Below are positions 1 through 64,000 of a DNA stretch of 64,000 bases, piece by piece. The stretch lies in contig NC_043022.1 in assembly GCF_006345805.1 (NCBI RefSeq), forward strand, positions 23,498,001-23,562,000, read 5' to 3'. The position numbers and the translations under genes were made by a program. Within the stretch, counting starts at the first letter, position 1. Each line of letters begins with the position of its first letter. A model generated the notes under the pieces. The model was not told where the DNA came from. It saw nothing but the letters and a program-made list of their open reading frames with translations, and did not search any database. This stretch comes from Octopus sinensis (Eukaryota).

Positions 1-15
1 CAGTGGTGGGAGAGA

Positions 16-50
<35 letters not shown>

Positions 51-1399
51 CTCACACTCGTACATGTATGTACTCACACTCGTACACACGTGTGTGCATG
101 GGTGTGAAAAGTGTTCTCAAACTATGGAATGAAAGCTGTGAGTCTGAAGAAATAAATTCACTTCAACGGTGGGAAAAAATGCTAATTGTTTTTTTAATTA
201 TGAAACTCAATTCAAAAGAGAGTACAGTTCAGTTAACTCCTTTCTGAAAAATTCCAGAATGAAAACATATTTAGAAATGAATAACAACTGACTAGACCAA
301 ACTATAAACATTTAAAAGAACACAACCAAACAAATCTAACCTCTCACCTGCAAGTAAATCGTTTTCAAACTAGGAATAGGGAAACCTCATAAATAAGAAA
401 TACTAGAAGAAACTACAACAGAGTTAGTACTAATTTTTCTCTGGCTGTGTGGTAATTAGCTTGCTTACCAACCACATGGTTCTGGATTCAGTCCCACTGT
501 GTCTGACAAAAAAATTTTTGGCAAACACATGGGAGCCTCAAAACTACCCACCCCTGCCCTGTAATGAAAAATTCATATTAATGTACAATGGATAGATAGA
601 GGAACTGGATAGTGAAGTAAATTTGTGAGACAGAATAGTCAAGGTGGATATAGCAGGTGTAAAAGGTTTGCCCGAGAAGGATTATTGTGTGCTGATGAAC
701 CTGGAGAACCTGTGAAAGGTGCATAGGTATATAGAAAACTGTGACTGTGAATGGTGGTCCAAAAAATAGACAGCAGCACAATGCCGAAAAAAAATAGAAT
801 ATGGTACGTGGACACTTTAAAAAACAGAGATGGATTAACTATTGTGTAAATAATTGTGCTCAAATGATATATCAAATTGGCTGTTACAAAGGGTCTTGCT
901 ACAGGTTCAATGAAGTCATTCGGAGGTGGGGCCGAGCGACTTCATTTCATCTTTCATTGTATAATTTCATTCATTTATTTTTTTGTCCCCACTATGTGCT
1001 GTTCCCTCTGTGTAAGACCTTTATGGCCATAAAATAAAATAAGATGAGAAATTGCAAGAAGTTGAAAAGTGTTGTTCGTGAATTCGTGGAGTTGCAGGAA
1101 GTCAAAAGGTGTCGTTCGTGAGTTTGTGGTGCTGCAGAAAATTGTTGAAAAGTTGTTATTGTTTGTTGAGAGTTGTTTTGGATTGGTTACATTTGTTGGT
1201 AGAGTATTTGGGAACACATCAAGTGGAAACAGTTGGTGTCTACCACGTTACGTGGTACCATATATCACACTGTATTAGTACACGACACTAAGGTGATATA
1301 TACAGAAACCACATTATAAAAATGGCAACGAGTTGATTCGAAGCTTACGTTGGTCATTAGCAATTTTTTATGATAAAAAAATTCATTAATTATGGAAGA

Positions 1400-1705
1400 C
1401 CTATTAACTTGTTTGTTCCTTCTTGAGCCATGCCTGGCTCATAAGGGCAGGTTTCCTTGGTGTATAGGTTCCCCACCTGGACGGGACGCCGGTCCGTCAC
1501 AGGTGAGCTGCAAGATGCAGGAGGAAAGGGTGAGAGAAAGTTGTGGTGAAAGAGTCAGCAGAAGTTTGCCATTACCTTCTGCCAGAGCCGTGTGAAGTTT
1601 AGGTGTTTTTGCTCATAAACACACACATCGCCTGATCTGAGATTCGAACCCGTGATCCCTTGACCGCGAGTCCGCTGCTCTAACCACTAGGCCATGTACC
1701 TCCAC
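1400..1705 (-). mobile_element. tRNA-derived SINE (Arg-like head)
   Basis: Minus strand begins TGGCCTAGTGGTTAGAGCAGCGGACTCGCGGTC...GGTTCGAATC (Pol III A and B boxes), followed by a non-tRNA body. Boundaries approximate. Confidence 0.75.
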
Positions 1706-1719
1706 TACGTATTAACTGC

Positions 1720-2200
1720 CACATTACAGTTGCAAAAGCAACAGCAGCATACAATCGGTTGCTGGAACTGATGTTGAAGTCGAGAAACACTGCAAGTTCA
1801 TTTTCGTCAGAGAGCATAGCGAATGCTATAACTGAATTTAGTTATAACCCAGAAGAGGGTATAACTTTTTCGGTGTACTTCAGAAGATACAAAGAAATCT
1901 TCAAGGAAAAAGATACGAAGAAATCTTCAAGACAATGGAAAGTGAAAACTACTGTTGCAGAAAAATACTGCAATTTTACCTTGTCTAAAAAAAAGTGAAA
2001 TTTTTTGGAGGAAACAGTTGAATTGCTATCCAATATGTTCAGCGATAAGAGTTCCCTGTTTAACACTCACTGGGAGTGTTTGAACTCAGTAAAAGGAGAG
2101 GATGACGATTTTGTCAGCTATGCTGGAAGTGTAAATAGAATGTGCAAAAACTTTAAACTGAAGGAATTATCTCCTGGCATGTTTAAATGCCTCATCTTTG
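1720..2200 (+). pseudogene. Ty3/Gypsy (Mag/K02A2.6-like) gag fragment, frameshifted
   Basis: ORFs 1759-1998 and 2005-2241 give ITEFSYNPEEGITFSVYFRRYKEIF and SLFNTHWECLNSVKGEDDDFVSYAGSVNR...FKCLIFV, which resemble invertebrate Gypsy gag. Confidence 0.65.
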
Positions 2201-2929
2201 TGAGTGTCTTTGTGTCTGTGATTGTCCCCACCACTACTTGACACTGCAAAAAGGGACCGACAGAATGAGTACCAAGCTTAAAACAAAAATTACTGGGGTA
2301 GGTTCGTACGACTGAAATTCTTCAGGATAGTGCCCTAGCATGGCCACAGTCTAATTACTGAAGCAAGTAGAAAATAAAAGGTAAAAAAAAAGGCTGGAAA
2401 CAGTTTTGTTCCATCTTGTTCTGTGTGCAGAAAGTAGTGCTGTCTTCAAGATTATACAGTTTTCGCATTGTTTTCTGTATGTGAAGTCATCACGAGAGTT
2501 TATCAGAGATGAGAGCAATTGGGAAAGAAAACGTGGGCGATGTTACGCATACATGTGTGTTTGTGTGTTTGTGTGTCTGTGTTTGTACATGGCGTCACTT
2601 GATGGAATGCTGGAACAAGGGTATAATATAACAGATCACTTGTAGCATCGTTTAAACTGGAATCTCTCTTCATTTGGGTCACACAATGGTTTCCTTGTTT
2701 AGATTTCTCTCAAAGACTATTTGCGGCTGTTGATACATGAACGACTGAATGCACACACACACACACACACACACACACAGCCGTCAGACGGATGTGAATG
2801 TCTTTTCAAGAATTTGAGGATTGGAGAATATCTGTGAACAACTAATGAGACACGCCTATTTTGCCCAGGTTATAGATTTTTCTTTGTATATCTATAATCA
2901 TAGGCGCATTTATGCAAAACATTCTTTAG

Positions 2930-3050
2930 GGGCAGGCATGGCTGTATGGTAAGAAGTTTGCTTCTCAACCACAAGGTTCTGGGTTCAATCCCACTCAGTG
3001 GCACTTGGACAGGTATTTCCTACAATAGCCTGAGACTGATCAAAGGAGTG
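2930..3050 (+). mobile_element. CORE-type tRNA SINE, partial
   Basis: GGCATGGCTGTATGGTAAGAAGTTTGCTTC...GGTTCAATCCCACT; same family as 5969 and 52502. Confidence 0.7.
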
Positions 3051-3079
3051 GGTTTATATATATATATATATATATACAA

Positions 3080-3483
3080 AATCTGTGCTTTTGTATGGCT
3101 CTGAAACATGGAGAGCCATCTGCAGCAACTACAAGAAGATCCAGACCTTCATCAACAAATGTCTCCGGCAGATCCTCCATCTGAAGTGGTTCGACAGAGT
3201 GCCAAACACCGACCTGTGGGAAAGGGCCAACCAGGAGCCCGTATATGTTCAGATTAGACTAAGGAAATGGAGATGGATTGGACACACTGTGGAAAGAACC
3301 CTCAAATGTGACACGACAAGCACTTGACTGGAACCCGCAGACAAGGAAGCGGAGGATTTTGGACGAGCTCAGGACCACCAGCCTGACATGGGAAGCAGCC
3401 AAGAAACACGCCAATGACAGCAAAAAGTGGAAAACAACTGTTTAGGCCCTATGCTCAATAAGGAGCAAAAAGGATTAAGAAGA

Positions 3484-3486
<3 letters not shown>
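3080..3486 (+). mobile_element. RTE-clade LINE, 3' fragment
   Basis: LLYGSETW...FINKCLRQIL...WRWIGHT is the typical post-RT region of RTE elements. Ends in a (AAG)n tail and is flanked by (TA)n. Confidence 0.85.
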
Positions 3487-3523
<37 letters not shown>

Positions 3524-3788
3524 CCACTCTTATGTGTGTGTGTGTGTGTGTATATATACACACATACACACACAGGTAAAATAAAATAACAGTTGCTGTA
3601 GAATAAAAGACAAAGAGGAAAGGCAAAGCAAAGATCCAGCATTTGGCCAAAAATTTGTGCTGCTGGGGGCGGTCCTTGAGTTTTATGTGTGTGTGTACAC
3701 ATATATATGCAAGCGGTCTATCCACTTTCTATTTTCTTTGTTAGCTTCTTCAGCGCCGCCTGAATATGATGACGGTGTGACTTTACAT

Positions 3789-4204
3789 GGATCTTTTCGG
3801 TTTGAACGGCAGTTTTTTCTAGTGGTGTCAGATGAAATTGTCAACCATAATTATGACCCTAGAATCGATCTATTGCATTTCAATCTCTTTTAGGGTTAGG
3901 GTTAGGGGTGGAGTAAGGATATCTTTTTTTCTTCAGAAATGTAAATAAACCCAATTTGTTTCTTAAACGAGGGACATATTCTTACGGCACAGAATGCTTT
4001 TTAACTCAATACACGTAATTGATTGGTTGAAATTGCAGAAATTGAAGAAAAAAAACAACAAATATCTTACAAACTATAGAATTTTCTCAATAAAGCCAAG
4101 AGAAAAAGATGTTTTATAAACACATTCTACCAGTATACGAAGTTTAAAGTTTTTTAGTTACTTAGAAATTATGTTAAAAACTGCTGTTCAGACTGAAAAG
4201 ATCT
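3789..4204 (+). mobile_element. ~420-bp TIR element (MITE) with internal TTAGGG repeats, copy 1
   Basis: ~29-bp TIR GGATCTTTTCGGTTTGAACGGCAGTTTTT; 8-bp TSD ctttacat/ctttacgt. Confidence 0.92.
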
Positions 4205-5120
4205 CTTTACGTTTGCATCTCTGCATAACTTGACACCTGTTAGTGCTGAGCAACATCTCGTACTAATGCAAACCTAGTTGATTTCATTCTCAGTACTTCG
4301 ATTTGATGATTGCCAAGTCTTCTTGTGGATACTGCGGTGAGTAAAGGTGTTGTTAATGCTCAGAAGGTTAATGCTGCAAAAAAGCAGATATTTTTAACCA
4401 TTATCTGCTGCCTGTTCGCATGAGAAGCCTTTCATATGTTTGAAACCAGTCCTGCTACTATCCAGTCGTATTCCAATCCCCCCATGACCAACTTGATATT
4501 AAGCCTAGATGTGAAAGGAGGAGGGTGGTCGGAGGGCTAGCAACCTGTTACTAGAACTACAGTGGGAAAGTCTCGTGGGAAAAACTACAATCGCTACAGA
4601 AACAGCAAGAAAAATTGTTAGCTACAACCAGCATGAAAAGGGATACTTGCCTCAAGTTATGATGAGATATGGGCAAAGACGAGGGTTTATCTGACCCCAA
4701 TGAAAAGTTTGACTCTGACAACTAAGCAAAACTCGAATTACCATCTGGAACTTTGTAACTCTATTCTAGTCTCAAAAACCATACAACATAGATCCTAGAT
4801 TTATTAAAATTATCTCCGCCTCTGAAGGATGCATATTAACTTCGAAATGGCAATATAGCTTCACTTGAAAATAGGAAATATTGAGAATCAGGAATTAAGG
4901 AAACGGACAAGTTTATTGTCTGGAGATAAGAGGACAGCGGTGCACATGACAATTTTTGTCATGTGACTACTTATCATATTGGTGAGGGTCATTGAGCTAG
5001 AAACTGTACCCACGACTGTTTTCTTATCTCCAAACAATAAACTTGACTTTTTCCTCAGTTATTAAAGATTATTTCCCCTTCTCATATAGAGCAGGATTTA
5101 ATTGTCATTTGGTAATTATA

Positions 5121-5251
5121 GGAAGGGCATCCAGCTGTAGAAACACTGCCAGATCAGACTGGGCCTGGTGCAGCCTCCTGGCTTCCCAGACCCCAGTTGA
5201 ATCGTTCAACCCATGCTAGCATGGAAAGCAGACGTTAAACGATGATGATGA
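5121..5251 (+). mobile_element. SINE/LINE 3' tail ending (GAT)n
   Basis: CAACCCATGCTAGCATGGAAAGCAGACGTTAAACGATGATG; an inverted homolog lies at ~44957-45130. Confidence 0.65.
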
Positions 5252-5968
5252 TATCCTCTACAGGAGGGGATGATTTTAATAAATCAAGAATTTACGTTGT
5301 ATGGTTTTTGATATGTAATATATCTGTATTTCTCTTTCTCTCTTTTATGTATGTATGTATATATGTATACACACTTACGCACATACATACATATACAGAG
5401 AGAGTGGGAGAGAGAAAGGGAGACAGTGAAATTCAGAAAATATGGAGGCCAAAGTGAAAGTTAAGTGGCGAGAAATGTGTTGTGTGTGTGTGTGTGTGAG
5501 AGGTGGGTAGAGAGAGATTGAGCATAATTGTAGATTTTCCTGAGAGAAAAAAAATGTCTAATAGGGAGAAAGCGATGACGGACTTAGGTGAGATGCAGAT
5601 AAGAGACATAAAGGCAGAGAGAGAGAAAGAGGGTGTGTCAGAGATACAGACAGACAGTTAGAAAGACAGAGACAGAGGAAGAAGTGTGAGAGTGAACCGT
5701 TAAGAAGACATCAAAGACAAGCTGTTCAATATAGAACTAGGTTATCTCAACCAATTCCCTCTTCATCCCTCCGTTCTCTCCATCTGTCTACATAGCTTTC
5801 TATTGTCTATGTACTCTACTGCCCTCGCTACCAGTCATTCCTCCTACCTTACATTATATTCAACCCCTCGCTCTTACCTCATTTTAACCCAATTAGGGTT
5901 ACTCTCTCCTTTCTCCTCTAAATTTGACTTAATCAGGGTCATCCCGCCAATTTCTCCTCATGTTTTAT

Positions 5969-6380
5969 CGCAGGAGTGGCTGTGTGGTATGTAGCTTGCT
6001 TACCAACCACATGGTTCCAGGTTCAGTCCCACTGCGTAGCATCTTGAGCAAGTATCTTCTGCTATAGCCTCGGGCCGACCAATGCCTTGTGAGTGGATTT
6101 GGTAGACGGAGACTGAAAGAAGCCTGTCGTATATACGTATATATATATATGTATATGTGTGTATGTTTGTGTGTCTGTGTTTGTCCCCCTAGCATTGCTT
6201 GACAACCGATGCTGGTGTGTTTACATCCCCATCACTTAGCGGTTCAGCAAAAGGGACTGATAGAATAAGTACTGGGCTTACAAAGAATAAGTCTCGGGGT
6301 CGATTTGCTCGACTAAAGGCGGTGCTCCAGCATGGCTGCAATCAATTGACTGAAACAAGTAAAAGAGTAAAGAGTAAAGA
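5969..6380 (+). mobile_element. CORE-type tRNA SINE, full length
   Basis: A/B-box head, CTTGAGCAAGT CORE-like segment, internal (TA/TG)n, and TGACTGAAACAAGTAAAAGA tail; many homologs in the window. Confidence 0.85.
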
Positions 6381-6719
6381 GAGTTCATCTTTCTTATATA
6401 TGCTTTACATGTTTTAGTCAATGAACTGCCGCCATGCTGGGGCGACGCCTCGAAGAGCCTAGTTGAACAAACCGACTTCAATGCTGACTTTTAAAAGCCC
6501 GGTACTTATTCTATCAGTATCCTGTTAAGTTACGGGAAAGGGGGCACGTAAACAAACCAGTACCGGTTGACAAGCGGTGGTGACGTGCAAGCACGAACGA
6601 ACCGAAACACACACACATGCAAGTTTATGACATCCCACTTCGAAGGTGACCGCCAAGCAATTCAAGAACAAGAGAACCCCACCAACTATCAACAGCATAA
6701 ACGGTAGTAAAAACACTCC

Positions 6720-6932
6720 TTTCGATTAAAGGCACAAGGCCTGAAATTTTGGCGGAGGGGATTAGTCGATTACATCGACCCCAGTACTCAACTGGTACTC
6801 ATTTCATCGACCCCGAAAGGATGAAAAGTAAAGTCGACCTTGGTGGAATTTAAACTCAGAACGTAAAGACGGGCGAAATACCGCTAAACATTTTGCTTGA
6901 CGTGCTAACGATTCTGCCAGCTCACTGCCTTA
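6720..6932 (-). mobile_element. MetaSINE-like tRNA SINE
   Basis: Minus strand GGCAGTGAGCTGGCAGAATCGTTAGC...CTTTTCATCCTTTCGGGGTCGATGAAATGAGTACCAG (Meta-domain-like). Confidence 0.8.
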
Positions 6933-6964
6933 GGCGGTAAAAACATTGACAGACAACAAATGTG

Positions 6965-7372
6965 GGATCTTTTCGGTTTGAACAGCGTTTTTTTCTAGCG
7001 GTGTCAGATGAAATTGTCACCCATAATTATGACCCTAGTATTGATCTATTGCATTTCAATCTGTTTTAGGGTTAGGGTTAGTGGTGGGGGGGAAGGGTAT
7101 CTTTTTTTCTTCACAAATGTAAATAAACCCAATCTGTTTCTTAAACGAGGGACATATTCATATGGCACAGAATGTTTTCACCTCCACTGATTGGTTGAAA
7201 TTGCAGAAATTGAAGAAAAAAACAACAAATATCTTACAAACTATAGAATTTTCTCAATAAAGCCAAGAGAAAAAGATGTTTTATAAACACATTCTACCAG
7301 TATACGAAGTTTAAAGGTGTTTAGTTACGTGGAAATTATTTTTAAAAACTGCCGTTCAAACCGAAAAGATCC
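6965..7372 (+). mobile_element. TTAGGG-containing MITE, copy 2
   Basis: Both TIRs present; perfect 8-bp TSD caaatgtg; inserted into an RLE-type LINE fragment. Confidence 0.92.
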
Positions 7373-7945
7373 CAAATGTGGGCTGTGCAAGACCAAAACT
7401 GAAGACATCGACCACATTATTGCCAACTGTGAGAGAATGTCTTCCAGATATTATCTTCCTGTGGGGCATGATGTGGTGACCATGCAGTATGAAGCAGGAT
7501 AGCAAAAAAGAAAACACCGACAAAGTGGACCATATTGAGACCAATGGATCAAAAGAATACTGGTAGAACTTAAAAATTAAAACAGTCACCAAGTTAAAAC
7601 ACAAGCGGCCAGATACTTGTATGTGAAACCACACGGAAAAGATATGTTCTGTTGTGGAAATCAGCTGCCTTCTGGACACCACTGTGACTAGGAACATATA
7701 AGAGTACATCTATGGGCCATTGATTGGGAGTTTGCAAATCCACTACTCAAGATACGTTTTCAACTTCATATCTATTATTATTGGAGGAACAGGATGCATA
7801 CCAACCCGCCTGGGGCAATGTATGGCTGAATTTGGATTCCTTGGGAGAGAACGCAAATTCTTAATTATACACTACAAAGGATCACGATGTCTGGGACTAT
7901 AAAAATATGCAAGACCTTCTTAAGATTTAAACAATGATGAATAAA
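7373..7945 (+). mobile_element. R4/Dong-like (RLE-type) non-LTR retrotransposon, 3' fragment
   Basis: CGLCKTKTEDIDHIIANC zinc knuckle, HD motif, KHKRPD, VVEISC (restriction-like endonuclease), all degenerate. Confidence 0.75.
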
Positions 7946-8090
7946 AGAAGATGTTTTCTTTCACAACATTGCTACCAAGCAGGTGGTTGGTCAAAATTCA
8001 TTCTTTCTCCCTCCCTCTCTCTCTCTGTATATATGTATATATATGTATATATATATGTATATGTGTGTATGTATATATATATATATATAT

Positions 8091-8347
8091 AAAAATACAA
8101 AATGGGACAAGAACGCAAAACATTCAAATGAACAATACAAAAAATACGGACGGGTCATTTGAAGCCTCTAATCTTCAGTCAAGAACCGGATCATCCTTGC
8201 AATTTCAGCTGATTAATCTTGAGATTGCTCTGATCTGGCCAGCCCCAAGGAAAAACTAAGCTACGAGCATTAGATTTCTTGGAAAAAGAATCGAATGTAT
8301 ACGAAACAAGGACAGAAAAACGGACGATGTTACACGAATATAAATAC
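8091..8347 (-). mobile_element. Small (TA)n-flanked element carrying the permuted hammerhead-like motif (Penelope/retrozyme-like)
   Basis: Bounded by (TA)n; inverted homolog at 53051-53246. Confidence 0.75.
8172..8244 (-). ncRNA. Candidate non-circularly permuted, K-turn-containing hammerhead ribozyme (core intact)
   Basis: Minus strand GGCUG-GCCAGAUCA-GA-GCAAU-C-UCAAGA-UUAAU-CAGCU-GAAA-UUGC-AAG-GA-UGAUCCGGU-UCUUGA-CUGAAGA. Stems: I UCAAGA/UCUUGA, II GGCUG/CAGCU, III GCAAU/AUUGC. Confidence 0.7.
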
Positions 8348-8427
8348 TATATATATATACACAAATTTTTTTTTCATAATGAGATAAAAAACCAAGGCTG
8401 AGTAGATTTTATAACATTTATAGATAG

Positions 8428-8479
8428 GTCTTACAGCTGTTTCCAGGATATTTATTAATTATATCCCATCATCGGAGAC
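8428..8479 (-). ncRNA. Minimal type I hammerhead motif (U4C variant)
   Basis: GUCU-CCGAUGA-U-GGGAUAU...AUAUCCU-G-GAAA-CAGCUG-UA-AGAC; stem III is the palindrome ACAGCUGU. Confidence 0.7.
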
Positions 8480-10079
8480 GGTGTGAGAGAATAGTTAAGT
8501 AATAGTTAATTTACCTCTCATAACCTATATATATATATATGCATACATATACGTTCAAACCGAAAATATCCGTTTATTTTTCCATTAATTTCTTTAAAAA
8601 AGAAAAAAATAACATGTGAAGTAAAAAAACAAAGACATAACTCGAAACGATGTAAGTTGAAGTATACCTGTACCCAATTCAAATGCTCTACTCAAGTTGT
8701 GGTACAGATTTCACACGTGCATACGCGTGAGAGTATGTGTGTGTGTGTGTGTGTGGGTATGTTTGTGTGTATCTGTACTTTTGTGCTTGTGATTATGTGT
8801 GTGTATGTATGTGTGTGTGTGGTGGTGGTGGTGGTGGGGAATTAATGTCTACAAACCAAACTAATCTACCACCCAGTCTTCAGTAGTAACCAAACTATGT
8901 ATGTTGAATATATGACAAATAAGTAGCATGGACAATGCAATGTTTGGTTTCGGTGGCAGGAAAGCCACCCTTCCCTTCCCTTGGTCATTGAAAGGAATTC
9001 ATTTGAAATGTTTTTCACTGGTATTCGACCTTGTTATTGTTGTTATTCTTGTCATTGCTATCGTTGTTGTTGTGTTGTTCATGCTGTTATTTTGTTACTG
9101 ATGTTGTTATTGTTGATGGTAATATGGTGATGTTGTTGTTGATATGGATAATGATGATGCTGTTGATGTTATTACTGATGACACTTGTTTGTGTTAATAA
9201 CGTTGTTGTTGATGTTCTTGTTGCTGTTGTTGAGCTCCAGATCGAACAGATCTATGATCAATGGCGCTTCTGTCATAACTATCTCATTCTTCTCTCTGGG
9301 CTTGTGGAATTGTGTGTGTCTAAGACAACATGATTCAATGCAAAACTCCTCTCATCACTTTTCGGGAAGGACATTTGGCTACTGTTTATAGCAAGGCTAT
9401 AGGCCTTGTCTGGGCTTCCTCATTGATTTGCTGTTGCTGTTTAGCTGCAGGTCGACGCTGATCCAACAGAGCTCTGGTTCAAGGTATTTCATCTACAACC
9501 ACCTCGTCTTTTAACGGCATAAGTACTAAACCATATTTAATAAGTCCACAATTGAAATTTCCTGTTCCACCACACCAAACTTGGGCTCCGTCAAGCGTCG
9601 CTTTTAATAGACGTAATCTCAGGCATCTACTCATAAGCCCCAGGCATCCACTATAATCATGTTAATAGTATTACCTAGGTCTGGACCACCTTATCCGTAA
9701 CTTTACCAAACGCCCAGACACCACCAGTACCCTTTCCAATTATAGCATTAACCCCAATGACTACGGGGTAGTGAATGCAAACAATGACTTTCTTGTGTGC
9801 AATATCTCAATGTACATATACATGCATAGACATAAATTATAAATTCACATATACATCTATAAGTATTGGAGCTATTGGTTTTGTGAGTAAATGCCTAAAT
9901 GGCAATCTAGACAAGCTAAGGTTTTTAGGAAAAGAGATCAACCAGCTAATTCACACATTACAATCTGCAAGTAGCACAGTAAAATATGCGAGCCTTTTCT
10001 CACTATTAAAATGTGAATTAGTTTTCGTAAACTACATTCCAATGTTACAGTGTTCTAACACTGGTACTTTGTAGGTGTC

Positions 10080-10557
10080 CCAGAAAACAACACAAAATTT
10101 TTTACTTTTATTGCTAGGAAGGTTAAATAAAAGCATTTTCCGTCTTAACTTTTTGTTTTTTAATGTGAAGCATTAAGATTGAAGGTTTGTTTGTAATGCA
10201 TTGGTTTGTTTGATTTGTAGAAAGTTGAAGATGGATGTAATTTCAATGTAGTAAGTTTGCAGCCGTGTTCGTTATTGGTGGAGGGTGGCTAGAATGGGTT
10301 AACGAGGTTATTGGGAGGGAATATGATGTGGGTAAAGTTAAAAGTATAACTATGATTGTGATGTTAGTTGAGATCTGAGGATTAGGTATCCATTTGAGCA
10401 GGAAGGCAGTTCGGCAAAAGATTTGCTTCGGTATTAAGTTTTAATTTATTGCCAAACCGTTCTGTCAAAATAGAATTGAGTCAAGTTTTATGCGGAAACG
10501 GATTTCAGGCAGAGATGTAAAGAGAGGCTGAGTACTGGTGATGACTTATGTACCATA
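10080..10557 (-). repeat. Degenerate interspersed repeat, possibly Penelope-like
   Basis: 10475-10557 is an inverted homolog of ~11815-11895. The family assignment is tentative. Confidence 0.4.
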
Positions 10558-10666
10558 TTCAGCTGGCATAATGATGATGCTGATGGCAAGGTGGTTGTCT
10601 TTGTAGATAAATGTAATAAGAAACGCAGTGGTTGTAGGCTTTGAACATACATATTTTTTCACTTAA

Positions 10667-10886
10667 CCCTTTCGTTACCAACCTGGCTGAAACCGGCTCT
10701 GGCTCTGAGTACAAATGTCTTGTTTTCATAAGTTTTGAATTAAAATCTTCCACCAAACCTGAGTCACAATTTATGTTCCCAACACTAGCTTAATGATGAC
10801 TAAGTTATTTTACTAAATTCTTTATTATATTTAAAGTAATTGAAAGAAACACAGAGCATCTCAAAATAAAAACAGTAACGAAAGTG
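10667..10886. mobile_element. piggyBac-like MITE
   Basis: TTAA|CCCTTTCGTTAC ... GTAACGAAAGTG|TTAA: terminal inverted repeats with TTAA TSD. Confidence 0.85.
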
Positions 10887-11408
10887 TTAAGTCATTTTTT
10901 TTCGTGTGGTCAACAGGGTTGTGGTGGCATTGGACAGCCTATGAAACAGGGCTTACATTTCACATCTAGCCTGGACCTATTGTCAATGCCTGTAGTGATG
11001 TTCATTCTGGAAGCTTTTGTACATATTGATATTGTACTGTGACGCTTCACTCGATTGTGGGTTACAATTGGTTGGATTTTGTATCCAACCAACAACAGGG
11101 ATGCATCCTATTACTTGAATGATTTTGGAGCATCGGTGCAGGCTGTTTGGTGATGTTGCTCAATTTTCCGAGTTAGATCCTGCGTATCGTGTTCTCATCT
11201 CTGAAAATACGGTAGGGTTGATGGAATGTGTTGGTCGACCACACTCCACATGGTTGCTGTGGATGAGGAAGTATCTCACCGAGATGGAACTGAGATACTG
11301 CTCCAAGGGTTGATCAGAAAGACCCAAGCAAATACCGACAAATAGTGGATGCAACGACATGCTACAATGGCATCTGCCCTTATATCTCACCTGATATAGT
11401 ATTGATTA

Positions 11409-11640
11409 AGGCGGCGAACTGGCAGAAACGTTAGCACGCCGGGCGAAAGGCGTAGCCGTATTTCGTCTGTCGTTACGTTCTGAGTTCAAATTCCGCCTAG
11501 GTCGACTTTGCCTTTCATCCTTTCGGGGTTGATTAAATAAGTACCAGTGACGCACTGAAGTCGATAAAATCGACTTAATCCGTTTGTCCTTGTTTGTCCT
11601 CTCTGTGTTTAGCCCCTTGTGGTTAGTAAAGAAATAAGTA
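11409..11640 (+). mobile_element. MetaSINE-like tRNA SINE
   Basis: GGCGGCGAACTGGCAGAAACGTTAGC...GTTCAAATTCC...GCCTTTCATCCTTTCGGGGTTGATTAAATAAGTACCAG. Confidence 0.85.
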
Positions 11641-12468
11641 TTGATATGGCCACTTGAAATGGTTTGCGATTTTGAAGGGGCATCAGTTAGAAGTAATGGC
11701 TTAGATGCAAAATAAGAAAAAAAAAACTACAATCGATATTCAATGCGGACGACCACAGCATTTTCTTTCATTGTATTTACTGATAAACACAACCACCTTG
11801 CTGCCGGTTGAAAATGGTACATAACTCATCACTAGTGCTTGACCTCACTTTACAGATCTACCTGAAATCCATTTCCGCATAAAACCTGAATCTTTCAGCC
11901 TCTTTAGTAAACAGTTACCTCATATAAATCGTTCGTATTTTGATTTGTTACTTGTAAGTACATGTACATACCTGTAACCCATTTGACATTGATTATTAAA
12001 ATAGCTAACGAGTAATTTGAAATGAATACATTTCACATTCATTGTAAGCTTATTACTAAATAAAATGGGGATGAAATTTTACATCTGGCCTGGACATATT
12101 GCCTATTGAAATAGGGCCTATATTTCACAGTTGCCCTGGACCTGTTGTCAGTTTTGCGCAGGCTTTATTACATCCTAACGTTGTACAATAGGGCACGGTG
12201 ATTAATGTGATCTAGAGTACAAAGCACCAAAGAAAAAGATGACGTGGACACAACTGGAACGTCTTTGTTTGGAGATCGTCGGCTCAATCAGAGCTAAAAC
12301 CTGTGGCTAAAAAACTGCACAACCACTAGCATCACTGACATGACCATCACCATGACCAAACACTACCACCAACAACAATAACATCATCATTGCCACTACC
12401 GGTACACCGCCACGACGACAACGATGACCACTAGCACCACCAACATCACCACCACCACTACCACCACC

Positions 12469-12500
<32 letters not shown>

Positions 12501-12576
12501 CAACCCAGTGTTTATGTTGAGTACTTCGTATAAAGTCTAGGCTGTTATTTACAAAGTGGAGAGTGTATGTTTATTA

Positions 12577-12663
<87 letters not shown>

Positions 12664-13073
12664 TATACATATATATATACATATATATGTATATATACAT
12701 ACACATACATACACAGACACATGTTTACACCCACACATGAACTAAGCCTAAACCAGTCAGATCTCGTTCTTTGATGACTTGATTTAGGTGTTTTTGCTCA
12801 ACTTAATGAAATCTATTTTAATCGTTTTGAACTTAAATTGTTTGAACTGAAATTGTTTGACTTGCGGGTCATAATATCTGTGGCACAGGTTATCATAAAC
12901 CACCGGATTGCACACGTACACACGCACGTTCGCGCATACACATACTTGTATACGAATAATCTTTCTGTAGGCCGAAAGCTTGATCTGTAGTGAGTGGGGG
13001 TGTGGTAGTCGATTACATCGACCCCCAGTGTACGACTGGTATTTATTTCATCGATCTCAAAAGGATGAGTTGC

Positions 13074-13496
13074 GGATCTTTTCAGTTTGAACAGCTGTTT
13101 TTTTAAATAATTTCCACGTAACTAAACACCTTTAATCTTCGTATACTGGTAGAATGCATTTATAAAACATCTTTTTCTCTTGGCTTTATTGAGAAAATTC
13201 TATAGTTTGTAAGATATTTGTTGGTTTTTTTTCTTCAATTTCTGCAATTTCAACCAATCAATGACGTCTATTGAGGTAAAAAAAAACATTCTGTGCCATA
13301 TGAATATGTCCCTCATTTAAGAAACAGATTGAGTTTATTTACATTTGTGAAGAAAAAAAGATACCCTTCCCCCCACCCCTAACCCCTAACCCTAAAACAG
13401 ATTGAAATGTAATAGATTGATACTAGGGTCATAATTATGGGTGACAATTTCATATGACACCGCTAGAAAAAACTGCCATTCAAACTGAAAAGATCC
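13074..13496 (-). mobile_element. TTAGGG-containing MITE, copy 3 (inside a MetaSINE at ~12965-13625)
   Basis: Both TIRs; TSD tgagttgc/tgagtcgc; the SINE continues on both sides. Confidence 0.92.
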
Positions 13497-13627
13497 TGAG
13501 TCGCAAAGTTGACCTCGACGGAATTTGAACTCGACGGAATTTGAACTCGGGACGTAATGAGTCGGAAGAAATGCAGTTAGGAATTTTGTCTGGAGTACTA
13601 ACGATTCTGCCAGCTCACCGCCTGATG

Positions 13628-14585
13628 ATGATTTCATTTATTTGCCACTAGTGTGAAAGATGAGGGGGATAATACAAAGACAGACATAAAGTGTGAGGTT
13701 TTACATATAATGAAATGATAAAAAAATGTGAAAGAAAGAAAGTATACACGGTATACAATGAAAAAGAAGGGACATATGCATAGCATACAATGGTTTTTAA
13801 AAAAAGGTGGATCTTTTCAGTTTGAACGGCAGTTTTTTAACATAATTTCTAGGTAACTAAAAAATCTTAAACTTCGTATACTGGTAGAATGTGTTTATAA
13901 AACATCTTTTCTCTTGGTTTTATTGAGAAAATTCTATAGTTTGTAAGATATTTGTTGTTTTTTTCTTCAATTTCTGCAATTTCAACCAATCAATGACGTC
14001 TATTGAGGTGAAAACATTCTGTGCCGTATGAATATATCCCTCGTTTAAGAAACAGATTGGGTTTATTTACATTTGTGAAGATAAAAAGATACCCTTCCCC
14101 CACCCCTAACCCTAACCCTAAATCAGATTGAAATGCAATAGATCGATACTAGGGTCATAATTATGAGTGACAATTTCATATGACACTACTAGAAAAAACT
14201 GCCATTCAAACCGAAAAGATCCAGAAAGGTGCCGGGGAGGATGATAGAGATGAGGCCCTCCCGATACAGGAAGGCCTCTAGGGATAATTGAAGAATCCCA
14301 CTATTCGAGATTTCCCTGAAACCCCAGGGGCAAGTGCCCTCTCCAAATCCTTCTCTCCGACTCACGGGTCTACACTTAGAGAGATACCATCCACTCTTGC
14401 CATTTTCGTAACTTTCACCCACCTTTCAATAAACTCACTCAAGGACAGCACTTTCCTCTCCACTCCCAATTTCCTTTTCAAGTGAAACGTGAAGAAGTCA
14501 ATGAGAGTGCTACCAAAGAGGAATGTAACTGTCCTAATGCTTTTCAGCCTTGTCAACCAAACAATCTCTTTCGCCACAACCACAA
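13628..14585 (-). mobile_element. Tx1/L1-clade LINE 3' fragment, interrupted by MITE copy 4
   Basis: VAKEIVWLTR...FFTFHLKRKLGVERKVLS...RWV is homologous to the C-terminus of ORF 60206-60805; the 3' end has AATAAA. Confidence 0.75.
13809..14222 (-). mobile_element. TTAGGG-containing MITE, copy 4
   Basis: Both TIRs; TSD aaaaaggt/agaaaggt. Confidence 0.92.
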
Positions 14586-14964
14586 TAATAGTAATCCCTT
14601 CTACAATAGGCACAAGGCCTGAAATTTGTGGGGAAGGGGTAATATTTTTGTTGTTTTTGTAAAATCTCAGAAAATAATTAAAAATTCACATTTTTTGTCA
14701 AATTATTTTGTCATATCGACCCCAGTACTTGACTGGTACTTAATTTATCGACCTCAAAAGGATGAAACGCAAAGTTGACATCGGCGGAATTTGAACTCAG
14801 AATGTGACGAAGGACAGTAATAATGACAATAATAAGAATACTAATAATAATAATGATAATGATTTCATTTATTTGCCACCAGGGTGAAGGATGAGGGGCA
14901 CAATACAAAACAAAGTGTTGGGGTTTACATATAGTGAAATGATAAAATAATCAAATAAGTAACA

Positions 14965-15420
14965 AATAATACCCTCCATCAGGCATTTGCCATATTCTGA
15001 ATGCCTTACTTCCCTGGGCATGGACACATTGAAACTCCTACATCTGGCAGCTGACTTGGCAGACACCCATAAAATTATAACTCCACCTGTCTAACACCCG
15101 TGGACATGTTTACAAAGTCAGAAAACAGCACAGCTCCCATGACTTTCGGAAACATTTTTTCACGCTAAGAGTTGCTGAACAGACTGACTGCATCAGTTGT
15201 TAGTTGTTGGAGCACTGCATCCTTCAAAACTCCCATGCTTCCTGAGATTCGCCAACACTACACCAGATTTTCTCCCCTCCATACACATGCAAGCATGTAT
15301 CTGACTCATACACTGTTCGCTTTTCAGACATCTGTACATTATTGCATATACTTTATATGCACTTTTTGACAAGTTGTGGTGCATCTGAGCACTGTATACA
15401 ATAATTTCATTATTATTATT
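14965..15420 (+). mobile_element. CR1-like LINE 3' end
   Basis: Degenerate IRHLPYSE.L..LGMDTL, RGH, KHFF motifs; (ATT)n tail. Confidence 0.7.
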
Positions 15421-15799
15421 ACAAAAAATTGTAAGTATACACGGTAGAGAATGAAATGGATGGAAAATGTTCATAGTATACAAAGGTTAAAAAAATTGGG
15501 GAAGGTGTAGTCCTCCTGATACAGGGGTGACCTCTCGGGATAATCGAGGATACCCACTGTCCAACATCTCCCTCAACACTAAGGGCAAGTGCCCTCCCCA
15601 ATTCCCTCTCTCCGACTCACAAGTCTACACTTAGAGAGATACCATCCACTCTTGCCATTTTCTCAACTTTCACCCACCTTTCGCTAAACTGACTTGAGGA
15701 CAGTACTTCCTTCTTCACCTTCAATTTCCTTTTCAAGTGAAGCTTGAAGAAGTCAATGAGGCCTCTACCAAAGAGAAATATATTTGTCTTCATGCTTTT

Positions 15800-15800
<1 letters not shown>
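15421..15800 (-). mobile_element. Tx1/L1-clade LINE 3' fragment
   Basis: LIDFFKLHLKRKLKV...ERWVKVEKMARVDG, a paralog of 14223-14585. Confidence 0.75.
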
Positions 15801-15854
<54 letters not shown>

Positions 15855-15856
<2 letters not shown>

Positions 15857-16005
15857 GTGACGGGCTTCTTTCGGTTTCTGTTTACCAAATCCACTCACAA
15901 GGTTTTGGTCGGCCTGAGGCTATAGTAGAAGACACTTGCCAAAGGTGTCACGCAGTGGGACTGAACCTGGAACCATGTGGTTGGTAAGCAAGCTACTTAC
16001 CACAC
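15855..16005 (-). mobile_element. CORE-type SINE, 5' part
   Basis: Reverse complement of the 5969 family head. Confidence 0.8.
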
Positions 16006-16040
16006 AGATAGATAGATAGATATGTGTCTGTCAGTCTGTG

Positions 16041-16072
<32 letters not shown>

Positions 16073-16614
16073 CACACACACATACATACACATATAGACG
16101 GATGTTTGTGTGTCTAAATATATACAGGTATACGCATGTGTGTGTGTGTATGTATGTATGTATGTATGTATGTATGTATGTATATATGTAAGCACGTTTG
16201 TTTATACGTATAGTAAATGGAACAAAGTCTGCCATGGCGTATTTGAACTGAAAGAGTACACAGTAAGAAATGAAATACTTTTGTATATAGTTACCCCAGT
16301 ACATAGCCTGTAAACCCATACCGTCTCCTCATCAACTGTCCTTATTATTGTGTCATATATACTAACCTCAACTATCTTCTCTGTCTGTTTGTCCATCTAT
16401 CTGTCTAGATGTCTCTCTTTAATTTCTACTTCCCCTCTTCCTCTTAATACTCATTGAAGCAGCCGGCAATGAACTGAGTCCTTCTGTTCCACCTGTGTTT
16501 ATATTGTTTTTGATTGTTTTAAGTACATCAGATATCGAAATAGATGTGTATCTATGTTTGCTCCCGGTGACCTATATAATACACACACGTACACATAAAC
16601 ACAATTATAGGTTT

Positions 16615-17027
16615 GGATCTTTTCGGTTTGAACGGCAGTTTTTAACATAATTTCTAGGTAACTAAAAAATTTTTAACTTCGTATACTGGTAGAATGTGTT
16701 TATAAAACATCTTTTTCTTTTGGCTTTATTGAGAAAAGTCTATAGTTTGTAAGATATTTGTTTTTTTTCTTCAATTTCTACAATTTCAACCAATCAATGA
16801 CATCTATTGAGGTAAAAAACATTCTGTGCCGTATGAATATGTCCCTTGTTTAAGAAACAGATTGGGTTTATTCACATTTGTGAAGAAAAAAAGATACCCT
16901 TCCTCCACCCCTAACCCTAATCCTAAAAGAGATTGAAATGTAATAGATCGATTCTAGGGTCATGATTAAGGGTGACAATTTCACATGACACCGCTAGAAA
17001 AAACTACTGTTCAAACTGAAAAGATTC
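16615..17027 (-). mobile_element. TTAGGG-containing MITE, copy 5
   Basis: Both TIRs; no matching TSD on the right flank. Confidence 0.9.
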
Positions 17028-17129
17028 TTTTATTCTTTTACTTGTTTCAGTCATGTGACTGCAGCCATGTAAGAGAAAATTTTGACCGGTCATCGACTTG
17101 GTAGCAAGATTGTGAAGGAAAGCATCTTG

Positions 17130-18430
17130 ATATAACCGCCAGCTTTAAATCTTAAGGTCTTGCTGATTTTTATGGTCTCAGATATCATGATCACTTGTAG
17201 CATATCAATTAAGGATTTGCATCTTTCCCCGGGATTCCAAATTCAGAGATACTTTGCACCAGACAGGTTGGTATGTATCCTGTTGTTCCAGTAATGATGA
17301 CCATGAAGCTAAAAGTGTATCTGGGGTACTGAATTTGCAAACTTCTTATCAACGGTCCATAGATGTTCTTTTTCTCTTGTATTTTTTTCTAACCACATTA
17401 CTGTCCAAATGGCGGTTGATTTCCACAACAGAACATATCTTTTCTTTGTAGTCCTACTCAATAATAATTATTTCTTTATTGCCCACAAGGGGCTAAACAT
17501 AGAGGGAACAAACAAGGACAGACAAAGGGATTAAGTCGATTATATCGACCTCAGTGCGTAACTGGTGGTTTATTTATCGACCCCAAAAAGATAAAAAGGC
17601 AAAGTCAACCTCGGCAGAATTTGAATTCAGAACGTAACGGCAAATGAAATACCGCTAAGCATTTCGCCCGGCGTGCTAACGTTTCTGCCAGCTCGTTTCC
17701 GCCTACTCAATAACAATGGTCGGTTGTGTTTTAACTTGGTGGCTGTTATAATTTTCAAGTTCCACCAGTATTCTTTTGACCCTCGGTCTCAATATTGTCA
17801 ACTTCATTTGTAAGTATTTTCCTTTTGTTATCCTGTTCCAGACCTTTCTAGCCGTCGTTCAAGCCTCATGGGTAGATAATATCCGGAAGACATTCTCTCA
17901 CAGTTAATGTCTTCAGTCTTGGTCTTGTACAGGCAACATTTTTTGACTGTCAACGTTTTCTGTATTTTACGTTGTAGTTACTTAGGATCTCTGTTCATGG
18001 ATTGCATGGATGTAGCCTTCAAAGAAGGATGTCATAAACTGGTCAGTACCCCATGCCAAACTGTTGACATGATCATTTCCTTCTGTGGTTTGTGTTTTAT
18101 GTGCTAAATACCCATGTACTATCTTTTCAGTGAAGTGGTTCGTTGTTCTTTCTGTTCTGATAAATAGATTTTACCAATGTTCCTAAAGGGAGAGATCTGC
18201 ATCAGTTCTTATTTCATACCTCTCCGCCAGTTCCTTAGCTATCCTAATTATATTGCTGGTTTCGTGGTCACAGACATGGGCAAGATAGTTACTGCTGCAG
18301 ATGTTTCAGTGTTATAACCTGTGCTTCATATGATATCAATACAGATTTGAGATCACGGCTACCTCCCTTGGGTGGGAAGTATAACCTGTCTACATATCCA
18401 TTGATGTTGAAGTTTCCTGTAACACTAGCT
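17130..18430 (-). mobile_element. R4/Dong-like LINE remnant containing a MetaSINE (~17470-17705)
   Basis: Minus strand is homologous to 7373-7945 (KTKTEDI..CERMSS.YYL, KHNRP, SVVEI). Confidence 0.65.
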
Positions 18431-18713
18431 GCTTGTGAGTTGTAGTTACCAGTTCAGAAGGTCACACGTAGGCGTGAGGATAGGCACCGCAAAGGTGTTG
18501 TGGGCAATGTGTGTGTATGAACACACACATACACACCACACCACCCTGTCGCACACATTGATACACACCTCTCAGCAGCCTTTAAAACAAATACAGTTAA
18601 CTCTTTAACTAATTTTAGCTCGAGAGCTGTGGCCATGCTAGGGCACCGACATTATAGTTGCTTTTGGTATATCTTATTTTTTTTTAATATTATATTCTAT
18701 AAAAGAAAAGGTA

Positions 18714-18930
18714 GAGGCGTGTGGCTTAATGATTAGGGTGTTGGACTTATGATCGTAAGATTGTGGTTTCGATTCCTGGACTGGGCAACTCGTGTTCTTA
18801 AGCAAAATACTTCATTTCACGTTGCGCTAATCCACTCTGCTGGCAGAAATGAGTAACCTTGCGATGGATTGGCCTCCCGTCCAGTGGGTTAATATATATG
18901 TCACGGAAACTGGGAAACCAATCCTGAGTG
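18714..18930 (+). mobile_element. tRNA-derived SINE
   Basis: TGGCTTAATGATTAGGGTGTTGGACT...GTTTCGATTCC head; homologs at 23699, 25159, 32177 and 56371. Confidence 0.75.
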
Positions 18931-19288
18931 TCTGTAACGGGAATGTTCTAGTGAATCACGACATTGGGTGATTCACCAATTGGACGGAAAAAAATCACTT
19001 GAGTCTGTTGAGATTTTTGATAAACAAAATTTTATTCTTTGCCTGCACACACATGAAAAAAAAAATGTTGTTACTACGAAGGACAAAACAACAAGAGGTT
19101 TTGTTCTTGGTGTAATGGAAGCAGCAGATAAAGTGTTGTTAGTTGCTTGCCGTGCTACCACCCTCTATTCATTGACTTTCTGTTGTCAGCTGCTATCCGT
19201 CATCTCTGCTGACCAACTCCTACAGTGTCTGTCAATGCTATCTCTGCTGCATCCTAAAGCCCTCTATCTAGTAGTCAACGGTATGACG

Positions 19289-19699
19289 GGATCTTTTCGG
19301 TCTGAACGGCAGTTTTTAAAAATAATTTCCACGTAACTAAAAAATTTTAAACTTCGTATACTGGTAGAATGTGCTTATAAAACATCTTTTTCTCTTGGCT
19401 TTATTTGTTGTTTTTTTTCTTCAATTTCTGCAATTTCAACCAATCAATGTCGTCTATTGAGGTGACAACATTCTGTGCTGTATGAATATGTCCCTTGTTT
19501 AAGAAACAGATTGGGTTTATTTACATTTGTGAAGAAAAAAAGATACCCTTCCCCCCACCCCTAACCCTAACCCTAACCCTAACTAACCCTAACCCTAAAA
19601 CAGATTGAAATGCAATAGATTGATACTAAGGTTATAATTATGTGTGACAATTTCATATGACACCGCTAGAAAAAAATGCTGTTCAAACCGAAAAGATCC
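19289..19699 (-). mobile_element. TTAGGG-containing MITE, copy 6
   Basis: Both TIRs; TSD gtatgacg/gtatgaca; expanded (CCCTAA)n at ~19558-19598. Confidence 0.92.
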
Positions 19700-20184
19700 G
19701 TATGACAAAATTATACTGATTGATAAGCTCCGAAGGAAACGCGCCAAAGAAAAAAATACACGCAGGAGCCTATTCAGCGCAAAGGGGTGATTGGTCAGAT
19801 TTTGTTGATCACGTGGGCAATTTTGTAGTGAATCACGACATCGGGCAATTGCTGAATATTCTCGCTGCAAGTCTATATAATTTAAGAATCATCTTCATTT
19901 ATCCTATAAACGAAAAATATTAGTTACTTTTATATTTCTTAAGCAAGATTCCTTCTTTCTCTGCAGAATGCTGCGTGGAAACGCCGATTTCACCCACTGA
20001 CATTTCAGTGCCTTCACTATTTCTATGATAAAGCACTGATGCAGCGTGTGTATAAATAATTTGTGAATTAATTGAGCCAGCCTCGTTAGGTAAATTGGTT
20101 CATTGGTTCAAGAATGGAGACTAAACTTATGTTTGTCAAATCTACACGTGAATATATTCCCAATTTATACATACGCTTGAAGTT

Positions 20185-20215
<31 letters not shown>

Positions 20216-20301
20216 ACTGTCTGTCTGTATATAATTGTTTATATTTTATTTTTGATTTGCCTATATATATATGCGTGTGTGCATGTTTATGAGTACAATG
20301 C

Positions 20302-20335
<34 letters not shown>

Positions 20336-20422
20336 AGAGTTTACGAAAAAAACAAAAGACAAAGACAGGTGGTGTACAAAACAAACAGATGTATTAGTAT
20401 AACGCTCAGGAATAGAAAAAGT

Positions 20423-20458
20423 CTTTTACGTTTCGAGCCTACGCTCTTCTACAGAAAG
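20423..20458 (-). ncRNA. Minimal hammerhead motif (A6U core variant) in (TA)n-flanked element 20333-20516
   Basis: CUUU-CUGUAGA-A-GAGC-GUAG-GCUC-GAAA-CG-UA-AAAG. Confidence 0.65.
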
Positions 20459-20620
20459 GGACACAGAAAAAACAAGGAGAGAAAAAAATGTGTGTAGTGG
20501 CTAACGATCTGTCATGATATATATACATACATATATGTACATACATATATATATACACACACACACACACAAATGTATTTATATATATATATGCCTTTTT
20601 CGTTTGTCCACTCACTGGCG

Positions 20621-20652
<32 letters not shown>

Positions 20653-20789
20653 CACTAATATGTATATATGTTTGCTTATATCTATCTATATATGTGTGTG
20701 TGTGTGCGTGTGTGTGTATGTGTGTGTGTGTATGTACATATATAATATATATATATATGTATGTATTATAATATATATATGCATATATA

Positions 20790-20847
<58 letters not shown>

Positions 20848-20857
20848 CATATATGTA

Positions 20858-20911
<54 letters not shown>

Positions 20912-21224
20912 TAGATAGATAGATAGATAAGATGACCTGAATGATAAGTTCGTTTTAGCGGTAGTTGACAGTCATTGATACATTTTTGTTACGATATTTA
21001 TACACACATACATAAAACGCATAAACATGTACACACTCACATATACAGGCTGACCCCACAACAGCATGTCAGAGACTGATTAAATGAGAAAAATCTAGTG
21101 TATAACCACTTCAGCCACTCCTGGTTGGTAGGATTCCATCCTTGACACTCAAGCCCCAAAATGATTAATTGGTGTTTCTCGGTTTACACACACATGTATG
21201 CATGATAGTTATGTAAGTGTATAT

Positions 21225-21288
<64 letters not shown>

Positions 21289-21370
21289 TACATACATACA
21301 CACACAAATATGAAGATATATAATACACATTATATATATATATATAATATATAATGTGTGTGTGTGTGTG

Positions 21371-21405
<35 letters not shown>

Positions 21406-21493
21406 AGAAGGTTGAAAAGGAACATACGAGTTATGTATAAGGAAAATAAGGCAAGATAGAAAATGCTAAAATATGTTTATCATGAAGAACATT

Positions 21494-21531
21494 TTAGTAC
21501 CGGTTTCTGTCTTTGTGGCTTTTTCAACTTA
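21494..21531 (-). ncRNA. Degenerate hammerhead motif (U3-A8 variant)
   Basis: UAAG-UUGAAAA-AGCCACAAAGACA-GAAA-CCGG-UA-CUAA; palindromic stem III, decayed stem II. Confidence 0.35.
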
Positions 21532-21728
21532 GAGTATTAAATTGTGGAAAAATTAAATGAAATGTTTTTAAAAATATTTCCATATTTTTCAAATACAAGG
21601 GACAGTTTCCTTTTTTCTATATGTCTTTCTCTCTTTTTTACTCTTGTGAAGGCTTGGAAGTAGTAGTAGTCCTAAAAGAATATTTGATATGAGTTATTGG
21701 TTTTGATTGTTTAAGCAGCAGTAGTCGA

Positions 21729-21860
21729 GGAAGAAGAAGAAGAAGAAGAAGAAGAAGAAGAAGAAGAAGAAGAAGAAGAAGAAGAGAAGGAGGAGGAGGA
21801 GGAGGAGGAGGAGAAGAAGAAGAAGAAGAAGAAGAAGAAGAAGAAGAAGAAGAAGAAAAG
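21729..21860. repeat. (GAA)n/(GGA)n microsatellite
   Basis: Directly visible trinucleotide array. Confidence 0.97.
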
Positions 21861-22033
21861 AAGAGTGGATGTGTGGTAAGTAGCTTGCTTACCAACCACA
21901 TGACTCCAGGTTCAGTCCCACTGCCTGGTACCTTGGTCAAGTGTCTTCTACTACAGCCTCGGGTTGACCAAAGCCTTCTGAGTGGATTTGGTAGACGGAA
22001 ACTGAAAAAACCTGTTGTGTATATATATATATA

Positions 22034-22262
22034 TGGTGAGCTGGCAGAAACGTTAGCATGCCAGGCGAAATGCGCAGCTGTATCTCGTCTGTCGTTACGT
22101 TCCGAGTTCAAATTCCGCCAAGGTTGACTTTGCCTTTCATCCTTTCGGGGTCGATAAATAAAGTACCAGTTACGCACTGGGGTCGATGTAATCGACTTAA
22201 TCCCTTTGTCTGTCCTTGTTTGTCCCCTCTATGTTTAGCCCCTTGTGAGTAGCAAAGAAATA
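22034..22262 (+). mobile_element. MetaSINE-like tRNA SINE (preceded by a CORE-type SINE head at 21867-22020)
   Basis: Same family as 11409. Confidence 0.85.
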
Positions 22263-22376
22263 TATATATATATATATAACAGGAAGGTTTACGAAAATAA
22301 AAAAAAGATGAAGGCAGGTGGAGTACAAACAAACAAATGTATTAGTATGGCGCTCAGGAATAGAAATAGAACAAGT

Positions 22377-22412
22377 CTTTTACGTTTCGAGCCTACGCTC
22401 TTCGACAGAAAG
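22377..22412 (-). ncRNA. Minimal hammerhead motif (A6U core variant), second copy
   Basis: CUUU-CUGUCGA-A-GAGC-GUAG-GCUC-GAAA-CG-UA-AAAG; the element is homologous to 20333-20516. Confidence 0.65.
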
Positions 22413-23698
22413 ATACACAGAAAAGAAACAAGGAGAGAAACAAGGAGAGAAAAAATGCATGTAGGAGCTAACGGTCGATCATGGCATTCTGACTTTAGGC
22501 AGAGGTCAGAGGTCAGACGTTAGATGCTAGAGGGATAGTAGGGGAGATAACAGGGTCAAGTGACTTCCAAAACAAAGGTGGCCCCAACACGAAGGTGCGT
22601 GTGTGTATAAGAGAGTATGTATGTGCGTGTGAAAGAGGGCTGGTGGTCTGAACGTGTGTATGTATGTATGTGTGGGTGTGGAGATATGGGGATGGGTGTG
22701 TGGGTGGTGTGTTGTGATATGATATGTGTAGTGTTATTCTATCGATGTCTTTCTTGCCGAACCGTTAAATTGCGGGGACGTAAACTAGCCAACACTGGTT
22801 GTCCAGCGGTGGTGTGAAGCCAACACACACACACACACATAGACTCATATACAGCCCCCCACCACACACACATGCATGCACACGCAGGTTTCTTTCTGTT
22901 TCTGTCTATCAAAGCCATTCACAAGGGCCCAAAATTTTGGTCGACCCGAGACAATAATAAAAGACAATTGTCATAGATGCCATGCAATGGGATTGAAACT
23001 GGAACCGTGTGGCTGGGAAGCAAAATTCTCACCAAACAGCCACGCCTACAAATAACTTTCCCTATTTTCCTCTACTTTTTCGTTTTTCATTTTTTTTTCT
23101 TTGGCAGTGATATTATCGTTCTTATTTTAGGCGTGATTGAACATCTTAAATGATTGTAAATATAAGTGAAAATCAGATAAAACTAATTTACAACAAATGC
23201 GTTCATTCTGTTGGTTATAAAGTGAAATCAGAGCTATGTGCCTTATGAGTGACGTTTATGGCATTCAAAGATTGTGACATGTGGCAGTTAGGAAGCAGTA
23301 CGAAGTCAATGCTTTCTTTCTTTCACTCAGTTTACGGATCTTAAATCACGCAATTTTAACTGTTTAGATTCATATTACTTTTTTAAACGTAATGCTTGTT
23401 TATCTACATTGTTTTGCTTTAATCATGTGTTATCTCATAGCTTCGAAATTTTGATGATGTAATTATATAGTTTTAGAATAACATTGTAGGAAAGGTGTGA
23501 GAGTTTGGATGCGGCCAGTTTGAACATAAAACAGGTAGATTAAGGCCGGATATGGTTGGTTTAAATGCTGAAGGGTCAAAGCAGCACTAACCAAATTATG
23601 TATTACTTGAAGGATTGTAACGAGCACTTTTAACCACTAATTAAAACGAATAAATCCCGGTTGCTTTGATTAGCGCTGTTTTATATATGAGCGATATG

Positions 23699-23995
23699 TG
23701 AGCACATGGCCTAGTGGTTAGGGTGCTGCACTCACAATAGCGACATCGTGGTTTCAGTTCTTGGACTGGGTGGTGCGTTGTGGTGCATTGTGTTGTTGAG
23801 CAAAACTCTCCATCTCATGTTGCTCTGCGATCACGTTAACACCTGAAGTGTGGGTATACTATACACCTGTTCAGGCAAAGTCGATTTGATGGAAGAAGTG
23901 AACTAATGTACAAGACACACCTTTGATCGCTATAAATAAATCATTTGTGCAGGTTGTTCTGCAAGAAATTGCAGAATCAGACTACGGGAGACTAC
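23699..23995 (+). mobile_element. tRNA-derived SINE
   Basis: TGGCCTAGTGGTTAGGGTGCTGCACTCAC head; body shared with 25159 and 56371. Confidence 0.75.
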
Positions 23996-25040
23996 TAAAA
24001 AAAAAAAAACCGACAGTAACGTCGGTTATTCCATTATAACAATCCAGTTGTTGCTGTGTATTAGTCAAAGTACATATTAAAATTGAGAATTATGGAAATA
24101 TTATTTGCAGAGTTTATTGCATAACAAAACAAGAAATTGGAAATTCCAGGTTACGGCTAGCTGTAACATGGAACATAATTGAGAGCTACCACGGTATCCG
24201 CCCGGATAATATATCTCTCTAAACACACACACACACACCGGTAAAGTAGTGATATTGCAAAGACAGGATCTCCGAATATGTAGGAAGGAGTGCTTCAGCA
24301 GAAACATTGGTTTTTCTCAAACAGAAAATCCGGAAGGTTGCCTTCAATCGTGTAGCAGAAATAGCGAATGAAGAATGTAGTTATTGATATTATCTTACGT
24401 CTACAGTTTACAATTGTTTCAATAGTGTGTGGATGACAAAACATATAACAGTCTGGGTAGATATATAGATACCCTCTTTGTAATGTTGGCAAATGAAATA
24501 AGTATAAAAATGTACATTGTATATTTAATTAAAAAAATTCTATATGTGGCTGAAGATTGCTCTACATTTTAAAACTGATGTAATACTTACATTGTTTAAT
24601 AAAATGAAGTAGCATGAAACGATTGTACTATACTACCTTGGATATCCTTGTTGCTTATTTTGATTATATATGTACATATATATACATACACACACGTATT
24701 TATGTATATATAAATGTGTGTATATATGTACGAAGGGAACAAATTAAGTACAGTATAACAGGCTTAAAAACACGCTTTCATTGTATCTGGCCCTTTAATA
24801 CCCCTTTCACACCATATATCTATATTGTTTTCTTTTCTTTTTGCTTTCTCAGAACCAAACCCCACAAATTCGTCTCAGTTTTCTATTTGTTAGTTGGGTG
24901 TTGTCAGGAAAATTGTAATGGGTACTGAATCTGTATATCCGTCTGTATGTGTGTATATATGTGTACACACATGTATGTATGTTTGCATATAAGTATGCAT
25001 CTGTTTATGTATGCATATGTGCGTAAAGGTATAGGAGTAT

Positions 25041-25077
<37 letters not shown>

Positions 25078-25158
25078 TGTATGAATATATATATATGTGT
25101 GTATGTATACGTTTGTATGTGTACGTTAGTGTTTATTTATGCATCAGTGTGTACATGT

Positions 25159-25455
25159 GAGGGCGCATGGCCTAATGGTTAGAGTGTTGCACTCACACTC
25201 GCAAGATTGTATTTCAATGCCAGAACCAGGTGAGGCGATGTGTTCTTGAGCAAAACACTTCATTTCCTGCTGCTCTGCAATCACACTGACACCTGTCCTA
25301 TGAGTACAACGCCCACCTGTTCAGGAAACGTCGATTTCATGGAGTGAGTGAGGTAATGTACGGCACATATTTTTCATTGCTCTAAACGAATCATTTGTGC
25401 AAGGGTTTCTGCTAGAGTTTGCGGAACAGTCTTTCTAGGACTACGAGAGACTATT
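25159..25455 (+). mobile_element. tRNA-derived SINE
   Basis: Homolog of 23699. Confidence 0.75.
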
Positions 25456-25635
25456 TTCATCATGTGTGTATGTGTGTATGTACGTGTCTGTATGCATGCG
25501 TGAGCGTATACTTTTCTATCTATCTATCTATCAATCTATCTATCTATATATCTATATATCTATATATCTATCTATCTATCTGTCTGTCTGTCCTTCCGTC
25601 CGTCCGTCCATCCATCCATCCGTCTATCTATCTAG

Positions 25636-25667
<32 letters not shown>

Positions 25668-25699
25668 GTATATAAGCTTGAATTTATGTGTGTGCCCAC

Positions 25700-25848
25700 G
25701 GGCATATGGCGCAGTGGTTAAGAGCGTGGGCTACTAACCCCAAGATTCCGAGTTCGATTCCAGGCAGTGACCTGAATAATAATAATAATAATAATAACAA
25801 CAACAACAACATCGAAAAATACCTTAGGAATGAGAACCCAGGTTCGAA
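25700..25848 (+). mobile_element. tRNA-derived SINE head / tRNA pseudogene
   Basis: TGGCGCAGTGG A box, GGG-CTACTAA-CCC anticodon-like arm, GTTCGATTCC B box; poor acceptor stem; followed by (AAT/AAC)n. Confidence 0.6.
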
Positions 25849-25849
25849 A

Positions 25850-26186
25850 TTTCAATCTGTTTTAGGGTTAGGGTTAAGAGTAGGGTTGGGGAGAAGGGTA
25901 TCTTTTTTTCTTCAGAAATGTAAATAAATCCAATCTGTTTCTTAAACAAGGGACATATTCATACAGCACAGAATGTTTTCACCTCAATAGACGTCATTGA
26001 TAGGTTAAAATTTCAGAAATTGAAGAAGAAAAAAACAACAAATATCTTACAAACCATAGAATTTTCTCAATAAAGCCAAGAGAAAAAGATGTTTTATAAA
26101 CACATTCTACCAGTATACAAAGTTTAAAAGTGTTTAGTTACGTGGAAATTATTTTTTAAAAACTGCCGATCAAACCGAAAAGATCC
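25850..26186 (+). mobile_element. TTAGGG-containing MITE, copy 7 (5'-truncated)
   Basis: Internal sequence and right TIR present; left ~90 bp missing. Confidence 0.88.
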
Positions 26187-26534
26187 CTTTTACAGAATTG
26201 AATTTGCGTATGTTTGAATATATGGATATCAAACAAAAATACATTCTTAAAAGAAAGAAAATAAAAAGGTTTACAAAGTGTTCTCAGACCGAAATTTCGT
26301 TGTGTTTTTTGTTTGTTTATTTTTTTGTTTTTGAAAATATTTACTATAAGTTAGATAAAGACTATTTCAGCTAGTAACCTATGAAATTGTAAGAGACGGG
26401 TGGACTATTTTTGAAGAGTAAGAAGAAGGAGCAGGTGGATAGCAAAACGAAGTGGTAGAGGGATGGTAACTTTACAACAGACGTAATTCGGAGAGATGCG
26501 TTTCTGTTCAAAACACACACACACACACAACCCC

Positions 26535-26863
26535 ACGCGTGCATAACATGTCTTCACTATATCTCTCTTTTCCCTCACTTTCTCTCCTATCTCATTGTCT
26601 CTCTCTTGTTCTCTCCCTCGTCTTTTCTTCTCACTTCCTCACATACTCTCTCCTCTCTCTCTCTCACATGCACACGTACACAACGACGCACGTGCTGAAG
26701 ACAAAATAATAGCAGACGATAACACACACACACACGCGCGCGTGCATAACATGTCTTCACTATATCTCTCTTTTCCCTCACTTTCTCTCCTACCTCACTG
26801 TCTCTCTCTCTCTCTCTCTCTCTTGTTATCCTTCTCTTCTTCTCACTCCCTCACATACTCCCC

Positions 26864-26897
<34 letters not shown>

Positions 26898-26960
26898 TGC
26901 ACACATATACAACGACGCACGCTGAGCTCACGTGCTGAAGCCAAATTAGCAGACGATAAC
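26535..26960. repeat. ~200-bp tandem duplication
   Basis: CGCGTGCATAACATGTCTTCACTATATCTC...CACGTGCTGAAG...AGCAGACGATAAC occurs twice. Confidence 0.85.
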
Positions 26961-27306
26961 TAAAGAAAACAATGTGTGTGTGTGTGTGTGTGTGTGTGTC
27001 TGTGTGCGTGCGTGCGTGTGTTTGTACAAACATATTCACGTAGTTGTGGGACTTGCTAGAAATAACAACTAAATCTCCTTCAATGTCACACGCTGCCATC
27101 GTTGAAAACCAAAAAACACGTTGGCTAAAAATGAAAACAAAACAGCATGTTAATGACTTGGATGTTTTAGATTATAGATCTACTTGATCATGCTTGTAGT
27201 AGATTTGAATGACAGCACGGACACATATTTATGACATTATACACGCAAATGCAAGTACCATACACACATACACATATTTTCGATGAAGTCAAACTCGTTC
27301 TGTCGC

Positions 27307-27307
<1 letters not shown>

Positions 27308-27376
<69 letters not shown>

Positions 27377-27434
27377 AATATCTATCTATCTATCTATCTA
27401 TCTATCTACCTACCTACCTACCTACTTACCTACA

Positions 27435-27501
<67 letters not shown>
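27308..27501. repeat. (TATC)n microsatellite
   Basis: Directly visible; it explains the YLSI ORFs. Confidence 0.97.
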
Positions 27502-27502
<1 letters not shown>

Positions 27503-27751
27503 ATATAGCTTTCTATCTTCCTATTTGCGACTTATTTGTCACTATCTTTCTCCCCTTTTTTCTGTCTTTCATATCATTATTTCACTTCGTCCCCACTCTC
27601 TCTCCCTCCCCCTCTCTCTTTCTCTCTCCCTTCCTCTCTATCTGGCTGTCTATCTTTCAAGCATCTCTCTATTTTCCTCTTCACGACACATTTGTCACTG
27701 TCTTTCTCTTTGTTTTCCATATCACTCTTTCTCTTCGTCTCCTCACTCCCA

Positions 27752-27798
<47 letters not shown>

Positions 27799-28274
27799 AC
27801 ACACACAAACCGGTATTTGACAAACAGCGTTTAAACCGGAATTATCCGGAAACAACCGAAGTATTCCTCTTTCCCATTTATCGTCTGCTAAATGCCAATT
27901 CACATCACTTCTGCTTCACGAAGATGTCTAAATTCAACACTGAAGGTAAAGTAGCTTATGAAATTCATTAAAAAATACTAATTTTTTCTTTACTCTTTAT
28001 AAAATTGTTCTCACAAAATTAAAAAGGCAGATTTGGAAGAGGCAATTGATATCATATACAACTTTTATCTGTGTTTGGTGTTATAATTGCCAGTCACTGC
28101 TCCCTTCTCGAAGAAACGATCTGAAGGTAAAGTTCTTTATGAAATTTATTGAAAAATATTCATTTCCTTTTTGCTACTTATAAAACTGTACTAAGTCAGT
28201 CATCTACACAAATTTAGAAAGACATATTTCTAAAGAAGAAATTGGTATCGTTTTAGAGTCTGAACTTTAGATTG

Positions 28275-28690
28275 GGATCTTTTCGGTTTGAACGGCAGTT
28301 TTTTAAAATAATTTCCACGTAACTAAACACTTTTAAACTTCGTATACTGGTAGAATGTGTTTATAAAACATCTTTTTCTCTCGACTTTATTGAGAAAATT
28401 CTATAGTTTGTAAGATATTTGTTGTTTTTTCTTTAATTTCTGCAATTTCAACCAAGCACTGACGTCTATTGAGGTGAAAAACATTCTGTGCCGTATGAAT
28501 ATGTCCCTCGTTTAAGAAACAGATTGGGTTTATTTACATTTCTGGAGAAAAAAAGATATCCTTCCCCCCACCCCTAACCCTAACCCTAAAACAGATTGAA
28601 ATGCAATAGATCGATACTAGGGCCATAATTATGGGTGATAATTTCATATGACACCGCTAGAAAAAACTGCTGTTCAAACCGAAAAGCTCC
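28275..28690 (-). mobile_element. TTAGGG-containing MITE, copy 8, flanked by a 55-bp direct repeat
   Basis: Both TIRs; 28220-28274 is repeated at 28691-28745 with 2 mismatches. Confidence 0.92.
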
Positions 28691-29581
28691 AGACATATTT
28701 CTAAAGAAGAAATTGTTATCGTTTTAGTGTCTGAACTTTAGATTGTTATCAGTCTTTGCTGTTATAATTGTCAGTCACTGTTCTCGTCACGAAGTCATCT
28801 AAAGTTTAAACTGAAAGTAAAGTAGCTTGTTAAATTAATTGAAAAATATTGAACAGAATCATATTAACTTATCCTCAATTATAAGCAATTGTGATTGTAA
28901 CTTCGGGTTCGAAACGGTGTCACTCTTGCTCAAAAATAGCACAAATTACTGAATGCTTCAAAAAGAGTTCGTACATCATTTATGCAACAATGTCTCAAAT
29001 TATTCAGGCTATAATTTTTGACTGGTTGATTTATGGGAGAAGATGTATTTCTACACAAAGTGCCTTTGATTCAGTGTGATCCAGAAATACATTTTACATT
29101 CAGGAGGCTATAGTCTCTAGTAAAACAAAATTTTAGTCTTTAAATAAATGTCAGGAACAAACTTTATCTGTAGTTGAAAAATAACTCGAGGAACATTGTT
29201 CCTCTCATGGGCAAATGCATCTTGCAAGGACAAGAGTTGGAAGTTCACACAATTCTTTGTTATGTTTTTTCTGAATAAACACCTAACATTGTTTAATAGG
29301 AAGTACTGGGTTTATGTTAAATATTAGATATGAATGAGAAACAATGAAATTGGGAGGTGAAAAGTAACATGGAGCCAAAAACGAGAAGCTTACAAATAAA
29401 ATGCGAAAATGTATATGACAAAACTATTATATAGGTCGTCACCAGAGTAACTCCAAGTAACCCCCACCCCCACCCGATATGTATATATGCACACATATAT
29501 ACATATATACACATATATACAAAGAGAAAACACAACGCGAGGACGTGGAACAAGTATAGTGTTATTGGACGTTCAGTTTTT

Positions 29582-29920
29582 CCATTCATTTGACTGTGGC
29601 CATGCTAGAGCACCGCCTTTAGTCGAGCAAAAGGACCCCAGGACTTATTCTTTGTAAGCCTAGTACTTATTCTATCGGTCTCTTTTGCCGAACCGCTATG
29701 TTACGGGGACGTAAACACACCAGCATCGGTTGTCAAGCGATGTTGGGAGGACAAACACAGACACACAAACATATACACACACATACATATATATACATAT
29801 ATACGACGGGCTTCTTTCAGTTTCCGTCTACCAAATATACCCAAGGTGCCACGCAGTGGGACTGAACCCGGAACCATGTGGTTCGTAAACAAGCTAGTTA
29901 CCACATAACCACTCCTACGC
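29582..29920 (-). mobile_element. CORE-type SINE
   Basis: Reverse complement of the 5969 family with an internal deletion. Confidence 0.8.
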
Positions 29921-29976
29921 CTATATGTGTATGTATATGTGTGTGTGTGTGGGTATACATGTATGTGTGGGTACAT

Positions 29977-30061
<85 letters not shown>

Positions 30062-30584
30062 ATATATATATGAACACAAGGGAGATGTTAGACATAAATT
30101 ACTTGTGTAGCACTACTGTTAAATGAGAAAAAATTGCTCTACTTTTACATATTGAGTCCTAATTCTCCTGTTTGTACCACCCGCGTGTGTGTGTATACGC
30201 ATACACACACATATACGGAGAGAGAGGAAACATTGTCAACACAACCCCTCTGGAAACATTTAAACTGTCACAGACGAATTGTTTATGGAGAACTTCCCAT
30301 CTAACACATACACACACTTTCACACACATAGCACTATATCTTAAATATGTTTTCGGAGGGAAGTAAATGTAATACGAATGTTGTGGGGTAGGAGGTGGAA
30401 TATATGAGAGTGGGGTAATGTGTATATGGTGGAGGTCGCACCCCCACACATATTCGACCAAACGCGCACACTCCCAGACGCTTATACAAACACATACAGA
30501 CACACACACACAAACAAATATGTATTTAATCATACACACCACATATATATGCATAAAACAAATATATATATATGTATGTATGTA

Positions 30585-30653
<69 letters not shown>

Positions 30654-31138
30654 CATACATACATACATACATACATAAAGCAAATATATATATATATATA
30701 TTCATGAGTATATATACATACAAAAAATAAATATATATATATGCATGTATGTATATATATGCGCGCGCGTACGCACACACACATCTCTCAAACACAAAAT
30801 TTGAGCAGTACAAGCATAAATAAAAGGAAAAGAAAAAATAGAAGGAAGCAGCAGATAGTTTATATTGTAGATAAATCTGATGGAGTTCCACTTTAAATGT
30901 TTTTCTCTTTCTTTTTTTTTTTTTTTGTCTTTAATTCGGTTTTAAATTCTTCTTTTCTTCAATTCTTTATTTTATTCTATTTTTGATGTCGTCGTCGCTG
31001 ATGCTGTTGTAGATTCTTGAGAAAAAATATGGCTCGAATGGAAACAATGAACAATGGAGAGAAGGAAATGGGAGAGAGAGAGAGAGAGAGAGAGAGAAAA
31101 GAGGGATATAAAGAGACAAGAACTGAGAGAATATATAC

Positions 31139-31182
<44 letters not shown>

Positions 31183-31636
31183 ATATATATATACATACAC
31201 ACACACACACATATATATGTATATATATACATGGGGAAGAGAAGTAGAGATTGTGTATTTGTTTCTTCCTGATGTTAGGGTCTGGGGAATAAGTTACTCG
31301 CCTAAAAAGACGTTTGTTTTTCTCTCTCTTTTGGTTTTTAGTTTCTATAGTTGTGATGTAACAGGAATTCGAACACATAATTGTTAACACCCACTGAATA
31401 CTGTGATTCACAGACTAACAACAACTACCCCCACCGCTCCGCCACCATATATATATATATTAGTGGAAAACCGTTTGGCTCCCTTCCCCCCTTTCTTTGT
31501 TAATGAGGGCGTAAAATAGGTGGCTTCTTTCTTTGCCATTGTTTTAAGGAATTTAATATTGTCTTAATTTCATTAAACATAGAAAATTTATCCGGACCCT
31601 TTTCACAGCCCCTTTAACTCCAATGAGAAACACTTC

Positions 31637-31685
<49 letters not shown>

Positions 31686-32341
31686 CACACATACACACAT
31701 ATGGCTAGATGTGTATGCATATATGCATGGTGACCGAGTAAGACTATTTCCTAAATTCAGTAAGTCCGTGCAAACGTTCCAAGAGTCCAAGAAATTCCTG
31801 TGCGTGAGTTTGTTTTAAGTGGATAAAGAATTATATAGCACTGAATCCACTTTTCAACGCTGTCAGCTATAAAACCAGTGGCACAATAAAGGCTGAGATG
31901 ACCAGAAATCAACTGCACTTCAAGGATTTTTTTTTTTATACGAGTTTGTCTTCTAGAAGGAAGTTCTAACGAGAACCACGGGTCCTAGTTAACCCACAGT
32001 GGGGTCCCTAACAGGTGCTACTATTCCGAGTCAGACTAGACCTGGGAACAGTAGTGGCTAAAAGGTGGCTCCACATTTCTTAAAACCCTGAAATTCCTAC
32101 ACCAAGACCCCACTACACACACACACACACACACAAATGTATGTATATAGATATAATGTATTTGTGTGTGTGTGTGAAGGTGCATGGCTCAGTGGTTAGA
32201 GCGTCGAGCTTACGATCGTGAGGTTGTGAATTCGAATCCCGGACCAGGCTGCGTGTTGTGTTCTTGAGCAAGACAGTGACAAGTGCCAAGCTGTATCGGC
32301 CTTTGCCTTTCCCTTGGATATAATAATTAGTTGTGTTAGCC

Positions 32342-34055
32342 ATGTCTCCTAAGAAGGTTAGTGCAAAGGACAGCGTTGAAAAGAAAAAGCTGATTACGTT
32401 AGAATTGAAGAAGGAAGTTATTGATGAATATGAGAGAGGTGTGTGTGTAGTGGACATAGCACGTTAATACGACCGAAGCACGTCGATGATCTACACCGTC
32501 CTGAAGGAAAAGGACGAGATCAAGGTTGTTATAACAGCAAAGTGTGTCTCCAGGCTCTCCAAGCAACGCACATATGTCCACGAAGAGATGGAAAAAATGC
32601 TTCTCCTGTAGATCAACGAGAAGCAACTCGCAGGGGATACGATTACAGAGACCATCATCTACGAGAAAGCACGAGCGCTGTATGGGGATCTCCTGAAACA
32701 GAACCCTGGAACATCGACGGAGGAGACATCAGCAGACATATTTAAGGCCAGTCGCAGCTGGTTAGATAATTTTAAGAAGCGGACTGGTTTTCATAGCTGC
32801 AGATCATGTGGAGGGCAAACGTTAAAGCCTGGGTCGCCAGGCAATTCTTCAATAAGCGAGTCAAACTTATCTTTGGACCAGTAGTGAAAAAGTACCTTCT
32901 GGAGAACGATCTTCTGTTCAAGGCTCTTCTCATCCTCGACAATGCTTCTGCTCACCCTCCTAACTTCGAAAATGATATCCTGGACGAATTTAAATTCATA
33001 AAAGTTCTTTACCTTACATGCAACACAACCTACATCTTGCAGCCTATGGACCAACAGGTGATTTCTAACTTTAAGAACTTGTATACCAAACACCTGTTTC
33101 GTCGGTGCTTTGAAGGAGCATTACATCATTGTTAACTGCCTGAAAATCATCGATATAGCCTGGCAGGGTGTAACGAGGAGAATGCTGAATTCCTTCTGCG
33201 TGAAGGAAACTGTGGCCTGGCTGCATATCCGAAAGAGACTTCGAGGGATTTGAATCTATGACACCTGTAGTCGAAGAGGTAGTGTCTCTTGGCAACTTCA
33301 TGGGCCTCGAGGTTGACGATGGGAGCGATCCCATCGAAGAACACTGAGAGGAGCTGACGACAGATGAAATCCTGCAGTTTCAGGGGCAGTAGCATTCGGA
33401 TACGGTGGAAGAGATCAGTTCCTCGGAGGAGGACAGTGTACCGGAGAAGGCTATCTCTACGAGTGACATAAGGGCAGTGTTGGCAAAGAGGCAGTATGTT
33501 TCGGAATTTGTAGAAAAAAAATCATCTTGAAAAAGTATCTTCAGGTCGTACAGCTGCTTTATTTAATGATACTGCTCTGGCGCATCTTCGTAACATTTTG
33601 AAAGGCAGGGAAAAGTAGACGTTTTTTGATGTTTCTAACGAAACGGCCTGCAAGTTTGAAAAGTGAAGTAAATGTGTCCAAAAAGCCTAAATTAAGCGAA
33701 ATGAGAAAGAAAATTCCAGAAATTGTCCTTCTTGAAGTCTTAATAGGAGATTCTCCTTCCAAATAATAATCATACTCCTTACCGCTCCATCTTTAAGGTA
33801 ATTAAATTAATAAACCAGTTTACATATTTGTTTTGCATTCTCTTTTAGTATGCTTTTATAATTGTTATTTTCCTTGTAACTGCACCGTTTCTGTTTCAAA
33901 ACCCATAAAAAATTATTTTGGGGTGGTTTTCTGGGTTGGAACGAATTAATTATATCTTAATTAATTTCATTGGGTAAAATTTATTTGTAAAACGAGTAAC
34001 TCGTAAAACGAGCTCGGTCAAGGAACGAATTAAACTCTACTGCGAGGTATCGCTG
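32342..34055 (+). mobile_element. Tigger/pogo-family DNA transposon remnant (CENP-B-like HTH + DDE_1 transposase pseudogene)
   Basis: MSPKK...ITLELKKEVI HTH, FKASRSWLDNFKKR, ALLILDNASAHP, LQPMDQQVISNFK; stops and frameshifts; right TIR CGAGGTATCGCTG|TA. Confidence 0.9.
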
Positions 34056-34602
34056 TATTATTATATATTTGGTTTTAATACCAACAAATGTATATTTTGT
34101 CTTCGTTATTTGAATAGTCTAATTATCGGTTTTCTGTATCATTACTCACATTCTGTGTATATAATATAATGAATTGTATTTCATTCTATTTGTAATTCCT
34201 ACATAAACAAGAAAATGGACCACTTCCGATCTTGAATGTTAAACTTGACTGATAACACTAATGGATGCAAATTTTACGCAAACGTGTTGGTGAATACAAG
34301 TTAAAAACTATTACCATTGCAATTGCCACAGTAAAAGTTTAAAAAGTTAGGTGTGCATAATGTGTTGTGAAAGTTGTAGATGTAGGTCCATGTTTTACAA
34401 AGTCAACTGATTAAGTTTTGTTGTACGAAAAAGTGCTCGTAAATATTTTCTTGGTCATAAGATCAATTACTGCAACTGGATAATGGATAGCCGTAATGAA
34501 GAAAAGTAAATAACGTACGTGATACCAGACAGAAGTTATTTTGTGGAAACAAGAGAACATAAGGGATAAAGTTAAGTGTAGTGAGGTAGAGGAGGTTGGA
34601 GA

Positions 34603-34700
34603 AAAGCATATATACTTAATTACAGAGATATATAGAAAAACATATATACTTAATTACAGACACATATAGAAAAACATATATACTTAATTACAGACATATA
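34603..34700. repeat. ~34-bp minisatellite (3 units)
   Basis: CATATATACTTAATTACAGA recurs three times. Confidence 0.85.
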
Positions 34701-35367
34701 TAATTAGCAATAGAGAGCTATACGAATTTAAGATGAGTGAGATTCCCAAACATATTTTGGCACGGAGTCCTTTTACTGTTTTCCAAGCAGCATAACAACT
34801 CTCATTCCCCCTAATTTCAGTAGGACATTCGCTGATTCAAAAATTATTGCAGAGAGGGAATTATTCAAATCTATTAGGCAGCTGGGGAGGGAAATCCTGG
34901 TTTTGTTAAGAATATTCCTTAGTTGATTATGTTTCTAAGGTCAAGTTAGAGATATAACTTAACATATTAATTTAACGACGAAGGGTAAATACCTTGCACA
35001 CACACACACACACACACTATAGTATGTCTGCAACAAAGTGTTCTGATGAATCGGTCTGCTTTCAAACTACAACGGAGGAACGTACGCAGGTAAGAATCGC
35101 TAGACAGGTTTTAAGGGCAAAAAACAACTGGCAGAAGACCAAGGGGTAAACTACGAGCAAGATGGTTGGATAACATCCATGAGTTCCATTGGTCTCGCTT
35201 GGGGATCCAGACACGTCAGTTGAAGACGATTGCTTATGGAAAATGTACTTGAAGATTCTACCTTCATGACCGTCTCAGGATTAAGTGGGCGAAGAAGATG
35301 GGATGAGATTATATATATATATATATAGATATATATATATATATATATATACATACATAGTTAATTC

Positions 35368-35403
<36 letters not shown>

Positions 35404-35502
35404 ATATATACACACATACATAGTTAATCCAAACATGAAAACACAACAACGCGAGGACGTGGAACAAGTATAGAATTATTGGTCGCTCAGGAAAGAAGGA
35501 GG

Positions 35503-35537
35503 GTTTAACGTTTCGAGCGGAGTTCTTCGTCAGAAAC
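35503..35537 (-). ncRNA. Minimal type I hammerhead motif in Penelope-like repeat 35420-35612
   Basis: GUUU-CUGACGA-A-GAAC-UCC-GCUC-GAAA-CG-UU-AAAC; one stem II mismatch. Confidence 0.7.
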
Positions 35538-35610
35538 ATAGGAAAAGGAAAGATCCAAAGAAGGGAAGACGGAGAAAAAAAATCGCCAACGGTACACATG
35601 CGGTCACATT

Positions 35611-35642
<32 letters not shown>

Positions 35643-35678
35643 CATACATACATACATACATACATACACACACACATA

Positions 35679-35879
35679 CGAGGGCGTGCTGAAAAATTCC
35701 CGGCTTTGGGTAAAAGAAAATATAGGAGGATCAGTTAATTATGATTTTATTCAACATATTCCCCTCTCAGATTCACACACACAATGCAGCGGTCCTTCAG
35801 TTTTTCTAAGCCCTGTAAAAGTTGAGCCTCCAATCAGGCCTTTCGCGATACTATTAAAGCCAGAAACTTTTCAACACTC

Positions 35880-35883
<4 letters not shown>
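35679..35883. mobile_element. mariner-type MITE
   Basis: TA|CGAGGGCGTGCTGAAAAATTCCCGGCTTT ... AAAGCCAGAAACTTTTCAACACTCCTCA|TA. Confidence 0.8.
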
Positions 35884-35941
<58 letters not shown>

Positions 35942-37261
35942 GGTGTTTCTGGTAGAAATATCTCTAGCGGAGTTTGTAGTAGTATTAGTGGTGATAGCGC
36001 TGGATGTGGAGGCGGGACAGTATAGACGATAGTAACGTTGATGTAGTGGGATTGGCTGTAGTTGTGGTGGTAGTGATGATGGATGTGGCTGTAGTGTATG
36101 TTGTCGAGGTAGTCATGGAGTACAAAGAGTACACCTGATCTGCATCCTAAGGTAATCATACAACCATCACTACTACTACTAGTGCGGTTACTTTTTTCCT
36201 CCATTCTGAGGAGAATCGATTTCGCTTATCGGGAACATATCGATCAATTTCCTGATCAATGTCCTATTGATCGCCATTGTGGAGGTGCATGGATGTGTGA
36301 AGAAGTGGGGGAGAAAGAGGAAGTAAATCAGATGGAAGAACAGGAAGGGGAATGGAAGAAGTGGGCAGTAAGGAACAATGTGGAAGATGATGATGATGAG
36401 GAGGATGATGATGAATATGTTGTTGATGTTAAGTTTAAAGAATGATGATGAGGGTGGTGATAAAGTCAATGGAGGAGGAGGATGACGAAGAGAAAACGAA
36501 ATATAAGAAGAAATAGGAGGAGGAAGTATGATGATGTGGAGGAGAAAGAGATGGTGAAGAAAAACAGGGTGGAGAAGAAAAAAAGGTGTTTTTATAAGGG
36601 TTGCGAGAGAATTAAGGGCTGCAAGGTGTAAGGCAAAGTTGAGAGCCTTGTTACTGGGATCAGTGTATAAACAAGGATTGATCACTACCACTATCACCAC
36701 CACCACCACCATGACTACCACTCCCACCCACAGCCATCACCATAACAACAACAATCTGACCAGCACTCTGCGCTTCACTACCAAATCCCCCACCAATGTC
36801 ACCCAAACTAATGATCGATGTGCACCAACAGCTGCAGGCTGGAGTTTTTCAGCAGTTTGATGCATCAGCATCACAGCATTTAGTTCTAGCAATCGCCATA
36901 CCAACAATGACAATACCATTACCGATTTTCTCTGCTTCACTACAAAAACCACCACCATCAACAACGATTACTGGCTGGAGGGTGTCGGCAACTAGGTGCA
37001 TCAACGCCACGGCTTTTGGATCTAGCAATCATTGTTTTACTTGTGACTGGTGAGATAGGTAGTGGTGGTGGTTATGTAGTGTAGAGTATGGAAGAAAGAG
37101 GAGGAGTAGATGTTGAAGGAAGAATAGTAGAGAAAGAATTACGAGAAGAGTAGAAGAAACAGTTGGAAGATCGATAATTAAAAAGGAAAAAAAAACATGC
37201 GAAGGCATAGCTGTGTGATAAGAAGCTTGCTTCCCAACCATGAGGATTTTGGTACCAGTCC

Positions 37262-38020
37262 CAGTGGTGTAGCTAATAGGGGAGTGAGGGGGACGACCGC
37301 TCCTTCCGAGAACATTTTTCAAAATTGGCGCCTTTTCAACAGTTAACTCACTTGTGCGATAAAAGTTGAATCCTTCTCTCTCTTAATTTATCTCCCCCCC
37401 TCTCTCTCTTTGTTAATGACATGGTCTTGGATGAACTTTCTGGAGTCATTACTTTGATCAACCTCTTGTGTTTTTGAGCTGTCTGCTCAATCCCCTGTGA
37501 TGTGTTGGTGGCCGCTGACATCTAAAGAACCAAAACGAACCCTGACATTATAACCTCTCGATACTAGACGATCCAGTGGAGTTTCATCATGGTTTTCTTT
37601 TCTACTCTAGGCACAAGGCCAGAAATTTGCGGTGAGGGAGCCAGTCGATTAGATCGACCCCAGTGTGCAATTGGTACTTAATTTATCGACCCCGAAAGGA
37701 TGAAAGGCAAAGTCGGCTTCGGCGGAATTTGAACTGGGAACGTAAAGACAGACGAAATACCGCTAAGCATTTCACCCGGCGTGCTAACATTTCTGCCAAC
37801 TCGCCGCCTTTTCATCATGTTTTTCACGTCGCACCTATATCAACACCTGTAATTTCACACATAATGACATTGTTACTTAAGCATGACTGTAGAATACAAT
37901 GACATGTAACTAATGAAATATTTCGCGTAATATAAAGCAATGAGATAGAAATTTTCTTTGTCACAGCGCCTTTTTTTATGTGTTCGTTCACCCTAGCTTT
38001 AGAACTTTGCTATGCATCTG
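37262..38020. mobile_element. hAT-like MITE nested in a CORE SINE and containing a MetaSINE (~37600-37810, minus)
   Basis: CAGTGGTGTAGC ... GCTATGCATCTG termini; the SINE head at 37200-37261 resumes at ~38024. Confidence 0.6.
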
Positions 38021-38385
38021 GTGAGTCCCACTGCGTGGTGCCTGGATCGCGTGTCTTCCACCAAAGTCCAAAACTAACTAAGGCCTTGTGAATGGATTTG
38101 GTGGACGGAAACTTGATGAAGCCCGTCGTGTATTACACACACACACACGTGTGAATGGACATACGAAAGAAAGACGTACTCAACACATTTAGTAGGAGTT
38201 ATTATTATTATTTAAAGCAACTTAAAACTTCATAGGCTCGTTACGAGAGCCTAGATCGTCGGACTCAGGAAGTCGAATCCGAATGCTTGAACCCGACGAG
38301 AGGGGTTCTTGTAACGAGCCTACAAAACATTAAGTTGTATGGGGCCGAATCAAACGGTTCTAAAAACGAAAGCAAAACAAAACAA

Positions 38386-38815
38386 GGATCTTTTCGGTTT
38401 GAACGGCAGTTTTTTCTAGCGGTGTCATATGAAATTATCACCCATAATTATGACCCTTGTATCGATCTATTGCATTTCAATATGTTTTAGGGCTAGGGTT
38501 TAGAGTTAGGGTTAGGGGTGGGGGAAGGGTATCTTTTTTTCTTCAGAAATGTAAATAAACCCAATCTGTTTCTTAAACGAGGGATATATTCATACGGCAC
38601 GGAATGTTTTTTTACCTCAATAGACGTCAGTGATTGGTTGAAATTGCAGAAACTGAAGAAAAAAAACAACAAATATCTTACAAACTATAGAATTTTCTCA
38701 ATAAAGCCAAGAGAAAAAGATGTTTTTTAAACACATTCTACCAGTATACGAAGTTTAAAATTTTTTAGTTACCTAGAATTTATGTTAAAAACTGCCGTTC
38801 AAACCGAAAAGATCC
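38386..38815 (+). mobile_element. TTAGGG-containing MITE, copy 9
   Basis: Both TIRs; perfect TSD caaaacaa. Confidence 0.92.
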
Positions 38816-39138
38816 CAAAACAAACCAAAAAAACAACCTCCTCCTCAAACCCACATATATACATCACTGTATCGATCAGAATACCGGATTTATACATCAC
38901 TGGTTACAATGCGCTTCGAATTGTTTTAGCTTTCCAGTGACACCACCCCGCTGGCTAGACGACCAGGCCAACATTCCTCCTGATCGGAAGGCTATAACGT
39001 CAGAAGGTTACCCAATTACAGCTGGGTAAACTGGAACAACGTGAAGTGTTTTGCTCAAGAACACAATACGCCGCTTGGTCCGGGAATTGAACACATGTGA
39101 ATGCAATGCCCTAACCAGCAAGCAGGTCACACACACAC

Positions 39139-39208
<70 letters not shown>

Positions 39209-41509
39209 TGTGTGTGTGTGTGTGTGTGGGGGAGTGTGTTAAATGACCAGTCCATTTCTGTAGATTAGAAATCAGTATAGTTTAACTTCATTCACTTTTC
39301 GGAACTCGTCTTCCGAGTTCTGGTACGGTCGTATGCCATATTTCTAAGTCCCGCGCTGGACTAAAAAGACAATTAAATATACATAAATCAGACAGGACAT
39401 ACAGCACTATGTCTCGTAAGGTGAAACATATTTACACCGTTTTTAATGCAAATTTCAAACACCTTTCGGAACTCAAAAGCCACTTACGTGCTCATACGAG
39501 GTAAAAGCACACCTAAGAAACGGCCGAGCTTTGAATAGAAGCAGGCTACCCACCCCACGTGCTCTCTCTCTCTCTCTCTCACCATGTATATGTGTGTGCG
39601 CGCCTGTCCGTGTGTTTTCCTCCTCCCACTGTTTGACAACTGGTGTTAGTTTGTTTATGTCCCCCCGTAATTTAGATCGATAGAATTGGAGTCGGTTTGT
39701 TCGCTTGAAAAACAAAAAAAACCTGGGAGGAGGTGCAGTCAAATGACTGAAATAAAGTAAAAGTACGGAAGGAGGGGAGGAAACAAACAGCAAATAGGAG
39801 GAGGAGGAGGGGGGGAGAAGTGGATAGAAAATAATGGGAAGAAAGTAAACAATGAAACAAGTAAAAAAGTGAAAAGGCCAGAAGAAACAGTAGATAGAAT
39901 GGGGAGGAGGAAGAAGAGGAGGAGGAAAAAGAATTAATAATAATTTTAACAGGAGTAGGAGGAACGTGAGGAAATATGGAAGGAGGAGGGTAAATAAAGG
40001 GAGGATAAGGAAAGGCAGAGTAGGAGGAGATATAAAGGGAATGCCAGGGGGGGGGGAGAAGAGAGCAGTTGGAAATGGAGGAAGAGGAGAAAGAAGAATA
40101 ACGAGAGAGGAGAGTAAAAGGCGCGTGGAGAAAAAGTTGTAGTAGTAGAAGAAGAAAGAGTAGAAGAAAACAAGTTATTAGAGTAGTGGTAGTTGTAATA
40201 GAACAAGAAGACGAAGAAGAAACGTGCAATTGCTGCACCTCTTCCACCTTTATATCAACGTCCGCTGTCGCTGTTACTACTACTAGTTTCACAAGTGTCT
40301 CTTTGCCCTACCCACGCACTTTGACACCACCACCACCACCACCACTACCATCACAACTGTCTCTGCTAATACTTTTTTGTCAGTTATTCCACTCAGATCG
40401 CAGAATCTAGCTACAACAACAACAACACTGACAATCACAGATGACCAACACCACTCTCAGTGTGGTACCCACCACCACTGACGACTACCAGTATACCCAC
40501 CACTACCTACAACAGCTACTCCTACTATTTCGACGCAGATTTGTTCCAATCCGTCACCACTGTGTCACCGTTCGTCACCACTACCAACATCTAACACCAC
40601 CACCAACAACAACAACAACAACAACTACACGTGCAAACAAAAATTTACACGTGGTCGCTCGATCTGTTAAATATAACAGCTAAATTCCCATTAGCTTACA
40701 TTTTAAGATAAAAACAGATACGTTGGATTATTATACAAGACGGGTTTATTTTGCGTGATATGATCACAGCTGGAATGTCTTCGATGATACGTCTGCTCGA
40801 CCTAGGCTGACCTGGGGCAAAACAAAGAACAACAACGTCAATAATACTACGTATCCAGCCACCTCTACTGCCAATAGCACCACTACCACTACCACTAATA
40901 ATACTGACAACAATTACAACATTAGTGTTATACAACATCAAAAATAACTTTCAACATCAACAAAGGCAAATAGCATTAACATCAACTGTTGCCACTGTAC
41001 ACAGGGAAGGTGTTGTTCCCGCCACCGCCGATGCAAAAACGAAGACCACCACCACTACCACCAGCGCTACCACTCTTAGAACCATCATCTCTACTACACT
41101 ATTGCAGTACCAACATTTCAACTGCCTAATACTGCGTCTCGATCCAATTTCCTGTCAATCTCCAACACGCCACTGCTACCACCACCGCCATCACCACCAC
41201 ACCACCACCACCACTCCTCCTCCCCTCCTCCGAACCGTCTTCGCAGCAATATAGGCCCCTGGACAAATCAATGCACTGGATCCTATATTTATTATTTACC
41301 GAAAGCAAACTACGTCATACATAGATAAGTATTGGGGGGACTAGGCCTGTGAGGGCCCTGGGCAACTGCCCAGTGTGCCCATGCCTTAAGACACTACTAC
41401 TACCCGGATCACATGGACCACCTGATGGACACGGCAGGATGATGTATTGAGTCCCAGCACAGTAAACTCGGCATGCCGAAAATCTCAATCTCCTGCCGGC
41501 TTCACTACG

Positions 41510-41523
41510 GTTTCTATGGAAAC
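41510..41523. promoter_or_regulatory. Palindromic RFX X-box-like site within a CpG-rich unique patch (~41400-41650)
   Basis: GTTTCTATGGAAAC matches the GTTNCYATGGNAAC consensus; TGAGTCA (41612) and ACTTCCGG (41618) lie nearby. Confidence 0.4.
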
Positions 41524-41595
41524 AGAGAGGGGCCGCATCCAGCGAGACGCGTCGGCAGCGTTTCGGAGGGTCACTCGACCGTGGAGACAGCGCGG

Positions 41596-41643
41596 ATGGC
41601 GACGACAGCTGTGAGTCACTTCCGGGGACAAACCACAACACAG
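41596..41643 (+). CDS. Candidate coding exon (MATTAVSHFRGQTTTQ) ending at a phase-0 donor
   Basis: cggATGGcg start and CAG|GTTAGT donor; the frame is open from 41473. Confidence 0.3.
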
Positions 41644-41719
41644 GTTAGTTTCATTACTTTTCGAAGATTCCTACAGTATAGACTTTCAATCTAGTCTAGA
41701 TTACAGTACACTGATGTAG

Positions 41720-41751
<32 letters not shown>

Positions 41752-41812
41752 TGTATGTATGTATGTATGTATGCATGCATGCACACACACACACATACAC
41801 AGATACATAGGG

Positions 41813-42160
41813 ACAGGCGTATTTGTGTGGTAAGAAGTTTGCTTCGCAGCCACACGCTTCGGGTTCAGTCCCACCTTGTCCAAATGTGTTCTACTAAGGC
41901 CCCGGAACGACCAAAGCCTTGTAAATGGAGTTGGTTGACGGAAGTTGAAAGAAGACCGTTGTGTGAGTGTGTTTATCCTTCACCACCGTGTTTGACCAGT
42001 GTCCCTTTGATTACGTTCTCTTAACTTAGCGGTTCGGCAAAAAGGCGGATAGGATAAGTACCAGGCTTTAGAAAATAAGTAGTGGGGTCAATTCATTCGA
42101 CTAAAACCCTTCAAGACAGTACCCAGCATGTCCACAGTCCCAAGAAGGAAACAAAAAACA
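41813..42160 (+). mobile_element. CORE-type SINE, degenerate
   Basis: Homolog of 5969. Confidence 0.75.
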
Positions 42161-42843
42161 GATATGTATGTATGTATGTATGTTGTACAGTTTTATTTCA
42201 AGATTTCTTGCCAATGGAGAAAGGGGCTCCTTCATTGGAATTTCAGCATAAAAAAAAGGGTATTTTTGTTTGTATGTATGAATATGTGCACATTTGTATA
42301 TTTTGCTTTATGTATTCTCATGTATCATAGTTGCATATCTAGACATGCTCGTGTATGTATGCATGTATGTATGCATGCTTGTATGTATGTATGTATGTAT
42401 ACACACTCAGATACCACTGTATACATACAAACATCACACACACACACACACACAAGCACATAGATACATATATATGACTGTCTTTCATTGTGTGTATAGA
42501 AAACGGTGGATAGAAATAACAGCTGAACTACACTGTAAACCAGAACCTTTAATTCATGAATCTGAACGATACTACAGTATATAGGGACACAGTAGACGAG
42601 ACATGGTGTTTCGCTAAAACTAAATATATGACACCAGACATATATGACTTCAGACAATTTTTTTCTCACCTTACGAGAGTTTACTTGGCGTCATTCTTTA
42701 TAAGTATAAAGCATAGGCGATCTTTTTACATGGTAAACTGTGGTTTTGCGTGTAATAGTAAGGTAATTATTTACTTTTCACTTTGTTACCTTTCAATTTA
42801 CGTACATAAAACAGAAGATCACTACGCACACGCGTACACATCT

Positions 42844-42882
42844 GTGTCGAAATCGCTATGATATTCAGACGACGGCTGATGA
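42844..42882 (+). ncRNA. 3' half of the permuted K-turn hammerhead motif
   Basis: GUGUC-GAAA-UCGC-UAU-GA-UAUUCAG-ACGACGG-CUGAUGA; 23 nt between GAAA and CUGA versus 24 in full copies; 5' half not found. Confidence 0.4.
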
Positions 42883-43547
42883 AGGGATTTTACATGTTTG
42901 CCCTCATTTGGTGGTGGTGGTGCTGGTGGGGAGTAGTTGAGGAATGGTGGGATCTATTTCTGTTTATTGTTTTCGCTTCTGTTCATTTCTATCTTGTCCT
43001 AATGTGAAGATTTGTTCAACTCTCTCACACACACACACACAATTAATGACATAGTTTCGAGTAATAGGTCGTACACTTGGTCTTTATCACGGTTGATGTT
43101 CTTTTACCTCTACAAGGGTAGGATGGGAGAAGAGTAGTATATACAGTACAGGTTATATTAGTGTCTAAGGCACCGTATAGATTATAGTACATTGTATACA
43201 ATACGTTGTCTGCAGTATAATATGTATTACAGAATGATTTCTGTACAGTGTTTACACTATTGAAGTATCTTTATTGTGTACTGTACTGTATGTACCAACG
43301 TTGATGTAAGCTTTCTGTTTACTGTAAATATATATGTTTACTTTTATTCATCGTTTATTGATAACAATAATGTGTCATTAGAAACACATTTACTATGATT
43401 ATTTCGACGTTTACAGCCACATATTCACTGCACTGTTTAGTACAAATTTATTTCACTCTCTACAACTACATGTTTATTGTACTAATTACCACATCATGTG
43501 TATTGCGCCGTTTACAACTAAATATTTACTGTGTTTCTTTTATATTT

Positions 43548-43900
43548 CACTTGTTCCAGTCGTTGGACTGTGGCCCTTGGACACCGCCTTGGGGGATTTT
43601 TTTGTCGAATGAACCGATCCCAGTACTTATAGTTTTTGAGGCCTGGTACTTGTTTTATCGGTGTCTTTTGCCGAACCGCTTACTTACGGGGACGTGAATA
43701 CACCAGCACCGGTTGACAGAGACAGAAACGCACACAAACATACATGTGTACGCACATTTATATATACGACTGGCTTCTTTCAGTTTCCGGCTTTGGTCAG
43801 CCTAAAGCTTTAGTAGGAGACACTTGTCCAAGGTGCTACGCAGTAGGTCTGAACCCGGAGCCATGTGGTTAGGAGGCAAGTTCCTTACCACACAGCCACT
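43548..43900 (-). mobile_element. CORE-type SINE
   Basis: Reverse complement of the 5969 family. Confidence 0.78.
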
Positions 43901-46084
43901 GTTCACTGATTTATACACTGTTTATAACTACATGTTAACAACTGTATTGTTTACTACATGTACTTAGCACAGTTTACAACAATATGCCAATTGTACTACA
44001 ACATATTTACTACAGCATGTCTACTTATATAGTAAAGAGGTTTGGTTTATATTTCCAGTAGGAACTATAATTTTTGCAATTCTGCTTGCATTATTTTATT
44101 ACTTTGACTATGATGTGTTTTGCTGATGTGTTGTCGTTCATGCTACTTTTCTATCATGAGATAGTAAAAGGTTTGCTTGTTTTTGCTGTTGTTGTTATTG
44201 TTTTATTTCAATTTATCATGTGATATTAACTCTTCTTTATTAGCAATTATGTTGTTTTTGGTTAAAAGTAGAGTGTAAAAAAATTGTAACACGTTAAACG
44301 TAAAAATCTTAGACATGCAAAAACAGAAACTGTAAAACACGTTAAAATATTTTTATGTGCCAGATAAAACACAAAAATATACGCAAAAAAGAGAAACTAT
44401 AAAACGCAAAATTACCAGGCATGCCAAACACGTAAGAACTTCAGACAGAAAAAAAAAACTAAAAAAACTAGACGCATCGCTTGTAAACACTTCAGTCACT
44501 TAAAAAGTGTAGAAAACTTGAAGCCATTTGATTCGATACCTCGTTCAGTAAAATACAAGTATATATAGCAAAACATTTCAGTTGCTTATAAGATAGATAT
44601 TTTTTATAGAATTATAAATATCAAAAGATGCCCCATAATGGCCGCAGTTCAAAGACTGAAACAAGTTAAGGATCAAGGATAAAATTTTTCTGATAGAAGT
44701 GATATCAAGTTTAGGTTATGCTCATAGACATAATTTTTCAACATTCATCAATGCTCAAAATCCCAAACAACCTCCTGCGTCTAATAGACCCGACTCATTT
44801 AACTGTCTTAATCTTGTAGATTGCTGATGTTAAATAATTTATGTTCGAAATTGGTAGTTTTTTGGGCAGAAGTATTTACAGTGGAAAATCCAGTGATAAA
44901 AAATTATATTGGGGTAACTGAAAATAAATTTTAAGGACGATTTAATCACTATCTACATCATCATCATCATCATTTAACGTCTATTTTCGACGCTAGCATG
45001 GGTTGGACGGCTTGACAGGAACTGGCAAGACCAGGGGTAGCATCAGGTTCTATAGTCTGTTTTGGCTTGGTTTCTACGACTCGATGCCCTTCCTAACGCC
45101 AACTATTTTACAGAGTGTACTGGGTGCTTTTTATGTGACACCATCATCAGTGTTTTTTACGTGATACCATCATCAGTGCTTTTTATGTGGCACCAGCACC
45201 TTTTCAGAAGATCTTTTCAACAAAAGTTTATCAGAATATATCACGACTATAAAATCTTTCGGAATATACCATTACAATATGCCAAATTTTATAGACAAAG
45301 TTTGTGATCTTTGCCTCAGAAAGAATGACTATTCTGTTTTATAAAGTTTCACCGTAATCAAATGTTCGAAATCGAAATCTTTTTGTCCTCACATATTAAC
45401 ACAATTGTCTTAATATTTGACGAAAAAAACCTTGGACTATCTAACAACTGAAAATCATATTGATGCGTGACAATCATTCACGCTCTAAAAATGTCAAAAT
45501 ATTTTTTCGGTTACCGTAACTATATAAATACATCTTTTTTTTTTTTGCTACTAAATGGCAAAAAAGGCAAGCGAACGAATGATTGATGGACTTATATAAA
45601 AATATTTCGACTACATCAAATAGTTTTATATAGTTAATGAGTTCACTCAATGGCTTTTGTAATTTATACGGTGTATAAGCACAAAATTGACTCATTTATT
45701 AAACTAATTGATGGAAAATCGGTAAAACATGAAACTAAATATCGCATTCCATGTAATTTCAGCTTTAATTAGCCTTTCTGTTTTTATATTGACTGATTTT
45801 TCTTTTTACATCTCTGGAGTTTTTGCCCAGTTATGCAGTTACCTTAAATAACACCCATCCCCCATCCACACATGCATCCTGTTATGTGATGAGATGGATG
45901 TGTCGTATGTGCCTACGAAACTTTATTATATTGAGCTGGATCAAACTGTTATCAAATATGTGTGTGTGTAATATATGTAGATATGTAATGTGTATGTGTG
46001 TGTGTGTGTGTACACATATACATACATACACGCATATATAAGAAAAGAGACGCCACATGAATGAGCGATTATCTTCATGTTTGA

Positions 46085-46165
46085 GGCTCTGATGAAACTG
46101 TAAGGTGTTACTCAGGCACTCAACTATGAGTCCACCGCACCTTATAGTGGAAACAGCTATAAGCT
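46085..46165 (+). ncRNA. Type I hammerhead motif with long stem II
   Basis: GGCU-CUGAUGA-A-ACUGUAAGGUG...CACCUUAUAGU-G-GAAA-CAGCUA-UA-AGCU; the flanks CGAUUAUCUU/AAGAUAAUCG extend stem I. Confidence 0.7.
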
Positions 46166-46334
46166 AAGGAAGTTCATAAGATAATCGTTTAATCCTTTGT
46201 CATATATTTTCCTACTTTCCTTTTGTACCCGACTAACGCTTCGTTCAGGAGCATACGTATATTGAATTCTATACCAGCAATGCCTTGACAAAATATTAAA
46301 ACACGCGCACACACACACACACACTCACACATTA

Positions 46335-47289
46335 GGGTATCCCGTTTTCAGGGTCAAAACTTTTTATGACTATACCATTGTCTTGTGTAGTGCCAGTGGA
46401 TGGGAAAATGAGGTATACAAAGTGACAAGGGCTCTAAAACAATTTTTGTGACAACACAAGTCTCCTGAAGTTGAAAAAATGCGTTTTTCTCTTGGTCATT
46501 TTTATTGTGCTTGTGTAGAATTAAATCGAAAGGTATCTGTTTAATGTTTGTTTCATAAGTCTCATGCGGATCTAAATTATGCTAGAAAATTATGGTGCAA
46601 GTGTAAAACTAATTTCTAATGACTTTATAACAAGCTAAAAGTTATACGGTTGACTAAAATTTTAAAATCTGATAATCACATCTACATGAATAGGAAAGAA
46701 CAGGGGAACCCTCCACATGAACAAAAGGGTAAAGAGCCTGAACTGCAGCCTCCTGGGGGATTTGGAACGGCAGCTGATTGTATTTCAAATATTTCAGCAG
46801 GGTTTCCCATGCTTAAGTGCTAAGTGAACAATGAACATTTAGTCATAATATTTCCTGCTAAAAATCAGCTGAATAGGTATGTACTGAGGATTCTTTTTAT
46901 AGTACAACTTGTATTATATACTTTAAAAGTATATTTAAACATGTATCTTGGAAGGCTGTTATTGATTTACAATTAAAGAAGTTTTGCCATGTTAAATTGA
47001 GCTTGCCATAAAATCATCAAAAATAAATTATGCACTTGCACCATAATTTTCTAGCATAATTTAGATCCACATGAGACAGATACTTTTCAACCTGACACTA
47101 CACATGCACGATAAATATGACCATTTTTTACCCCATCCTCCCCCCAAAAACCTCATATTTTCAACTTGTGTAGTCACAAAAATTGTTTTAGAGCTCTGTC
47201 ACTTTGTATACCTCATTTTTTCATCCACTGGCACCACACAAGACAATAATGCAGTCAGAAACAATTTTGGCCCTGGAAACGGGTCACCC
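46335..47289. mobile_element. Non-autonomous DNA transposon with long (~270-bp, imperfect) TIRs
   Basis: TA|GGGTATCCCGTTTTCAGGGTCAAAA ... TTTTGGCCCTGGAAACGGGTCACCC|TA; inverted match continues to ~46605/47032. Confidence 0.85.
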
Positions 47290-47296
47290 TAATATA

Positions 47297-47342
<46 letters not shown>

Positions 47343-47504
47343 CCTCTGACAGAACCAGGAAAAAACACCAAATAACGCCAACTTGAAATATGTATCCTCT
47401 GACCAAGTGGCAAACCAAACAAGTAACTCTTTTTTACTGACATACCTGGAAAATATGAAGGCCGACCTAAGCCAGGAGATCCAGCGAGCCATCACCAACC
47501 ATCT

Positions 47505-48845
47505 ATGCAAATCACAAGGACCACTCACCCATTACCAACTTCCCTTACCTCGACATTCCTGTTAAATGTACGTGGCATCAACCCATCAATTATTGCCCAA
47601 AAATGGAAGATCCCATATATAGAGAGTTGGCTTGCCGAAATGGCACATTGCTTCCCTTTCTTTATCCTTACCGAGACTCACCTGAACAACACCCATATGG
47701 ACGCAGAGGTGAAAATAAAAGATTTCACCATTGTTCGTGCGGATCGCACAGACCGAAATAAGGGAGGGACAGCCATCTTTATCCATGACTCCTTTTCACT
47801 TGATGCCAAGGACACATTTTCCAATGGCTACTGTGAATCGGTATCAGTATACAACAAAGCCAAGGACATAACCATTGTTGGTCTTTACAGGCCTCCCCAG
47901 GCACCTCTAAAGTACTTTGAAGAGTGCCTTAGCAAAGTCAAGTCCTTCCTTCGGAAGTACCACTCCGGAAACATAATAGTGATGGGTGATTTTAACCTCC
48001 CTCATGTGAACTGGCCCACAAATACTCCGAAGTTAGGCAAGTGCTCTACATCAGATAGGGCAGCAGCAGAACTGCTCTTTAATCTGATGGATGAGTATTT
48101 CCTGACTCAGCTAGTGCTTGAACCAACGAGACAGAATAAAACGATCTTGGATCTGGTACTGACCAATCACTCTAGCTACGTTCACAGCATTTCAGTCGAA
48201 AAAACTCTCCTCTCAGACCATGACATGGTACTCTGCAATCTTAATTCCCGACGTATAAAAACCAAACCAGCCAATCCCACTCCATGGCACCCATTTGACA
48301 ACATAAATTTCCACAAAGCGGACTGGGGAACAATCAGAAAGGATCTGTCTTCCATCGACTGGTCTTTTACTCTAAATTCCCCTCATATTGAGACCGCGTG
48401 GCAGCACTTTGAAACCATTGTCACCGACACATGCTCTAAACACGCTCCCAAGAAATCTACTAACACAAACAGAAACCGGCTCCCTAAAAAGAAAAAAACA
48501 CTCATTAGGCGCATCAAAAGACTCAACAAAAAAATCAACCAATTAAAATATTCCCACACGCAACATCCACCTTCAACAACAATGAAAAGACTAGAGCTGG
48601 AAAAACTTCATCTGCAGACTAACATGAAAACCTCCATTGAAAATCAAAGAGCTGTGGAGGAACAATGGGTAATCAAAAACATCAAACAGAACCCAAAAGT
48701 GTTCTATTCTTATGCAAATAAGCATAGAACCACTGTCTCACCTATTGGGCCATTGATTGATGAAAACGGCATTCCCCAACACGATGCTAAAGAAATGGCA
48801 GAAATACTGCAGAAACAATATTGCTGTCTTCAGTGTTCCCACTGA
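47505..48845 (+). CDS. LINE ORF2 N-terminal part: apurinic-like endonuclease
   Basis: LNVRG, LTETHL, GGTAIF, YRPP, GDFN, PTR..ILDL, SDH motifs. Confidence 0.92.
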   Translation: MQITRTTHPLPTSLTSTFLLNVRGINPSIIAQKWKIPYIESWLAEMAHCFPFFILTETHLNNTHMDAEVKIKDFTIVRADRTDRNKGGTAIFIHDSFSLDAKDTFSNGYCESVSVYNKAKDITIVGLYRPPQAPLKYFEECLSKVKSFLRKYHSGNIIVMGDFNLPHVNWPTNTPKLGKCSTSDRAAAELLFNLMDEYFLTQLVLEPTRQNKTILDLVLTNHSSYVHSISVEKTLLSDHDMVLCNLNSRRIKTKPANPTPWHPFDNINFHKADWGTIRKDLSSIDWSFTLNSPHIETAWQHFETIVTDTCSKHAPKKSTNTNRNRLPKKKKTLIRRIKRLNKKINQLKYSHTQHPPSTTMKRLELEKLHLQTNMKTSIENQRAVEEQWVIKNIKQNPKVFYSYANKHRTTVSPIGPLIDENGIPQHDAKEMAEILQKQYCCLQCSH

Positions 48846-50511
48846 TATTGATCTGAGGGAAACGAACGAAGCTGACTCCCAACACAAAATCGCAGACATA
48901 ACCTTCACTGCCACCGACATCGTAGCAGCAATAAATGAGGTCAAACATTACTTTGCTGTAGGCCCTGATAGATTTCCCGCCAGTCTCCTGAAGGAATGTA
49001 GATATCAACTTGCAGTCCCTCTGACCAACCTCTGGAGAAACTCGCTAGACGCAGGTTATATTCCGAAAAAGTTTCTATCCCAGTCGGTCATCCCGGTTTT
49101 CAAACAGGGAAACAGATCCCTCGCAGTCAATTATCGCCCAATCTCACTCACCTCCAACATCATTAAAGTGTTTGAAAGAGTGTTAAGATCAAGGATAGCT
49201 GACTTCCTGGAGACCCACAAACTCCTAAATTCAAATCAGCATGGCTTTCGCTGTGGCAGGGACTGTCTAACACAGCTCTTACACCACATTGAAGATGTAC
49301 TCAAAGCCTTGGGAACAGGTTCGAACTCTGACGTCATATACCTTGACTTCAGTAAAGCGTTCGACAGGGTAGACCATAACATCCTACTCTCAAAATTGGC
49401 AAATGTTGGAATCCGTGGAAAAGTTCTACACTGGATTCAGTATTTCCTAGCGAATAGAACACAACATGTTGTAGTTGATGGAGTCCACTCAAACCCAGCA
49501 AAAGTCACCAGCGGTGTTCCCCAGGGAACTGTTTTGGGTCCGCTACTCTTCATAATTTATGTAAACGACCTTTCCAGTGTCGTACATCACTGCAAAGTGA
49601 AAATATTCGCTGATGACACTAAGCTCCAGCAAATCGTCAATGAAGAAGCAGACCGAACTCAACTCCAGTCTGACCTATATGCTGTGAGTCAATGGGCAGA
49701 CAGAAACAAAATGCAACTGAATGAGGGAAAATTTGAGCTGATGCATTTTGGAAGAAATTCCTCACTAAAACAACCATACTCTCTTCCTTCAGGGGAACCG
49801 CTCACAGCCTCTAACAATATCAGAGACCTGGGTGTAATTGTTGATGACGATCTCAGTTGGAGTGCACACATCAACAAGAAGGTCGATACAGCTCGTAGGA
49901 TGAGTTCCTGGATCCTAAGAACTTTCCGGTCCAGAGAACAAGGTGTCATCATACCACTTTTTTCATCCTTTGTACGGCCACACCTTGAATACTGCTGCCC
50001 ACTGTGGTCTCCTCACACAAGACAAAACATCTCCAGAATTGAGTCACCCCAGAGGGCTCTCACTAAACAAATTGAAGGCATGGCTGCTCTCGACTATTGG
50101 GATCGCCTTAAAGCCTTGAAACTTTACTCCCTCCAGCGTCGCCGTGAGCGGTACATCATTTGTACGATGTGGAAAATATACCGCCAACTTTGCCCAAACG
50201 ACCTAAACATTAGCTTCAAGGTTCATCCGAGACTTGGACCACGGGCTATACGTCCCCTGCCAAATTCAAGATCACAACATACATGTACATTGCAACATAA
50301 TTTCTTTTCTTCAACAGGCCCTGTCCTATTTAACATTGTCCCGAGGGAGATCAAAGAGGAAAAGGATCCCATCAACTTCAAACAGAGTCTGGATAGATTC
50401 CTTCAAAGAATACCAGATAAGCCACCCATAATTGGATACAACTCACCCAACAAGAACTCACTACTTGAACAAAACTGGATACAACTCACCCAACAAGAAC
50501 TCACTACTTGA
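48825..50511 (+). CDS. LINE ORF2 C-terminal part: reverse transcriptase (after a frameshift at ~48825)
   Basis: GPD, NYRPISLTS, QHGFR, YLDFSKAFDRVDH, GVPQGTVLGPLLF, FADD, RDLGV, RPHLEY motifs. Confidence 0.95.
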
Positions 50512-50714
50512 ACAAAACTTGACTTAAACAGGATTCGAATAATCCTATCAGGTGGTGCTACTAAGTTAGACATGGCCTGGACCAATCTCTGGTCGAAACA
50601 TATCTAAGTTTTATCTAAGTTTTATATATAGTTAATCCAAACATGAAAACACAACAACGCGTGGACGTGGAACAAATATAGTATTATTGGACGCTCAGGA
50701 AGGAAGGGAAGGAG

Positions 50715-50750
50715 GTTTTAACGTTTCGAGCGGAGCTCTTCGTCAGAAAC
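50715..50750 (-). ncRNA. Minimal type I hammerhead motif in Penelope-like repeat 50629-50825
   Basis: GUUU-CUGACGA-A-GAGC-UCC-GCUC-GAAA-CG-UU-AAAAC; core intact; AACGUU palindrome. Confidence 0.78.
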
Positions 50751-51043
50751 ATAGGAAAAGGAAAGATCCAGAGAAGGGAAGACGGAGGAAAAAAATCGCC
50801 AACGGTACACACGCGGTCACATTTTAGACAGAAAGAGAGAAGGTAACAAACTGAGGAAAAGAAATCCTTCAAAGGGGTGTGATAAACATCCAATTCACTG
50901 GTACTTCAATAATACAGTTTTGATAATTGTTTATATAATATTATGTTATGTTGTATATTAAATTCATAGTATTTAATGTAATATTGTAATATAAATAGAT
51001 TATTAGATGTCAATAGAATATCACTATATTTAATTTGTCTTCA

Positions 51044-51074
51044 GTTTCGAGCCGGTTTGCTCATCTTCAGTTGC
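51044..51074 (-). ncRNA. Partial hammerhead core (no recognisable cleavage strand)
   Basis: GCAA-CUGAAGA-U-GAGC-AAACCG-GCUC-GAAAC. Confidence 0.4.
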
Positions 51075-51403
51075 GAACACCTGGTCGCCAGCGTGATAAC
51101 CAGGGTCCGCTCTATATATTGTAAACAGAGCAACCATTGGTCACTGATTTGCAACAAGCAAAATAGCTAGTTCTAAAATCTCAAGAAGAGATCAGAGCAG
51201 TGACTATACTAACTTTACTTGTTAGTATAGAGACTACTCTGACCTCGAGATTTTACAACTAGCTATTTAGCTTTATATATATATATTTCGTAGATGTACT
51301 TACCAGACATGTGATTTGATCTGAGACCTTGTTTTAGAGCTAAAACAATTACAGCGTGGAAGACACATATAAGCCATTCAAAAATTGCCTCTTTCACCTC
51401 TTT

Positions 51404-51423
51404 TGCTGCTGCTGCTGCAACTA

Positions 51424-51514
<91 letters not shown>

Positions 51515-51530
51515 GGCTGTTGCTGCTGTT
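51404..51530. repeat. Compound (CTG)n/(CTA)n microsatellite
   Basis: Directly visible. Confidence 0.95.
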
Positions 51531-51790
51531 TCTGATACAGCTTCTGCCATCCCTTTCCTATTGTCTCTATTCTGTGGTCATGGTCTGATAGCTTCTCTTC
51601 TTTGAGGTCATTAATTTCTGACTTGTACTTATACAATGCCAAAGGAGACCGTATTGAAAGAAAGAGAGGGTAAAGGAATTATGACCAAATACTGAGTTAA
51701 CTGACCAGCACCAGGTCAACAAAAAAAGACTGACCTATATAGATAAAAAAAATTATATTTTTATATTTATAACTCTGAAACCTATATATA

Positions 51791-52162
51791 TCTCTCTATA
51801 TATAAACGGCAGTTTGTCTGTGCGTGTTTCTGTGTGTCTGTTTGCTTGTACCCTCACCCTGACCACAGCTTTCAACCGATTCTGATGAAACTTGACACAC
51901 ACATAGCCCAATGTCATAATTCAAAACTAACGCAGCGAAAATTTTGAAAAGTTCCCCCAGTTCTGAAAAAAATCGATAAATTCGACATGGGGTCGAGAAT
52001 CAGAAACACAAACCACAAACTGTCTAGGGGACGCAACTCCACCTTTTTTAACTAAAAAAAAAATTTACCATCATTTTTTACATTTTTAGGGCTATAACTC
52101 TCTAAAAATGCTTTATAGTTATTTCCCTTACAAACCTGAGCAACGCCGGGTGATACTGCTAG
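51791..52162 (+). mobile_element. Non-autonomous Helitron
   Basis: A|TC 5' end, subterminal hairpin CCTGAGC-AAC-GCCGGG, 3' CTAG|T, no TSD. Confidence 0.8.
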
Positions 52163-52165
52163 TAT

Positions 52166-52231
<66 letters not shown>

Positions 52232-52315
52232 CGAACTTAGTTTCAAAAAGTAAACAGAAGCATGACAAAAGAACAAACGGAAAATACACACACAAGATAT
52301 GGACGTGCTCATTCC

Positions 52316-52388
52316 CTGTCAGTTATCGTCCAAAAACTGATTACAATTTCACGCCTTTAACGATACTATTGTTCATTTCCGGTGGCGT
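52316..52388 (-). ncRNA. Permuted K-turn hammerhead-like motif, divergent family 2 (partly decayed)
   Basis: ACGCC-ACCGGAAAU-GA-ACAAU-A-GUAUCGU-UAAA-GGCGU-GAAA-UUGU-AAU-CA-GUUUUUGG-ACGAUAA-CUGACAG; same 73-nt spacing as 8172-8244 with compensatory stems. Confidence 0.62.
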
Positions 52389-52501
52389 CAACAGTGAAAA
52401 AGTGGTGAGAATAGTGAGTGATCAGTGAGGACAGTGACGAAAACAAACGACACAGATAGTGGTACGAATATAAATATACAAAGGGTATAAAATATACCAT
52501 A

Positions 52502-52885
52502 GGTGCAGGCGTGACCGTGTGGTAAGAAGCTTGCTTCCCAACCATATGATTCCGGGTTCAGTCCCACTGCGTGGCACCTTGAGCAAGTGTTTTCTGTTAT
52601 AGCCTTGGGCCGACCAAAACCTTGTGAGTGGATTTGGTAGGCAGCAACTGAAAGAAGCCTGTCGTGTGTGTGTGTGTATCTGCCTTTGTCCCTGCGCCTC
52701 TACCGCTTGGCAACCGTTGTTGGTGCGTTTATGTCTCCGTAAGTTAGCGGTTCGGCCTAAGACATCGATAGATTAAGTACCAGGTTCGAAACAATAATCT
52801 TGGAGTCGATATATATGACTATAAATTCTTCAAGGCGGTGCCCCAGCATGACCGCAGTCAAATGATTGAAACAAGTAAAAGATGA
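52502..52885 (+). mobile_element. CORE-type tRNA SINE, full length
   Basis: Homolog of 5969. Confidence 0.85.
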
Positions 52886-53052
52886 AAAATAACATGCAAA
52901 CAAAATAAAGACTGTACAGCTCAGAAACAAGGATAGGACTGGATGTGTGTATGAGTAACTCAAGGAAAATTACCTAAAAGATTGGAAACGGAAAGCAGAG
53001 ATGGAAAGATAGAACGGATAAATAAATAAATATATATATATATATATATAGG

Positions 53053-53125
53053 GGCTGGCCAGGTTGGAGCAATCTCAAGATTAATCAGCCAAAATTGCGA
53101 GGATGATCCGGTTCTTGACTGAAGA
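53053..53125 (+). ncRNA. Permuted K-turn hammerhead-like motif, family 1 copy 2 (G12A)
   Basis: GGCUG-GCCAGGUUG-GA-GCAAU-C-UCAAGA-UUAAU-CAGCC-AAAA-UUGC-GAG-GA-UGAUCCGGU-UCUUGA-CUGAAGA. Confidence 0.65.
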
Positions 53126-53243
53126 TAAAAGGCTTCGAATGACCCGTCCATGTTTTTTTTTTTTTGCATCGTCTATCTGGATGTTTTGTTGTCCCTTTTT
53201 GTATCACCTAGTTGTCCAGATGTTTTGCGTTCTTGTCCCATTT

Positions 53244-53314
<71 letters not shown>

Positions 53315-53411
53315 AAATGGCAAGACAACAAAAGAATAAAAGGGACTCGATATTATGTAAATAGAGGAATTTATCTGTAAATATAATATGTGACAATTAT
53401 TCGGTAGTCAT

Positions 53412-53472
53412 GATAAAACTCCGAGTTTCGGATGTCGGGGCGGAAACCTACGCCGGCATCTCTTCAGTTATC
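53412..53472 (-). ncRNA. Type I hammerhead motif
   Basis: GAUAA-CUGAAGA-GAUGCCGG...CCGACAUC-C-GAAA-CUC-G-GAG-UU-UUAUC. Confidence 0.75.
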
Positions 53473-53842
53473 GGGCCATTGAAAAAATGCTATGAAAATG
53501 ACCGTTAAAACAAAGGGAAATTACTGAGTGATTGACCGTTATTAAGACAAAAGAGCTATTAGAATGACCGCTAAGTAAGGAGAGGGAGTAAAGGTAAGGA
53601 AGTAAAAATGTTCATAGTAATCGCGTAAGCGCGCATGTCCATACATACACATGCACGCCTGCACACCCTCGTACACACACACACATGCTGCAATTTTAAC
53701 CTTAAACTGTTTGAAAAATAACCAGTATTAAGAATATCATATGAATTTCCGGTCGTGTATTGTAATTTTACCGTGCTAGTAAACGCGGATTTGCGTGTTA
53801 CACAGAGGATATGGAGAAAACATACATATGTATACATACGTA

Positions 53843-54165
53843 CAGGTGTGGATGTGTGGTAAGAAGTTTGCTTCCCTACCACGTGGTCCTGAGATCAGTT
53901 CCACTGCGTGACACCTTTGGCAAGAGCCTTTTGCTATAGCGTCGGGACGACCGTAGCTTTGTGAGTGTGGTAGACGGAAACTGAAAGAAAGCCTGTCATA
54001 TGTATGTTTATGTGTGTCTTTGTCTTCCACCGCCGCTTATCAACCCGTATTGGTATGTTTACGACCCCGTAATTTAGCGGTCGGTAAGAGACCGAAAGAC
54101 TAAGTACCAATTTTTAAAAAAATACTGGGATCAATTCATTCGACTAAAAGTTCTTCAAGGCAGTG
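53843..54165 (+). mobile_element. CORE-type SINE
   Basis: Degenerate homolog of 5969. Confidence 0.75.
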
Positions 54166-54239
54166 TAGGGTGTGTGTGTGTTTGTTTTCTACAAATACTT
54201 TGTGTGACTCTCAAACCTGCATGTAATAACATGTATATA

Positions 54240-55400
54240 TTAGGTTGTTAAGAAAGGCCTGTCGCATTTCAAAATGAGAAAGAAACAAATATTTCTTTAG
54301 TTTTAATTCATGTATTTAATCAAGATATTTCCCCTTATTCTTGACAACATAATCCCATCTATTTAGCAAATTGTTGATCTCTCGACCGTGAAAGGCTTCG
54401 GGTTTTGAAGCAAAGAAACATCTAATATCATTTTTAACCTCTCCACAACTAATAAATTGTTTTCTCGATCAATCTGGCACTCCATCAGTTACAATGACAA
54501 GTGTTCGAGTTGATCCGATCAACGGATCAGCTTGATTGTTAAATGAATATGCAAGTGGCTGAGTACGCCAACAGACACGCATACCCTTAACGTAGTTTTC
54601 AGGGAGATTCGGCGAGACACAGAATGTGACGAGGCTGACCCTTTGACATATACAACTCAGTTTTTGTGTGAGCTGTGTGGACTGGAGCAACGTGAAATAA
54701 AGTATCTTGCTCAAGGAAACAACGCGGCTCCGGGAATCTAAATCACGATTTTACAATCGTGAACTGAATACCCTAAACCACTAAGCTGCTGTTGTTTGAA
54801 AAGATGATCGTCAGATGGAAGGTCGGGAGAGTGAGGCAAAATTTTATATTTAATGCTATAATTTTTTCCTGGGTGGCTCGGGCAAAATGTGGTCATGCAT
54901 TGTCGTGTAAAAACAACACCTTTTAACAATTATCCGATGATGGGCTCTTTTTCTGCAGACTTTTGTGCAATGTTTCCAAGTGCAGCAATACTTTTTCGCA
55001 TTAACTGCTTCGTTTTGGTTTAACACTTCATGATAGGCGACACCTTTCATATCCCATCAAACACAGAGCATAACGTTTTTCGGATATAGCCCTGGTTTGG
55101 GAATGGATTCTCTTTTTGCATTGGAAGCTAAGAATTGTCGTTTTCATTGGATACGATTATAGAGAACCCACTTTTCATCACTTGGGATGATTCTACTCTG
55201 GAAATGCGCAGTAGCAAGTCTACTCTTTAATGACGAGCGGATCGCAACTTTGATTAAAATGTTTAACAGTCAGACGACGAGGGGCCCATTGACCAAGTTT
55301 AGACCCTTTTCCTTAGTTCATGGTGTTTTATGACCAAAATGTGACATAAATTGAACTGTTTTACTAATTCTCGTGCAGTTTGCATTGGATTTTCCTTAAT
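54240..55400 (-). mobile_element. mariner (Mos1/Hsmar-like) transposase remnant interrupted by a SINE (~54470-54790)
   Basis: Minus strand gives SDEKW, WDMKGVAYHEVL, HSPDLPSDDHLF (compare YSPDLAPSDYHLF); TIR-like TTAGGTTG at 54240. Confidence 0.8.
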
Positions 55401-55429
55401 TACCGTTGTCTGCTTTCCGGCTTACTAGT

Positions 55430-55850
55430 ATTTTGGTCTTGCTTTCACACCTCAAATTTCTTCTCTAGTTCTGCAATAGATTCAGCTATAGGAACAAGGT
55501 CATCAACATAGAGGAGTTCCCATGGGCAGCCAGTTTTAAGTTCCTCTGTTATGACCTGAAGGATTGTGATAAATAAGTGAGGGCTAAAAACTACGCCTCG
55601 GTGAACTCCTTTCTGCACTCTTAATTCGTTTCTATACTCTTTGCTAACTTCACCTTACTGACAGCATCTCTGTACATGGCTTGGACGGTTCTCATCTCCC
55701 CTTAACTATCGCTGCAACCACCAGATGAGAGAGGGACCCTGTCAAACAGAGGCTTTCTCTATGTTGATAAATGCCAAGTACAGCGGTTTATTTTTGGCGA
55801 AATGCTGCTCCTGTAATTACCTTATTGAGAAACTGCATCTCATCTAGGTT
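55430..55850 (-). mobile_element. RTE-like reverse transcriptase fragment
   Basis: LYLAFINIEKA, GVHRGVVFSPHLF, CPWELLYVDDLV. Confidence 0.8.
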
Positions 55851-56370
55851 TTACCTACTATGTGGTACCTCTATCATCTAGATGGATTGTAACTCATCAA
55901 CATAGTACCCTGCACACCCAGGTGGATTGTACCTCATCACACGATGCCTCTACCTCGGTGTGTCGTATGAACCATATTGTATCTCAGTGCACCTAGGCAG
56001 ATTGTGCCTCATCACATTGTACTCCAATATGCCAGAGTGGCTTGTACCTTAAGATATAGTATCTCTATGGAGAGTAGTGGTATATCTCACTAGGTGGTAC
56101 CTCTTTACCCCGAGATGGATTATTTATCCCAACATGATACCTTTATACACATTGTATATTTTTATAGTCAAATAAACTGTACTTATTCATGGGTCTTAAG
56201 AACAACTAAGTGAATTCTACTTTCTCATAGTACCTATTTATAGTTTGCTAGGATATATCGAACCACAATATACCGAATTTACATAAACTGCATCTTATCC
56301 CATTGTCGTACTATTTGGCAGTTGAATCGTATCGCACCACATAGCACATACTTACAGCTAAGTAAATAGA

Positions 56371-56655
56371 AGGCGCGTAGCCTAGTGGTTATGGGGTTGC
56401 ACTCACTACTGTGAGATCGTGTGTTCAATTCCTGGGCGGTGCGCTGTGTTCTTGAACAAAAAACTTCAATTAACATTGCTTTGTGATCACTTCAACATGT
56501 GATGTGTGACACACCGTGCACCTGTTCAGGCAATGTCGATTTGATTGTAGAGGACAGTTTATGTGCAGCACAAACATTTGATCATTATAAACAAATCATC
56601 AGTGACAGTTGTTCAACAAATTACAGAACCGTCTTTCTCGGACCAAGAGACTATG
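56371..56655 (+). mobile_element. tRNA-derived SINE
   Basis: Homolog of 23699 and 25159. Confidence 0.75.
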
Positions 56656-57180
56656 TTTAATTAATTAAAATGAGGATAGTGAATGTAGTATGAACGAATT
56701 GTTAAGAATATTTGCTTCGCAGTCACAAGCTTCCAAGTTCGAGTTCGATCTCACTGTATGGCTTTTGGGCAACGGTCTTCTGTAATAGAATCGGTCGAAC
56801 CAAGTATTATGAATTGACGGAAATTGCACGGAAGCACGTTGGATGGATTTGACCCATAATCCAAAGATTCAGCCTTGTTACACACTGTTTCACATTGATT
56901 GTTCCTAAGAATTACAATGCCGTTCCATATTTAACTAAGCCATTGAAAACTTTACTGCCCATTACACATATTTACAGCTTAGTAAACTGTAACTGGTTGT
57001 AATATTTATTTTCAGCTAAGAGGGCTGTATCAACCACAAGGAATCTATTTACTCCTAGATAGACTATACCTATATAAAGTGGGTTGTATTTACCTCCACA
57101 TGGTACATATTTACAGCTAGGTGGCTTATATCTCCACACACAACATATATGATATATACTTCTATATATACTGTACCTCT

Positions 57181-57597
57181 CAGTGCCGGATTAAGACCTA
57201 CAGACGCCATAAGCACTTAAAAGATTTGGATGCCTCCATGTATATGTATTTCAAAATATAAACAATAAAAAATAAACCATAAAAAAACTTTTTATTTTTC
57301 AAAGTAAAACAAAACTAAGATGGAAAATGATGTTTTTTTTTTTTGCGTACCTCCATTTTATATTTCTAAAGTTTTCTTCTACTTCTTTTTTAAATAGCAA
57401 AATTTTTTATCAGATTCTCACTATGACACCATAAACACTTCGAAATAATATTTCGATCATATAAACCACTTCGAATATTATTTTAGCAAGTTTAATGTGA
57501 TTTCTTTTGTGCCGTAAACTATTTCACATTTCTGTGGTGCCTCCTCCCTTAATGCCCTAAGCACGTGCTTATTTACTTAATGGTTAATCCAACACTG
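57181..57597. mobile_element. hAT-like MITE (a second small MITE follows at ~57604-57749)
   Basis: CAGTGCCGGATTAA ... TTAATCCAACACTG terminal inverted repeats. Confidence 0.7.
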
Positions 57598-58216
57598 GTA
57601 CTCCAGGGGCGAACCCGGGGGCTGAGAGGCACGTGACCCCTAAAAAAAGTGTGCTCTTCTAAATAATGTTATTACGCCCCTTTCTCCTGGAATTGTATTC
57701 CCTTATAACCTTGTGGCCTCTCTTCGAAAAATTCCTGGGACCGCGCCTGTACTCAATAGAGTAAGTGATATTTACCTCCAGGTATTGCCCATTTACAGTT
57801 AAATGGTTTGCATCTATCCGCAAGACGCTTATTTATTTCTAGATGAACTGTGTCTACAAGGGGATAGATGATATTTACCTCCACATGTTGCTTATTTACT
57901 ACTAGATGCCCTGTATATATACGCATGACATATATTTACAGTAAACTGCGTGATTGTACAGTCCTGAAGGCCTTATAGAACTTTAGGTCACCAGATCATT
58001 TTAAGAGATATAAACCGATGGACTGTGAGAACAGTGATGCAGTTAGCATGCGAACCAATGACCTATCGAAAATTAGATAAACACCGCACAAACTGGATTC
58101 TATGTTAGTATTTATCAAAGTAGAAAATTTTAACACTTCAATCAACAAAAATAACTCACAGAAGAATTCTTTAACACTTGTTGCTTTAGTTCGATGTTTT
58201 TTTTTTTATTTTACAG

Positions 58217-58253
58217 GATTTTGGTTTGACTGAAGAAAGAAAAGTACACATCG
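58217..58253 (+). CDS. Candidate 37-nt host micro-exon (DFGLTEERKVHI)
   Basis: Long poly-T tract then TTACAG| acceptor and G|GTATGT donor; only phase 0 is stop-free. Confidence 0.45.
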
Positions 58254-58276
58254 GTATGTATTGTCGGTTATTTTTA

Positions 58277-58825
58277 CTAGCAAATCTACCCATTTACGAA
58301 GAAGGCATAACATGAGGGAGGGAAGTCACAATAGCAGTATGTATTGAGAAATGTGTAAATGGACTTGATAGATTACTGGGTGATGTCTAAGAGAAATCAC
58401 ATTATTGTTGGTGATACAACATTCTATTGTAGCTATATGACGTGTTTGCGACTAAGTGACATGTGATGACGATTCGCTCCTGAACTGAAATAGGCTCCCA
58501 GGCTCTGTATCATGAATGGTTATGTGGACCACTCCTAACGAAAGCCAGAGCTTCCTCCAACCACTACATAAAAAATATTAAGAAAAAAACGTTATTTAGA
58601 TATACTTTTATTTTAGTTATTTACACATTTTTACGCTTGTTTATATTCTTATACATTCAAAGTTCACAAGTTTCCTTATTTAAATTTAGTCATATTCTTT
58701 CGATAATATCAATATTCTTACAAAACTTCTTTGTAGACGATATTTTCTATTTGGTCGATACTAATTCTCAAATTACTCGAGTCCGTTGCTCTACTCATAG
58801 CGATGTATAAAGCTTGTGCATGATC
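58277..58825 (-). mobile_element. Helitron 3' remnant (PIF1-like helicase C-terminus)
   Basis: LYIAMSRAT...NIVYKEVL* matches the Helitron RepHel end (QLYVALSR...NIVYKEVL); CTAG|T terminus at 58277 with a decayed hairpin. Confidence 0.75.
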
Positions 58826-58829
58826 TGGA

Positions 58830-61800
58830 TAGACTTTAAAAAGACTCCTTTTAAAGTTTATCCAGATCATGCACAAGCTTTTTGATATTATTTGCAGTTC
58901 TTCATTACGACCTTGTCTATCACAAGGTAGTCTTTGGTGCCCTTGGATCCTTTCCAGCATCCATTTTGTTCTACTGGAAATAGATTGTTTTCCACAAGGA
59001 ACGTATATCTTTTCCTTGCAAGTATGCCTGTTAATACTTTCCACAAGTGTTTAAGACAAGCAATGGGTCAGTAATTTCTAACCTTACTGCCCTTTGACCA
59101 ATCTTTCATCAACACGTCTTTCCCTCGACCATACATTCCAGAACGGCATCATTTTGTCGGCAATTGCACTGGTCCACTTAGACCAGAGTAAAGCATTCGA
59201 TAGGGTGAACCATCGTTACCTGGTGTCTGTGCTCGCACAGTTCGGGCTGGGTGCTGGCTTCCTCGGGTGGATCACACAGTTGTACGACAACATCGACTCG
59301 ATCGTTCGGGTGAATGGTCTGCTTTCTAGGCCATTCCACATCAAACAGTCAGTTCGTCAAGGGTGTCCGCTCTCCCCGCTTTTATACGTGATGGCTCTCG
59401 AGCCATTACTGCGAAAGCTGAGCGTCATCCCGACGAACCCAGGAGGTGAAGGTTCTGTTACTGCGTATGCGGACGACATCACCATCATCGTGACCGAGGT
59501 AGAACTCCTACAGAATGTAGGAAACACCATTAAGGAGTACGAGACGGTGACAGGAGCAAAAATCAACCGGGAAAAGTCAGTCGGCTTGCAACTCGGCACC
59601 TGGGTTGGCAAGCCGATGCCTTCGAACAGCATCGTGGGATGCTGGACGGAGGGCCCGGTTAAATTGCTAGGGGTCTGGTTTGGTCCAGGCCTCCAGATAG
59701 AAAAGAACTGGTCCGAGGTCACGAGCAAGGTGGCTCACGCGGTCAAGACTTGGTCTTGGCGGTGGCTATCCTTGAAAGGAAGGGCGGAGGTGGCCAATGT
59801 CTTCATGGCATCGGTCATCATATACCGCCTAACCGTCGTCCCCTGTCCGGATTCGTGTGTGAACAAGTTGGATAGGCAAATCTTTCGCTTTTTGTGGAAG
59901 GGTTCTACTCCTCTTGTGAGACGTTCTATCTGTTGTCAAAAACCGTTAAAGGGTGGGTTAGGGATGCTTTGGCTGTTGATGCGCAGACATGCGCTGAGGT
60001 GAAGACATCTTTGGCTCTACCTGGAAGGTCCCCGCTCGCAAAACAGACGTTCCCCAGCTTTGCCAGTTTTGGTGGTAGAGAAACCTGGTTTCGTCGCAGA
60101 CTAAGATCAAGTATGTGGTATTAGGAGTGCCGGAAGGCTCTCGTACGCTTCCGCAGCTCGGGCAATGCCGGTGGCTTTAGTACAACCGCAGCGTTCTATA
60201 GCAGGTTGGTAGAGGCCGGAAATGACGATACCCTGGGAAGGACCCTGGGTCTCGATGGTAATCAGTTGGACAGCCTGTTCCAAAGGACATTCAGACCAGG
60301 GACGCTGGATAACTTTCAGAAGTCCCTGGCCTGGCAGTGTTACAGAGGAGCCTTACCCGTTCGAGATAAACTCACAAGGCATGGTCACAGTGGACCTTCG
60401 GCCTGTCCAAGATGCGGACAGGATGTGGAAACAGTCCTGCATGCCATTGTTCAATGTCCGGAGATTTCGGAAGTGTGGGTTTATGCCGAACACCTGTTGT
60501 CGGACGAGGGAAGAGTACAGCTGTCGTCTGAGTCAATCTTTAAAATTGACCCGCCTGGTTTCATGACGAACGAAGGTAAACATTGCTTTCTCGTGATAGT
60601 AACAGTTGCGAAAGAGGTTATATGGAAGACCAGAGTGAAAGGTGTAAAGTCAGACACCATGACCTCTGGCACCGCCCTAACGAACTTCTTCAGATTCCAT
60701 CTGAAGAGGAAGGTGGAGCTAGAGAAAAGGTGTCTGACAAAGTCTATATTCAAAAAAAGATGGATGCATGTAGCACGGATGCTGGGTGTGAAAGGCCCAG
60801 CATGAACACGCCATGATCACCTACTAAAAGGTTTCAGCTGAAATGACAGGGCTCGTGGGGTCGGCTACCCTGTTCTTTTAACTTCATTTGTCTCTTTTTG
60901 TTTGTTTGTTCTTATTCGATTTCATTTTCATTATAACTCCATTGTAAATAACCCATCCGATTTCACTGTAAATAATCCATCCGATTTCATTGTAAAAAGT
61001 TCCATTTTTGACCCCAAATCATTGTATTGTCCCCATCTGTGTTAATCCTTATGGATAATAAAGAAATAAATCGTCTAATTGCAAACTAATTCGTTCGTGT
61101 GTTGACTTAAACCACTTGAGTCAATAGCCTTTGATTCCATCTGGCCCTGTCATTTTCCAGTTTGGCAGTTTCGATACCTGTGCAGTTACATCGTCCATTG
61201 TTATGGATACATAATCCTGCCTTGGCGCCTCAGGGTGCTGGAGTTCGGATCTCACAGAATGATTCCACCCAGCACTGTAGTTGTGGGAAGCCTCTTACCC
61301 CCAGATGTTATTCCAAAATTGGTGGGTTCTCTCAGCTTCAGGAGGTGTGTTATCTTTTATGTCTCTACCCAATTTCTTAAAAAACTGCTTCTGGTCATCT
61401 GTGAATAATCTGTTTTGTTGGAACTGCGATATGCGCATGTGTAGCGTTGCACCTTCAATGCTTTTGTTTGAATACGTTGTTTAAAGTTTCGATAACAGAG
61501 TTTTGAATCCTTTTATTTTCTATATATTCGTTTCAAAATTTGCCTTCACATCTTCTATAGCATGTTTCAGTTGCACTTTAGACCATTCTTATAAGCGAAT
61601 CAGATTTTTACTCAAGGTTTTGACATTACCTGTAATCCTTCGCTCCCACCATGGCTCTTGCCAGCCCAATTTCCCTCTTTCTTTCCAAGCAGTTCACTAA
61701 CTAAAATTGAAGCGAATCTAATCAAGTCCCTTGTTTACGACAGAGCTTTCGTTGGAATATATTTCAGGATTCCATCAACCTCTTGGGTCACTTGTTTCAA

Positions 61801-62160
61801 GCTGTCACAGTCAAAGCATTTCATCTGACCAGTTCGGTCTCTCTTCTCCCGTAATGATTACTTCTTCGAGTCTTATCATTAGGCCTCTCTGTTCCTCAGT
61901 CATATCCTCTAATATTACAGGGTCCTCTATTTTATACGCATTTCCTTTCCATTCTTCCATGCAAGGTCCTCTATTATACCTTTTCCTTACCTATCCATCT
62001 GCTTACCTTCACCTACATTATCCTGCTCGTAGTTATCATCACTACAGATGCTTTTTTTTTTTTTTACTGTTTGAATCTGGGTTTCTTTAAGAAACCGTCT
62101 ATTCTGAATCGTTCTTATCTTATTCATGAACCCATTTTCAGTAATCTGAAACATAACAAG
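58830..62160 (-). mobile_element. R4/Dong-like LINE remnant split by a Tx1 insertion
   Basis: Minus-strand motifs DDQKQFFKKL, GPDGIKGY*LK, HERISLQL, LCMIWINFKR on both sides of 59169-61076. Confidence 0.65.
59169..61076 (+). mobile_element. Tx1/L1-clade LINE, 5'-truncated (RT + zf-RVT), with a few stops/indels
   Basis: LDQSKAFDRVNH, VRQGCPLSPLLY, AYADD, GGLG, CPRC...H...C; AATAAA at the 3' end; possible TSD aattgca. Confidence 0.9.
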
Positions 62161-62513
62161 CTAGTTCCAAAGTTCTAGTACTCTTTTCCAAACAGCTTTG
62201 CATTTATCATTGCTCTTGTCTTGCAAGGCTTGTTCATAACACTTAATTGCCTTTTGTTTATATCGGTAGATCACTTGAGTTTGTTAGCACGTTGTGTATT
62301 TTGACCAGTAAAGGAACCACGCTAGGTGAGCAATCTTCCACCCCATTACTATTGGAGGGGCTCCTGCCGAACGCGGCTACTCCAGTGTGTTGGTCACCCT
62401 GGGGAGTCTTCCCGTTAATGCCGTTATCTGGATCATTGTTAGTTACTATCATTGCAAAGAATGAGAGTGATTATTTTTCTTGTTTTCCTATTTTTATATT
62501 ATTATTATTATTA

Positions 62514-63175
62514 AGGTGATGAACTGGCAGAATCGTTAGCACACTGGACAAATGCTTGGCGATATTTCGCCCGTCGCTACGTTCTGAGTTTAAATTCCGC
62601 CGAGGTCGACTTTGCCTTTCATCCTTTCGGAATCGATAAATTAAGTACCAGTGGAACACTGGGATCGATGTATTCGGCTAGTCCCCTCCCTCCAAATTTC
62701 AGGCCTTATGCCTTTAATAGAAAAGATTACTATCATTATTAAGGTAGCGAGCTGACAGAATCGGCAGCACGCCGGATAAAATGCTTAGCGGCATTTTGTC
62801 CGTCTTTACATTCTAGGTTCAAATTCTGTCGAGATCAACTTTACCTTGTATCCTTTAGAGATCGATAAAATAAGTACCAGTTCATCACTAGGGTCGATGT
62901 AATCAACTTATCCCCGACCCCGAAATTGCTAGCCTTGTGCCAAAATTTGAAACCATTATCATTATTAAAGCGGCAAACTGGCAGAATCGTTAGTAAGCCG
63001 GACAAAATACTTAGCTACATTTCGTCCGTCTTTATGTTCTGAGATCAAATTCCGCCGATGTGGACTTTGCTCTTCATCCTTTCACGGTTAATAAATTAAG
63101 TACCAGTTGAGCACTGGGGTTGATGTAATCGACTTGCTCCTTTCCCCAAATTTCCCTAAAGTAGAAAGGATTATC
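62514..63175 (+). mobile_element. Three head-to-tail MetaSINE-like SINEs
   Basis: Heads at ~62514, ~62742 and ~62969, each preceded by (TAT)nAA. Confidence 0.85.
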
Positions 63176-63777
63176 ATTGTTGTGGTGTTGGCGTTCCATT
63201 CATCCACTCATCATTTCATCATTATTATGCCGATATACGAATGCTAATTATCAAGCTGCGTTCCGCAACCTTAGGTATCTAACACCTTTATTATGATCAT
63301 TGCTTTGTCAAGTAAATAAACTCTTTTGTAGGATCAGGAAATTCATCTCGACATCAGCGTCTTCAACCAACCAATCAAACTTGCGACTGTTCTTAAGTTT
63401 CGTAACCTTGCAATGCCAGACAGTAATGAGAACTTTAAAAAATTTTAAAAACTCGGACACTCGTCAAAATACTTGTATTTTTAAAAATATAATTACAAAG
63501 ATAAGACTAGGTCAGACCTCCCCCGACGAAAGACAATATCCTTTTATATGATTACTGTAATAAGTTCTCATTCATTACGAGTCAATTCTGTTCAAACCAC
63601 GTTTAAACATGGACTGGTTCACGTTAGTGCAAGGAAAAGACAATTCGTGTCTGTTTTCAGCTGTTCTTAACCACCTTTACTTTCTTTCCATTATCACAAG
63701 ACCTTTTGTAACCATAGATGAGTTTTGGCTAACTCGTGTAGATCTTCGTTGTATATGTCTTGAAAGACCATTTTTCG

Positions 63778-63862
63778 GGCGAATGTAAAGAATACGCACA
63801 CCCGGTGTTTAAGGCTAGGGTTACACCGAAAACGGGTGGTGTGCGTATTCTCTACCTTCGCC
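63778..63862. repeat. Imperfect inverted repeat (fold-back)
   Basis: GGCGAATGTAAAGAATACGCACACC ... GGTGTGCGTATTCTCTACCTTCGCC. Confidence 0.75.
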
Positions 63863-64000
63863 ATTCTTCAAGTATCTTTTGGATAAAGTCTATCAAGACT
63901 GAATGTATTTGTTCGGTAAATATACATACACAAATATACATACATGTACATAAACACATACATACACACACAAGCATATACATACACACACATGAATACA

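What the first reader, a model, noticed from the sequence alone, without database searches (positions are those of the whole stretch)
8172..8244. Candidate new hammerhead topology: non-circularly permuted core held together by a kink-turn
Seen: the minus strand reads GGCUG GCCAGAUCA GA GCAAU C UCAAGA UUAAU CAGCU GAAA UUGC AAG GA UGAUCCGGU UCUUGA CUGAAGA. All hammerhead core parts sit in exact register: AUC cleavage triplet, stem I UCAAGA/UCUUGA directly before CUGAAGA, stem III GCAAU/AUUGC, and stem II GGCUG/CAGCU directly before GAAA. Established: natural types I, II and III are circular permutations of the order CUGANGA strand, GAAA strand, NUH strand. Here the order is reversed (NUH, GAAA, CUGANGA) and the chain ends fall between A9 and N10.1, so the fold must be pseudoknotted or dimeric. 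Stem III continues through a canonical K-turn pattern (3-nt bulge AAG, tandem G.A/A.G) into an 8-of-9-bp helix whose strands run directly into stems I and II. A 5-nt linker joins stem I to stem II where loop-loop contacts normally lie. Inference: the K-turn bends the helix back to allow an intramolecular fold, possibly modulated by L7Ae/15.5K-family proteins. Standard HHR descriptors would miss this, and I know of no description of it. An alternative stem II partner (GGCU, 5 nt after CUGAAGA) is also possible.
Basis: partly seen in the sequence, partly recalled or inferred. Interest (0 to 1): 0.93.

Follow-up and report, generated by a model that had tools for sequence, protein, structure and literature searches.

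The report
Split rearranged hammerhead in Naiad retroelements
A jumping-gene family reported to lack the usual self-cutting RNA carries one after all, wired in a knotted order with its core opened at a spot assumed unbreakable, which is why standard searches missed it; cutting has not yet been shown at the bench.

Summary
Every hammerhead element lies in register at 8172-8244 (-), and 0 of 3994 shuffles reproduce it. It sits in a high-copy, (TA)n-inserting, partially tandem Penelope-like repeat. A loose core/K-turn pattern has 13,050 genome hits against 358 for the control. Across 16 copies from several families, 20 of 24 pairs show two-sided changes. The reversed order itself is published: type-SGC hammerheads (PMC10085705), from metatranscriptomes only. 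What I found nowhere in print: the chain is opened between A9 and G10.1, so stem II's 5' strand comes from upstream (that paper assumes this block is unbroken); a K-turn joins stem III to the bridging helix; and the host is an animal retrotransposon. The same split fold ends published Naiad consensi from cnidarians, cephalopods and probably a crustacean, and type-CSG ends nematode Naiads, although Naiads were reported to lack canonical hammerheads (PMC8557442). In this family, 5' ends pile up at the predicted cut (21 of 90, 2.9 expected); in the autonomous Naiad family they do not (5 of 77, 5.5 expected). No cleavage assay exists; monomer versus dimer is open.

The parts
8079..8345 (-). 5'-truncated copy (3' ~267 nt) of an ~860-nt non-coding Penelope-like repeat unit, between (TA)n tracts; fixed 3' end about 140 nt after the predicted cut
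   Evidence: 3056 exact hits of a 19-nt 3' motif, control 0
8240..8244 (-). Stem II 5' strand (G10.1 = 8244), supplied from upstream, not from the bases after CUGAAGA
8231..8239 (-). Bridging helix P4, 5' strand (equivalent to the 'I' helix of type-SGC ribozymes); 8231 is K-turn position 3n
   Evidence: PMC10085705
8229..8230 (-). K-turn GA, non-bulged strand
8224..8228 (-). Stem III 3' strand ending in U16.1
   Evidence: 90% of cells paired; U16.1-A15.1 in 15 of 16
8222..8223 (-). Predicted cleavage site, 3' of C17 (AUC)
   Evidence: hammerhead geometry (established knowledge); 5'-end pile-up in family copies
8217..8222 (-). Stem I 5' strand
   Evidence: 6 of 6 pairs with two-sided changes
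8212..8216 (-). Linker joining the distal ends of stems I and II
   Evidence: sequence; a same-position linker of typically 3 nt in type-SGC
8199..8211 (-). Block G: stem II 3' strand, GAAA (G12 = 8206), stem III 5' strand
8194..8198 (-). K-turn 3-nt bulge and GA
   Evidence: GA invariant in 16 of 16 aligned copies, but 13 or more of these were picked with patterns that required it; independent support is the partner GA upstream, which no genome pattern required
8185..8193 (-). P4 3' strand
   Evidence: 71.5% paired; register shifts by one in some families
8172..8184 (-). Stem I 3' strand and CUGAAGA; the ribozyme ends at A9
53051..53250 (+). Second window copy of the repeat, starting at the stem II strand, with G12 mutated to A

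Best explanation
This is a hammerhead ribozyme at the 3' end (pseudo-LTR) of a non-autonomous Penelope-like element, most likely mobilised by Naiad-type elements. Its three core strands run in the reversed ring of type-SGC/CSG hammerheads, and the ring is opened between A9 and G10.1. SHOWN (comparative): stems I, II, III and P4 covary; the core is conserved; the motif lies on the sense strand downstream of Naiad RT in this genome; copies are (TA)n-targeted, 5'-truncated, partially tandem and sometimes inverted. INFERRED: in the octopus-type families one RNA folds on itself. Stem III (5 bp) runs into a K-turn that sends P4 back up to the distal ends of stems I and II, replacing the usual loop I/loop II contact, and the RNA cuts after the NUH triplet (8223/8222). 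INFERRED: cutting tandem read-through transcripts creates the 5' end of the RNA that the element's RT then copies. Probability that it is an active hammerhead in some fold is about 0.85; the confidence given is for the single-molecule K-turn version.
For: Covariation on 16 copies: 84% of cells paired; 20 of 24 pairs with two-sided changes; 0-1 of 500 shuffles reach four of five measures (85 of 500 reach the fifth); slid controls 26-41%. Distinct families with different stems: L100, L217, L218, L136, L071, L248. 14 of 30 Naiad-RT loci carry the motif sense and downstream, 0 antisense (RT Pfam RVT_1 E 9.6e-5, below the curated cutoff). By eye, 11 published Naiad consensi show the split form (two weak) and 6 show type-CSG. 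5' ends of 90 copies sampled by a 3' motif: 21 at -5..+14 against 2.9 expected, p = 7e-12. A second sample gave 5 of 20 there against 1 of 20 in the next 20 nt upstream. Type-SGC and -CSG ribozymes cleave in vitro (PMC10085705). Position 9/10.1 commonly holds an extra base in PLE hammerheads (PMC4209133), so it is the most tolerant link. The family majority has 3n = G, which permits ion-induced K-turn folding (PMC4382518, start of abstract).
Against: No cleavage assay. The autonomous Naiad family shows no 5'-end pile-up (5 of 77 mapped, 5.5 expected; 10 of 87 copies did not map). Most family-A ends fall at +5..+9, on a TAAT linker that can join the (TA)n target by microhomology. Other TA-like sites collect only 1-4 ends each, but the effect is not excluded. 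The nested MFE of the window copy and of the majority copy is another hairpin that traps stems I and III. P4 joins stems I and II with no linker, which looks tight for one molecule, and some Naiads have a nearly straight stem III-P4 rod that cannot fold back. No autonomous partner of family A was found. For one canonical PLE, cleavage was not needed for insertion in vitro and no RNA ends were seen at the site (PMC11167929). Alignment rows are related, so the shuffle counts are not probabilities.
Confidence: 0.52

Rival explanations
1. Same active split hammerhead, but formed between two copies. One copy's stem III-P4 hairpin presents stem I/II strands in its loop; a second copy's two arms (stem II 5' strand; stem I 3' strand plus CUGANGA) dock on it head-to-tail. 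A two-copy transcript would be cut at one copy only, leaving the other intact for retrotransposition.
For: Needs no bend, so it fits Naiads whose stem III-P4 is nearly straight. Family A is often tandem. It would explain the lack of a pile-up in the Naiad family annotated 'no pLTR'. Canonical animal PLE hammerheads are proposed to work as dimers (PMC4209133). PMC10085705 notes the same distance problem for some SGC ribozymes.
Against: A straight dimer gives no reason to keep a GA/GA K-turn, a 5-bp stem III and an 8-9-bp P4 across families with unrelated stems. Stem III is not palindromic, unlike dimeric PLE hammerheads.
Confidence: 0.3
2. A conserved but non-cleaving (or protein-gated) structure derived from a hammerhead, used as the RT-binding or template signal of Naiads; the 5'-end pile-up comes from TA microhomology or RT stalling.
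For: Many copies include the intact motif; no pile-up in the Naiad family; cleavage dispensable for one PLE in vitro; a break after A9 has not been shown to be compatible with catalysis.
Against: Catalytic nucleotides, the U-H site and A15.1-U16.1 are kept in families from several phyla; nematode Naiads carry the experimentally validated CSG form at the same position; ends are rare at the 3' edge of the structure, where stalling would put them (1 of 71 at +25..+49).
Confidence: 0.12
3. A standard type-SGC ribozyme in which stem II is completed by bases after CUGANGA (GGCU after a 5-nt insertion here).
For: 4 of 5 pairs possible in family A; in L136 and L248 a G-rich strand 0-1 nt after the core could pair through G-U.
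Against: Directly after the core, family A pairs 0 of 4. The GGCU is lost in L100 while the upstream strand stays 5 of 5. The upstream strand makes 4-5 of 5 pairs in 15 of 16 representatives, with compensatory changes.
Confidence: 0.05
4. Chance arrangement in a repeat.
For: No Rfam match; unremarkable folding energy.
Against: 0 of 3994 shuffles; covariation; recurrence across phyla.
Confidence: 0.01

Closest known systems
Type-SGC hammerhead (HRIMA-1 and variants; Eckert et al. 2023, PMC10085705)
   Same: Order site-GAAA-CUGANGA; short linker from stem I to stem II; a helix bridging stems I and II; two pseudoknots.
   Different: There stem II follows CUGANGA directly or after one U, and the chain ends lie between the bridging helix and stem III. 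Here those two are joined through a K-turn and the chain is opened at A9/G10.1. SGC was found only in metatranscriptomes, not in genomes of known organisms; 'kink', 'k-turn' and 'octopus' occur 0 times in the main text.
Type-CSG hammerhead (PMC10085705)
   Same: Same reversed ring, with the bridging helix strand leading into stem III. By eye, six nematode/rotifer-section Naiad consensi are CSG.
   Different: Block C is intact; only two natural sequences were reported, from metagenomes.
Type I minimal hammerheads of canonical Penelope-like elements (Cervera and de la Pena 2014, PMC4209133) and animal non-LTR retrozymes (bioRxiv 10.64898/2026.07.22.740005)
   Same: Location in the pseudo-LTR; non-autonomous tandem derivatives; G10.1-C11.1; tolerance at position 9/10.1.
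   Different: Those keep the normal ring order with a short palindromic stem III; this has the reversed order, a full non-palindromic stem III and an extra helix.
Naiad Penelope-like elements (Craig et al. 2021, PMC8557442)
   Same: (TA)n targeting, 5' truncation, partial tandems, inverted 5' copies, short tail extension; the same motif ends Naiad_Ovul and Naiad_Obim.
   Different: Family A has no ORF and no autonomous partner was found; the paper reports no canonical hammerhead in Naiads and lists only 'HHR_core' or 'HHR_half_core' (the latter for Naiad_Ovul).
Standard kink-turn (C-stem, 3-nt bulge, tandem G-A/A-G)
   Same: Pattern exact in family A, L100, L217/L129, L218 and the Naiad family.
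   Different: No K-turn inside a natural hammerhead turned up in my searches (listings only); absent from most non-octopus Naiads seen.

Membership tests
Hammerhead ribozyme | Core CUGANGA, GAAA and UH in register with stems I-III | tested here: met
Hammerhead ribozyme | Covariation in stems I, II, III | tested here: met
   (II 4 of 5, III 4 of 5, I 6 of 6 pairs with two-sided changes)
Hammerhead ribozyme | G10.1-C11.1 and A15.1-U16.1 pairs | tested here: met
   15 of 16 each; the window copy has G-U at 10.1/11.1
Hammerhead ribozyme | Site-specific self-cleavage | not testable with these tools
   indirect only: 5'-end pile-up in family A, none in the Naiad family
Types I/II/III hammerhead | Ring order CUGANGA, GAAA, NUH with a nested junction | tested here: not met
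   order is reversed; no Rfam hammerhead hit
Type-SGC hammerhead | Block order S, G, C | tested here: met
Type-SGC hammerhead | Helix bridging stems I and II | tested here: met
   P4
Type-SGC hammerhead | Unbroken block C: stem II strand directly after CUGANGA (published descriptor) | tested here: not met
   0 of 4 pairs directly after the core in family A; 4 of 4 only in L136 and L248 of 16 representatives. Works like SGC, is not SGC as defined.
Kink-turn | C-stem, 3-nt bulge, tandem GA/AG | tested here: met
Kink-turn | Kinked fold and L7Ae-family binding | not testable with these tools
   3b-3n rule (PMC4382518, abstract start) predicts ion folding for the family majority, not for the window copy
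Penelope-like element (non-autonomous) | 5' truncation, fixed 3' end, partial tandems, inverted 5' copies, tail extension | tested here: met
Naiad clade | (TA)n insertion preference | tested here: met
Naiad clade | ORF with N-terminal GIY-YIG and C-terminal RT | tested here: not met
   family A unit is non-coding; RT linkage shown only for the sister motif family. Naiad dependence of family A is inferred.

The most novel reading that the evidence does not exclude
Naiad retroelements, reported to lack hammerheads, carry non-circularly permuted hammerheads as a clade-wide trait. One form is a seventh topology that breaks the CUGANGA-stem II link and, in octopus-type families, uses a K-turn as the scaffold, making cleavage tunable by a 15.5K/L7Ae-type host protein or switchable between one-copy and two-copy folds. 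These would be the first non-circularly permuted ribozymes in animal genomes, at more than ten thousand copies in this one.
Probability: 0.6. Interest if true: 0.9.

Novelty: new variant of a known kind. Interest (0 to 1): 0.82.

Why it matters
[quoted passage not shown] It also breaks an explicit premise of the six-permutation scheme for hammerheads. A 73-nt RNA, a predicted cut site and natural compensatory variants make both points testable in one gel. The form also offers a solution to the geometric puzzle raised for type-SGC ribozymes, and a natural K-turn-containing hammerhead would be a ready scaffold for protein-responsive ribozyme switches.

Tried and rejected
Rfam: no hammerhead or other relevant family in the window or in 8100-8340. 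MFE folding is uninformative for a pseudoknot. A second, normal type I hammerhead downstream of CUGAAGA was considered by eye and rejected: no A15.1-U16.1 pair and no stem I. Protein coding: only short frames. Sequencing runs: no RNA holder listed; four runs laid were contigs only and show neither ends nor strand. Autonomous partner of family A: PLE RT/GIY-YIG fragments near L126, L132 and L137 were followed up in longer stretches and were not contiguous with the motif copies. 5'-end pile-up in the Naiad family: absent. Literature: 'type-SGC' occurs in 1 paper; Naiad + hammerhead in 3 listed, none seen to describe this (PMC13159263 listing only); hammerhead + k-turn + retrotransposon 0; hammerhead + kink-turn 61 papers, 20 listed, titles and abstract starts only, none about a natural case; Penelope-like + permuted since 2022, 6 listed. 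Subscription papers are largely outside this library, and the preprint's supplements were closed.

Full report
Observation. The motif is present as described on the minus strand, with C17 at 8223. A loose descriptor for three stems in this order hit 18 times in 3994 shuffles of the window; the strict form with GA/GA and the extra helix never did, and the real window yields this single hit. Rfam and nested folding do not see it, as expected for two pseudoknots.

Host element. The window lies in a 2.7-Gb animal genome (G000) whose repeats match published cephalopod elements. The 251 nt around the motif had 4643 candidate copies; the best 39 other full-length matches are 94-95% identical. A 19-nt 3' motif has 3056 exact hits, control 0. 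Copies share a fixed 3' end about 140 nt after the predicted cut, sit in (TA)n, are variably 5'-truncated, form partial tandems of an ~860-nt non-coding unit, and sometimes have an inverted copy at the 5' side or a short extension into the next unit. These are the features listed for Penelope-like elements and Naiads (PMC8557442, section 6 and passages). The window copy carries three CpG-type changes inside the motif relative to 29 other copies, including C11.1 to U and K-turn 3n G to A, so it is not the best copy to test.

Comparative support. A pattern holding only CGAAA, the K-turn GA and CUGANG has 13,050 hits against 358 for the reversed control. The hits fall into several families with different stems. 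Examples: stem I UCGAGU/ACUCGA in L100 instead of UCAAGA/UCUUGA; stem III ACCAU/AUGGU in L217; stem II GGCCU/AGGCC with stem III ACAGU/ACUGU in L218; stem II GAAGG/CCUUC in L136 and L248. I aligned 16 hand-picked representatives. For the 24 pairs of the four helices, 84% of cells pair, 20 pairs have two-sided changes, 0-1 of 500 shuffles reach four of the five measures (85 of 500 the fifth), and sliding the partners drops pairing to 26-41%. The rows are related and were chosen for fitting the model, two (L136, L219) are partly misaligned, and P4 shifts register in some families, so these are strong indications rather than probabilities. The downstream GGCU alternative fails: 0 of 4 pairs directly after the core in family A, lost in L100, while the upstream strand pairs 4-5 of 5 in 15 of 16. 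L136 and L248 could also pair a downstream G-rich strand.

What is already known. PMC10085705 (results, discussion and two supplement parts read) describes type-SGC, -CSG and -GCS hammerheads. Five SGC RNAs cleaved at the predicted site, all four helices including the one bridging stems I and II were needed, and none came from a known organism's genome except one bacterial GCS candidate. The authors assume CUGAnGA and its flanking stem strands cannot be separated, and their descriptor requires stem II right after the core. The motif here is what results if an SGC ribozyme's ends are joined (bridging helix to stem III, through the K-turn) and the ring is reopened at A9/G10.1. It works like SGC but fails that defining feature. 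PLE hammerheads commonly carry an extra base between positions 9 and 10.1 (PMC4209133, passages), which makes this the plausible place for a break.

The Naiad link. PMC8557442 states that Naiads lack canonical hammerheads and flags 'core' or 'half core' cases, Naiad_Ovul among the latter. I searched its supplement for the four core variants and saw 60 of 62 CUGAUGA places, 30 of 43 CUGAAGA, 23 of 23 CUGACGA and 15 of 25 CUGAGGA, plus part 25, and parsed them by eye. The split form is present in Naiad_Obim and Naiad_Ovul with a full K-turn and wholly different stems; in three Acropora consensi; in one consensus in the Clytia section, two in the Morbakka section and one in the crustacean section (named by file order only); weakly in the first, ctenophore section; and degenerately in Naiad_Esco. 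Type-CSG with an intact block C is present in Naiad-1, -2 and -3_Nbra and three more unnamed consensi in parts 13, 15 and 16. That is 17 of 54 consensi; for the rest I saw no such motif, which may reflect absence, another form, line breaks or unseen places. In G000 the Naiad-type motif has 631 hits, control 0, and 14 of 30 loci found with a Naiad RT fragment carry it on the sense strand 0.5-1.4 kb downstream, none antisense. Family A itself has no ORF, and I found no autonomous partner, so its dependence on Naiads is an inference from the shared motif and target.

Signs of cleavage. Ninety family-A copies sampled by the 3' motif alone were mapped for their 5' ends: 21 lie at -5..+14 from the predicted cut against 2.9 expected (p = 7e-12), and only 1 of 71 at +25..+49, the edge where a stalled RT would stop. 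A second sample gave 5 of 20. Against this: the mode is at +5..+9 on a TAAT linker that can anneal to the (TA)n target, although other TA-like sites collect only 1-4 ends; and the Naiad family shows no pile-up at all (5 of 77 mapped, 5.5 expected; 10 of 87 unmapped). A family annotated as lacking pseudo-LTRs might not cut single-copy RNA, or its short 3' fragments might not be copied, but that explanation is ad hoc. For one canonical PLE, cleavage was dispensable in vitro (PMC11167929, passages). RNA data were uninformative.

Mechanism. Most likely the RNA is an active hammerhead (about 0.85). In the octopus-type families a 5-bp stem III, GA/GA K-turn and 8-9-bp P4 recur, which argues for a fold-back within one molecule. 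The family majority has 3n = G and L217-type copies have 3b = C, both predicted to fold in ions, while the Naiad family has U-U and may need a 15.5K/L7Ae-type protein (rule from the abstract start of PMC4382518; protein involvement is inference). My rough helix-length estimate (not computed) says the closure is tight, and some Naiads have an almost straight stem III-P4 rod that could only work head-to-tail with a second copy, so the dimer is a serious rival.

Novelty and verdict. The reversed order is known. The split block C, the K-turn closure and the occurrence in animal retrotransposons were not found in the searches listed under Tried and rejected. New variant of a known kind; interest 0.82.

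Noticed in passing
PMC8557442 supplement S5, nematode and neighbouring Naiad consensi: Six consensi end in a type-CSG hammerhead with perfect stems; only two natural CSG sequences had been reported, both from metagenomes.
   Followed up: partly
L248:679-757 (+) and L175:1120-1199 (+): Two further repeat families with the split architecture turned up by chance in flanks; their GA/GA element may be a K-turn in the opposite orientation.
   Followed up: partly
L136/L216/L225 family (e.g. L216:2366, 3201): 835-nt tandem family with the split fold, a non-standard turn, and both an upstream and a possible downstream stem II strand: a candidate intermediate between SGC and the split form.
   Followed up: partly
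Acropora Naiad consensi: The 7-nt bulge repeats part of the stem III strand, allowing two registers (long stem III, or short stem III with longer P4): a possible conformational switch.
   Followed up: no
window 7370-8000 (+): Broken 3' end of a non-LTR retrotransposon with a CCHC knuckle (Pfam zf-RVT E 0.0013) and an RPD-type endonuclease motif; R4/Dong-like by recall. It abuts the element but is on the other strand and looks unrelated.
   Followed up: partly
window ~6964-7374: About 410-nt element with 20-nt terminal inverted repeats, repeated many times in the window (families D17, D20); MITE-like, next to the retrotransposon fragment.
   Followed up: no
L263:4233-4904 (+): GIY-YIG endonuclease fragment (Pfam E 1.2e-4) with an upstream Cys cluster, near an inverted pair of L136-family copies; not shown to be part of the same element.
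   Followed up: partly
L055:2435-2503 (+): A Naiad 3' end lies next to a family-A tandem, consistent with shared (TA)n targets.
   Followed up: no
PMC8557442 supplement S5, parts 16-19 (spider and ostracod sections): Several consensi have CCCC-CUGANGA followed by GC-rich stems that fit neither form I parsed; possibly further permutations.
   Followed up: no
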